A stretch of 64,000 nucleotides of DNA from Cirrosporium novae-zelandiae (taxonomy: Eukaryota), in NCBI GenBank assembly GCA_026023565.1, contig JAPETS010000019.1, forward strand, positions 62,001 to 126,000. Direction: 5' to 3'. This document shows positions 1 to 64,000 of the stretch, piece by piece (positions within the stretch are counted from its first letter, which is position 1; each line of letters begins with the position of its first letter). The notes below the pieces were generated by a model that made no database searches, was not told the DNA's origin, and saw only the letters and a program-made list of their open reading frames with translations. Made by a program: the position numbers and the translations under genes.

Positions 1-221
1 ACATTCTCATATATATACTATCATAGACCGATAGCCTAGATATATTACAACGGAATCAATCAATCAATCAATCAAGTACACCTACAGTAGTAGCAGCGAG
101 AGAAATAGGATAGATTAAGAGAAATCCAAGGCGAGGCATTGCTCGACACAGATTAGATCTAGGAATTCGGAGACGGGTTGAATATTCACTCAGAGAAGAC
201 ACTCTTAATTGAGTCGCGCAA

Positions 222-618
222 AATTCCGAGTGGATATTCCAATTAAAAGCCGAATGTGGACCACTAAAAACTTGATGAGTATTGAAAAGGAGTACAAAAT
301 CATGTGTGCAGAGGGTGGAATTCCGTCTGATCCAAGCTCTCATGCGGAATTACGACCCACCTAATTCCGAGCTTCTATCCATGTATCCAATTGCCTACGT
401 CGTTTTGGGATGGCCAATTCCGAGGATATAAAATAAAAGGGACCATGAAACTTAGAGAGTGGCTAAGACATCGTTTGACAATTAATTGAACCCTAGACTC
501 GCGTTTATCTATTCTAATAGGACAAAACCAACGTTTTGTATTTTGTATTGGGAGTGTCTCGAGATTCTATTATCTTGAGATGTGTACCCACATCATGTTT
601 CCTACGAAGAAAATTCCG
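222..618. promoter_or_regulatory. Cluster of six AATTCCG/CGGAATT motifs (candidate Zn2Cys6 CGG half-sites) upstream of the CocE/NonD gene
   Basis: AATTCCG at 222, 319, 363, 416 and 612; CGGAATT at 345; near-matches at 51 and 164; a further copy at 3309 upstream of the TF gene. Function is inferred. Confidence 0.55.
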
Positions 619-840
619 TGATTATATATTTTTTAAAACGTATATTTTCTTCCCCCCTAGATATGTTCCATATGGCTACAACTAGGTTTAAATAGCAAGT
701 CAGCCCACTTGTCGATCTAATTTCTCCTGTTTCCTTTTATATTCCATACCTTAGGTTCTTGTTCTTTCACTGCAACTTATAAGATCTCTATTGCTTTCCC
801 CCTCTTTCTCTTTCGTTTTAGATCTCTTCAATCTTCAAAG

Positions 841-2778
841 ATGGAGAGCATTCCTATCTCCCCAAGTGCCGTAACCTCTGAAGCGTCGCTAGCTAATACC
901 AGCTACGTAGCCCTTCCAGAAAAGGCCACCATCGTCAATGGTACCCTGAAGATCTACGGCAATGACGCATATCCTGTCCCTTACCGGCGTGCACTCGCCC
1001 TTGATGCTGCCCGTGCTCGCTACCCTGGCTTTAATCAAACTACCTATTACCTCAAGAGTGGAACTCTTCGCCTCAAAGGTGCCAAGCCGTTATCATGCGA
1101 CATCATTTTCGAGCGTGACGTTGCTATGACATTGCGCGATGGAACTATTATATATACCGATATCTTCCGCCCTACTGGATCCCAGAAGGTACCCGCTATT
1201 GTCGCTTGGTCTCCCTACGGTAAGGAAGTTGGCGGTCAACGGTTGGATGATCTACCCAGGCGCTTTGGTGTTGCCGTCGACGCTGCTTCTGACCTTGAAA
1301 AGTTCGAGGCTGCAGATCCAGCCTATTGGGTTGCTCAGGGTTATGCAATTATCAACCCTGATTCCCGTGGCTCTGGTATGTCTGAGGGCAACATAACTTA
1401 TTGGGGTCGTCAGCTTGCGGAAGATGGCTATGACTTTATTGAGTGGACTGCCCAGCAGGCATGGAGCAACGGAAAGGTTGGCATGTCCGGTAACTCCTGG
1501 CTTGCTATCTCACAATGGTTCATTGCAGCTGAGCAGCCCCCTCATTTAGCTGCTATTGCTCCCTGGGAAGGTCTCACTGATCTTTACCGCGATGTTACCA
1601 ACAGAGGTGGCATCCCAGCTCCTGCCTTCGAGGAAATGATCATGGCAACCTTAAGCGGTAATAATCTAATCGAGGATCGAGCTCGTATGATCATAAAGGA
1701 GCCAATTATTTCCCCTTATTGGCAAGATAAGATCGCTCAACTCTCCAAGATTAAGGTTCCCGCCTATATTGTGGCTAGCTACACCAACGTGCTTCATACC
1801 CACGGCTCCTTTCAGGCCTTCCGCGATATCAGTTCCACTCATAAATGGCTCCGCGTCCACAACACAAATGAATGGCCTGACTACTATGACTCCGCTCACG
1901 TCCAGGACTTGAACAAATTCTTCGATTGCTATCTTAAGAATATTGATAACGGTTGGAAGGAGACTCCTACTGTTCGACTCGCAGTGCTTGATCCTGGTCA
2001 TGAAGATCAGCTTAATATTCCTGAACTTACCTGGCCTCTCCCTGGACTTCAGAATAAGGCCCTCTACCTTGAATCGACGGGCATACTGGGAAACAGCAAT
2101 CCCGGCAGTACTTCTTCCCTCTCGTATACGATTAGTAGTAACTCCAGCTCCCTCTCCTTTAGCTACACTGTTAGCGACAGCTTTGATTTGATCGGATATT
2201 CCAAAGTTCGCCTCTGGGTTGAAGCGAATGGCTCTGACGACATAGAGTGTGAAGTTACCGTTCAGAAGACTGATACCGATGGCAAACCCTACGTTCCTGC
2301 CGATGGTACCGAGAGCTCTAGCACCGTCTCTGCCTCTGGAAAGCTTCGTGTCTCTATGCGCAATCTCGACTCGAACAAATCCACAGCCCTCGAGCCATAT
2401 CTCACTTTTGACCGTGAGGAACTTCTGACTCCTGGCGAGATTGTACCCATTGATATTTCTCTATGGCCTATAGCTCTGCGCTTCCACCCTGGTGAGCATA
2501 TACTTCTTAGTATTTCCGCCGTAAAGCCTGAATCTACTATGGCGGACCTTGGATTTGGTACTGCGACTGTCCCCATTCCTACTGCTGGTGGCACATTTCC
2601 TCAGGGAGCTAGTGTTTCTCTACTCGAGCTCGGTGGTTCCAAGGACTTTCCTAAATATATTAATGAGCAGAGAGTATCTACTCCCGTTAGCCGCAATAAG
2701 GGCTCTCACATCTTTCATATTGGTGGCCAGTACTCTAGTTACCTTCTTTTCCCTTACAAATCCACCGTCACTTTGTAA
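841..2778 (+). CDS. CocE/NonD family alpha/beta serine hydrolase (peptidase S15-like)
   Basis: Intronless 645-aa ORF; MTLRDGTIIYTDIFRP, WSPYGK, DSRGSGMSEG, nucleophile elbow GMSGNSWLA, C-terminal PepX_C-like region (LTPGEIVPIDISLWP...FHPGEHILLSI). Confidence 0.9.
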   Translation: MESIPISPSAVTSEASLANTSYVALPEKATIVNGTLKIYGNDAYPVPYRRALALDAARARYPGFNQTTYYLKSGTLRLKGAKPLSCDIIFERDVAMTLRDGTIIYTDIFRPTGSQKVPAIVAWSPYGKEVGGQRLDDLPRRFGVAVDAASDLEKFEAADPAYWVAQGYAIINPDSRGSGMSEGNITYWGRQLAEDGYDFIEWTAQQAWSNGKVGMSGNSWLAISQWFIAAEQPPHLAAIAPWEGLTDLYRDVTNRGGIPAPAFEEMIMATLSGNNLIEDRARMIIKEPIISPYWQDKIAQLSKIKVPAYIVASYTNVLHTHGSFQAFRDISSTHKWLRVHNTNEWPDYYDSAHVQDLNKFFDCYLKNIDNGWKETPTVRLAVLDPGHEDQLNIPELTWPLPGLQNKALYLESTGILGNSNPGSTSSLSYTISSNSSSLSFSYTVSDSFDLIGYSKVRLWVEANGSDDIECEVTVQKTDTDGKPYVPADGTESSSTVSASGKLRVSMRNLDSNKSTALEPYLTFDREELLTPGEIVPIDISLWPIALRFHPGEHILLSISAVKPESTMADLGFGTATVPIPTAGGTFPQGASVSLLELGGSKDFPKYINEQRVSTPVSRNKGSHIFHIGGQYSSYLLFPYKSTVTL

Positions 2779-3130
2779 AGGCCGTTGATTTGTTGCATAA
2801 CTATTCTCTGAAAGATCTGGGTTTCAGTTATCTCTAACAGGAATCATCATACTATTGCAGGAAAAATAAGTGGTTGATGGATTGTTGTTACTGGTGAATG
2901 CCTCCAGAATACTTGTATATAAATAGCAAAAGAGCAGATAACAGTTATCCATATGCTAGAGCCGCAGGCTAAGCCGAGCTAAAAAGCCAAAAAAACAGTG
3001 CGGTAGTTTTAATCTTGGGATAGTGACACCTGAAATTTATTTCCTATAGCGTTCAAAAACATAAAGGAGAAATTTAAAGGTGACTTACTGTACGAGAAAA
3101 ACTTTGCGGCTACTGTGGTTTTTCGGAGGA

Positions 3131-3194
3131 ATATCTTGATGTTTTGGAATATTCCGTGCCAAGACCAAACAGTATAGATGGCATATTTTTCATA
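3131..3194 (+). repeat. 64-bp dispersed direct repeat, copy 1
   Basis: 58/64 identical to 11986-12049 by manual alignment. Confidence 0.9.
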
Positions 3195-3841
3195 GATTTA
3201 ATGCTCGGTGTGGTGTCAGTCCATAGTACAAACTCGATTTAAAGTTCTCTTTAACGATATGAGGCAATTACTCCTGAAGATTACCTAAAGGTTTACCATA
3301 AGCGGTTAAATTCCGCGTGGAGCTCTTAATCGTACTACCGATGGTTTCGGCTGATACTACATCCACAATATTATTCTACTGTGCACAGTTGTCACGTCAG
3401 ACCTTGCTCTACCAAAAAGTAATTAAAATTATCATTATAGTGGAGATGCATACCCCTTGAACGGAAGCCACTGTAAAGGCCGTTGTGAGAGCAGTAGGTT
3501 TTCTTGCTATTTTAAAATCGCTTTCCTTCATAGGTTAATTAGGATGGATATGTGCCCCTAGATGGGGAGATTCTCCGAAAATCAGCTGTTGGACAGGATC
3601 CTCGGATGTCGGAAGATAGAAGGGCGATCAATGCCGTCGTTAAAATGAACTTCATTATCATCGTCATCGTGTGTGGTGATTCAAGTTAGTCAGAGTCAAT
3701 TATGTGGAGAGTACGGTCAACTACATTGCTACTGTTTTACTTGTCTTACTACGTTACCTGGAGCATGGTGTAGCCTTATACTTATAGGCTCTCATATTGA
3801 TCTACAGGGCCTTGGTGATGATGGTTTTCTTATTATAAACC

Positions 3842-6655
3842 ATGTACTTTTGCTCGACCTGCAGTAAGACATTCAACAGCAAAGGTTCGCTCAATCGACA
3901 TGTGAAAAACCACGGCAAGGGGAAACAGCATCTTTGCACCGTCTGCAATGTCAGCTTCCGGAGACACGACTTACTCTCCCGTCATTTGAAGATTCATGGC
4001 TGCAACGACCCCAACGGTCTACGAGGACAACAGCCATCACACATTCAAAATCGAGTTCGTTGCCACACGGCGTGTATTCCCTGCCGACAGGTACGTGTCA
4101 AATGTAATGGGCAAGCACCTTGCTCAACCTGTGTGCGGGCATCTCGGAATTGCATGTACAGTCATGATTCCAGTCGGCAAAGCCTTACGCTTCCACGCGA
4201 TCAACGCTACAATTCTGAGAACTCCCCGGCAGAGTCCTCTGATTTATCTCAAGGAATGCTACATTACCCTTCACCTGAGCAAGGAGTGCAAACCGCCTTC
4301 GATGGTGCTGATCCAACATCCACCGTCTGCCATAGTCAATTGTCCCCAGATACAAACTCACCTCCGGTCAATCAGACTCAGTTGACGGCAGTGCTCGACG
4401 ACCGAGCCACCACAATTCCAGCTCCTTACACTAGCTCTGGGCCACAGAATAGTAATATGCCGGCCCTTCCATCATCCTTGTTGGGTCATGTGCCCGAATT
4501 CCTTCACACAGATCTCGATGTCATGGATATCGATTTCTCGTTATGGCCTGGGTATGATATTGGTTGGCCATCGTTACATGAGGATATCCTTTTTCAGAAT
4601 GATTCTTGGGCCATAGCAACTGATGCTGGCCATACTGCCGTTTCTGCCCCCGGGCGTGAGAGAGAAGTTGGTAATGGAGAACCTATTGTCCCTAATCCGA
4701 GGGTTGCTCCGGGTCGAGGTCTAGAAAAGGAAGCTGTGATATCCATGTCTGGAGTTGATGCAAATGCGACCGAAACATCTCTCCTATCAAATTATGACAT
4801 CTCTGTGAATTTCGACGACCTAAGCTCAGGAGCCGCAAGTCTACTGCCGCCCAATGATGAAAATCAGCGCCAAAGCTTACGGAATCACATAGTAGGCATT
4901 CTCGTAAAGTTTGCGATGGCCGGTAAGATTCCAGTAAAGCGACCACGGAGTGGACAAGATAGATTTTGGCGAACAATATCTGGAGACATGGAGGAAGCCT
5001 TCCAGCCCCAGAGCTCACGGGTTTTGCCTGATCACTCCGAAACTTATCTCCTGAAATACTATGTCAATCTGTGTTATCAGCATTTCCATCCCCTATGGCC
5101 TCTTTTTGGTCCCACTCCTCCTGACTTCGACTCTTTTCATCCAATGCTTTATCTTACCCTGTCGTCAATTGGTGCGACGTGTCACGAGCATGAAGAGCAA
5201 CAATTTGGGTTATTGCTTCATCAGAGGGTTCGCGAAGCTCTTATGTCATCTCTATTTGATCTAGACGATCCAGAAGACGAGCTTGTAGCGCAAGGTCAAT
5301 CGATTCTTACGACCCAGGTCGCTACACTCTATCTTGGCGACAAGAGCGCTCTCGCATATGCACAACATCTTGGATGTATGTTAGTTAACCAAGCTCGCAG
5401 AATGAATCTGTTTGCTTCCATGCATCATAGACATTCTGGTTGTCATACGCAAAACAAGGGTTTCACCGATCTTAACAACCCTCTCAGATCTTGTGCTCAT
5501 GCGGAAGCGAGAAAAAGGCTTGCATTTGGAATTCTTCGGATCGATGTACTCGTGAGCATCTTGGCGGACACCAAGCCTCTGATATCGCCAGAAGAAATTA
5601 ACTTGGAGTTGCCGTGCTTCGACGCTGCCTGGTTGAATAAATTCGAGCAAGTGAAAGCATTTTCACAAAACGCGGCACCAACAACACATACGGCATCCAA
5701 AAAGTATCTTTACTCAGATTTGGTACAAATTGCTATCGACCAAGACGAAGCGCTTCCAGCTTTGCAGCCCATAGAATATGAGCTTGTCCTCTGTGGACTC
5801 CAATACTCGGTTTGGCGCTTTTGCCATGACCCCGACCTGTTTATTCGCCTAACTGGCGTCGATGGATCATCAGACTTCAATATTGAGACAGAGGATGAGA
5901 TGTTTGCACCACCACAGCATACATCTGCTGAAGCAGGTCAAGACAACGCTTCAAAAAACTTTGATTGTAGTGGTGAAACTGACGATCTCCTCGATTTTTC
6001 CCGCCGAAAGATGAATGTCCTTAGGTCGGAAAAGCATCGCATACTGTTTGCATTACGGAAATGGAAACAATCACTTTTTAGCCAGGGACGGGCAGTTGAA
6101 TCTCCGAGGGAGCGAGGTGCTACTCTTGGCAGCCTTCTTCTATACCATCTCAGCTTCATACGTCTCTATGCGCCCATGGATGACCTTCTTTCGATTGCCC
6201 TGCATCTAGACGACGATGACGACGAACACTATGACGACAAGAAACTGCTTGTGGATCGAGCCACCGTTTGGTCAAAAAAGCCCCAGGCAGATGCCACATT
6301 GCGACATGCCTGCGCCATCTGGTCATTAGTCAATAAAGAATTGAAGCGATCGCTTGACTGTCGCGCCATGTTTAACCTTTTGACACTTGCGAGTCTTCAT
6401 CGTTCTGCTATCGTGGTATGGGCATACGCTGGCACCCACAACAACGACTCCTCTCTCGCCGTTAGTCCCGACACAATCACCAGACAGCCGAGTCCAGTGC
6501 TGCTCCTCGAGAACCTACGCATCTGCCGTGAGAACACGAGAGCGCTAATTTCTAACTTTGCGACATTGATTGAACGTGTAAGCTTTTCTAAAGGGATCTG
6601 GCCATCCTTTTATCCTATCGCAAGACGGCTAGCCGACTTTCCGTTTCCACTTTGA
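3842..6655 (+). CDS. Transcription factor: two C2H2 fingers + Zn2Cys6 cluster + fungal-specific TF domain (Cmr1/Amr1-like architecture)
   Basis: CSTC...HVKNH and CTVC...HLKIH fingers; CIPCRQVRVKCNGQAPCSTCVRASRNC binuclear cluster; middle homology region (YQHFHPLWP, EARKRLAF, LELPC). Intronless, 937 aa. Confidence 0.9.
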   Translation: MYFCSTCSKTFNSKGSLNRHVKNHGKGKQHLCTVCNVSFRRHDLLSRHLKIHGCNDPNGLRGQQPSHIQNRVRCHTACIPCRQVRVKCNGQAPCSTCVRASRNCMYSHDSSRQSLTLPRDQRYNSENSPAESSDLSQGMLHYPSPEQGVQTAFDGADPTSTVCHSQLSPDTNSPPVNQTQLTAVLDDRATTIPAPYTSSGPQNSNMPALPSSLLGHVPEFLHTDLDVMDIDFSLWPGYDIGWPSLHEDILFQNDSWAIATDAGHTAVSAPGREREVGNGEPIVPNPRVAPGRGLEKEAVISMSGVDANATETSLLSNYDISVNFDDLSSGAASLLPPNDENQRQSLRNHIVGILVKFAMAGKIPVKRPRSGQDRFWRTISGDMEEAFQPQSSRVLPDHSETYLLKYYVNLCYQHFHPLWPLFGPTPPDFDSFHPMLYLTLSSIGATCHEHEEQQFGLLLHQRVREALMSSLFDLDDPEDELVAQGQSILTTQVATLYLGDKSALAYAQHLGCMLVNQARRMNLFASMHHRHSGCHTQNKGFTDLNNPLRSCAHAEARKRLAFGILRIDVLVSILADTKPLISPEEINLELPCFDAAWLNKFEQVKAFSQNAAPTTHTASKKYLYSDLVQIAIDQDEALPALQPIEYELVLCGLQYSVWRFCHDPDLFIRLTGVDGSSDFNIETEDEMFAPPQHTSAEAGQDNASKNFDCSGETDDLLDFSRRKMNVLRSEKHRILFALRKWKQSLFSQGRAVESPRERGATLGSLLLYHLSFIRLYAPMDDLLSIALHLDDDDDEHYDDKKLLVDRATVWSKKPQADATLRHACAIWSLVNKELKRSLDCRAMFNLLTLASLHRSAIVVWAYAGTHNNDSSLAVSPDTITRQPSPVLLLENLRICRENTRALISNFATLIERVSFSKGIWPSFYPIARRLADFPFPL

Positions 6656-6982
6656 AAATTATTACCCACTCTAGTGTGACTCGTCGTTAAGAATGTTCCC
6701 TTTTTATGTATCAAATATAAAGTATCGTGAAAAGGCTGTTGGGTTTCAGTTTTTTCTTCTGGTAATTGGGAATGTATGCCTAAGCTCAGGGACGATATGT
6801 GGATAATGAGTAACATGATGATGATGATATGATATATATTATATAAAATGAGGTACAATATTTCTGTTGTATGTACGGCTCCTCAGCGATACAATTTTCC
6901 CATTATTTTCTTATAGTTTCCAACAATACTAAGAAAACAGAGCTGGCCCGATCTTGGGATATAACGATGAACTGCAGCTATC

Positions 6983-8171
6983 TCAAACCTCCCTCTCTTG
7001 CAAATGATAAGGGGGGGTGATATGGTACGCTATACCATGCAACGCAGCTCCGGCAAAAGGTCCAGCCCACCAGAACCAGTGATCTATGTAAACACATTAG
7101 CACTATTTTCTCTGTTTCCAAACAATGACACAACACCCACTATCAAATCCGGTTCCCCCCCTAGCAACAGCAAAAGCAAAACACCTAGTCGGATTGACTG
7201 ACGGTCCCGGATATCCTCCATTTGCAACCGCTTTGGATCCCGCAAATGTGACAAGACCGAGGGAGAGCCCGACGAGTGCCGGACCGAGAGGACCGAAGTT
7301 TTTGACTGCTCGAGGATCAAGAGCTACACCGAAGGCTAGGACGCTTGATCCTGGATGTCAGCTGGAAGAAGAGAGTAAGAAAGGATGGAAGAGATTACAG
7401 GAGTGTGAGCGACGACATCATTTCGATGACAAACGCTTGGCCAGAGGAGAGTTCGGAAGTGGTGAGGTAGCAGCCACCTCCCTGATATCTTCAACCAAAT
7501 TATTAAAATGGGGGCTTTAGAGATGATAATACGGAACAGTTGACGCCGTGCGGTGATGGCCCCAAACTTACTTGACCGTAGTTTCCAGCCCGAAACTCTC
7601 CCTGATCAACCCACCGGAAATAGCAGAACCAAGGAGCTGTGCCAACATATAGAGAATTGCTCGTGGAAACTCGCTTAGCCCGGTTAACAGAGTCGCAAAC
7701 GTGATTAACGGGTTCAGGTGACCTCCAGATGCCGGAGATGTAGCGTAAATAAAGAGCATTAGGAGAACACTATTGCTGACGCCGACATATGCGAGTACCT
7801 GCTTTGTCCCTGTGTTGACTGTGGTGATGCCAATAAGACCCGATGTATAGCACAAGCACATCGTTCCCATAGCTTCGACAAACTGTGAATTTTCAGCATC
7901 TAGAAATTTATTTTTTAAAGTTGCAGCTCAGTAAAAATGAGATTAGATACTAGTGTTTCATTTCGGGAACACCTACAGCAGATTTCCAGATGTCTGGATC
8001 GAACCATCCTTGTGTAAGATAGAGGTACAGTTTTCTCGCAGCTCCTGCATTCGGATCCTGGCAATATACAGGTAACTGCCGTTCCCGATTCTTGGGTGCA
8101 AACGATCCTCTGAATCGTGCTCGTGCTGTTGGCTTGTGAACATGGTCGGACGACGTAGTTCCGTTCTGCAT
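6983..8171 (-). CDS. Aquaporin (MIP), X intrinsic protein (XIP) subfamily; 5 exons
   Basis: Manual splice: 8171-7977, 7882-7572, 7488-7399, 7343-7141, 7083-6983. Motifs: SGGHLNPL (box 1), loop C GGGC, FGVALDPR, SVNPTRCF (box 2), HWFWWAGP. Confidence 0.88.
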
Positions 8172-8830
8172 CTTGTTGCCCAGTAACGCGTGCAGAGTGT
8201 CAACAAAAAACTGGTTGTTTGGATATAAAAGCAGAAATGTCAAAAAAAGATGATTTCTTTTTCGGGGGAAACGAGGAACGTCGCAGCTAAGTCGTATTAG
8301 TCCAGAAACCATCCGAATTTTTGGGGGAGCATCTCAGAGCAGCCTTGATTGCCTAGTTACTGCGGATTCGTGGGGTCGTGGGGATACACTAGAGTATAAT
8401 GTCCTGCCACTATTTCCGTCTGTTAGAAGCTAATCGATCCCTGCATTTAGTATACCGCTTCCAACAAAAAGTATAATGAATCCCGAGTATCAAATCCCGA
8501 GTTTCGATCGAGATGAATAAAATTAATAGAATACCACTTTTTCCGTTCCATATAATAGCAAGAGTAGTAGTAGTAATTATTACGATGCGTTGTATATTCC
8601 ATCAAAAATGGGTCATCCATCAGCTCCAGTTGGTCTGCTGATTACGAGACTTCAACTACCACTATACCCGACACCTTCGCTAAGCCAGGTATTCTTTGAT
8701 CGAGATCCATGATCGGATATAGTGGAAGTCCCATGGCCATACTCGATGCGCATGCAACTCATAAAAGCAGTTACAATGTTGGACAACCGTATCATCCAAA
8801 TCGCTAGTGTTCGTTGACTATTTTACCACA

Positions 8831-9836
8831 ATGATTAACATCGAAGGACGATTGATTAAGCAGCTGGCCTGCGGGCGTCGAAAGGCCGAAATGACCAGCC
8901 AAGAATATTTTGCTCATCGGTTTCTTGTCCACGGCGAGTTGAGCGATGCTCCAGAGGAGTTGGATCTAAAGCCCCAGTATGTGTAACCAAAAGCTAGAGG
9001 ACATTGTTATTCATTTTCTAACTTTGGAGCCTTCGGGCTCGGTACTTGCGCAGCAAATATATCCAAACCCCTATCTTTGATGCTGCGTTTGGGGCACCAG
9101 CGAAAGGCCCCAATACGAATCATTGGTGGGCCGGTCGAGATGACGTGACGGAGTTGACGTTTAGAGATATGGACCACATGAAGAGCGTCATGACTAGCGA
9201 CCACGCTAGACAGAAGATCGGGCCTGACGGGCGCTTCTTCGCGGACTTCGACGCAGCCATCACCCTTATGGCTGTTACGGAGCCTTTATCCATTTCAACA
9301 AAAATTCAGCCGCCTGGGCCCAATGACAGGCTAGACGATGCCACAGTAGCGTTCTATTTTGTTAACTCAGCAGCAAACGAACTCGATGATGAAGGTCTCC
9401 ACGGCCGCATAGGAACCCTCCTTGTGCAGGCAATTGAGAAGCACGCCGAGGATGACGTCTACAAAGTAGAGGCGAATATTGGCTTTACATTGCCTGAGGT
9501 TTCGTGGAGTGCCCATTTTGGCGGTGCGAGCGACCTGCCTAAATTTGCTCTCGTTTACAAGTTATTTCTAAAAGATTCGACGTCGGCACCTGTGGTGCGA
9601 AAGATGCAGAAGGAATTCGAAAAGGCGGCAGGAAGTTCCATTAACTCAGGCAATTCCTTCATACTCTTTGGAGAAGAGACTCTGATCCAGGATTACAGTC
9701 GCAAGCCATATGTTCATGTAAGCTGATCACCGTCCAAAATCGTGAGGCGGGAAGATGATGCTTGGAGTACTAGCTAACCATAATTTTCTAGTTCGACCCG
9801 TCTCGACAGCGTCCTTTCACCAAGAGAGGGCCTTGA
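8831..9836 (+). CDS. EthD-domain (dimeric alpha/beta barrel) protein; 3 exons
   Basis: Exons 8831-8976, 9054-9717, 9792-9836 splice in frame. RRKAEMTSQEYFAHRFLVHG, KYIQ, DDVTELTFRDMD and PDGRFFAD fit the EthD pattern. Confidence 0.72.
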
Positions 9837-10564
9837 GTTATGGCACAGATCTGACTACATTTTCCAGACCCTTTGAGTGTATGACTACTCTCCCCTCAGG
9901 TGTGGCGAGACCTTTAGGAGGTCTTCTCGACGAGGAGCTTGGTATTCTTAACTCTCACCTTTCAGTTATTTATTAAATTAGATTGAAATAAAATAGAACG
10001 TATCTGTTATGATATATTGAAATCTGCCTACACAGCATATGAGATAGTCTCATCCACCATTGCATTATAGTTTGAAACTTTCTGTATTATACTGTTTGCT
10101 CCACACATGATTTCCTGTGCTGCAAGGTTACACAAGAGTTGGATATAGTAATCCACGAAAATTCCATCCCTCGTACTACTTCACTTTTTCAAGGTCCCTG
10201 GACCCCGTTACACTCGTGGTCAACTCGTTCACCCTCTTAGAAATTCTATATCCAGTATATTGAATAACCACCAGCCCTCTCATTCTCTGCTACTGGGTTT
10301 AAGACATCGAAGTTTACTACGAAGAGACCGGCGTTGCAAGATAATGCTATTAAAAGCGTTAGGCTACATGTTGAGCAATAATATGTATAATCATCAAAGT
10401 TGAATTGAGAGACAAGTTGCTTATGTTCATTTTCCTATATCTATTCTTATGAGGATTATTTGTGGCTTATTGTGGTCTCCAACACAAGCTAAGAAAACAC
10501 TAAATCGCAGATACTGATAGAATTGGGGTTTGACATAATCCTGATTTGCCAATTCTAAATACCT

Positions 10565-11614
10565 TCACCCTTCAAAAGGATGCTCGACGACTACCTTCTG
10601 GAAAAGAACGCCTTTCCAGGCAACTTCGTTGGCTGCCTTGATTGTACCTTTAACCCCCTTAACGAGACGCACCGGAGGGATGCGATACTTGGTCCCATAA
10701 TTTTTTACTGCCCATTCCAAAGCCTTCTGGACAACAGCAGCAAATCCTGCATTGGCCAGAGGTGCGACAATCTTCCCTTTAGGGGTCGAGATACGCCAGT
10801 TATATTCACGTGTCGCGAAAGGAGCACCATATCGAGGGTGCTCGGTAGCAGTAAAGATCTTAGCGCCAGGCTCGCAGCATTGCTCCACCAAATCAGCCGT
10901 ATGAGGAGGGCCATGCGAACCAACAGCATCGAAACCATACATGAGTTTGACGTTGGGATATTTGGTTGTCATTGTCTTTCGGATTTTTTGGACCACATCC
11001 GGTTCCTGGTAGTCAAAGCATTCTGTGGCCCCTGCCTTAATCAGCTCTTGGTGACAGATTGGCGACGCCGTAATGAAGATGGGGTGAATTCCGATTGCCG
11101 CAGCGAACTGGAGACATCCATAGCCTACGCTGCCCGCACCCCAGATCAAGAAGGGCTTGTTGATTTTTCGATCTCCGAACTCCAGAGGGAATTGGAACAT
11201 ATTGAAGATGGTGTCTGCTGCCACACGTGTAACTATTGATAAACCACTTGCATCTGGCAAAGGGAGATTTGCGGGCACGAGCATGGCCATCGGGTCCGGG
11301 CATATAAGCCAATCCTGATAGGTACCCCATTCGGGCTTCCGTCCTTCTCCAGAATCACTCGGGGTAGTACCGAAGACAGCGTCACCCTTTTTGAATTTGG
11401 AGTTGCTGCCAGCACTAGCCACAATACCGGAAAAATCATAACCAGCTACACAGTCATTTATCCCCAAGATTGTCGCGTGCTTTATATCCGCAGGATTGAT
11501 AGCATGATATGCGACCTTCACCAATATCTCGCGGTCGCCGGGAACGTATGCCGTCTTGATATGTTTGACAACCAGGTTATTGTCTTTAGCAATCCAGATT
11601 GCTGTATGCCCCAT
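10565..11614 (-). CDS. MDR-superfamily NAD(P)H oxidoreductase, enoyl-reductase-like (LovC-like)
   Basis: 349 aa; EILVKVAYHAINPADIK, GYDFSGIV, FKKGDAVFG, LIWGAGSVG, GATECFDY; no catalytic-Zn Cys motif. Confidence 0.88.
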   Translation of the reverse strand: MGHTAIWIAKDNNLVVKHIKTAYVPGDREILVKVAYHAINPADIKHATILGINDCVAGYDFSGIVASAGSNSKFKKGDAVFGTTPSDSGEGRKPEWGTYQDWLICPDPMAMLVPANLPLPDASGLSIVTRVAADTIFNMFQFPLEFGDRKINKPFLIWGAGSVGYGCLQFAAAIGIHPIFITASPICHQELIKAGATECFDYQEPDVVQKIRKTMTTKYPNVKLMYGFDAVGSHGPPHTADLVEQCCEPGAKIFTATEHPRYGAPFATREYNWRISTPKGKIVAPLANAGFAAVVQKALEWAVKNYGTKYRIPPVRLVKGVKGTIKAANEVAWKGVLFQKVVVEHPFEG

Positions 11615-11985
11615 GGTGATAGAAAATGCCCGTCTTGCAAGTGACCGAGGCTATGCGAAGTTCTCTGAAGGAAAAGGCAACTAAAGCAGTGTGTGAAGGG
11701 AGGCGAAGATGTGTGGGTTGAAAGTGTTAGTGAAGTGCGGTTAATATATTTTATGTAACTTTTATAAAAACAACTACAATCGACTCTAAAGTAAAACATT
11801 ATGCTCGGCAGCAGTCACCTTCTGCACACCGAAAGTCTTTCAATAGGCAGAAAGGACTAGACATCTAGCTGTTGATCTTTCCGGAACACGTTTGTGGATC
11901 AATTATATGCCACCTTTTCCGGGATCCGGATAAAGTGGCACTGTCAGGAGAGTACGCTTCCAAACCACTATGGTTTCTAGCAAAG

Positions 11986-12049
11986 ATATATTGATGTTCT
12001 GGCATATTCCGTGCCAAGACCAGATAGTATAGATGGAATATTTTTCATA
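11986..12049 (+). repeat. 64-bp dispersed direct repeat, copy 2
   Basis: 58/64 identical to 3131-3194. Confidence 0.9.
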
Positions 12050-13533
12050 ATTGGATTTACTATAATTCCATAATCCTTACACAAAATAACACAGCCCCTT
12101 CTGAGTTCTAACCGCTCGTACTGCTGCAAAATGCATATCGATTGTTGCACAGCAGTTTTGAATATGCTGCTAGCTGGTCAACCAGCACATAGACTTTATT
12201 AGGTGTGGAACGACTAGACAGGGGAATTGTAAGGAAGTGCAAAGGAGTGGAAAAGAAGAAGCAAATTATAGTTTCTCGTTCAGCGAATTTATACAGCATC
12301 CAGTTCAACTTGAATATCTCATAAGCGCTGTATAAAGCTCCGCAGCGAACCCCCTGCACTTTTTTTTATTAGAGTCTGTTATTGAACTTGAAAATGATTT
12401 ATACTCTACCATTAATTACATCAAGTGAATGTTATTATTTTCTATTGAACTCCAACCCCAAACTTCCTTTGAAGTTCGATCAGAGTTTAGTGTAACACGG
12501 AAGGATCCGTCTGTTGGTATGGTGGGGAAATATTGATAGTAGCTTATGGTAAGTACTGTACATTAGCATCAGACCATGGTTGTATGGGTTGGACTCGATC
12601 ATTGCAGATATACTCTATTACTATTTCTACCTAATCACGAATAGAATTTCGCAACTTAGGCTGTGGCTATTAACTGCCTAGCATGAACTCCATGTTCGAA
12701 ATTCAAGTCTTATCAATGACACCCCCTCCTTATCCCTTGAAAAATAAACAGTTCCCTAATGTAGACACTTATGGCTCATGCTAGCATGGGTCTGATATAA
12801 AGATTATGACGGGCTAAATCATTTCTTTTAGGCAGCTTGGGGCATCAATTATTTTACTGGAATGTTGAGCCTTAAAATCCTATTGGACCAACTGGACACC
12901 CCTTCCGGTGTGGGCAATGAGAGTCTGCTTTAGGGGATTCAACTGACCATAATAATACAGCGTTCTTATGAAAACAAACAAATGCAGAACTCACCCTTCA
13001 AACCGCAGCATTATGTTGAGTTGTACCAACACATGAGATAGGAAACGCCAAGACTTCGGAGTAGAACACTTTTCTTCCTTCTACAAATCACTAGAGCCTA
13101 GAAGAGATCAACCCTCTAAAATGAGATACTTTTTCAGTACATGACCATTCTTCTCTCCAGTAAGCTTAAACATCGTAACTCAATGCACCATTCCAGTCAC
13201 TGGTATTGGAAAAGGTTGGTGCAAGAATGGAGGGGCTGAGATGAGATAGGATTGGTTTAGGAAAGATAGCATACTGTGTGCTTTGATTGAAGGATACGAT
13301 TAACTATCGTCAGTATGCGATGCAGCTAAACAAGAACATTGAGTTGTCCTTAAAAAGTTTGCCCAGTTTGATAGCCTGTAGCTCGTTATCATGAGAAAGT
13401 CCCATATGAGTCCGCCACGTCAGATAACTATTCCAAGATAAATATTAATATATGACCCTCAACGATTTAATTAATTTTATTTTATAATACTCTAGTCCAA
13501 CGACGATATTCTTTCGACCTTCTCATTTCGGCC

Positions 13534-16008
13534 ATGACTGAGGAAGCGGGACCAAGTGCTGTCCAGTCGCTCGATGAGGTCCTCGCCACATTGGAAAGTC
13601 ACATGGCTTTGGGACAGAAGATCAATGAAGGCGAAGACAATTCCAATGGCGAGGGAACGGATCTGGGGATGGAAGCCCTTGTCAAAACACTTTACGAAGG
13701 ACCCCTCAAATGCAATTGCTGTGTGAATTGGGTGGAAATAGAGCCGGACGACCTAAAAGAGTCAGTGGAGGAGACATCAGATGCCAAACGCCATGCGCTA
13801 GTTGTGAAAATCAGGAAAAGCCACTCGGGGACAAAATCGACCCATGTTGATCAGATTGTTGTTCAAAGCCCACTGTTGAAAAATTTCCTTCAACGCATGA
13901 TTAATGATTACCCTGGGGTCACCCTGGGATCGAACGGTGTGACCTTCTCGAAACCTTTTACACCATTCTTCCATAATTGGGATAACCTCGAGAAAGCTAG
14001 CGATAACCATGATGATAGCAAGACCAGGGAGCATATTAAGCTGTTGTTTCAGACCTTGAAGAAGGAGCTTAAGGCTACCATCAACACTCACGAAATCTTT
14101 ACATCGCACGGTGTTATCACTTTTGATTACCTATGGACTTTGTTCAAACCTGGAGATATTGTCTACCAGCGCCGTCACAATCATGACTGGATGTACCGCT
14201 TGTTACGATACGAATACGATACAAATGATAATACGCCATCATTTGACTTACAGTGCGCTTATATTGATTGGGATGGTTCTAAGTTTGGCTTTGCTGTCAT
14301 TTGGGTGCGAATTATGTCATTTAATAGCACAAAACCTATCACAGAGCTGGACGTATATCCGAGTTGCTTCATCAAGTCTCGAGATTGTGTTAGGGAGAGA
14401 ATCCTAAATCGCGGCAAGACTTTCCAGTCGCTAAAGGATCACCACTACCGGGCTCATCGGGGTACGGCTATTATGCAGCCATCAAACGGCCATTTCTTTT
14501 ATTCTACTTCACTTTATTTTAGTATATTTTGTTTTTCCCCTATTTTTTATATTAATCCAAATTTTTCTAATTAGGTTATCTTGACAGCTGGGAATGTGAT
14601 CATTGATGCGAAGAATTACTTTAAATTCTGCTCAGATTCTCAAATTTACCTAAAAGATAGCTTACCTACCCGAGAGCCGTCCATGGGCAGATCCAGCCAT
14701 TCCTCCTATTTCTGGTCCAGATCTGAAAGTTACCTTAATAGAGAGCATAGTAATTTTCGAACCCGACCTGGAGATTTAGAACAAAGAAAGACAAAGCTAG
14801 GTACGTTGCAACTAAAGTAGAGCTGATTTTTCAGTATTATTGTGTGCTAATATCGGCGGCTATTAGCCAGTAGTATATTCTCAGATGAAGAATTCCTAAT
14901 TTGTAACCCTTACGTGAGAGGATACTCTCTTAAACTCAAAAAATGGGGTAAATTGATGCTCAAACCTTAGGTGCGAGGCTCATCGTTACTTTTAGCCGAA
15001 TTTCTCGTCGAGGACATCTCAAATATAGTCTGGAATAATGATTCCTTTGATCGTCTGGTCCTGCCAGAGAGCTACAAGAAGACCATACTTACCTTTGTCA
15101 ACAGTCAGATCTCACAAGATTATACCCTCGACGATATTATCGAGGGAAAAGGTATATTTATATCAACTTCATACTGCCTGTCAATAGTATACTGAATATT
15201 CTGGATAGGCCAAGGCATCATCATGTTGCTCAGCGGAGAACCAGGAGTAGGAAAGACTCTCACAGCAGAATCAGGCACTATCATTTACTCCTATACCTAC
15301 TATGTACTCAAATACCAGTATTAATGTTTGGGCTACTTCCCTACAGTGGCAGAGAAACTGCGCACGCCGTTATACGCTGTAACGGCTGGTGAGCTAGGCT
15401 CAAACGCGAATGATATCGAGAAACGCCTATCCACAATCCTTGAGATAGTGGCGAAATGGAAAGCTGTGCTTCTCCTGGACAAAGCAGATGTCTTCTTAGA
15501 ACAGCGCTCTAATCATGATCTTGAACGTAAAAAGCTAGTTGCAAGTAAGTGCTTTTGCATGAAAGTGGAATCATCTCTAGTTTTCTCTCCTTCTTAATTG
15601 CATCGCCTCCTGACGGTATAAATCCCACTTCTACTGCTAGTCTTTCTCCGCACCCTCGAATACTATAAGGGGATCCTTCTCATAACGACCAACCGCTCCT
15701 CCTCATTTGCAAAGGCCTTCCAATCGCGTATTCATCTTAGTCTCAAGTACTTAGCTTTGAGCACAGAGTCGCAGAAAAAGATATGGCGGAACTTCATCAA
15801 TCCCATAACTTCAAAGGAGACCGAATTTAGCGATGACGACTTAGCAGCATCTACCAGATATCAAATGAATGGGCGTGAGATAAAAAATGCCGTGAAAATG
15901 GCCTGCTTGGTGGCTGCTCAAGACCAGGAAGCTTTTGCAGCGAAGCATGTTCATACTATTTTGGGGGTTCTTCATGGAGATCCTTTAGATGGGTCTGTAG
16001 ATGCTTAG
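13534..16008 (+). CDS. Fungal AAA+ ATPase (multi-exon), possibly degenerate
   Basis: CNCCVNW and ITFDYLWTLFKPG in the N-terminal region; Walker A GEPGVGKT at 15235-15258; Walker B reads LLLDKAD (E>K); FLRTLEYYKG-TTNR; SRIH; MNGREIKN. One GC donor at 15275 and an unclear first donor. Confidence 0.8.
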
Positions 16009-16072
16009 CTATTTTCACGATATATTATGCGGTCAAAATCAGAATATCACTTTTTCGTTACTTCTTCCTGGA

Positions 16073-17912
16073 TTATTGAAATATATCACAGCTATCTGTT
16101 CTATTCATTATTAGGGGAAAGAATTCCAATTCACACTGCCCTCCGGGTTCTCGTTGACGTTGAATAACCTCTCCATCCATTATACCATAAACGTAACTAT
16201 TAGAAACTTAGTAGTCATCTTTAGTGCCAGTTATCCTAACAACTACTCACCTTTCCCCAACAAAAGTATAGATAGTCTTGTTGTACTGCCGTAACACAAA
16301 AGGGACCATTCCTCCTAGTAGCACAGTGACGATATCACCAATACGTGTTTTAGGATGACACAGGCCCATATAGCCCTTCTGGATCAGAAAAAATACCCGA
16401 CATGAGCATTTACTAGCTGGATCTGTCCTTATTAATCTTTTCAATTCCAGCTCTTCGTCTGAGGTACCTTGGTGGTATGTGATAGTTTTCCAAGGCCTCA
16501 CGATCGAGCCTCCCAAGCTTTGGGTTTTTGCTGAACAGCGTATGCGCAGGATGTTGATCAGCAAAGACTGTTCTCCAAAATGCTTCTAGGTTCGATTGCG
16601 ATGTTCCAAGGTAGCACATCTAATTTGCAAGAATCAATTATAATGGATTGAGCTAGATCTGTATAGACTTTGCTGGTGGGAAGACTATAATCCACCTTTT
16701 TCTTGTTTTCGGGATCAGCAAGGGCAGGCACAGCATATATCTTATCACGGGGATCGCTAGATAAATGTCTTCTGCAGAGACCCAGGAGCTCTAAAAAATT
16801 CGGATATTTTGACACCCTACGTTGCAGTCGTAAGACCGATATTACACGAGCTTTTGTGTTCAAGTCTGGAATAGGGATGATCACGGTCTTTCTGAAACTG
16901 AGATCGGAGGTCCGTTGTATCAGTTTATTCATGTTTCCGCTGAGTAACCACATAAAGTTGTTGAGCGCCGCCCAGTTGAGCGAGTCACGTCCACAGTAGA
17001 CAACCATTTTCCGAGCATGAACGGCCTCTTGGATTATCCAAATTCGGTACCACCATGAGCGTTGTAAAAGCTTACTAATAATGTCCCAGTCTCGCAAGTT
17101 AAGGGAGAAGGAAAAGGTTTGATCAAACTCAGTAAAATAGGGTATTTCTTCATCCAAACTGGTGATAAAAGAATGTGATAGTAACTCCTTATTGCACCGA
17201 CGTACGAGGTCAAATGCCGAGGAACTGGTATTACTTTCAGGTCCAAGCCAGACCACGACCTGCTCCGCTTCTTCACAGACCTTGCCCATTTTTTGAACTT
17301 GTTCATTACCCTCATTGATATTCTTCTGGTCGATACAAATCGCATTGATCCATAAAACTCGAAGATTGTTCCGATAGCGTAAATTACGAAGAGCTGATTC
17401 GAGACTCTCTGTCGCACGGAAATAAGGCGTGTCTTTGATATGTCTCCCCACGTATATGACAAAGCACTATAGACAGGGGACTGGTTTAGGGATGCGACGC
17501 ATAGTTTGCATTTAATATCAGCTGATTTTTCGAGAGACGGAAGCAGGACGACTAAACGAATAGAATCATCGTCGGGTAATGGTATGTAACGATAGCAGTC
17601 ATCTGGCAACTCTGGCCCGTATTCGGCTATGGGATCTTCGGATAATTTCAGGCCTTGAATTGCTTCCACAACCTTGGTTCGTCTATTTTCAGGAAATCGT
17701 TCGATATACCATTTCATAAATGTAGGCCATGCAAATTCTTCTGGGGTGTCGGTTTTTGACTGCTCATATGTCTTCAAATAGACTACCGGTGCTATCCACA
17801 AAACCGCCTTCCTGAAAACAACATCGTCCGCTATCTCACTACACATCTGCATAGCTATGTCCCTGAAATGACTCTTTTTCTCTGAATCACTACCTATAGC
17901 TTCGAGCTCCAT
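16073..17912 (-). pseudogene. HET-domain (HET-6-like) heterokaryon incompatibility pseudogene
   Basis: HET motifs spread over different frames: IRLVVL/YSALSYTWG; LWINAICIDQ/QVQKM/VVVWLG/WWYRIWIIQE/DPRDKIYA; EAFWRT; GYMGL..GDIVTVLLGGMVPFVLR..FVGE; YVYGIMDGE. Frame breaks near 17420, 16610 and 16500. Confidence 0.85.
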
Positions 17913-18467
17913 TTTCACTTAGGTGCTAGGCTTTGCTAGGTAGAATCGATCACTTGGGTCAGGAATCATGTCCCTATCTTTGAAAGGAACAACAATTTTT
18001 TCTTCTAAGAGTGCTTTGGCAAGAACTTTGTTGCTAGCTATATTCGCTCAGGATACCAGGAAAGAAAATGTCTGAAAATAGTTTCAAGAAAGAATGACTT
18101 TTCAAATGAAGTGAAAAGGTTTTTCAAAGTAAGACCTTCCGTGGTAAAATATGATCAAATAAGGATAAGTAAATCTTATATCGTTCATGACTGATATAGC
18201 TGCCCCCCCTCCATAGTAAGTAAGAGTCTGTGGCACCCCTATGATGTTATTTTGCTTAGTTGGTTGATTCTATTCGCCGAGTATCAAAATTCATAGTTGC
18301 CTAGCTGACGGCGGGGGTGGCTACTGTAATTAACTTCGCGATAAGTTTAGTTGACTTGGTCCTTCAACTGTTAAGGCTGCAGTTGCAGTCTTGAGATTGG
18401 AGGACTTATCATGCAAGGAACCGCAAATAGAGGTTCTTGTGTAATGCAAGCCGAAACCGGGGTAGGG

Positions 18468-18574
18468 AATGGACCAGACCGACCACATCAAGGGGTTCGG
18501 TTTAGTCGGTCACATAATACAGTTATATAATACAGGTCGGTCGGGGTTAGACCGTGTATTTGGTCTGGTCCATT
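18468..18574. mobile_element. MITE-like fold-back remnant
   Basis: Perfect 13-bp inverted repeat AATGGACCAGACC (18468-18480 / 18562-18574); shares GTCGGTCACATAA and AGACCGACC with the element at 54283-54902; no target-site duplication (TSD) seen. Confidence 0.6.
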
Positions 18575-18701
18575 ACTACTATTACCCACAACCTAAGTTG
18601 TGCTGGTGGGGGTCTATATCCATTTCTTACAGCCCAATAAGTTCCACACTTCTGTATTTTCCCTTGCTTTCCTATTCAAAATCTCTTTCGGGTTCAACAT
18701 T

Positions 18702-19822
18702 ATGAAAAGTTTCTCCACAATAGCTTCTAAGATTGAAACCCGCCAGATACTCCAAGGCAAAATTGGGGCTTACGCCATTTCTGCTTTAGTTCATGCCAAC
18801 TACCCAAATATCTGATTAGCTCGGTAAACAAACCCCATCTATTTCTTTCCGTCCTGAACTATCTTACTTATGAGCAGTAGAGATTCAAACCACAAAACTG
18901 TTATTGTGAAAATCGGGAATCCGTATCTTTTGAAAAATGAGCGCAAAATTCTTTCAGAGTTCAAAGGCCATACCTCTATTCGGCAAATGCTAGATGAAAT
19001 TGAGCAACCACAGTCACTGGTGTTATCATACTTAGATGGTGATCTCCCAAGTCTTTCAGATCACACACAACTGGAGCAGTCTAACTTTAAACATGTCTCG
19101 AAAGAAATACTTAAAGCGTTGATATCAATGCATGAAAAGGGTTTAATTCATACCGGTATTTTGCCATTATTGTTGTTTAATTGGCCCTGACTAACTTTAA
19201 TTGGATTATAGATATTAAACCTAATAATATTCTTGTCAACTTCGATAGTGATAAACGGCATTTTACCAAAGTTGAACTAGCCGACTGCAGAGATGGCGTT
19301 CATCGGGACTCAGCCAAAGATTTTCAGAAACACGTAATTGGGACTCCAATCTATAGGAGTCCAGAAGCGCTGTGCCGGCTGCCTTGGGATTGCTCTACGG
19401 GTATATGGTCTTTTGGTGCAGTGGTAAGTGAAAATAATAAAACTATGGTATCATATTCTGACCTTTCAAAATAGCTCATCCACATGATATATGGAAAGGG
19501 TTGGAATATTTTCTGTTTTTGTACATGTACCGATCCAAACAATCCAATCTGTAGGGTGGAAGTGCTACAGAGAATCGACAAATATTTCGGGCCTTTCCCC
19601 CTGAGGTATCAGGAATTCGCGGATGACGATACATTGGATCTTCTTACGTGGATCATGAGCTGGACAACATTGAAGGGCGGCATGACACCTTTCACCAATA
19701 CTTCTTCAACGGAAATTACAAAAGAGGACAGAGCCTTTGTTTGTAAGATCATGAAGATTGATCCGAAAGAGAGGCCGACGGCAAAGGAGCTCCTGCTGGG
19801 TGAATGGTTCAACATAGAGTAG
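18702..19822 (+). pseudogene. Ser/Thr protein kinase pseudogene (4 exons)
   Basis: VIVK, HT|DIKPNNILV, GTPIYRSPE, IWSFG, DPKERPTAKELL. In-frame TGA at 18813-18815 in exon 1; the DFG position reads DCR; subdomain IX Asp reads Gly (TGIWSFG). Confidence 0.8.
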
Positions 19823-20296
19823 AAAGTCATCTTGCTTTCGCATGTTCCCCCTATCCTAGAGTAGGTATTCCTAAAAGACAAAACGAATCGCCAACCAAAT
19901 ATAAACTTCCATTTTTCACTTGGGAACACTATCTCTATGGTTAGGGGCTCTGCTCATTGTTATTATTCCTATCTCCTTCCAGTGCAATGCACAGCTTATT
20001 GGGGGGGGGGGGGGGGGAACAAGTCAACATTGATAGTTGTTCACTCAGTCGATAGACGAGTGGCGAATATATAAGGAGGCGTGAGGACGAATAAAATGCA
20101 TTGTTCACATATACTGCAGTGCCTGAGGCACTGCAACATGATCATCCTATACAGTAGCTTTTCCTCTTGATTAGTGTAGGCCGTGTAAATTAGAGTAATT
20201 ATTGTTAAGATTTTTTTAATGCTACACTACTATCCGTATGAGCCTATACAGGGAATAACTACTAAGATAAAGTAAAGTAATAATACCTAGAAAAGC

Positions 20297-20308
20297 AAAA
20301 AAAAAAAA
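20297..20308 (-). terminator. Pol III oligo-T terminator of the 5S gene
   Basis: Run of 12 T on the minus strand immediately after the 5S 3' end. Confidence 0.85.
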
Positions 20309-20427
20309 ACATACAACAGCCGGTATTCGCTGGTCGTCACCGACCCAACTACTAACCGGCCGGTCTCAAGTTTATGTATGGCAGAGCGGACGGGATGCCC
20401 AGTTCTCTTGAGCCTGTGGTCGTATGT
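20309..20427 (-). rRNA. 5S rRNA: Dispersed 5S rRNA gene (119 nt)
   Basis: Reverse complement reads ACATACGACCACAGG...GCATCCCGTCCGCTCTGCC...TTAGTAGTTGGGTCGGTGACGACCAGCGAA...GTTGTATGT; the ends pair; TATA-like tract about 25-35 nt upstream. Confidence 0.97.
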
Positions 20428-21363
20428 ACTAGGTTAACGTTAGCAAAGGTATATATATATATGTTGGCTTGTGCTCTAGACTCTAGGTGAGGTGGGAGGA
20501 AAGCAATCAAAAAATTTTTGGATCTATTTGTTATTGTAATCTACTAAAGCATAAGATTATTTGGACGACTAATCAACCAAACACAGTTCATATTGCATAT
20601 GAGAAGCCCCCCCCCAACGCTAATAACAGAAACATTCCACCAATCCTTCCCATACACCATCCTTGAACCACAGAAATCAAAGTAGAAAAAAAAAGAAATT
20701 TCAATATAGCTGCCTCCCTTGCTTTTCATAAAAGCTTAGATTCGGACGTTTGGGGTGGTGCTATCCATAACCAAATGCCCAGAAAGGATGGAGGAAAACC
20801 CCCTGACATCTTGAATGGAACCTTTCCACATGATACAACGGAGTTAGTCCTAGTAAGGTGTTTCTTCTGTATAAAATCTACGTCAATACAAGATTGCTAG
20901 GTGGGGAATGGATGGACGAATACCGTAAAAAGAGTTTGGTGACGTTGGGCCATGGTATGGGAGGATATGCTTTCGCTGTTGATGTGGGAATATAGGTGAA
21001 AAATATAATATAGTCGTTGTTGAAGGGGATGAGTTTGGGATTCTAGGAGCCGAAACAGGCGCACGAAATATCGTCATTTGAAGCTGAGAAAGTGACACTG
21101 CCTGGATATCTAGCTCGGGAGAGGCGTGACTAGCTCAAGGGAGAGAGGAAGAACGTATCTGGGCGGCGAGTGGGTGAACCAAGGGTGGCCAGTGCCTGAA
21201 CGAATAGTGGTGATGCTTGCTGGCTAAAGACCCATGTCCGACTACCAGATCTGATGAACGGCCCATCATAGATCTTGAAAAGGACGACCGGGAACGTCAC
21301 TCTAGTCAGTCTAATCGGCCGGCCCTTTTCCTTTCATTTAGACTTTGGTTTCATTGGCAATCG

Positions 21364-24300
21364 TTAGGAAGCTGACTGGCTATCTACAAGAAGCTCGGGG
21401 TCGTCGTCAGAGGAGGTGATATCCAATTGATCCTGTATTTTGGATAGAAATTGAGAAGAATCCTGGGTATCAGGATGATCAATTCCTAGTACCTTTTCTC
21501 GTAAATAAACCACTTCCTTCATTAAAGCTATTGCTTTTCTATCTCGAGTTTGTGATTTCCAAGTAACAGCGAGGTTAGACATCGTGCCCAATGTATTTGG
21601 ATGATCTGGCCCAAGAACTATTTTGCTGATTTCCACCCCTTCTATTTGTAATTCTTCTGCTTTTTTCCATTGTCCCTGAAAAAAATACGTGCACGCCAGA
21701 TTATTTATAGCTCGAATCGTATCTAGATCTTCCTTGGTTGACCTTCTTCTATGGACCGCGACAATGGCTTCCCAAATATTCATTAATTTTTAATACTAAC
21801 CCTAATCTTCATAAAAATAAACAAACCAAGAAGCAGAACGGTTCAATGATCCATAGTCAAAGACAGTATTAGATTTGAAAAAATGCTGGTCATTGAAGAT
21901 GCATGCATCTATGTGTGCAAGAGTCTCCCTTTTCATGTCCAAGGTGAGGGCCAGTTTGCGGCCAAAATAAATGACCGTTGGTAAAAGATCACTTGTTTCC
22001 TGCATATATTCACGCCTTTCTTGATTTTTTTGTCTCAACTGCAGCCAATCCTTGATCAAAGGATGTAAAGAGAAGGTTGCCCCTTTACTACCGGATTCAC
22101 GAAGAACACTATCGAGGAGAGAGTGTTGATGTAACTCTCGGATAAGGTCCCAATATATCTCCCTGTCCCAGGAACCTTGGTTGAAAATAGAGCTTTCTCC
22201 TTCACTCGGGCCTTGGTCGGAGTTTATTTCATCTGATTTTTCACCTGGATTCTCTTCACTACTTGTGGAACTAAAGATTTTAATCCATTCTGGAAGAAAA
22301 TTTGTATATGTGTGATAATATGCAAAGAGATATTCACCAATACTCACTAGATCGAAGAAAGCAAAGAGTGTGAGGAAGTGTCCCATATAATCCCGTTTTT
22401 GGGGCTCATTAAGTCTAATTTGCTAGAAAGACATTTCCCAGGTAGTGTATACACCGATCGCCTTTTCCTTTTCTGGTTCATTATCAATCTTTTGATATTC
22501 CCAAAAATACTTTGGTGTATAACTCATAATAATCTTCCTCTACTTGTCATATTGGGATAGGAACTGTGAGATAGGAATCTGTTTGAACTTTATATATGTA
22601 GTAGCTTGATTAATGGTTAAGGCGAGGCCACCTAACCTGTTAACGATTTCTAAACCCTGATCTTTGTTTTCTTGGGTTTTGTCATCTGTGTAATCCCACA
22701 GAAGTAATTTCAGCCCTTCTTCATCAGCCATACGCGGGATTTGGATCAGTTTACCCAAACAGCGGACATCTTCTCGCCTACTAGCGACAATAATCGCTCC
22801 TCGTCCGTCTAGATTCATTAGTGAAGTCTAAATTCTATTGGAAAATGGTTCTTACTTGAAGGAAAGAATTCAATCACGTCCTTGAAAGCATCCAGATCGT
22901 CATAGTTATCAAAGATAAGTAACCAGCGTTCGTCCCACTTTTCCAAACTATATTTTACAAATTTAATCGTGGAAGAAATATCTAGCAGTTCCGTCCTCAG
23001 AGGCTCGTTGAGCTCTTTGGCGATGTTTTCAAAATCTCGCTCTACTGTTGCTGTGGTGGTAGCATCAACCCAAAAAATACCGCGGAAGGACCCTTTTGAT
23101 CTCCGACAGTATTCCAGTGCAATTTGGGTTTTGCCTTGTCCTCCCAGTGCTTGAAGAATAAGAATCTCTGGGCGAGAGTTGTCGGAATTCGAGAAGGCTA
23201 ATTCAATTGTTTGAAGGATTGTATTGCGGCCAATAAATCTTTGAACATGTTTGGGTGGAACAAGATAATAAGTCTTGAGTACTGGTTTTATTATCTTGCA
23301 CTCAAGTTTCCCTTTTGTCCAGTTAGATAGAAATTCTTCTAAAGTTGATATTTGCATAAGCTACGCACAACTAGTCAAATCTTCGACGGTATACGGGAAG
23401 TTGGTAACGGACTCAGATGACTGCTCTTTCAACCAACTTGTTTCACACAAAATATCTTCCTTCTTTGAAGACACCAATGCATTAACGATATCATCTACCT
23501 GAGTACAAGCGTCGCTCAATTCCAGGTATGAGTTGGTGTATGTGGCGACCTCTCCGAGTTTATTCCATTCTGCTAGAGATATGCTTCCAAGTCCACAATC
23601 CACATTAAGACGATGATAGCCAATCTGTGGTACGGCTTTGAACCTCCTCTTCATTTCTTCTGCAACCGCGTCTGAGTGTGTTGCCTTTTTTTTCAAAGCC
23701 CGGATGAGATCTACTGGAAGTGCCTTCTGGAATAGGCCAGGCTTATCAAATTTTACAGCCGTTGCCAATCCAGTGCCGATACTGACTACACAAGCAATCT
23801 TTCTGTCTTTCGAAAATATTTTCTTCGCCTCTTGCAACACCTCCTTTATAGGGTTATTATATCCGAGCCCACCATCAAGAAACTCTTCCTTAGCGTCTTG
23901 GGAGCCGATCGATATACGCTTAAAGTAAGTGGGTGCCGCAGAGGTGGCTCGGGCAGCTTCCCATATTTTGCAATCGTAGGAGGCACTGCTTCTGACTCGA
24001 TACGTTCGGAAGGCACGAGGCCCTGCACGGGCATCCATATCTTTTGCTAAAGTGGCATACACGAAACTAAAGAAGCAGGACTGTTACTCGGTAGTGCTTT
24101 GGAATACTAGAGTCGACGCTTACACTTTGCATGCTTTCTCCCCCTTTGGATCTAACATTGTGGCTTCCTCGTCATGATTGGGGAGCTTTCTCTAGATTAC
24201 GTGCCCTAAACCTCCCTTCTGAAAGATTATGCTTGGTAACCTCAAACACCTTTCTGGAAATATTGATATATTCCTGCAATGCCTCAGATACAGGTAGCCT

Positions 24301-24615
24301 AACTCTGCCTAAAAGCAATGCAATCAGCCTAAAATAATAAGTTATTAAATCGTATTTGTAGTAAGTGGTTTTGCTGAAATAGTACCCTCCGGTAGATGTT
24401 CCTCCTATGAGATCGAAGAAATCTGCTGGTATAGGTTCCTTGTCCAACTTCAGATCGAATTGTATTCGAACCATGATCTCCTTGAGAATAAGCAGCTCTG
24501 TGAGGCCCCGGATCCCACCCCCATCTATTGAAAATAAAAGCTGTTAGGACGAAAGGAACAAATTACAATAAGGTTTCGTACCTAGGGCTAAAAGACACAG
24601 TGGCTGCTCAGCCAT
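21364..24615 (-). pseudogene. Patatin-NB-ARC-TPR NLR pseudogene (RIP-damaged)
   Basis: LCLLAL|DGGGIRG, GGTSTGG, RATSAAPTYF, LDGG (patatin); LGGQGKTQIALEY, WLLIFDNYDD (NB-ARC); LGPDHPNTL..MSNLA (TPR). Frameshift near 24185; in-frame stops at 22540, 22423, 21802, 21796 and 21790. Confidence 0.92.
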
Positions 24616-25663
24616 GGCGTATGTATCAGTAAATGCGGTTCGACTGCTTGATTTATTATGGCCTTGATGCAAGAGTTGATATGGGATGGATAAAACTGAG
24701 AGACAATCGACGGAGAATAGTTCGCCCTTATATCCTATAATGTCTGCTGGAATGGTGGGTGGGTGGTCAGTAGATGGTATCCTTGTAAGGGTTAGGAATC
24801 ATGGTAAGCTATAGTCCACTTGAGTAGCATAAGGTCGCCTACCCCACCTCCATTCAGCCATATTCCAAGGGTCTGCATAGATAGGATCTCTTCTATTAGT
24901 TATGAACAAACCATCATCGAGGATTTCCTTTTTTAGCTTTATCAAAAACGCCAGCAGGACACCAACACAAAATTTCCGCGTCATTTAAATTATATAATAA
25001 ATTGCAGATGAAATATCCTTTGAAACTACAATGTAGTTATCATATCCAAAAGCGTAGTTCATGATGACTGCATGAACAGCTCACGAAAGGACGGATGGAT
25101 GGATGGACATTCGTGGAGACGAAGTTGGGAGGGTTACACAGAGATGTGCTAATATGGTTTAATTAGGCTATTTATGCGCTAGAACAGTTGAGGCTAGCTG
25201 AGTAATTAGCTGGGCAGTAGTGTTACAACACCATGGTGTATGATTATTGGCTGGTAGCTAGGATTTGGAATGAATTTATTGACTGGCCTGAGGATAATGT
25301 GAGAAGGTCTAGGAAAGCTGAGGGAGGGGTGCTTATCATTAGCGACGTTAGATCTCGGGCCAGGTACTCTGGCACTTATCCTAAGGGCAGTAGCTAGCGG
25401 CGTTACATACGAAGAAAATGAAAGCGACGAGGTAAAATGAATTAATTCATAGGACGTAGGAAATAAGTTTGCCAAGCGACAACTATTGGTTTCATTAATC
25501 TATTTGAATGAGCGTTTTCGAAAATGAACTGAGGAGGTGGATATCAACATCGCTAAGTAAATTGTCGGCATGAAAAGTGTTAAGGAAAACAAGCAGTTGG
25601 CGCGGCAGGTCACGACGGGTTTTCATCCAAGTTCATGCGCTACCCCATCATGCATGATTATAT

Positions 25664-28600
25664 CTAATAAACTTCCAAAACATATCTGCCCTCATCCTTC
25701 AACTTCTCAATCTCCTTCTTACTATCCACCCTCTTGCCGACTCTAGCACCCTCGGCTCGAATGGCCTCCTCCAAAACCTCTGTGACATCTGGCACCGGCC
25801 ATGTGGGCCCGCACAGATAAAAGGCACCTTGCTCCTCCATGTACGCTTTTCGGATGTCTTCAAGCGTCTGTCGCATGCGGTCCTGGATATAGATTTTCTG
25901 GGGTTGATCACGGGAGAAAGCACGACCTAGGAGTGTGATGACACCCGCATCTTGGTATGCCTCCCATTCCTCACCATAGCAGTACTCTTCGCGTTGATGA
26001 CGGGAACCCATGTACAGAAGTACGGCACCGATTTCTTTGCCTTGGGACTTTTCTAGTGCGCGGTGTTGGACGAAGGCACGGAAGGGGGCGAGACCTGTGC
26101 CTAGTCCAGCCATGATAAGGGGTTGAGTGCTCTTTGGGGGCAGCTTCATGACTGATGGTTTGACAGAGACAACGACGGGACTGCCTGGGGCTAAGTCTTT
26201 GAGGTAGCGAGTTGCTTGGCCGAAGCGATCTCGCCCTTTGGGGTCGACCCAGCTTACAGCAACGATCATGAGGGCAACAGCTGTGGGGGAGACTTTCTGG
26301 CAGGATGCAATCGAGTATTCGCGGCGTTTCATGGGGGAGACGATGCGTGCGAGGTCTGGGAAGGATGGGTGGGCAGAGGGGAATTCTAGAAGGATGTCGG
26401 CGAAGGTGATGGTGTCGACTTCGGCACGACGTTTGAACTCGACGGCACCTTCAGGACCAGCTAGGGCCAGAAGGGCGGTTTTTTCGGAGTCAGAGGTCGT
26501 GAAGGATGCCAGAGATTCATAGAAGCGTTTAGGTGGTTTACCGAAGATATCAATATTCTGTACTAGAGCTTGGTAGATGGTGCGGGTTTCGAGAACCTTG
26601 GGATCTTCGCGTGAGGGAACTTGCACGATGGCGGAGGGATCAAGGCCGTAGAATTTTATGAATTCAGTGACTTCGGAGGAATCATTTTCAGCGTGGATGC
26701 CTAGTGCTTCACCGATATCGTATTTGAGACCTGTGGTGCCTAGGTCAAATTCGATATGGAAGATATTACGGTCGTAGGTTGGGGGGGTGAGACGCCTATT
26801 TTCCTTGACATGGACGGTGAAGGTCTTGACGGAAAGATCGGGTCGGAGTGCGGGCGTCGTGCCATACGCTTCCTTGAACATGAGAGCCTTGGCCACGGCC
26901 TTCCAGTCCTTCAGAGCAGAAGGTTCTTCGTCTTCAACTTTGCCAAAGGCCGAGAAACTGTTGAAATTGATGTCCCCAGGGAGGACAGGATCATGAGTTT
27001 CCTTTTCCGGTTCCAAGGTTGCCCAAACTTCAGGGATTTCAATTTGACGTAAAGTCTTATCGAGGCCTTGACGGACAGTTTCAAAGCGGGCTTGGCTGCC
27101 AACAATGGAAGCAAGCTTTTGGAAGCCAGTGGATTCTTGGCTAGGGATAGCAACACGGAGGAAAGCAGCGTGAACGAGATATTGTTCGAGACTAGGATCG
27201 TTGGTAATTTCCTCGTCAGCTTGTGGATTGACGACAAAGAGGTCGATCTTCTTGCCAGCAAGCGCTTTACGGAAACCAAGAGGGAGAGTCTTTTCAATGT
27301 CCTCATCTTTGATACTTGGAAGTCGAAGAATCAATTTTCCGTTATCCCTAACGCTCTGGACGAGGTCAAGGTCTTTGAGAAGCTTGCTATCGCCAATGTA
27401 TGCGACATCAGCACGATCAATTGAGTAAGAAGCTTCAACGGTCCTCTTGGATCTCCTGATATCGATGCGAATTGCACCTCCTTGAAGCATGTTGTCATAA
27501 CCAGTCTTGACGGTAACGTTATTCGCAGAATCTATCGCAAAAGCTTGACCAAGACTAATAGCCGCGATCGCGGAAGGAGAATCATCAATATCCCAGAAGG
27601 TATATTGCTGAACAGACGCTGGGTCAAGGAGTTGAAGCCCATTGGGTGATGTGCCATTTTCTTCCTGTCGTAGAACCGGTTTGCCGAACAGCAACTGGAA
27701 GGCTGCAGCGATCGACACTGGGGTCCATCTCTCTTCCCTGGGATACTTGATATCCCGGATGGATGTTGTGTCAATGTCTCTGGTAGAGAAGTTGATTGCA
27801 GCAAGGACATCATCATACAATCTCGAACGAATGCTGCTATCTGAAACAGCTGCTTTGTCATGAACCTGGCCAAGAATGCCGACTTTCTTAACCGATGCGG
27901 GGAGAACTCGGATAAATTCCTCTTCAACAAATGGTCGATAAACACGGACGGTAACCACACCAATCTTAGTGCCATCTTTGCTCAAACACTCTGCCACTTG
28001 AGATGCCAAGGATGATTCCACTGATCCGAACACAACCAGGATTGCTTCCGCCTCCGCATGACCCTTGTATTCAAATAGGCCATAGTCGGTACCGAGTTCG
28101 CCGTTAAAGGCTTTGAGAAGTTGAAGAGCCCGACCCTCGGCATCTGTATGCTTGCTACTTGGACCGGCGATTTCCTGGGAGATGGACTTGTATACGTCAA
28201 AGAGACCATGTTGATCAAGCACGTCGACTACTCGGACAGTTTCGCGAGCGATTGTAAGACCATCGTAGATGTGAACAGTCGGTAGAATAGCTGCAAGAAG
28301 AGTAGAGAATAGTGCCATGTGCTGGGACTCGTAGGCAGAAAGACTCGAGACCAAGCCGAGACCAAGCTCGTCGGCGACGGTGATGGCAGTTGAGTAATCT
28401 GTTACTAGCCCGCTGGAAGAGCCTCCAGCATAGTCAACAGCAGCGACATGAGCAACAAAGGGATTTGCGACCGAGTATAGCAGGGAGAGCTGATCCAATG
28501 CTGGGCGAAGAAATTGCAAAGTTGATGTGGAGGTGAGAACAGTCTGAGGGATATGTCTCTTCTTTAAATCGAAATCCTTTGAAAATATATAACCTAAAGC

Positions 28601-28954
28601 TATTGACCCAGCACCCATGCGAGTCTCCATGGGCTGGACGCCAGTGACATATCCATAAGCATTTTGCGCATTCTGAGAGGCCCAATCTTTCACGGCAAAG
28701 TCGAGATCAAATGTCTCTGGAGAATATGAGAAAACCTTGTCCGAGAGTGTATAGAGGACTTGTTGGATCAGAGTCTGCGCGGTTATGTATGTCGGGCCTC
28801 CAATGGAGGAGAGGGAAAGCCGTTGGCCGAAAGGAAGAGTTGAAGAATGCTGCTGAAATACTTTCAAGGCGGTCTCTGTGTTGCTTGCGCTCTTGGAGTC
28901 TTTGTGAGCATCAGAGGCACCCGGGCCATTGGATTCGACAGATACACTGCGCAT
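25664..28954 (-). CDS. MET10: Sulfite reductase [NADPH] flavoprotein (alpha) subunit
   Basis: 1096 aa; PFOR-like N-terminal region; FAD/NADPH domain with REYSIAS, MAGLGTGLAPFRAF, AFSRDQPQKIYIQ, FYLCGP, GRYVLEVY terminus. Confidence 0.95.
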   Translation of the reverse strand: MRSVSVESNGPGASDAHKDSKSASNTETALKVFQQHSSTLPFGQRLSLSSIGGPTYITAQTLIQQVLYTLSDKVFSYSPETFDLDFAVKDWASQNAQNAYGYVTGVQPMETRMGAGSIALGYIFSKDFDLKKRHIPQTVLTSTSTLQFLRPALDQLSLLYSVANPFVAHVAAVDYAGGSSSGLVTDYSTAITVADELGLGLVSSLSAYESQHMALFSTLLAAILPTVHIYDGLTIARETVRVVDVLDQHGLFDVYKSISQEIAGPSSKHTDAEGRALQLLKAFNGELGTDYGLFEYKGHAEAEAILVVFGSVESSLASQVAECLSKDGTKIGVVTVRVYRPFVEEEFIRVLPASVKKVGILGQVHDKAAVSDSSIRSRLYDDVLAAINFSTRDIDTTSIRDIKYPREERWTPVSIAAAFQLLFGKPVLRQEENGTSPNGLQLLDPASVQQYTFWDIDDSPSAIAAISLGQAFAIDSANNVTVKTGYDNMLQGGAIRIDIRRSKRTVEASYSIDRADVAYIGDSKLLKDLDLVQSVRDNGKLILRLPSIKDEDIEKTLPLGFRKALAGKKIDLFVVNPQADEEITNDPSLEQYLVHAAFLRVAIPSQESTGFQKLASIVGSQARFETVRQGLDKTLRQIEIPEVWATLEPEKETHDPVLPGDINFNSFSAFGKVEDEEPSALKDWKAVAKALMFKEAYGTTPALRPDLSVKTFTVHVKENRRLTPPTYDRNIFHIEFDLGTTGLKYDIGEALGIHAENDSSEVTEFIKFYGLDPSAIVQVPSREDPKVLETRTIYQALVQNIDIFGKPPKRFYESLASFTTSDSEKTALLALAGPEGAVEFKRRAEVDTITFADILLEFPSAHPSFPDLARIVSPMKRREYSIASCQKVSPTAVALMIVAVSWVDPKGRDRFGQATRYLKDLAPGSPVVVSVKPSVMKLPPKSTQPLIMAGLGTGLAPFRAFVQHRALEKSQGKEIGAVLLYMGSRHQREEYCYGEEWEAYQDAGVITLLGRAFSRDQPQKIYIQDRMRQTLEDIRKAYMEEQGAFYLCGPTWPVPDVTEVLEEAIRAEGARVGKRVDSKKEIEKLKDEGRYVLEVY

Positions 28955-31226
28955 CGTGAACTAGGAGGATTTGGACGATGCAGAGGAGATGATGGAGGGG
29001 AGTATGAGGAGAAGAGGAACAGAGGATGAGATTTATTTAGCGGCGAACCCATTGCGATTTCGGCGATTGAGACAAAAAAAAGTTGTCATGTAGCATTGAC
29101 TAATTGTCGATTGCGTGCTTGAGATTAACAACAAAGCTTGGAATGAAGTTTTCTTTCGGTCCCCACGTCCCTTATCCGCTGGGTTTGGTGGGGTCGCTTC
29201 CGATAAGCCCACCCCTCAAATCGTTTTAGCGTCGGAAGAGGGATCCTTTCTTCCATTTCGCTTATAAATTCTGAATAGCTCGAACGACAGAGACCCGGAA
29301 AGATAAGATAAGATCTTAATCATTCCATACCATCCGGATTCCGAATCTAATTACTCAACCCCGGTCCGATATCTAATCAGATAATCAGATCAAAATTATC
29401 CAAGACCACAGGACTCCCGTGCACGTACGAAGAATACACTCTAGAAGGAATATAATCCAGCAAGCGTTGTGCACTAGTGTTTGCAAGGCATCCATATATA
29501 TCATCGTATGCCCTACCCTTATCTAAGAAAACAAAACCATAAAAACTATATTTTGAATGACGTTATTCACTTTATTATCAAATACATCTCAATCTAGGAA
29601 TATATTATTTGCTATTATCAGTGCCAGCTAAATTTCATTAAATACCTAGGTATATAATTTATAAAAAATCTAACTATAAATGGTAAACCGAATATCTACA
29701 CTGTGGTAAGATGAACGGACCCTGCAAGATACAAGACGCATCCTTAAATTTAAGCTTATCCCCAAATTCGCTAATTCGTTCTACAAAAAACTCTCAAAAA
29801 TTAGATCGGATGCGAAACCTTTCCTAATTATTAATAAAGACAAGGCGTTTTATACAACAAAGCATGAAAAGTATCTTTCTCCTGTTGAAATCACTAAAGG
29901 GGGAAAAAAGGGAAGGAGGGAGAGACCTTACAAATAACAACAACTCCATGGTAAAAAAAGAAGAAAAAAAAGAAATCTCTCAAGGGAAAGAAAATGAAAA
30001 GAAGTTAACTGGATTAACTAGATTACTGTCACTGAGTAAGTAACCTAATAGCCTCCCTATTATATTTTTATTATATTGAACAAGTATGTGGTACTTAAGT
30101 ACATATACAAGTTCGCAAGCTCAACAAAGTACCTAGGCATAAATAGAGTAATTATACATCAGTGTAGTAAAGTTAGCGATTCATCGCACCCATAATCCAT
30201 TCATTTTATTCATCGCACGAGCGAGTACTGACTAAGACCGACTGCCTTGAACCACTTGGAGTTTCTGTGATAACATCTCGTGGGTGTGCTATATCTAGGA
30301 CAGGCCAAGTCAGGTCAGGCTAGATCCATGGCTTTCCATTTCGTTTCATTTCGTTTACATATATATATATAATTATCCCAAAGCCCAACTCGGCTTGTGT
30401 GTGTTACTTGGGTTACCAAAACAGAATGGCCATTAGAATACACTACTAATTACCACCCAGCCAACTCCCATGGGCTAGTATCAGCCAGAAAAGTAAACTT
30501 GTTTGGATATGCTTTTACAGTGTTTACTTAGTAGGAGCTTGTTTTTTTCTTGGCTTGCGGCTTGGTTGGTTGCATGTCTTGATATAGATTAATCGATCGT
30601 TTAAGAGTCGTAGGATACCTACCCATGAAATAAAAATATAAAAGGTATGAGTTCGGGTTTATGCTGTGCTATCGAACCAGGTTAGCCAGGCTTAAAAGAC
30701 CTACCCTATACTCAAAGATATCTTCGATTGCTTTACATTCATACTATACCCGCCAACGCTTCATCGTTATTGGCATCTTCATAGTTAATTTTAAATGGGG
30801 GTGGGGTACTACAAACTACCACTACTAACGAGTATCCCGATTCCTATCTGCAACAAAACAATACTACGTATATTGGCATCTCCCTCTCTCCACTCCCTAC
30901 CATAATACCATAATGTATTGATGCTGATCTGTGTGTTCCCTAACCCCCTTTCCTAGTCCCGGATATCTGGAGATATCAGCACCACCCTTCTCCCGCTGAA
31001 CGAAAAAACTTTGTTTGTACGTTTGGTACCCGGAATCATCCGTGTGTGTGTATGCGTGTGCGTGTGTGCGTGCAATTCAATCTTGCAAAAAGTCGCGAAA
31101 GGGGGTATCAAGAAATCCCGCATGAATGACAAGACAGACAGACAGATAGACATATACCCTACATCTCCTTTCCATAATTTTGCAGATCATGTCTAAGCAA
31201 CTCTCTGCAGACCGCGGAAACATCTT

Positions 31227-33029
31227 TCATAAAGTTTTCACCTTCATCCATTCGGAGGTTCCAACTCCGAGGTTTAAGCCATTCTTTGCCCACCAGCGTC
31301 GGATTTCTTCTTCTTGTGGTCCGGCTACGCTATCCTCGAGCGCTTCTTCAATGTCACAGGTTTTGTATTCAACTCTGTAACCGCTGCGTTTCCACCATTC
31401 TAGAACGTTGCTGTGGCCGTTCTTTGTGGGGCAAACTAGAACTTGGTTGTCGTAAATCATTTTCTCCCCCTTGAGCGCTTTCCAGGCAGAGAGGACGTTC
31501 ACGTGACCATGCGCTGATGCCATCTTGGCTACGCTCTCCTCGTGTAGATATGCGATTCCAGATAGATCCCACCATCGGACGACGTCGGCCTGACCACCCT
31601 GTGCGGCGTAGCAGATGGACCTGCCAACCTTTTGGGCCAGGGGGTTTTCGGTTGAGGTGAATGCTTTTTTCCACCACTCCAGGACGGTGATGTGGCCCTT
31701 TGACGATGCTCCTTCGAGAGCTGCGGCGGTGTATTTGAGCGTCAGGCCTGACTGCCGCCACCAGTCTAGGACGTTGACAAATCCGGCCTTGGACGCGCCG
31801 TCGATGGCTTCGGATGTGTACTCTTTATTTAGGAAGAAGGGGGAGGTTCGCCAGAACTCGAGGATTTCGACACGGGGGAATATGGCGGATGCTTTGATGG
31901 GGAGAAGGGTATGGGAGAAGGTACTGCGGAATAGGTCCTGTTTATTGGTAGAGAGATAGTTGAGCAGGGGTACAAGTCCAAACTTTAGAATGATTGTTGT
32001 GGGTTGTTGGGTGAGATATGGTGGTGGCGGATCCATGCTATTGAGATGAGCGATGGCTTCTTCTAGAGTACCTGTCAACAGGGTCCAGGAGAAATAGAAC
32101 ATGTTATGATGGAGGGTTGGTAATGGAACATCAGGGTATTGCCACTCGGGTGGGGTTGGGAGGGTTGTATAGACGCCAAGAGCCTTAGAAATTTCCCAGT
32201 CTCCAACATAGTCAAAGATGATGCTCCAAATTTCAGGTGGAAGACGTTGGCAGGTACGACGAGACGAGTTGTGTGGTAGTACGCCTCCCGTGTTCATAGT
32301 AACCTCAACGCCTTGGCCAATCGACATTAAATCAGCTTGAACATTGACTGCTTCCATCACCTCATCCATGCCTTCCCACTTCACACATTTTTTTTCCCCT
32401 TGGTATTGCCACAGCAGGGGTTGTATCACACGAACCCAGGTCCATTGTCTTCTGATTTTGTTCAACTGTTTTTTTGTCATAGGGTTTTCCCAAGCAGCTA
32501 CTGTCATGCCGGGGACCATCAATATCTTTTTGAATACATCCCACCCTCGAAGCACCTCTAGTAGTAAGTTGTTGGTGAAACCATGTAGCATTTTGGCCAA
32601 ATTATTCGTATCGATAGGAGCTAGGATAAGCAGGTCGGCCCAGGCACTGAGCTCGGCGGCCTTTCGTTCGCGTTCTTCTTCTGGTACTGGTTGATAGACT
32701 GCACAACTTCCAGATGGTCCCAAAGGATTGTCGTTGAATGGATCTCCTAGCCTCAAAGTATCTTGAATCCATTGCCAGTTTCCGTGGCTGTTACTGAGGA
32801 TAGCTTGAACCGATAAATTTGACCTTGTGCATAGCTTGCCGAGAATATTTCGGGTGATGGCGAAATCAATGGCGTTTGTGGATGCGAGCAAGACCTTGAG
32901 CTTAGAAGTCTTTTCGGTGGTAGACATATCTGACAGGGAGGCTGAGGAAGAATTCCGTTGTCCCTCTGTCATATTTGAGGCCGTCATGAAATCTCCCATT
33001 TCTATGGGAGCTAAGGGATTCGGGAGCAT
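31227..33029 (-). CDS. HFCD (PPC-decarboxylase-like) flavoprotein domain + F-box-like motif + ankyrin-like repeat protein
   Basis: WADLLILAPIDTNNLAKMLHGFTNNLL...GWD...MVPGM...WENP (HFCD fold); RLPPEIWSIIFDY (F-box-like, about 32196-32246); repeated ASxxGHVNVLEWW units. First ATG is at 33029 (the ORF track starts at a GTG). Confidence 0.85.
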   Translation of the reverse strand: MLPNPLAPIEMGDFMTASNMTEGQRNSSSASLSDMSTTEKTSKLKVLLASTNAIDFAITRNILGKLCTRSNLSVQAILSNSHGNWQWIQDTLRLGDPFNDNPLGPSGSCAVYQPVPEEERERKAAELSAWADLLILAPIDTNNLAKMLHGFTNNLLLEVLRGWDVFKKILMVPGMTVAAWENPMTKKQLNKIRRQWTWVRVIQPLLWQYQGEKKCVKWEGMDEVMEAVNVQADLMSIGQGVEVTMNTGGVLPHNSSRRTCQRLPPEIWSIIFDYVGDWEISKALGVYTTLPTPPEWQYPDVPLPTLHHNMFYFSWTLLTGTLEEAIAHLNSMDPPPPYLTQQPTTIILKFGLVPLLNYLSTNKQDLFRSTFSHTLLPIKASAIFPRVEILEFWRTSPFFLNKEYTSEAIDGASKAGFVNVLDWWRQSGLTLKYTAAALEGASSKGHITVLEWWKKAFTSTENPLAQKVGRSICYAAQGGQADVVRWWDLSGIAYLHEESVAKMASAHGHVNVLSAWKALKGEKMIYDNQVLVCPTKNGHSNVLEWWKRSGYRVEYKTCDIEEALEDSVAGPQEEEIRRWWAKNGLNLGVGTSEWMKVKTL

Positions 33030-33156
33030 TGTACTATATCGAGCAGGACGAATGATGTGGAAGGTTGTCGGGAGCACACGTCTCACAGACCGCTATTTTA
33101 GACGGATGGCGCGCCTGTTTCGGTTTTGGGCATGATGAGTGGAGGTGTTGTAAAAT

Positions 33157-33208
33157 GAATGGGCTGAATGGGCTGAATGGGATGAATGGGAGAGTTGGGA
33201 GAGTTGGG
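33157..33208. repeat. 9-bp tandem repeat (GAATGGGCT/GAGTTGGGA variants) upstream of the flavoprotein gene
   Basis: About six degenerate 9-mers read directly. Confidence 0.75.
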
Positions 33209-33848
33209 GATAGACGATTACTTGACCTGAAATTCGTAAAGCGTAAAGTGGACTCGCTCATTTGATGTTCGGAAGGGAAAGAAAACGATTCGGGAGGACT
33301 TCTAACGGTTTACGGCAATTAATACCAAAAACAACCCAGACTAATCAGCCGATGACCCAAGACAGGTCACGGAATAAATCATTCCACTATTAAGCCAACT
33401 AATTACTGGATTCTATCAGTTCTACTCAGTATCAGCCCATTCCTCATTGCCAAATCATTTGATGAGGTAAACAACTGCGAGGCGACGGAGACTAATGACA
33501 GTATCTACGAACTAGTTGCTTTTATTCATATGCGTTGTATACAACAAATAATATTCGGTTTTTCCATCAAACCCCTCTGTGGCAAATACCTGGTTATTTA
33601 TTTGTCGGGTTGGTGTTGTGTGTCTGCTATTTTGGCCTTGATATTTTGTCGACAAACTTCGGATCTGGTGGAATGCAGCTTTACCGTCATAACGATACGC
33701 TTGATGTCATCAACAGTACTATAATTACATACCTGATAGGTAGGGCATGTTTTTTTCTTTTTGCACTCGGAACATTATTTAATCCTCAAAAATAGGGTTA
33801 TTTTGTTAGGGCTGTGGCTGCACGATGGGTTCATTCTGAAGCCATGAC

Positions 33849-33879
33849 GTCTTGTCTTGTCTTGTCTTGTCTTGTCTTG
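33849..33879. repeat. (GTCTT)6 microsatellite in the divergent intergenic region
   Basis: Read directly. Confidence 0.9.
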
Positions 33880-34623
33880 CGTCCTTGGCCATCTCCCTTG
33901 GTAAGTCTCTACATAACCGGGTCGCAGTAGATCAAACCCGATATCGTCATTACCATCAATATTTCGGTTTTTTTCAATATTAGATACTTCATCGGTCATC
34001 ATTATGCACTATTGGAATGCATCAACCTAATAAAAGTCTCCTCTGTATAAAGTTGCAAAGTTATTTAATGCAGCCACAGATGCACGTGAGAGACGTAGCC
34101 TAAATGATCCCCCAATCCTCCTCTCGCTTTCCACTGTCCACTTTCGAGGCCCCATTTCCGCTCCTTCCCTTTCCTTGTCGGCTTCTCTAGACCTTCAACT
34201 GGCTGGTGCCACACTGTATCTATCCTTTTTCTTCATTTTTGCCACTTCCTCAGGGTTCACTGTTCCACTGTTCATTGCTGTCAATTTTGTACTCTGAACT
34301 TGCTACTCTCAGAACAACGATCCTCAAACCTATCAATTTAAATACCTAATATCTCTGCTTTTAATGTCTCTTAACTGTTTCCATCGTTTCCTTCTCTTCG
34401 AACTCTACTTATAAATCTTTCATTATTGCCAAGGACATGCTCTCTGCTCAGCAAAAGAGTTCCAATCATCTTCTGTGGATAATCTCGACTCGGGTACGCA
34501 TCCTACGACATAACGTCCCAACTTCGACCGAATGATCTCCCTGCAAACCTTCTTAGCCTGTCCTTTTGATCTGAGTCTCGTACTTGGCTAAGCTATTTGC
34601 TCTTGGTAAGCGTCGAAGCAACA

Positions 34624-37600
34624 ATGTCTGAGCATTTTCCAGACCCCCCTGCCGGAGATAATACGGAACCGACGTTCTCGCACCCAATTACCACTAATCA
34701 AAACGTGGATGCACAACCATCGCCACATGAGCCGTCGGTGTCATCGATTCCATCATCTCCCCGACTCCCCGCTAGCGGTACTAGGCCTAGTGCCTTTGAC
34801 AGAGGATCAATTATATCTACCTCATCTATGCCCATGGAGTCTCCATTATCGAGTCCTGGTCTACAGAACCGAGTGTTTCCCATCAGATCTGTTGTCTCGG
34901 TCGACCCTACGCCAGGCTCATTGGATACAAGTGGCTATGGATTTCCGAATATGGGTCCTTCGCGTGTTAGCCAACCCCCTACCGAATATTATACGCGAAG
35001 TCGGCAGTACTCTCAAGCCTCCTTTACGAGTAGTTATCGACAATCACCTGTGCCACAGACACCGTTAGAACGAACCGACGTAACCAGTAGCAGACAATAC
35101 CCTCTGGATACCCTAGATAGCACTGCAGGACCGTCGCGGAGTAGTTCACGGGCCTTCTACAGAGGCAATTCTAGGAAGAGAGAAAGGAGGAGCTCCTCGC
35201 ATCTTGTTGATGCCAATTTGCTCTTTTCTGGTGAAGATGATTTGTCACTAAAATCTGATAGTACGGCGAGCTCGGTACAAGGCACTGCAAGTAAAGGTGG
35301 TAGTCAGTTTGCTGGAGATTTGGAAAACCCTCGTTTGGTAACAACGAGGTTTAAGCATGTGATAACCGATGGTGGCCATGCAGTCGTCACTGGGCGGGAT
35401 GGTGATATATTACAGAGATGTGAAGATGAGCCAATCTGCATACCTGGAGCAATACAAAGCTTTGGTTTTCTAATAGCGTTTGATGAGGATGTGGATCGGA
35501 AGCTTGTTATCAGAATCGTCAGCGAAAACTCGAAACAGCTTATTGGTTACTCTCCCGCACAATTATTTGCATTGGACTCCTTCTGCGATATATTGTCAGA
35601 GGAGCAAGTCGATAATCTCTTGGATCATATTGACTTCGTTCGAGAAGATGATACCATTGACACTGCCGAGAGCGGACCAGAAATATTTACCCTGTCGATC
35701 CGAACGCCACATAAACGAAGTCAAAAATTATGGTGTGCCCTACATGCTAATGATAAGAACCCTGACCTCATAATTTGCGAATTTGAGCTAGAAGACGATA
35801 AAGATAATCCTCTAGTGCCTATGGGCGTGACAACCCCGGAGCTTGTAGAGAATACCTTGGGAAGCGACCCCACCGCAGAAGAATTAGCGGAGAGTACTAT
35901 CAACATAAGCAGGCCATTAAGGGTACTTAGGAGTGCAAGAAAAAAGAAGGGGGATGCCGCTGCCATGGAAGTCTTTAATGTCATATCGCAAGTCCAGGAG
36001 CAGTTGGCGAATGCAGCGAACCTGGAAATCTTTCTTAAAGTCCTAGTGGGTGTGATCAAAGAACTCACCGGTTTCCACCGAGTAATGATATATCGATTTG
36101 ATCAAGCATGGAATGGCAAAGTCGTCACCGAACTTGTTGACCGAAGGGCTACGATGGATCTCTACAAAGGGTTGCATTTTCCCGCTTCCGACATTCCAAA
36201 ACAGGCGCGGGAGCTTTACAAGATAAATAAAGTTCGTCTCCTTTACGATCGTGACCAGGAAACGTCACGATTAGTCTGCAGAACCATAGATGACCTGGAT
36301 CCTCCACTTGACATGACCCATTGCTTCCTTCGAGCTATGTCGCCCATCCATATCAAGTACCTTTCTAATATGGCCGTCCGGTCGTCAATGTCGATATCAA
36401 TTAATGCTTTCAACGAGTTATGGGGTCTCATATCCTGCCACTCCTATGGACCTAGGGGAATGAGAGTTTCCTTTCCCATTCGTAAGATGTGTCGCTTGGT
36501 TGGGGATTCAGCATCCAGGAATATCGAACGTCTATCATATGCCTCGCGATTGCAGGCACGCAAGCTCATCAACACTGTACCGACGGAGCGAAATCCTTCT
36601 GGCTATATCATTGCATCATCGGAAGACCTTCTCAAATTGTTCGATGCCGACTGTGGAATGCTTTCAATTCGTGATGAAACCAAAATTCTAGGAAAGATTG
36701 GTAATTCTCAAGAAGCACTAGCTATGCTTGAGTATCTCCGAGTGCGAAAGTTTTTATCGGTTATGAGTTCACAAGATGTTAGGGTTGACTTCCCGGATCT
36801 CCGGTATCTACCGGGTTTCCGGGTTATTGCAGGTCTTTTGTTAGTCCCTCTGTCGGCTGGAGGCCAAGATTTCATCGTTTTCTTCCGACAAAGCCAACCC
36901 CGAGAGGTAAAATGGGCCGGGAATCCATATGAAAAGGTCATAAAGGAAGGTACAGAAGCGTACCTGGAGCCGCGAAAAAGCTTTCGAATCTGGAGTGAAA
37001 AGCTTCAAGGGAAATGCAAGGGGTGGACAGAAGAACAAGTGGAGACAGCTGCAGTGCTATGCCTTGTCTATGGCAAATTCATTGAAGTGTGGAGGCAAAA
37101 GGAGGCAGCACTTCAAAGCAGTCAATTGACAAAGCTCTTGCTAGCCAATTCCGCACATGAGGTCAGAACCCCACTGAATGCAATCATTAACTACCTGGAG
37201 ATAGCGATGGAGGGTTCCCTCGATCACGAGACTCGTGAAAACCTTGCGAAATCCCATTCAGCTTCAAAATCGCTGATTTATGTTATCAACGACTTGCTCG
37301 ATCTGACAAAGGCGGAGGAGGGCCATAGTCTACTCAAAGTAGAGAAGTTTGATCTTTTTGAAACCATCCGAGAGGCCACAGACCCATTTAAAGGAGATGC
37401 CAGGAGAAAGAATATTGACTTTGAAGTGATTCAACACCCTGGACTTCCTCAATATGTGCTCGGAGATCAGAGACGAATACGTCAAACCCTTTCGAATGTA
37501 ACTGCTAATGCTATTCAACATACTACCGTTGGCGGAGTGAAGGTGGAGGCGTGGTTGGCCCAGAAAGAAGGCGGACGAGCAGAAGTTGAATTCGCAATCG

Positions 37601-39117
37601 AAGACTCTGGCTCAGGAATGACCCAACATAAACTCGATACTTTATTCCAAGACCTTGAACAGGTGACGTCTGAAGAGGATGATTTACTAGACGATCAACT
37701 TATGGCAGATGATCATCGGATTGGAAATACAGATAAGGATGGTAAACGAGCTTTAGGACTGGGCCTTGCAATAGTGGCAAGGTTTATTCGGAACACTGAT
37801 GGGCAACTACGACTGAAATCTGAAGTAGGCAAAGGCTCTAGGTTTGTTGTCAATCTACCCTTTGGTTTACCGGAAGAGCTGGAACTACATTCAGAGAAAC
37901 CTTCAACCTGGTCGTCACAATTCGGTCCGGGAGAGTTTCCTGTTACGCCACCAGCTGCCCCTGAAGGGGAGGTTATGCTTGTTAGCAAAGACTCTGGTAG
38001 GAAGAACCATGGAAGTCCTATCATACACATGGCACGAAAGCATAGTGTCAATAGTTTAGCAAGTCATAGTAGTGGGAAGAGCCACAGAAGCCACTCCACC
38101 GGAAGAAGCATCAGAAGCGATGTGGATCGGCTTATCGATGCCATCAAAGAACCGTACATGGTGCAAGAATTGGGACCCCCCTTAACCAACCGGGATAGGG
38201 GATTCAAAGTTTCAGCGACATACGCTGGATCCCCTCAAAGGAGACCTGAACCGAGGAGAGCCAGCAGCATGGATCACATTGTTCCAGAACACTTGCGGTC
38301 AATAAGTGCTTCTCGAGGCAAGAGACACATTATAGATTTAAGAGTACCCTTGAGTGCTATTAAGATACCTGATGAACCAGACTTGAAGTCCATGGAGATG
38401 AAGTCCAGCTCGGCGTCAAAAAATACTTCTGCCAAAGGTTCGGATAAAGGCCATATGAACGTTCTGGTTGCAGAGGATGATCCTATCAATAGTAGAATCG
38501 TCAAAAAACGGCTAGAAAAATCTGGTCATATAGTGCATCTAACAGTTAATGGGGAAGAATGTGCCAGAGCCTATTATAATCGCCCAGCACCGTTCGACGT
38601 TGTCCTCATGGACATGCAGGTAAAAGGGTCTATATAATCCTAAATTTGCTATTCTAACATTGTGCAGATGCCAATAGTTGACGGTCTAACTTCAACCAAA
38701 ATGATTCGATTATTTGAAAAGTCACAAAATTCTCAACTTTTGTCTCGCCGAGCTGCTTACCACAACCGTGTCCCTATTTTTGCAGTATCTGCCTCCCTGG
38801 TTGAGAATGATCGCAATGTCTATGTTGAGGCAGGGTTCGACGGTTGGATTCTGAAGCCTATAGATTTCAAACGTGCAGACTTTCTTCTTGCTGGAATTTT
38901 CGACGAAGTGAAAAGAGACCAGGCTTGCTACCAACCAGGCAGTTGGGAGTGTGGTGGCTGGTTTGAAAGTAGGCGATCCGATATCTTTACAGCACATACT
39001 AGACATTCAGGACGGCGAATGCTTTTTACTAAGCCGCTAGCACAACCCTTTGTGGACGGTGCAGCAGATGATAATAAATCGACCAACTCGTATACACACA
39101 GAAGCCAGTCGCTCTGA
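34624..39117 (+). CDS. fphA: Fungal phytochrome (NTE-PAS-GAF-PHY-HisKA-HATPase-REC); 2 exons
   Basis: Bilin-binding Cys in RCEDEPI; LHFPASDIP; SPIH; WAG and PRKSF tongue motifs; SAHEVRTPLN H-box; LGLGLAIV; REC VLVAEDD...LMDMQ|MP; intron 38620-38667. Confidence 0.96.
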
Positions 39118-42100
39118 ACATCTAGTGACTTATCCGCCTCAGTGTCTACGACCCTAAACGAATTAAGACGACTTGGGTTTACGATCCTTAATTGCGCTCT
39201 TTTTGCGCCTCTAATGGAATGCCTTTTTGTATTCCCCAGCAAAAAATTCTAACGGCCTTGGTTCAAAGGAGTTTACATTTCCGAAGGCCCCGGGTAATGA
39301 ATAGGAGTTTTGCCACCATCCACCCCACAAGGCCGATTGCATGATGAAATTTTTCAAATGTAATGTGTCTATAATTTCCTGATTGTTAATTCCACGTCTT
39401 GCTGCCTCTATTTGTATATTGCATAGAACCAAAACGGACTAAGCTTTCACGGGCTATTATTCCCTGTAGAATTTTGGGTGGTCAATTTTGTTACTTGTTT
39501 TATTTAGCGGGAGGAGCAATATTGGCGTAACCAACATTTAAGGGGATAGTTGGGTCAGATATCAAAATAGGCTTGGGGCGGAAGGGTGTTGCAACGGTGG
39601 TTATGCTATTGACGCATACGTGTACGGCGATGAGAACAGCAATGGGGTTAAGTCACGGCAGATGGCGTATGCTCCTGTGAAAAAAAGAAAGATAAGGGAG
39701 GAACGTGGTTTTCATTCTCTAGGTACTCGAAATCCTCGGTGACGTCAGAGGAAAATAAAGTTTGATTACTTTAACAGGTAGGGGTTAAATGGATGGCATG
39801 GGTGGTTGAAAGGGCATTTCTTTGTGGTGATTATTGGAATATATATGCGGTTTGGTGTGGGGATGGCCGGTGTGGTTGGTGAATGGGTAGGTCCTGGTCT
39901 ATATACATAGCCCGGTTGGTCACCTAGTTTCTTGTCATAAGAAGTGGCTAAGCTTCAGATGGATGCCAGAGCAAAAAAAAAAAAAACACAGCACAAAAAA
40001 AAAGGGTCGAAGAATAAAAAGGGGGCACGGTTTTCTTCATTTGATTAAAATGAAAATAGAGATTCAGGGTGATTTAATATACACAACGGACCTCTCGCGA
40101 ACACGAATACGAATAACAACGAATATGAACATGATGATTGAATGCTAAGGAGGAATAAGGAATAATACATGAATTGTTTTTTTTTTTTTTGTGAAAGAGA
40201 GAGGAGGGGAATATATAGATATATACACATATACACATATACATATACACAGACAAACCAAAAAAGCAATATTAGGAGAATATATTTATCATAAAGTTTT
40301 TCATGGAAAAAAAATTATGCTAAGAGAATTTGGAAGTTGAGAAAATGAGGAAATGGGTATCGGAAGCGATAGGTTGTTGGTGGTTCACAAATGAATCCCA
40401 TTTCATCCCATATAGACTATATCATATACATATTTATAGCATACTCCTAAAGAGGGAGAAACTATGTGTAAGGCATAATTCAACTTGTCAACTAACTGTA
40501 GCTACGGTTGCTTTCTGGTATATAGTGTGGAGTAGAGTAGGGTAGAGGAAAGAAGAGGAAAAGAGAGAAGAGGAGAGTAGTGCGTGTAGTCGGCGACTAG
40601 GAAGCTAGGAAGCTAACGAAAGAATTTTTTTAAAAAGAAAAGGGAGGGCAAGAAAAGAAAAAAAATTGGAGTTGAGAATGTTTGTGATGATTTATATTAT
40701 TATTATATATCCGCTGCTTGCAGCGGATAGACTATACCCCCACGTCCTTTTTTTTTCTTTGGCTTAGTTAGGTATAAGAATTGTAAGAGTGTTTTGGGCT
40801 TGCCTTTCTGATAATCATGCAGATATTATAGTGTAGTGGTTAAACAAGTAACAAGTAATGAGTAACGCAACGGACCCAAGAGTTAGCCAACGACTGCAAG
40901 TTGGTTCACATTTCACCAAAATTTGATTTATGGCATAAGAGGGTCGGAGCTGGGAGCAACCGACTTTTGGTGAAAGTGAACCAACTTCCGGTGGCTTTCT
41001 CAACTCTGGGTCAAGTTGTATTAATTTCCAAAGAGGGGGGAAAAAAAATTGGTTGGATGTGGTTTGGTGATGGGAAGGTAAATCAGTTCCCACCCCTCCT
41101 TCAACCTTTTTAAGTAGTTGAGTGTTTCTCCTGCAAGGCTCTAGGAGGCAGGTCAGGTTGGTGGAATAGTGGCAAAATATGAGGCGATATTAGGTGATAG
41201 AATTCAAGATGAGGTTTATTTAATATTAGGTGCCAATCCCTACTACCGTCCGTTCCCGCTCTACGAGGTTAATCCATCTAGTATTGGCGTAGTTTACCAT
41301 AGTCTATTCCTATAAAACTTAGTTGTCGCACCTCATAGATGAGTGAGTGAGTGAGATAGAACAAAGGAAATTGATGGATGAGGGGATTTGAATCGCGTTA
41401 ATAATTCTCACAATGGCGACATCTTGCGGTTTTAATAACGCCAAGACCGGTCTAAGACCCTTTCGGGTTTGCTTTTCCACCTAGTTTGGGGTGGCCCGAG
41501 GGTCCTTTTGGACTTTTGGACCCCCCAGATGGGGGGGAAGATAATGGAGGATGAGGAATTGAATGGACTCTTTTTGATCATTTCATTGGATTTGATTTGG
41601 TTTGATTTCTTGTGATGGCTATGTGGAGCTAGCTGGCTTGCTTTGACCTCTTTAGGTTTATCTTGCCCCTTGGATAAAGAATGTAGTTTGGAGATTTGCA
41701 TGATACCTAGGCTGGATTCTTTACCCTGTTACTGTGGTAGGTAGGTAGGTAGGTAGGTAGGTGGTCCTTGGTGCGCTAGGGCCCACGTCCCACTGTGGGA
41801 GCTTTTTTTTCGTTATCTCAACGAGGGTCTGTGCTGCTGTTGGTGGAGAGAACTGTACTATGCAAAGAAAGGGTTGGGACTCGATTCCTATTCCTAAGAG
41901 TATTGAGTGGGTTGGTCACGTTACGCTTTTTGTGGTCTGTAGCGTGCCTTTTTCTCTCTCTGTTGCCTGATGGGTCCAGCTGAGCTAAATGGAACTAGAT
42001 TTGGTTACGGGAGAACAATGAATGTGAATACGAGGGTTGGGTCAGAGCTTGAGAGCGCTGGTGATTGGGCACTGTTGCGATATGTTTTCTTTCTCGCGTT

Positions 42101-42269
42101 TGTCGAGCTAATTAATGTACCCTTGGACAATGGGTCCTTGAATGCTGGGGGGGCTGCCTAGGATAACCGGGTAACCCTAAATGTGGTGGATCGAACGCCG
42201 CTCTATGGAATTAAGTATATGCTCTTTGGACGTCTCAGTTTGGCATCTTCGAAATAATTTTTACCGCTT

Positions 42270-43084
42270 TTACTTTTCTTCTTTCTTGACTGGTTCTGTC
42301 CCCTTCGTCTTCAATTTCTCCTTCTCCTTCCTACGAACTTTCTTCAGTCTGTTCTTCTGCGTTTTTCGGGCCTGGAATTCTTTTTCTCCTGCTTCTGTTT
42401 CTGCTAACTTGGATTTTATTAGGTTTCTTCTTTTTTTACTTTTTCGGCAATGTTTTTTAGAACAGGATCTGCTGTCGAAACTAAGGTCTTTAAAGACAGT
42501 AGGCGCAACTTCTGTCTGGGCTGTTCGCTTCTCTTTCGAGCAGGGGACAACTAAAATAGGTACGAGGTGTCTGACTCTCTTTTCCTCCATCACCAATGAT
42601 GTAGTCCATGAAATGCTATCCTTCAGTGCGAGGACCTGCTCCCCGGACAATGCGGAAGATGCATATTGGGTTTTTGTCCTCGGGGAGGATGGAGAGGCAA
42701 GGTAATATGATGTAGGGCGGGATTGCGGCTGCGGAGGAGTGGGTGGAGGTGTGGAAATATCTACAAGTAGAGGTTGATCGCGAGTGTTGCGGAAGAGTCG
42801 GAATTGATAGGTTTGTGGTCGCGTTTCTTCACCTTGGGCTTGGGATGGGGATGGTTGCGGGGAAGAAGGTGCGAACTGAATGTCGTAGGGGATAGGAAGT
42901 TCGAAGTCTGGTGGAGGTGATGACTCTAATGATGACGATGGGGGTGGAAAGAGATAACTGCGGGAGATGCTGAGCGTATGTTAGCTGTGACGTAGCCATG
43001 ACCCTTGGATCTGATAAACTCGAGAAGGATGGGGAAGGATCCATGAAAAAGGATGAAGAGTGCTTACGGAACTATATCCGTCAT
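42270..43084 (-). CDS. DUF2011-like fungal protein with Lys-rich C-terminus; 2 exons
   Basis: Exons 43084-43068 and 42969-42270 (GTAAGC...GCTAAC...CAG intron) give one ORF with YQFRLF, RPTSYY, YASSALSGEQVL and RKSKKRR. Family assignment is from remembered motifs. Confidence 0.7.
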
Positions 43085-43706
43085 GTTATTTGGTTTTTTT
43101 TGGATCCTTTTGCTCCTGCAAACGTCGTGACGGACTTGTAGAAACGGACTTTTGAAATCGACTTTCCGAACAACGATGGCTCAGTGTTATTGAGCACATT
43201 TGGAAGTAGAGTTTCCTATTGGATTGCGCCATTCAAACAATCAATGATAACGTCGGCTCCGGCGGTGGTTACGATGGTTGGATGCTTTTAGTTGGAACCA
43301 CAGTTCGTATTCTGCAAGCAGCCAGGTGAATAAATAGCCAAGATTAGGCGAGGGGAGGATCAAGACAATCTAGAAATGGAGAAGAGTAATTGGATGAACG
43401 AATAGACTTCTCCAATTGGGTTTCAAATGGAAGGATATTGGAAGTTGATGATTGGCGAGGTGGTAGCAAATTTAGAGGAGGCTAGAAGCTTGAGATCATG
43501 CGATATGGAGGAGGAGATACGGGGTATCTGACCAGGGAGACCTAAATCAGGTCAATAATATATCTGTATAGATGCAAGCTTGTTATTGAAGAGAGAAGAC
43601 CTTTCTTTCTCTCTCTTTTTTTTTTTGACGACGTCTGGACTTGTTTGATAGAGTTGTTGTTGCACTCTGTCGAGAGTTAGTGGTCCCAAGGGGCTTAGAT
43701 GGCCGG

Positions 43707-43766
43707 AAACAGAGCCAAACAGAGCCAAACAGCGCCAAACAGCGCCAAACAGAGCCAAACAGTGCC
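43707..43766. repeat. 10-bp minisatellite (AAACAGNGCC)x6
   Basis: Six units read directly. Confidence 0.9.
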
Positions 43767-44357
43767 ACAAAAGCTTGGCTTGTCGGATATTCTGGAGAGG
43801 TAGGGCTAACAGGGATTCAGCCCTACCCTTTTGAGAGTTTGGTCCATAATTGACCCGAGCTTGCCGGTTTAAGCTCATGGAGGGGCACATGGGGGTACTT
43901 GGTCAAGCCTTTACTTCCCAACTACTTTCTTTATTTCCTTTTGTACCTCGAATTGCCGAATTGTCGATCCGAAAGACGCACGTCACAACACGTGCCCAGC
44001 CAATCACCAGTAGCTACACTTCTCTTCCTGACTGCTCTTAAACATCCTACTATCTCTTCCCTCTGGGGAGTCCCATCCCTCCCAATATTCTAAACAATTC
44101 TGTTATCGTTGTCTAACAATCCCTCATCAACCTTTACACACAGACACACCTTTATTTCATTTCGCTTAGTGGCGCTTACGTATTCTACTTCTGATATAAC
44201 CAATCCTAGAGGCCATTATAGCCGCGTTACCTATTTGACCATTCCTCATCATTCATCTATCCCTATGAGACGACTATCTATTAGCCAGCTTGTCTATTCC
44301 TTACCAGCCTTCTCTCATCATCTTCACACCTCTTTCTATGTTTTCCTCTTGACTTTT

Positions 44358-45191
44358 ATGTCTTCCCTTTTCCGCTCTCTGCGGTTATCACCTCGCTCCG
44401 CCCAAAAATATAGCCAACCTCGCGTGAAGGATGCTCCTACGGCCAGTATGACCTCCGATGAGTTTGTCTTGTAAGTTCTATATCTTATATCGGCTTTCGT
44501 AGTTCAAGATCTAATAAGTAGTAGAAGACAAAATGGAATACGTTTCCTGGATCTTCCAGGGGAAATACGAAACCAAATATACGACTACGCCTTTGTTCCC
44601 AGCGACCCAGTCATACCTTCGTGGGAAGACATGAACCTGCCAACTGACAGTTCTCCGCTCTGCGCTTGCAACATTCCATTTTGTGGTCTTCGTCAAAGCC
44701 TTCTCTGCCATCAAAATGGCGGCTTCCTTGGCTCCTGTCGCCAAATCTCTCTTGAAACCAAGGACTACGTCAAATACCCAGATCTCCTGGTCTTTGGTGA
44801 TAGTAGATGTCTGAATCGGTTTTTGAGGTGTGCCTCGCGTCGCCAGCTAAATATGGTGAAGACATTGATTCTCTGTCCCGACTTCGCAAATCCAGAGGAA
44901 GAAGACGCATGGAGAATGGCCTCTAAGAAGGCTAAAGCGGCTCTCGACCTTGTGGCTAAGGAAAAGGAGAAGAGCGAGAATAAGGACAAGGACAAGATCC
45001 AGGTCCAGGTTCATATGAAATGTATTAATGATGACATGATCAGTATGGTTGGTGACTACACAGCGCACGACTTTTATGGACACTTCTCGCGGGGCCCATG
45101 GCGCTTCGTTAGGGGCGAGCCTAGTTGGAATCATGACTGGATGGAAGGAGCACTAACCTATCACCATGCATTTGATGACATATTTTTCTGA
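44358..45191 (+). CDS. Fungal F-box-like protein; 2 exons
   Basis: Exons 44358-44470 and 44525-45191; FLDLPGEIRNQIYDYAF and FLGSCRQISLE motifs. Confidence 0.72.
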
Positions 45192-48100
45192 GACGATGCT
45201 GGACTATAAAGATACGAGGTTGAAAAGATGTTAATGATGAAGGATATATTACCAATCAGTGATGCCGATCGACTTCTCACAACGAAGGACTTCAAACATG
45301 AATTCGCGGCCTTCACTGAGGTAACATCATTATTCTCCCACCTGCCCAAAAATCTAAATGGCTTCACAGAAGTACATTTCCTCGAATTTATTTACTCAGG
45401 GACGTTAGATTGGCAGGATTGGCGATGGCGAGGCTATTGTTATTAAGTGTTTGCATGCGATACATTTCGGCAATCGGACAAAATTTAAATTGGGTTAGAC
45501 TCACACGTGGAGAAGAAGAAGACTGGTGTCACTCAGTTTCCTCTTTGGAGACAATGTATAGGTATTCTCTCTAAGTCTACTACCCGCCCAAAAAATAGGG
45601 CTTCATAACTAAGCAGCGCTACCGAGGAAGGTAGCTTTGGGGAGGAAATTGGGACTAGCTAGCTAATCCAGTACGAATAACTGGAACTTGACTTAAAAAA
45701 CAACTGGTGGTGCTAAAGAAGCGCAAAAAGCATTGGAGGATAAAATACAACAAATTCAAGCTGCAGTGATAGAAAAACACTACTAGATACATACATGGCT
45801 AGAATAAATATCACTGATTATAGCAAACCAACCGAGCTTAGACTAGAATGTTCTCCCCTCTCCTAACATTAATTCTCAAGGTCCCTAATAGGGGCCATAT
45901 CTCCTATCTTCCATCATACGCCCATCAACCACATCTACGCGCTGACCTAAATTTCCGAAAAAAAAAATTATTCTATTCTCCCTTCCCTTCCCTTCCCTCC
46001 CGCCAACATCTCCCGTCTTCCCGTCCCCGTGTCCCGGTGACGCATAATAAATAAATAACCATTCAAAACTTTCCTCAAGCCACCGACCACCGACTACCGA
46101 TCAAAATTAAACTGTGAAAATTTCTAGAGAGGGGAGGGGAGCACGTGGGGAGGGAGGAGGGGGTAAGGACTTATATTTTTATGGGTTATGGGGTGGGGAT
46201 GTTGATGGATGGATGGATGGGCGTCGGTGGATGGATTACTAAGTACTACACGGCTTTGACGAGACTCGATTGGATTGGATGATTTGAGAGGAGAGGAGAG
46301 GAGAGGAGGGGAGAGGAATCATACATCACACACCCCTCTTTTGATAATTTGAATCGCCATTCCATATTCCATATTCTATACTTACACTTATACTTATATT
46401 TATAAATACATCCCCTTTCATTTTTCACAAGGGATTGGATATCAGATAGGTGATGTAATTTTCTTTCTTGATTTTTTAGCTGCTGCTGCTGGAAAGGATT
46501 GCCTTGATTCCTATACATATACACAGACACGCACGCATAGTCTAACGTTTCAGTCTGGCTAAATCTTTCATGTGTGTGTGTTCTTCTAGGATAGGACTTG
46601 TGCGATACTGGCCACTATATATACCCAGCTAGATATAATGCGTACGAAGTGTGGGGAGAGGTATGGTCTGGTCTTTCTTGGTCAGTATGAGAAATTTTGA
46701 AGGCGTTGAGTTTTGAAAAAAAAATTTGATGGGTAGTGAAGGTGTGGGTTAGCTGGGATTTTGCTGTTCATCTGTCGCTGGAGTGTGTGTGGGGGGGGGT
46801 TCTTTTTGATGGAGTTTGGCTGTGGATGTGGATGTGGATGAGGGATTCGGTGTTGGCGTGGTTTGGATGGTATTGGGGGGGTGGATAGGTATGTAGGTAA
46901 GTAAGCAAGGAAGAACAGCAAAGCACATGATAGTGGAATATCTTTCCCGTGTTGGATGTCTTCAGATTTGTCGTGATATCCCGAGCGACGAGGACAAACA
47001 TAGTTCGATGGGATATACTATGTTATCTATGAAGGCGAGTTTGGAGAGTCAAGTCTACCGGTCTTGGGCTTTCTGCAGCTTTCGAGTCTTTTAGTTTTAT
47101 TTAGTTGTGAGCTACTGAGCTTCTGAGCCACTGCTGGTGGTGTTGGTGGGGTAGTAGTCGATAGCGAGTCTTTGTTCCTTCGCTTTGTAGGTTTGGGTTT
47201 GTTTCTCGGTATAGGGTTGAGGTAAGAGTGGTTGTACGTCTCTAGTTAGTTTACTTATGCTGCCTTTATCGTTGATGTGGAAGAAGATATCGAAAAGGTT
47301 GAAATTGGAGGTAAGCTTTGACGGTTTTATTAATATGCTGATTGCTCAGTTGTTCGTTTTGTGTAGATAATTGTAGGGATCCCGTCACAGTCACGATCTA
47401 TAAAGTCTACACAGAGAAAAGAAATCCGCACAATATTCCAGCAGGGGTAATCGTAAATAAAGGTTGATGAATCGCATGATTGATTCTTGTGCGGAAAATG
47501 AGCTCCGACTTGTTGAATATGCCAAGATGCTTCGCGGAGCACGGCTTTGTCATTATGGTCGTCGCAGTCGGTATCCACGAGTCCCCGGAGTGAGCGAATG
47601 CATATGATGGTTGGTCATCCCCGTAAGTAATCTCTCTACACGAGAGGGTTGTTCTAGAATCTTGTCAATGTTGTTCGTTATACGCACATACATACGGACA
47701 TGTAATCATTATTCAGAGTGACCCTCAACAAGCCCCCAGAGAAGGGTATGTCATTTGAAGCAGACATGGTACCTTTTAAGGGTGTGATGAGAGAGCATCG
47801 ACCTCATTTTATAAAGGCGAAAGAGAAAAAGTAAATGCGAAACTCAGCAACTAATGGTCCCGAGAAAAAACTCTTTCGATTATTGGCTATCATCCAGTAC
47901 CTAGCGGTGGTGCGCACCTAGAAGCTTCCCCTAAGACGTAGTATTCCTGGCTTCAAAAACCAAGAAGGCTAGCAATTATTCAAATTGCAGATAAATTTAG
48001 ATGAAAGGCAAGTGTTAATATGTTGTGCTAGCAGTTGGGAAGGGGCTTGAGTAGGTAGCTAAAGACATCCGCACACCAGCAAGGCAGTTTATTCAATTGA

Positions 48101-50204
48101 TACTCTATACTAAGTAGTAGAACAAGTTTGAAGATGGTTACCCTAGCGGCCACACTGGCGTATAATAGGGGCAGAGTTAATATATCAATTCTAGATAAAC
48201 TGACGTAGCGTAACGGGCCCTTCTCTCTAATAGCTTGCAGACTCACCACTAGAGATCACGGCTCTGGGTCTATATGAGGTTTGTATATTATAGATGAAAC
48301 AATTTGAATTCCGGCTTCGTTTTGTATGGTGGTGATGGCTCTATGAGAGAATGGTGTGATATACATCAAATTATATTTAGGGGTGGGTCAAAGGTGATTT
48401 TTCTTAGTGAAAGTATGTTGGACGTTGGTATTAGGTACTTTTGGGATCATGGTAAGTTTCCTGAGCCGAGAGTGGATGCTGTTTAGCTGTGAATTATCCA
48501 TTTTAAAGGTATGCTTCCCACAGCATCCAATCCCGTTGAATATAACTTTGAGAGGAGGACCTAATGGCGTTGAAGTATAGATATCATAAGCAGTAGATAA
48601 AATTCGTAGCGAAATATCGTTTATTGTAATGGTAAGGAGTGGCCTTATGTGCAATCCGCCAACTCTCCTCATGTAGGGGTATATGGATTCTCTTAGGCGT
48701 CTTTGGTATAATTGACATGATTGTGACAACGCATAGCCAGTCATGTCATGGTCGATATCAGAGATAAATTAAGTCACCCCGAAGGAGACGGTAATGAGTA
48801 GAGTAAAGTAAGAGAGATAGTGAAGGAGGGTCCTCCTAGTCAATGTTGCTGGCTATCCATATAAGAGATAAATAATAGACCACCTACCAATGCGCAGTCG
48901 CTAATTTCATGACACGTAAGAAATTTGGCCTGTAAACTCAGTACAGCAGGGACCATGCATTGTGGGGAAATGTGCTGGTCATGGACCTGACAAATAAATA
49001 TGAGAATCGTTATGAAAGGCCTTGAGCAATAGAGGATAAGGAAAATACCTAGAAGACTAACTTCTATTTACAGCATGTTCACCTACATCGATGCCCAGAA
49101 CTAGCATCTAGGGCATGCATTAAATCTAACACGTTAACAACTATTCTTCTTTCATCTTTCCGCCTCCAGGTGTAATTGAACTTTTTGGTGAACATAAGCC
49201 AAGTGTTTGTATTTTTCCGAGCCCTCCTTTTCAGCTCGGTGCATGGAGAAAGCGTCCTAACCTTTTGAATTTGTTGTTCTAGGCTTGCAATGGTATTCCT
49301 AAATAAGGTACCGCTAGACGGATGTCCCCGATCTCTTCTATTAAAGATATCCACTGTACCTTTCGAGTGCCTTGAAAAGTAGCCGATATCCTGGACCGTT
49401 AGTTGGTACCAAATCACGATGCATAGTGCTCTCAACGTTTTTGTAATATAATCTTGTGGTTGGTGGATGCACGAGCCTTCCGATGACTCCTTGGATATTA
49501 TTTCAAAATGTTCTCTATTAGCCTCCTCTTTGGCAAATGGTTGCCTATCCCTTCTCTTCATAAGATATTAATTGCATGTAGGCGGCCAAGGCTTAGAATT
49601 TGTCGTGCTTTTGTGGTTGGAGTTGGGGTCGAGGCACCAGACATAGAGTGACAGAGGAAGAAGGCGATGGAAGCAAGTATGTTCTCAATCATATGAGAGT
49701 TGTTACTACGATAAAAAACGGTTAGCAGCAACTCTCATAAATATTCAAGCTGGCTCAAGGATCCAATCTTGTTTGCCTTGATCTGGAGTAATTGATTGTC
49801 TGAGACATTGGACTGTTTCCTAGATGTTTTGGAATTAATGGATCTCGACGGATCGTTACAGGGATAAATTAAAGTTATTCTTCAAGTCACTGAACTGCTC
49901 CACAACAAAACATAATATTCATAAACATAATTACCTTAAAGCTGGCATCAGAAAAATAAATGTCGCTAGCTATATCAACTATCATTTTCGTATGCTTTTC
50001 GTTTGAATTATACTTCAAATATCATGCGTGATTGCTGTGGGATGAATGAACATTTCTATTTCTTCAACTGCCAAGGCTGGGCAATTTCAGGATCCTGCTC
50101 ATATGAGGGAGTGTAACATCATGGTTTTCGTATATTTATTTCTAACTAACTAATTGGGAATTGGTTGGGCGGATTCAAAGGCCGTTTCATTTAACTGACC
50201 GCTT

Positions 50205-50210
50205 GGCTAA
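50205..50210 (+). promoter_or_regulatory. Candidate XlnR/Xyr1 site (GGCTAA) upstream of the GH5 gene
   Basis: Consensus match about 420 bp before the ATG; TATA-like ATATAAA near 50551. A short motif that could occur by chance. Confidence 0.35.
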
Positions 50211-50629
50211 ATCATTTCAAGTTATTAAATTGTTCCCATTTTTTCGCCAGGTGGCCTTTTTCCTTCCAGAACCGAGATGCGGAGGAAACGGAGCATAACT
50301 ATCCCCCTCATCTTTTTCTTCCATCTTTTGTCGGTCCTAGTTTCCGCTTTATATGAAAGATCAGCCGCCAGGCCACTCACTATACACCATCACGGTACCA
50401 TAGCGTTGGCCAACACGACCTTTCTCACACCACCCTTACTCTCTTTGGTATGTGGATGAAGCCTCCGTCGGCCCGCTTTCCATAGGTCTACCAGGATGGT
50501 TGTCGAACTATATCTAAAATCAAGGACGGTGTAGCAAACAAGTCATGAATATATAAAGGGCTATCCACCCTTCAATAATGTTTCTTTCCTCGTCACTCCC
50601 AGGATACTTTGGAGGCCTCCTTGAAAACA

Positions 50630-51793
50630 ATGCTTTTCTCTGTCCTTCTTGCTGCCGCTGGCTCAGTGGGTGTGGCCTTGTGCTCCACCACCCAGAAGCG
50701 CACGTCGACCTTCGAGTGGTTTGGTGTTAATGAGTCTGGTGCCGAGTTTGGAACTGGTACTTACCCAGGAACTCTGGGAACCAACTACATCTGGCCGTAC
50801 AATTCTACCATCACCGTAAGTGCGAAAATGCGCAGGAAACTCGCAACTTATACTTACTGACTTGTACTATTCTAGACTCTGGTTAGCGATGGTTTCAATG
50901 CATTTAGGATTCCCTTCTCCATGGAGCGGCTTATCCCAGATGAAATGACTGGTGACTTTGCCAGTGCTTATCTAGAGGATATGAAGGAGCTTGTAAACCA
51001 CATTACCCTTACCAAGGGCGCATATGCTATCCTTGACCCCCACAACTTTGGGCGCTATTACTCTACCGTCTTCACTAGCACCTCCGACTTTAAGGCTTTT
51101 TGGACTAAGGTTGCTGGCGAATTCAAAGACAACTCTAAAGTTGTATGTATTCCCTTTGCCTCTTGGTCTTTTCGATATTAACAAAGATGTCTTCAGATTT
51201 TTGATGTTAACAATGAATTTCACGACGAGGAGGAGTCAAATGTTGTTGCCCTCAACCAAGCCGCCATTAATGGGATTAGGGCGGCTGGCGCCACGACCCA
51301 ATATATCTTTGTAGAAGGCAATTCCTACTCGGGTGCCTGGACGTGGGCAACCGTCAATGATGATATGAAGGATCTTACTGATACTCAAGATAAAATCATC
51401 TACGAGATGCACCAGTATCTCGATTCTGATGGTTCTGGAACCAGCTCAACTTGTGTTTCAAGCACCATCGGCAAGGAAAGGATCACGGCTGCCACTCAGT
51501 GGCTTATTGACAATGGTAAGAAGGGCGTTCTCGGAGAATATGCCGGGGGTGCGAACAGTGATTGTTTGAGTGCTGTTAAGGGTATGCTGAACTATATGGC
51601 CGATAATACGGACGTGTGGATGGGTGCTTTCTGGTGGGGCGGAGGCCCATGGGTAAGTTCTTGTTCTTATTCATTCTTAGAAAGCACTTTGCTTACTATT
51701 TGTCTTTAGTGGGGCGACTACATTTATTCGTTCGAACCGCCATCTGGCACTGCATATACTTACTACCTTAGCTCGCTCGAGAGCTTCGTTTGA
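50630..51793 (+). CDS. Secreted GH5 (subfamily 5-like) endo-beta-1,4-glucanase, no CBM; 4 exons
   Basis: Signal peptide; [32 protein letters not shown] (acid/base), [17 protein letters not shown] (nucleophile). Exons 50630-50815, 50876-51142, 51197-51652, 51710-51793. Confidence 0.95.
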
Positions 51794-54282
51794 GTGGATA
51801 AAACCACGATGTAGCGGATGGTTATTTATGAGTCGAAGACTGGTACTGATGCCTTGGTATACAAATTCCATCCCGACAGTATATCCTAGCACTCTAGTTA
51901 CAATCTATACCTATCAATATATTTAGTGAAGAGTATAGAGACCAATGAAACAACATGTCAAGATTTGGTTGCATTAACAGCTGGCGAATCGGAGGGTAAT
52001 TTCTTGTATCATTTTATTTCAATTCTTTGCTATGTTCAGTCGTTGAGAAAATGAATTTACTTGGGTTTTCCATTTATCCTTTCAGTGGATATAAACCCGA
52101 CAGCAATCTTCAGAGCTGAGAAGGTGTGGCTTCTAGTATGGATATAAGGATGTGTCAGAGTATTTTATGTCACAAAGACCCAATTCTCTGTATTCTAGCC
52201 GGTAATTTTTATTTTTAAGGTATTTCTTTCTTCCGGGTTAGTAAATCAGTAAAATATCGGCTGTGATTACACAAGGCTAGAGCGCACAGACCATATAATC
52301 ATTGTCTGTTGGAACATGCTAAGCGAGGCGCTAGAGGAGAACACTTTTCGGCTCCATATAAGAAATAGATGACAATCGCTGTCGAACTACTCTTCATTAA
52401 ACTTACAGACTTCGTGAACTCAACAGAGAAAGGCTGCAGAATGAAGATGTTGGCAATCTCTAGATATGTCATAATGCCTGATATCAATTTCCCCCAGCAA
52501 AATGTCAACCTTGGCCACCGCCCAGTATCGCCACCCCCTTTAAATTTGTAAAGGCTTTCCCTTCATACAAACTTTTCTATCCTCTATGAAAGATATCGAT
52601 CCTTGATCTTGTCAAATGTTTGCCCCTGAGATGCCAAGTCTTATAATAATTTTCTGACTGTGGCGAGGATTTTCATTGAAACTTTGATTGGTTATATAAA
52701 CCTTCAGTTGATTGATTTCCCTTTCGGGATTCCCTCGAACACTAGGTATCAACGATCTCCTTTTATATGCTATGGATCATCTGTATATCCAATCATATCA
52801 TATTTGGGTATCTCGACCATGGATCCCAGAATGAAGAGTATCATGCATTGGAAGTTCCAATCATCCTATCAATTTCCTATGTTGGCATATGTATCCTTTG
52901 AAAGCATATTATATTCCCAATATTTCATCTCTTAGCAACCTCTAAATTTTCGAATACGTCATTTCGGAGTTCCAAATGCCTGAAGATCTGTGACATCTCA
53001 ATGATGAAGAAACCCTCGAGTCTCATAAGGATGTGGTTATGATAATCTTTGAACAGGGACACAAATGTAGGAGAATCAGACTAGATAAAATATACAAAGC
53101 TTTACCACAGTGGAAAGGATGATTGCCTATACCCACTATAAGTTTACATTCCTCTTGAATGATACTATCAACATCCGAGTTCATACCTCTATCTAGGATA
53201 GTCTTGGCTCTCGTCCCCGCTGCATTCAACATCAACCTCTAATTCTCGACACTCTTCATGGCACACGTTGTAAATCCATTGTCCATGTTTAATATCGTCT
53301 ACCATTCAGATAAAAGTTGACTCTAGATTTGCGCGTCTTTAGCGAACAATACCTCGCCGACTTTCCCCGAGGTAAAAGCAAATTTCTATAAATTTATAAG
53401 GTGATGGCAAGGGGGCTTTTCCAGCGCTTTGGTAGCTCTCTGAGAGTTAATAAGAATACTGGAGAGGCTAGTAATGACGATGGCATGGTACTGACTAAGT
53501 CATGCTGGTTCGCCTAGGATAACCAAGGACGCTCATGACCTACCCTTCATCTATAGCTTCTTCATGAGTTATGAGGGATCCTTATATTCAACGACAGAGG
53601 GGTGTTTCTGTAAACTGTTAGTATCTCAACTCCCTCTCGGTGGATTCAATACGCTCATAGAGTCCAGCATAATTGTGGGAACCTTGGCATACTGCAGACT
53701 ACTAGAAGCTCGTTAGAGTAATGCTCAGCTTTTAGTCTGTCGAGAAATGTCCGCATCTTCGAAAATACTCTAATGTTGCTCTTTCTACTTGAGAACTTAG
53801 ACATCATTTATAACAATAGGTACAGCCCCACTTTAGCTGATTACCTAGAGCAGATCATGACACCTCACGAGGATACCCGTAACCCGTTGTGGGAACGGTG
53901 CAACATAAGGAGCAGTAAGTTAGAACATCGATTGTACTGAAGCTGAAGCGGCTCCGAGGAACTAGTACCTACCTTCAGACCTCCTACTTCCTTGTACTCA
54001 TCTTCATCCACATTTAGCAGAAGACACTAGACTTAAATCTTAGTGTGAAGCGGAGTTGTAACTATATAGATATCGACATCGACCTTCTGGAGTGACTAAG
54101 TCGACGCTAGCTTTTGGTGCTTCCCCAAGCTGATGTGCCAGACAATGGACTTGTGAAGAGCACTTCACTAGACTAAGGCTGTACAAATAAGTGCATACTT
54201 TGGATTAGCGTCTCGATTGCAGACCTCCCCCGCACTGGAACGTGCTCTGAGTCAATGGTTATCTCTAAGTGGATCGTGTGCC

Positions 54283-54902
54283 CAATGTTGTGAATAGACT
54301 AGACCGACCAGGTCGACCCCTTTGGTCTGGTCTGTCAAAGTCCGAGACCTGGTCCAGTCTATAGGCCGATCACCCCTCTTGGTCTATAGACTGTCGGTCA
54401 CATAACAACTCTTTTATAATCTGCGCGGAGCGCCGAAAAGAAATTTGAATTTTTGATTCACGATACCTTATTTTATTTTTACGTGATATTACTAATCTAT
54501 CTCCTGAACTGTCCCCGAATGGCGCACGCTTGTAGGTGGATCAAGCTAAAAGGCTATTGGCCCAATGATAAGATCTTGCGGCTCAATATTAGTTATCGAA
54601 GAAGTTGGTACCTGATTCTGCCTGAAACTAGTGATCTGACCTATCATAATCCTCACATGACATCCTACAAGCGTGTGCCATTCGGGGACAGTTCAGTAAA
54701 TACGAAATAAATGCCGAGCCTTGACACCTTTAACTTTCCCCCACAAACCTCAATATTACAAAAATATGCCCCCTTATCGAATAATTCGTATTTATACAGA
54801 TCGATAGACCTTAGATAATCAAAATCTGGTCGGTCTATCAAAAAACTCAGTCCGGTCGGTCCAGTTTATCCAAAAGCTTGGTCAAGCCTATTCACAACAC
54901 TG
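54283..54902. mobile_element. Non-autonomous hAT-type DNA transposon (MITE), 620 bp
   Basis: 23-bp terminal inverted repeats (TIRs) CAATGTTGTGAATAGACTAGACC / CAGTGTTGTGAATAGGCTTGACC (20/23); 8-bp TSD CGTGTGCC (54275-54282) / CATGTGCC (54903-54910); subterminal GACC/GGTC repeats. Confidence 0.88.
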
Positions 54903-55148
54903 CATGTGCCGCCCAAGGTCACCTACATAACCAAAGCAATTTCAGCTGAATATAATTACAACCAAAATTTTATCATCTTTCCCCAGCACTCGCTTCCTTT
55001 CTTCCTTTTTCCGCCAGCCAAATTTTCTTTAAATATTTCATCCAGCACTACTTTTTGCATTGCATTTAGATCCTTACGAAGCTAGTCAATTTCCTTCACC
55101 ACTTAAAAGAGTTTCTTCTTAAACCGAGTTGCCCTCTATTCTACCACG

Positions 55149-55951
55149 ATGTCTGCTTTAGCTCCAGTGGCTCCAGTGCATCAGTCTCAGTCCAAACTCT
55201 TCCAGTTGCCCAGTGAGTTACGCACCCAAATCTGGGCTCTGGTTGTAGAGGGTTATGATACAGCCATCGATTGTGACACGACTCCCACTCACTACACCTG
55301 TCGGCTCTGGAAACGTGCTCGACTTCGAGGAAAAGGTAGAGACATTCGTGCTTTTCTCTCTACATGTCGCCAGATTTACCAAGAGGTACACTGCTTCGTC
55401 CCTGTATCGAGAAGTTCTCCGAATCTCTATCTCCATCATGTTGAATGCCTATATGCACTCATGGAATCGGACCCCATATCCGTAAAGCATAGGTTTACAA
55501 ATTTATATTCCAGAAAACCAGCAGTGAACTCTCGTGAGTATTGGCAATAGACCAGACCAAACCAGTTTGAAAGCGATTATTGCTGCGGTAACTTGATTAT
55601 TATTGCAACAACAGTCGTGAACGTCCTTGTTGCTGATTCCAGGGTACTTCCGCCAGGAATGCTATTTTCAGTTCAATATGCCAACTACGGTACCTATTCA
55701 ATGAGTGACCTTTACAAGTATGAAAATCGATCGCCTACCACCTTTCGACGATCCTCTTCTAATCCATGACGGCCTCCGTTTCCGAGCGCTGATGCGCCGC
55801 GGGATTTCTTCCGCTACCGTCCTTTTGTTTCAGAGCGGATAACCTCGATACTACAAGGACCAAAGAATCTTGGGACTGCAGAGAGTTTTGAAAGTGCTTA
55901 GGCTGGAGGCATGCATTTGATGAATGGAACGATGATGGATAGACTAAGCTA
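55149..55951 (+). pseudogene. F-box-like gene with premature stops (probable pseudogene)
   Basis: LFQLPSELRTQIWALVV and FLSTCRQIYQE; the same frame stays open for about 70 codons after TAG 55548-55550 and about 40 more after the next stop. 3' end uncertain. Confidence 0.55.
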
Positions 55952-57120
55952 GCACACATGATTCACCTCCAACTACTTAGTCAATGCTGGAAATATTGTT
56001 ACTTCACCACACTTTGATAAGGCTTGGTTTTCTGTCCGATTTTATGGTGGAACGGGTTGTTCGAGCAGTTGATAGGCTAAATGGATTGTGTCAAAAGAGG
56101 GTTTAGGAAGAGAGCCGTCCGACATGATAACTCATGAGACAGTAAAACTGAGGAATTGGTGGGATATGTGTAGAAAGATGCAATCGAATTGCGGTTTCGG
56201 ATGAGTTGTACTTCGCTTTTTCTCAACTGCAGAGATAACTCATAACCAGGGCCATGATTATCTCAGACCGTAACCTCCAGCCGTAACATTTCACCTGTAA
56301 TTAATTTCAATTTTCGTTGTCTTTCTTTCCGCTTCTTCAGTTGGCTAAACTCACTTAGGCTTTTGCGGTGACGGAAGAACTTGGATATTTTTGAGCATCC
56401 TGAGCTGTCTCTTTGCCAAGTTAGAGCATTGAACTTCAATATTAATAAAAGGTCGAGAACGACAGCATGGCTCCTGAGTAGGACGGGTTCTCAAGGATGA
56501 GCCAACCTTTAACAACGTTGGAATAGACTTTGGATACCGCTACGTCAAATCAAGATTTATCTATACCTTTCCCCGCAACAAGTTTCGGGCCGGGATAATA
56601 AGATCAAGGTCCGATACCGGACTAGGTTCGAAGATTGGGCAGCTACTCTGGGATCAGCAAAATGTGGAGTCCTGACACTCTAAAGGGTGAGGATTGTCCC
56701 ACAAGGTTGTTAACTTTCATGCGAAAAGACTGGGAGCTGCTTAGTTCGACCGGATGGGGTCTCAATCCAGCCAGAATTCAAAGTTCTGTGGACGTGACGA
56801 CGATAATTATTTATTGTCTAGAACTCATCAGGGAAAACATTAAGATATTGTACACAAGTATAGTATATATTACTCTACATATCGATTTCTTTTCGCCATT
56901 GCGCTCTGTGCCCCTAATCTACTTGATCAATTGCTCACCATACGCAGGGAAATTTCACTCAGCAATCGGTCATTAGCTATGAAACTCTCTCAATGAAATG
57001 TAGGCATCCCTAGAGATGGAAGCCATCTACCAAGTTACAATGATGTTGCGGAGCAGGACGCTTCCTAGCGTAAACTATGCCTTTAACCAAGTTTTTGATG
57101 CTGAACGCTCATTTAGATCG

Positions 57121-57157
57121 TAATCGACCTCGAAATCGACCTCGAAATCGACCTCGA
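57121..57157. repeat. 12-bp tandem repeat (AAATCGACCTCG)x3
   Basis: Read directly. Confidence 0.85.
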
Positions 57158-57594
57158 GATTGGCCGTTATATATCCAAATGCGTCAAATGCTTCGATTTT
57201 GATGGATTTCTCCTTTAATGAGACAGGTTTTAGCGACGTTTGTAAGCTAGGGTAGTAAACTTGCACCTCGCATTCAACTTCTACATACTCATGCATGCCT
57301 CTGTAGTATTACGTACTTTACCCATGGACAGGCGTAAATACGTATCAGCTCATTTAGTTTACACTATAGAGATCCATCCTCAGAATCTTGGCGCATTAAG
57401 AATCCTGAATCCTTCGTCTGCCTAATTTAACTTCAACGTCATAGTTAGCCTAAAATTTTAAATTGACTCGTCGTAACAACTGTCATAAATCTCTAAAGAG
57501 TGGCATGAATGGGAAGTACTTATAGCAACCCTTTAGACTGGAAGCCTATTGTAGCTGCTACTTAAAACTACTTACAATATAGTTGCATCTGATC

Positions 57595-58619
57595 ATGGCA
57601 ACATCTACAGCTCGCATTTTTGCTGTCTACGAACTCGTGGAACTCATTTTATATAATCTTTCATCTATGGAAGAGATATTACAAGCCCAACGCGTCTGCC
57701 GAACATGGAAGACTATAATCAAAAAATCAAAATCTATACGGCAAGCTCTGTGGTACGCGGTGCCAGATGGGAGCTACAACATCGATACCCTTCCTACGGT
57801 TAACAAGTCTATCAGCCCTCTATGGAAATTGAATCCAATGATAGCACGATTGGGAATATCTCTGAACGTCCATGAAACGGGGCATGCAGACGTCTCATTG
57901 ATACCAAACAATGTCTATGATACTGGGGACGTGGACCTCACTAAGGGGATATACGATATCCCCGGTTCCTGGGCGACGATGTTGGCCACGCAACCACCAT
58001 GCAGGTACATGCAAATCGAGTGTTTCAGTAACTACTCTGGAGATGAAACAATGTTCGATTGACCCATAATTTCCATTACTATGGTGGGCACCTTGGAATA
58101 ACAATTGGTACTAACCTTTATTTTAGGATGTACCTCATTGAATGCCAATCTGATTGGTTGCTTCTTGGAGATCTCATGGCTGTTTTAGCTGAAGCCCAGA
58201 ACAGACAAAAAGGTGGGGTTGACCGTTGGGCCGGGGTGGTTCATTATAGTGCATCGCTCTATCCAACTAAGTCACCCGAGTTCCCCGAAGACGCATCTCG
58301 AGGTTTGATCGATGAAGAGCGACGCTCAATTCTTGAAGCTATGGACAACAATGTCTCCGTGAAAGTTGTTGTGAGCCAAGCTTGGGGATCGGGCGACTAT
58401 CCAGCTTTTTCACTAAAGCAAAAAGGACTACTTAAGGATAAGCCGAGAAGAGGGCTAGATCCCGAAGATGGATATGGCTTTCGACACGAGTTGATTACCC
58501 ACGAAATGGATTACCAATGGGACTGGGCACATCATAGTGAGCATAAAATGTACCCCCCTTTTACGAATTATGAGTATCACGCTCGACTCCTCGAAGATGA
58601 GCCAAGCTGCAAACGATAA
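57595..58619 (+). CDS. F-box domain protein; 2 exons
   Basis: IFAVYELVELILYNL...ILQAQRVCRTWKTII...IRQALW; SWATMLATQPP; intron 58053-58126 joins the two ORFs in frame. Confidence 0.8.
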
Positions 58620-59939
58620 ACGGAAAAGAACCACTGAGTGATGGCAACAGAAGAAGGGCAATTGATCATATACTGCGACTCTCTATGTCACTCTAAACTA
58701 TTACTTTGCCATGTCTTTGTGGACTACTAGACAGTAGTCATGCTTTAAACAAGTTCAGAATGCATTATTGTGCTTAGGAGAACCACCTACTGTCAATATT
58801 GGTAACATGGTTGAGCTTTTCAGATTCTGATATCTTTCTCGCATCAGCCAAAGTAGTAAGAATTCATATGGACATCTCGGAGCTATTTTAGATTGGATTA
58901 GTTGTGAGTTTAAAAGTTGTTGCAATAACATTCATAAAGGAGATTATCTCCATTATTAGTTCCTCTTAAAATGAAGAGATACAATCTTCCGTTTAAAGGG
59001 CGTTTGGGGAATCATGATGACTAGTTTTTGTTCAGAAAGTTGCTAAGGTGGTTAAGATATTCCGCCTAAGGACATGAATGCAATGCTATTGCAGTAAAGT
59101 TGACACGGATGCTCATAAGGACAGAATATATGATAAGCAAGGTAGATGATATGCTCGTTATTTAAGTAGTTGATAACTAAAGTCATTCGGGAATAGTCGA
59201 TCTTATTAACCAAAAGTAGGAATTAAGGAAGTAGCTAATTATTAGGGCTTCCTGCTATTCCTTTGCTCGAGGCGGGGGTGATCCACTTTATATGGAGATA
59301 TAATCCCTCCCTAAAGCCTTAGGCCCCTAGCTTCAGGCACCCTACTCCTACTCCTTACGCGGCCCTGCTATTCAAACAAATTGTTGGCTTTCCTATTTGA
59401 GATCTGGTCGCTTTTATTTTATTTCTACTTGTCGCAAATAATGACCGAGCGGACAAATATCCCGCACATGCCGGAAAGTGACAGGAGACCCTAAGGGGCA
59501 GTGGAGGGTCCGTGCCCCCGCTTAGATAGCTGCTTTGTTCCATACCTATCAAGCAATAATTATACCCATGTGCTATGTCTATCACATACTCATTCGTCTC
59601 TCCCTACGTTATCTAAGGACGAGACTTAATGTTCTTACATATTCCTTTAAAGCGAGCCTCCCCTTCACATCTAAGCTTGTTATACAGTACCCTAGATAAC
59701 CAATTATAGCAGCTGCATATAATCCTAAAATGTATCAAGAATCCTTCGGCCAAGGGGTCCTTTGTCAGCTGCAATACCATGCATTGTACTTCCCCACATT
59801 TAGGCGCTTATTTATTATTCTTGATGCGTTGTTCTACGCAGGATGAGGCTGTGGATGAGGCTGCGACAAGATCTTAAGGGTATAACTAAATGGTATGACC
59901 TTCGACCAGTATTTTCTTTTCTATTTGTATACCGCAAGC

Positions 59940-62900
59940 ATGAGTCCCATCTTAAAAGACGAAAACGCTTTTGACAAGGCGCTGCGGGAAGTCAAGAGAC
60001 AGTATAGGGAGGAGCTGACAACAAAAGAACTCGCAAAAATTAATACTCCAACGAATGTCGACGACTTGCTTTCCACGGCAAGACACATCAGCAAGACATA
60101 CGAGTCACAAAAGCAGGGAAATTTTACCCAGCTTCTCGGAGCCCTTGATAAATATGGCTCCAATATTCGAACGTATGATCGTCTTCTTGAGGGAGTTTGC
60201 AAGCTTAGCCCAGCTGGGGGAGAACTACTATGGGGTAGCATTATGTTTGTGTTCGAGGTTAGACCAACTCTGCAGCTTTGGAATGGACTCAATAACGACT
60301 AAATAAATGTACAGATGGCGAGATATAACGTTGATGCCTCCGACCAGGTATTGAGCTTCTTCACTACGTTAGCTCAACGAATGGACTACCTAAATAGCCT
60401 GGAAAACACATTCGCCAAGGAGGCGATAATTGCGCCGTCTTTGGAATCCACGTACATATCGATGATCAAATTTTGGGCAGAAGCAGTGAAGCATAGCCGA
60501 ACTAGGGGCTTCAGTAATTCTACACACCCTCTACAGATTATAATACCTAACTGACAAGATTTACATAAAGGCAGAGTTATTCGGTTTTTATTCCCCGGGT
60601 CCGTTGTTCGGAAGTTCAAAAGCCTTGATGCCGAGATACAAAAGCAGATGAAAACACTCGAGAATGTTGCTGCTGCTCAACATTATCAAGATGAGAAGAG
60701 CTTTCATGGCGAGGCCTTGTCACACCTTAAAACTGAACAAGAAAGGAAGCACCTGGCCTGGATAGCAGCACCAGCTTATGAACAAGACTATAAGAAGGCA
60801 ACTAAGAAACGCCACGAAGGAACTTGCGAATGGATACTATCGAAAGATGTCTATAACGAATGGCAGCAAGACGTGAAAGGTAGAATACTTGTTATATATG
60901 GTATTGCAGGCGCTGGAAAGACCATATTGAGCTCTCTTCTCATCAAACAGTCAAGCCCAAAATTCAAGCCAAGCGGGAGAGATACTATCTGTATCTATCA
61001 TTATTTCAAAGCAGATGATGAGACAAAAAATACACCGCTTGCAGCAACTCGATCGTTTCTAGAACAGCTATACCTTGAACTTAAACCAAACAACGAAAAT
61101 GACAAATCGGCTCTGTCAATGGAAGTCGAAGCGCGCTCTTACAAACGCTCCTTAACCTTTGAGGACCTCTGGGCGGTCTTCAGGATTTTTGCTATATCAT
61201 CTCACGTTCATATCATCATTATCCTAGATGCAATGGATGAATGTAAAGGTCCGAAACCATTTATCCGAGAACTTCACAACCTTTGTAAAGCTGAAGCCGT
61301 GAAAGTTGTGATTACGGCTCGGAAGGATGGTGAGCACGTTGAAGAATTTCGCCGAGCTTCAGGCGTTCAAACTATTGACATACAGCAAGAGGATCTAAAA
61401 AGAGATATTGCTTCATTCGTGAAATATAAAATCAACAAGATCGAACGACTGAAGGAACCCAAAGATAGGCCCCTGAGGGAAAACGTCATTGCAGATCTTG
61501 GAAAGGTTGAAAACCATGGTGGTATGTTCCTGTGGGCCTACCTAATGTGTAAGGACGTGAAAGATCAGATAAGCATCCCAGCCATATGGAAATTGCTCCA
61601 GGAACTTCCAAAGGGTCTTGACGCCGTTTACATAAAAATCTTGAAAAAGCTAAACCAACTGCCAAAGGAACAGCAAGATTTCAGCTGTCTAGTTTTGAAG
61701 TGGATCGTGGGTAGCAGTAGACCTCTTCGTTTCCCCGAGTTAGAGCAGGCTTTGAGACAGGCACCTCCGATAGATGATCTTTTCGATGACGACGAAGGCG
61801 AATGTGGACTCAGATGGTCTCGAAAGGATATCGTACGTGTATGTGGCTCGCTTGTTTCTTATAGCGGACTAGAAGATGGTGATGTAGTCTCCCTGATCCA
61901 TTTGTCAACCAGAGACTTTTTGAAGAGCGACCCTAGGCAACTTGAGCTGGATTCTCCAATTGCCAAATATTTTGTTGATATCTTTTCTGCCGAGATTATA
62001 CTATGCAATTCCTGCTTGGACTTTCTTCTGAGTGAGCATCTCCATAGAAGTGCGCACTTTCGAGGAAGACAGTTGATAAATCGCGTTTGGAACCCCCCCT
62101 CCGATGACTTTCTAGCCTCATATCCTTTTTTTGATTATGCTGTGCTTTATTGGTCCGACTATGCTCTCGATGTATTTGAGACGTTTGATCACTCAAAATC
62201 CCAAGTACACCAGCCGGAAGTACCCCAGTTGGAAAGGAAAATTTCGAAATTCAGCCAACAAGAGTTCTCTACTATCTGGCTTGAAGAGTATATTCGACAA
62301 GTCACAGTGGAATTTGCATACTATACATTTTCACGATTTCAAGGTATAAGGTTGCTTAGCCCCGACCTTGTAAATTGGACACTCTCAATCAAAGACACTT
62401 TGAATAACTTTGGACTCACTATCTCGAAAAAACCGCAAACAATACATAGGTATTCGAATACAAACTCATCATATATTCGACGAAACAAAATAATACAAGA
62501 GACACATTACTTTAACTCTGGTGATGATAATATTAAGTCCGATGACCAAAGAACAACAATGGAAAAGGCTGATCGAGCATGGCTTGAGTACGAACCTCGC
62601 TCAGGCAGTCTCTACTCTGCAAGATATATTGCTGATACCATATCATTAAGTCGGGTTACCTTAGACACCAAGGCAAGATATCGAGCAGCCATCGACGCAG
62701 GAGAAGTGAGCCCCGCTGGAAAATGGGTTGTTCGATCCGCAGTCATCCGAGATAGAGGTAGCTTTATTGCGATTACCTTTTGTCCTTTGGGGAGAGGAAA
62801 CGTGCCCGATCTACTGTTTTTGCGTACAGTTTGTTGGAGTGTCATATCTGGTCATGATAGCAAGAGCAATAGTAGATGGGCCGAAATCGCTTTTATTGAC

Positions 62901-64000
62901 CGCCTGGAAGACCCCGGCTGTTCTATATTCAGACATATTGTTCCATCGTTTTCCATCGTCGATGGACGAGCTGACGTTGTAGCGTTCGGTGACAGCCATA
63001 CGCTTATTGCTCCTGGAGGGATTTGGAATATACTTACAGAAGAAAAGGTTGCTCGCCCTACTGCGATATATGAACCTGACCCGAGCCTGAAGGTGTCATA
63101 TACATGTTTCAGTGGAAATGGTAATCGGGTTGCCAGGGTCAGTCATCAAAGTGAGCTTCAGGTACTCGACATCAAAGGAAATATCCTCTTGCGCCATGAA
63201 TTTCCAGTCCTAAAATCAGAAGACCAAAGCGTTCATATTCTTGCCTTTAGCCCTTCCGGCAAAAAGCTTATTCTTTGGTTCAGAGAAGACTTACGACAAA
63301 ATGATGGGGCTTTTGAAGCATTCAAGTCCCGGCGGCTTTGTTTCTACGCTGATGAAGGAAGATGTGTAGAGCTCCATACCCCCCCGAAACTTACGGCTTT
63401 ACAATTCCCTAAGTTCAATAAAGGGGAGAACTTTATCATTGGCAGGATCCCTGAAATCAGATATAGCGAAACAGACACAAATACCTTGGAAGGTAGTTCT
63501 ATCGCTTTGTGGACCTTGCCCCTTGACCCCGCTTCCGATTCCGAGGCCCAGATGGTCTTTCTCTTCAAAAGCATTACTACCAGATTGACGTTTTCATTTA
63601 TGTGGAATAAAGCCGCCCGTGAACAAATGGTTATACTCGCAGATTCTGATGGCTCCATACATCAGCGACCCTTGAAGCAGCAGTGGTCAGCAGACGAGGA
63701 GGAAGCCTTGCTTAGTTCGCGCCACTTCCTCACTGCAGGTGGTAAATCTATTCAGTGTATTTCAAGTGACGGATCAAAGTTACATATGGCTTTGTGCTCT
63801 AACATTAAGTGAGTTGTATAACGATTCTACGAATCTTACCCTCTAACACGCATAGCTTGACTTCACCAAATCTTACCTACGAGTCCTGGACGCTCGGGAC
63901 TCGACCACCGCATCTTATTATGCGACTTTCTGATACGCCCAAAGCCTCCGATTGTAGCGACATATCACTGAGCCACGATGCTCGATATATAGGTGCCAAA
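59940..64000 (+). CDS. NACHT-domain NLR-like (STAND) protein with helical N-terminal domain and probable degenerate beta-propeller C-terminus; 3' end lies beyond the window
   Basis: Exons about 59940-60257, 60315-60513, 60571-63808, 63856->64000; RHEGTCEWI, Walker A GIAGAGKT, Walker B IILDAMDEC, GMFLWA, LPKGLDAVY, IHLSTRDFL, FFDYAVLYW; WD-like segments (FSGNGNRVA, AFSPSGKKL). Confidence 0.9.

Follow-up and report, generated by a model that had tools for sequence, protein, structure and literature searches.

A head-to-head neighbour of fungal phytochrome genes encodes a Hal3-fold, F-box-like and ankyrin fusion protein: a candidate partner in light signalling

What kind of protein is encoded back to back with a fungal phytochrome, and does the pairing say anything about its function? 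The question arises because a phytochrome gene and a gene designated P0001 diverge from one intergenic region in the 64,000-nucleotide window of Cirrosporium novae-zelandiae DNA analysed here. The initial annotation had placed their ATGs at 33029 and 34624, about 1.6 kb apart with no gene between them, and this arrangement was confirmed:

31227..33029, minus strand: P0001 gene, encoding a 600-amino-acid pseudo-PPCDC/F-box-like/ankyrin fusion in a single open reading frame without an intron
33030..34623, no strand: divergent intergenic region of 1,594 bp from ATG to ATG, a putative bidirectional promoter
34624..39117, plus strand: FphA/PHY1-type phytochrome gene, with an intron at 38620-38667

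The P0001 reading frame runs from its start codon at 33029 to 31227 and is the only copy found in the genome. Exon 1 of the phytochrome gene extends from the ATG at 34624 to 38619 and exon 2 covers 38668-39117. The encoded protein has an N-terminal extension followed by the order PAS2-GAF-PHY-HisKA-HATPase-receiver, and the presence of Cys266, DIP523, His845 and Asp1330 completes the domain and residue set of an FphA-type phytochrome; bilin binding and photoconversion are predicted from this assignment. Within the intergenic region, the sole wholly enclosed stop-to-stop frame of at least 100 amino acids (33356-33724) joined no cluster among the open reading frames of 57 related loci. The ATG-to-ATG distance in 14 other linked loci is approximately 857-2,293 bp.

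The N-terminal part of P0001 belongs to the HFCD (Hal3/PPCDC-fold) family:

32319..32903, minus strand: HFCD domain, residues 43-237, identified by PF02441 and fold match; equivalents of His90, Asn142 and Cys175 absent

The PF02441 match spans residues 45-207 (E 3e-10) and recurs in 41 of 41 fused family members. The fold is like that of PPCDC, AtHal3a and Cryptococcus Hal3 (Z 17.5-18.8; Z 18.8, rmsd 2.8 and 178 aligned residues for Cryptococcus Hal3, 6eoa), and the PxxxNxxxK and PxMxxxMW motifs of these proteins are recognisable in the P0001 family. Passages of two papers define the catalytic residues of PPCDC/Hal3 (PMC6695811; PMC9604783). The equivalent of the catalytic His (AtHal3a His90) occurs in none of 119 alignable homologues (one further homologue was unmatched), 105 having Ala; the Asn142 equivalent, the Asn of PxMNxxMW, is replaced in all 120 homologues by Ser (105) or Thr (15); and the Cys175 clamp motif CG[DE] is present in 0 of 120, while it is found in the genome's own PPCDC, a separate stand-alone protein with intact H112, N170 and C205. 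Judged by its residues, the flavoprotein domain is a pseudoenzyme, all three catalytic residues being gone in every alignable homologue, and it differs from PPCDC also in its fusion to an F-box-like and ankyrin region. The same counts contradict the labels under which databases list them (PPCDC; "related to SIS2").

Yeast Hal3 and Vhs3, non-catalytic PPCDC subunits and Ppz1 inhibitors, offer a likeness as catalytically incomplete and likely regulatory Hal3 folds. Yeast Hal3, however, retains the His that the P0001 family lacks (passages of PMC6695811), and the C-terminus of P0001 is folded into an ankyrin solenoid where yeast Hal3 has an acidic tail. PMC9604783 (section 5) defines a basic-basic-xxx-V[TS]F signature without which no Ppz1 role is expected; this signature (VTF or VSF) is present in 0 of 120 homologues, and a Ppz1-inhibitor role was rejected on this ground. 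An RVxF-like expression matched 61 of the 120 proteins at scattered places and is uninformative. A different connection to PPCDC is conceivable: the protein could be unrelated to light and regulate the CoA/pantothenate pathway, either in a hetero-oligomer with active PPCDC or by sensing pantetheine metabolites through the retained clamp hairpin, its place beside the phytochrome reflecting the inherited inertia of a divergent pair. We consider this rather unlikely. Each subunit of the yeast heteromer retains a catalytic residue (passages of PMC6695811), whereas the pseudo-PPCDC family retains none; the evidence on inertia is taken up with the linkage below.

The FMN motifs of the family are mixed, some being kept and others changed. 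In the HFCD domain, 35 columns of the C-terminal half are conserved at 95% or above, and this half retains P-x-D-A-N-x-L-A-K and P-G-M-S-x-x-M-W; no column of the N-terminal half reaches 95%. The GSVA loop has become G-C-x-D in the family and S-T-N-A-I-D in P0001, and the Thr53 equivalent is Asp in 95 of 120 homologues, both being positions that we take to contact FMN. Gly150 (AtHal3 Gly116) is kept in 120 of 120, and position 151 is variable. Leu117, for which a passage of PMC6168597 describes a role in the oligomer core, has frequently polar equivalents (His in 42 and Asp in 13 of 120) and corresponds to Phe in P0001. A Ser-to-Asp change at position 140 was considered as a loss of the FMN site and dropped, human PPCDC carrying Asp there; Asp140 and Asp142 are no argument against FMN binding because Asp occupies those places in human PPCDC and Cryptococcus Hal3.

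The HFCD domain is followed by a short segment that had been proposed to be F-box-like:

32142..32246, minus strand: truncated F-box-like motif, residues 262-296, identified by hhalign, AF2 and column conservation

Helices 1 and 2 of the F-box are present (AF2 helices at 265-275 and 278-284), with LPPEIW at residues 263-268, and the position of helix 3 is a loop that extends to the invariant Trp296. In a single hhalign comparison with 27 of the genome's own F-boxes, the motif was aligned over 28 columns with a probability of 93.9% (E 1.6e-7), hallmark F-box positions falling gap-free on conserved motif positions; 10 other windows reached at most 1.3%. For 124 of 134 proteins, the top match of a genome-derived F-box HMM overlapped the motif; P0001 scored 12.5 bits, and the highest score among 670 shuffles was 2.5. 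Eleven of 35 columns are conserved at 95% or above, and L-P-x-E-x-W is nearly invariant among the 120 homologues and is also kept in unfused relatives. These results establish partial homology to the F-box, and the proposal stands for helices 1 and 2. It fails for helix 3, where the signature V[SC][KR]xW was not found and V-Y-T-x-L-P-x-P-x-E-W takes its place, modelled by AF2 as a loop with a 3-residue helical turn, and for the Pfam F-box and F-box-like profiles, which matched 0 of 41 fused members above cut-off. In a wider set, F-box-like matched 3 of 36 members, each under the cut-off (best relative 19.8 bits versus 24.3), and the 67 F-box-like matches of the genome at E<=0.5 do not include the motif. 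No F-box structure came up in fold searches, whose lists were filled by ankyrin chains and which barely tested the 35-residue segment.

The missing helix 3 and Pfam match also suit an explanation in which LPPEIW belongs to the degenerate remnant of an F-box that now caps the ankyrin solenoid of a non-ligase scaffold, for instance a phosphatase or kinase regulator acting as Hal3 does on Ppz1. AF2 packs the segment and the repeats as one compact unit (pLDDT 88-94), and yeast Hal3 is itself a non-catalytic regulator (passages of PMC9604783). We nonetheless judge such a scaffold unlikely, given the gap-free match of the segment to F-box hallmark positions and the complete lack of the Ppz1-binding signature.

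The remainder of the protein is a repeat domain:

31260..32117, minus strand: ankyrin-type alpha solenoid, residues ~305-590, identified by AF2, fold search and Ank_4 in the family

The solenoid is all-alpha (AF2 pLDDT 94.6) and aligns over 255-263 residues with espin, ankyrin and DARPin chains at Z 15-16 (16.1, 15.9), ankyrin and DARPin chains occupying the top rows. It ends in a strongly conserved C-terminal cap, EYKTCDxEEALED and WWxxNGLNLG in the alignment. Ank_4 was matched in 30 of 41 fused members at E<=1, and no Pfam ankyrin match was found in P0001 itself. The initial annotation's order of HFCD, F-box-like and ankyrin-like regions was thus upheld by PF02441, LPPEIW and the fold matches; of the HMM scans it had suggested, those for PF02441 and, in the family, ankyrin repeats succeeded, and those for the F-box and for ankyrin in P0001 did not.

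A total of 452 homologues of P0001 were found among 8,000 scored candidates, and the named homologues among the 120 matches listed are all Pezizomycotina. Unfused relatives, homologous across the full C-terminal half at 32-39% identity, occur in Sanghuangporus, Rhodotorula, Cronartium and Ascobolus, that is, in Basidiomycota and a Pezizomycete; they have a SAP domain (frequently) or nothing at the HFCD position and are uncharacterised in database records. An Atlas SAP cluster (n=125, TM 0.74) has Basidiomycota as its commonest taxon, and the Atlas structural neighbours include Nucleocytoviricota ankyrin clusters. Proteins with an N-terminal F-box plus ankyrin repeats, for example of the AnkB type, act as SCF substrate receptors in bacteria and large DNA viruses; they resemble P0001 in the order of F-box and repeats, a comparison of architecture only, and are not known to have an HFCD domain. 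The fusion may have originated when an old fungal F-box-like/ankyrin module gained a duplicated PPCDC (Hal3-fold) domain, which would later have lost all three catalytic residues.

The linkage to the phytochrome is conserved in part. A phytochrome lies at 24 of 79 metagenome loci, divergent in 24 of 24. Among loci with enough upstream sequence the pair is kept in 24 of 38 with constant orientation, which makes the head-to-head pairing more than chance. The 25 informative clusters at 90% identity comprise 14 linked and 11 unlinked, and clusters at 75% comprise 4 linked, 7 unlinked and 1 mixed. In named genomes the genes are adjacent in 6 of 7, with consecutive tags or accessions in Candelaria, Pycnora, Phyllosticta, Baudoinia, Elasticomyces and Hortaea; in Neodothiora they are unlinked, 118 tags apart. 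Linkage was not found in Leotiomycete-like and Dothideales-like loci, and the annotated neighbours of A. nidulans fphA are other genes. The linked cases cover four fungal classes, including many lichen-forming and dark-pigmented fungi. A survey across taxa, as the initial annotation had proposed, therefore finds an invariably divergent pair in four classes that has been lost in 11 of 25 clusters. No earlier report of the linkage or the fusion was found in literature listings, abstract starts and selected passages; a phytochrome-linked gene called LicA/LIC1 was considered and not confirmed, "lic1" being absent from the literature matches listed.

Inherited inertia, the premise of the CoA/pantothenate explanation, draws on several of these observations. 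Divergent gene pairs in fungi may outlast other orientations, and the protein is retained where the link is lost. At unlinked loci the head-to-head position is taken by other genes (Sir2, an aminotransferase), and in L020 by ketopantoate hydroxymethyltransferase, a pantothenate gene with a homologue a few kb downstream in L069. An unrelated gene block common to L011 and the distant L056 indicates that deep synteny can persist without a known functional tie. Against inertia, the 5' neighbour is constant in four classes whereas the 3' neighbour varies between linked lineages (Met10, Tht1-like, Dbf4, PAN2, KH and cytochrome b5/NOL10 genes). In expression data, the Zymoseptoria tritici orthologue (JGI id 42063) had 0 matches in long-exposure light-versus-dark differential expression tables, which favours inertia but carries little weight because the phytochrome was likewise not differentially expressed in that study. 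The earlier suggestion of co-regulation in light signalling gains from the cross-class linkage and not from these tables. An A. alternata fphA mutant was considered as a case of neighbour-gene loss and dropped, since only 61 bp of 5' UTR are lacking.

The intergenic region contains two inverted copies of one sequence, weak candidate elements recognised post hoc:

33812..33821, minus strand: GCAGCCACAG copy 1, candidate cis-element
34070..34079, plus strand: GCAGCCACAG copy 2, inverted relative to copy 1, candidate cis-element

Three held-out intergenic regions contain 4 occurrences of AGCCACA, where 0.44 would be expected. The cis-motif had been spotted ahead of this test, and in the discovery set its comparison with shuffles was borderline. 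Clear enrichment of TGACGT and spaced GATC motifs was not found in linked promoters.

The initial annotation had likened the locus to the plant ZTL/FKF1 module. ZTL, FKF1 and LKP2 share with P0001 the order of putative flavin domain, F-box and repeats, and a review describes their light input to SCF. P0001 is not a ZTL/FKF1 member, because LOV and Kelch are missing and, with the F-box truncated, the likeness is one of analogy without homology. The N-terminal domain of P0001 is assigned to HFCD by both its sequence and its fold, no PAS/LOV family match was found in P0001 or the fused members, and the parallel with a LOV-like flavin sensor gives way to a PPCDC/Hal3 pseudoenzyme with a poorly conserved N-terminal FMN-loop half. 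OsHAL3 of rice is of the PPCDC type, stands alone and is not known to carry an F-box or ankyrin repeats. It resembles P0001 as a Hal3-fold protein tied to light responses, being an FMN protein reportedly inactivated by blue light in passages of two reviews (PMC12115001; PMC8048436). As an analogy it is a closer precedent than ZTL, and one that had been overlooked; with OsHAL3 as precedent, flavin or light gating of P0001 is putative.

A strong form of the initial interpretation has an FMN-bound HFCD domain, switched by blue light or redox through OsHAL3-like disassembly, gate an SCF ligase whose target is phytochrome or its outputs, as a convergent analogue of ZTL/FKF1. The domain order, the conserved C-terminal half, the photoreceptor linkage and light-controlled SCF degradation in fungi (VE-1 via FWD-1, in passages of PMC9238092) speak for such a switch. 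The lack of LOV and Kelch, the altered GSVA loop and Thr53 equivalent, the frequently polar Leu117 equivalent and the dispensability of the linkage in several lineages speak against it, and we regard it as very unlikely. Held at equally long odds is the reading that a Hal3-fold pseudoenzyme has become a non-LOV flavin switch for light or redox, gates an SCF ubiquitin ligase, is co-expressed with the phytochrome from one bidirectional promoter and sets the turnover of phytochrome or its outputs; assembled from parts unrelated to those of ZTL/FKF1, such a module might have escaped notice since model species, A. nidulans among them, do not have the two genes linked.

The preferred reading, to which we assign a probability of roughly 45%, is that this single-copy, leotiomyceta-wide protein is an SCF-type adaptor in which the pseudo-PPCDC domain is regulatory, its promoter region common with the phytochrome. 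The ankyrin groove and conserved cap would bind a target protein, and the shortened F-box would likely dock on Skp1, so that the protein serves as a substrate receptor of the SCF type. The dead HFCD domain would serve as a switch by ligand binding or oligomerisation, not as an enzyme. The gene would have stood head-to-head with a PHY1-type phytochrome since before the split of at least four classes; a pair of such long standing, probably using common promoter elements, is likely co-regulated, and the protein may act downstream of phytochrome. The initial interpretation as a whole is partly supported.

Few fungal phytochrome partners are known; in its passages on fungi, a 2023 review names VeA and LreB (PMC10813442). 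A single-copy gene that stays head-to-head with the phytochrome in four classes is a specific candidate for a missing component, and P0001 becomes a new candidate partner in fungal light signalling. An annotation is corrected as well: in many genomes the labels PPCDC and "related to SIS2" stand on proteins in which none of the three catalytic residues is left. Where the two genes are linked, editing the phytochrome promoter could affect the P0001 gene too. If the domain does bind flavin and respond to light, it would represent a second kind of fungal flavin light switch, and the same response would link light to ubiquitin ligases.

In the window, the gene for P0001, a 600-aa protein fusing an HFCD flavoprotein domain to F-box-like and ankyrin parts, is transcribed divergently from a phytochrome gene. 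The favored reading, to which we assign a probability of about 0.45, is that P0001 is a putative SCF-type substrate adaptor, in which the dead HFCD domain would act as an oligomer or ligand switch, and that a shared promoter would couple the expression of its gene to that of the phytochrome. Reading of the ORFs placed the two genes as follows.

33029-31227, minus strand: P0001 gene, intronless 600-aa ORF
34624-39117, plus strand: phytochrome gene, two exons; intron 38620-38667

The start codons lie 1,594 bp apart, and the sole frame of at least 100 aa wholly inside the intergenic region has no relative among the ORFs of 57 related loci, which bears out the initial annotation's description of divergence across about 1.6 kb with no intervening gene. 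A (TCTTG)n pentanucleotide run occupies the middle of this region (33850-33881). The phytochrome contains PAS2, GAF, PHY, HisKA, HATPase, and receiver domains, with key residues Cys266, DIP523, His845, and Asp1330. A second phytochrome resides on another contig (L084, G000:C38:364267-367743), on which no fusion gene copy was found, and a protein search of the genome yielded four candidates that reduced to the P0001 gene and a stand-alone PPCDC, with no second P0001 copy. The 3' neighbor here, a sulfite reductase alpha-subunit-like gene (25664-28960, minus strand), occurs in none of the 57 related loci; expression of Aspergillus nidulans fphA requires MetR, according to passages of one paper (PMC8399174), and the correspondence is probably a coincidence. 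The window also holds a HET-domain ORF (16561-17466, minus strand) and a NACHT/NPHP3_N ORF (60555-63809, plus strand), both of fungal non-self-recognition gene types. Elsewhere in the assembly, identical F-box matches at the same coordinates (149053-149169) on contigs G000:C35 and G000:C47 suggest a duplicated contig.

A metagenome scan identified 195 relatives, the best 80 of which provided 79 loci. A phytochrome was present at 24 of these, while 14 had at least 4.5 kb of upstream sequence without one and 41 were too short upstream to tell; in several short loci a Sir2, MFS, or Rap1 gene already occupied the head-to-head position, and another short locus (L038) contained a phytochrome-like fragment. 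The initial annotation had called for a microsynteny survey of the pair: the divergent arrangement held in all 24 phytochrome-bearing loci (upstream, opposite strand), whereas linkage itself proved partial, with 14 clusters linked, 11 unlinked, and 19 uninformative at 90% identity, and 4 linked, 1 mixed, 7 unlinked, and 4 uninformative at 75%. On a quick tree, the linked loci joined Acarospora, Lasallia (through a long branch), Hortaea plus Cercospora, and a Dothideomycete clade that is sister to Botryosphaeriales. The unlinked ones joined Leotiomycetes, Aureobasidium, and one divergent clade, or represented single losses (L014/15, L048). In five loci of one divergent clade (L049, L064, L068, L077, L081), a Sir2-family gene stands head-to-head in place of the phytochrome, and in one linked locus an alpha/beta-hydrolase ORF (L040:2680-3510) is inserted between the two genes.

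The genes are adjacent, by consecutive locus tags or accessions, in six of seven named genomes (Candelaria pacifica, Pycnora, Phyllosticta citrichinensis, Baudoinia, Elasticomyces, and Hortaea, the exception being Neodothiora), a proportion that is biased upward because genomes were chosen for having both proteins in the match lists, in most cases on contigs of matching length, and that reflects adjacency only, not orientation. Linked classes comprise Xylobotryomycetes (this genome), Candelariomycetes, and Dothideomycetes, as well as Lecanoromycetes if judged by position on the tree. Because the 3' neighbor varies among linked lineages, the pair has been kept more firmly than its surroundings; a caution is that an unrelated three-gene block is common to L011 and the distant L056. 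In A. nidulans, fphA is AN9008, AN9007 is a P450 gene, and AN9009 is described solely by three Aspergillus orthologues, which suggests, with AN9009 judged by description only, that fphA is not linked to a fusion gene there. Simple inheritance of the synteny, with P0001 having a CoA-related or unrelated role, is an unlikely explanation that draws on a pantothenate gene holding the head-to-head position in L020. This gene encodes ketopantoate hydroxymethyltransferase (L020:8177-9256); in L069 its homologue (16217-17327) sits a few kb downstream, and L009, L020, and L070 have PAN2 in the vicinity. These neighborhoods may reflect an ancestral block or else a connection to CoA.

Residues 43-237 of P0001 match PF02441 (E 3e-10), and the AF2 model resembles Cryptococcus Hal3 (Z 18.8, rmsd 2.8, 178 residues aligned) and AtHal3a (Z 18.2). 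PPCDC catalysis requires His90, Asn142, and Cys175 in AtHal3a numbering, as stated in parts of two papers (PMC6695811, PMC9604783). Among P0001 and 119 other homologues, the 120 listed of 452 matches, the catalytic His is found in none of the 119 sequences that could be aligned there (Ala in 105; one unmatched), the Asn in none of the 120 (Ser in 105, Thr in 15), and the CG[DE] clamp motif in none. The stand-alone PPCDC of the same genome keeps all three catalytic residues (H112, N170, C205). The flavoprotein domain of P0001 is a pseudoenzyme, and its identity as an active PPCDC is ruled out by loss of all three. Its C-terminal half is strongly conserved (35 columns at least 95% conserved, versus 0 in the N-terminal half). 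Most homologues have G-C-x-D at the equivalent of the GSVA loop, where P0001 has S-T-N-A-I-D, and 95 of the 120 listed carry Asp at the Thr53 equivalent; we take both positions to be FMN contacts. Working enzymes tolerate Asp at positions 140 and 142.

The domain order HFCD, F-box-like, ankyrin proposed initially is confirmed; the F-box is partial. At E<=1, Pfam F-box families matched 0 of 41 fused members, and the motif was not one of the 67 F-box-like matches that the genome gave at E<=0.5; in a wider set, 3 of 36 members gave an F-box-like match, all under the cut-off (best E 7e-4). A profile built from 27 of the 30 genomic F-box loci fetched matched P0001 residues 259-286 with 93.9% probability over 28 ungapped columns, compared with at most 1.3% for 10 windows elsewhere in the C-terminal half. 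In 124 of 134 proteins the best match of this profile overlapped the motif; P0001 scored 12.5 bits, and none of 670 shuffles exceeded 2.5. The AF2 model has helices at 265-275 and 278-284; where an F-box has helix 3, there is a loop terminating at invariant Trp296. The remainder forms an ankyrin-type solenoid (pLDDT 94.6; Z 15-16 in fold search) whose C-terminal cap is strongly conserved (30 of 52 columns at least 95%). Unlike yeast-type Ppz1 inhibitors, the homologues lack the Ppz1 signature (0 of 120 listed), which rules out that identity and also counts against a rather improbable alternative, that P0001 is a non-ligase scaffold whose F-box is a relic. ZTL/FKF1 proteins combine LOV and Kelch domains and P0001 has neither, so membership in that family is ruled out; a ZTL-like light switch, the strong form of the analogy first proposed, is the least probable reading. 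Rice OsHAL3 offers a real precedent for such a switch: two reviews describe it as an FMN protein that blue light inactivates (PMC12115001, PMC8048436).

A profile search of 1.84 billion representatives recovered relatives with F-box-like and ankyrin parts and no HFCD domain, those named being Sanghuangporus, Rhodotorula, Cronartium, and Ascobolus. Two of the scanned unfused relatives had a weak SAP match, and one structural neighbor listed in the Atlas is a SAP cluster of 125 in which Basidiomycota predominate. All named full fusions among the 120 homologues listed are from Pezizomycotina. The simplest history, we infer, is that an older fungal F-box-like/ankyrin gene captured a duplicated PPCDC. 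Proteins P0299, P0307, P0312, P0364, and relatives constitute a fungal (SAP)-F-box-like-ankyrin family of Basidiomycota and Pezizomycetes with the same C-terminal cap, which bears no functional name in the records examined.

Co-regulation of the pair is only hinted at. The 64-kb window has two copies of the sequence GCAGCCACAG, which both lie in the shared intergenic region and are inverted relative to each other (0.07 expected; 1 of 100 shuffles reached 2). AGCCACA is present in the 1.2 kb upstream in 10 of 14 linked representatives, compared with 2 of 11 unlinked ones, and ranked third in 12 Dothideomycete regions, borderline relative to the shuffled maximum. As one of 10 motifs tested, it was enriched in three held-out regions (4 observed, 0.44 expected, P 0.001), weak support because the motif had been noticed before the test. 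The JGI identifier of the Zymoseptoria tritici orthologue had no match in light-versus-dark differential expression tables, to which identifier mapping may be incomplete; the phytochrome of this species is likewise not differentially expressed.

Neither the fusion nor its phytochrome linkage was found in the literature searched, which covers subscription papers poorly, and the sections seen of a 2022 review of fungal Hal3 proteins (PMC9604783) mention neither ankyrin nor Pezizomycotina. The gene pair is real and conserved and apparently undescribed until now, each part being of a known kind, and P0001 may work like an F-box adaptor.
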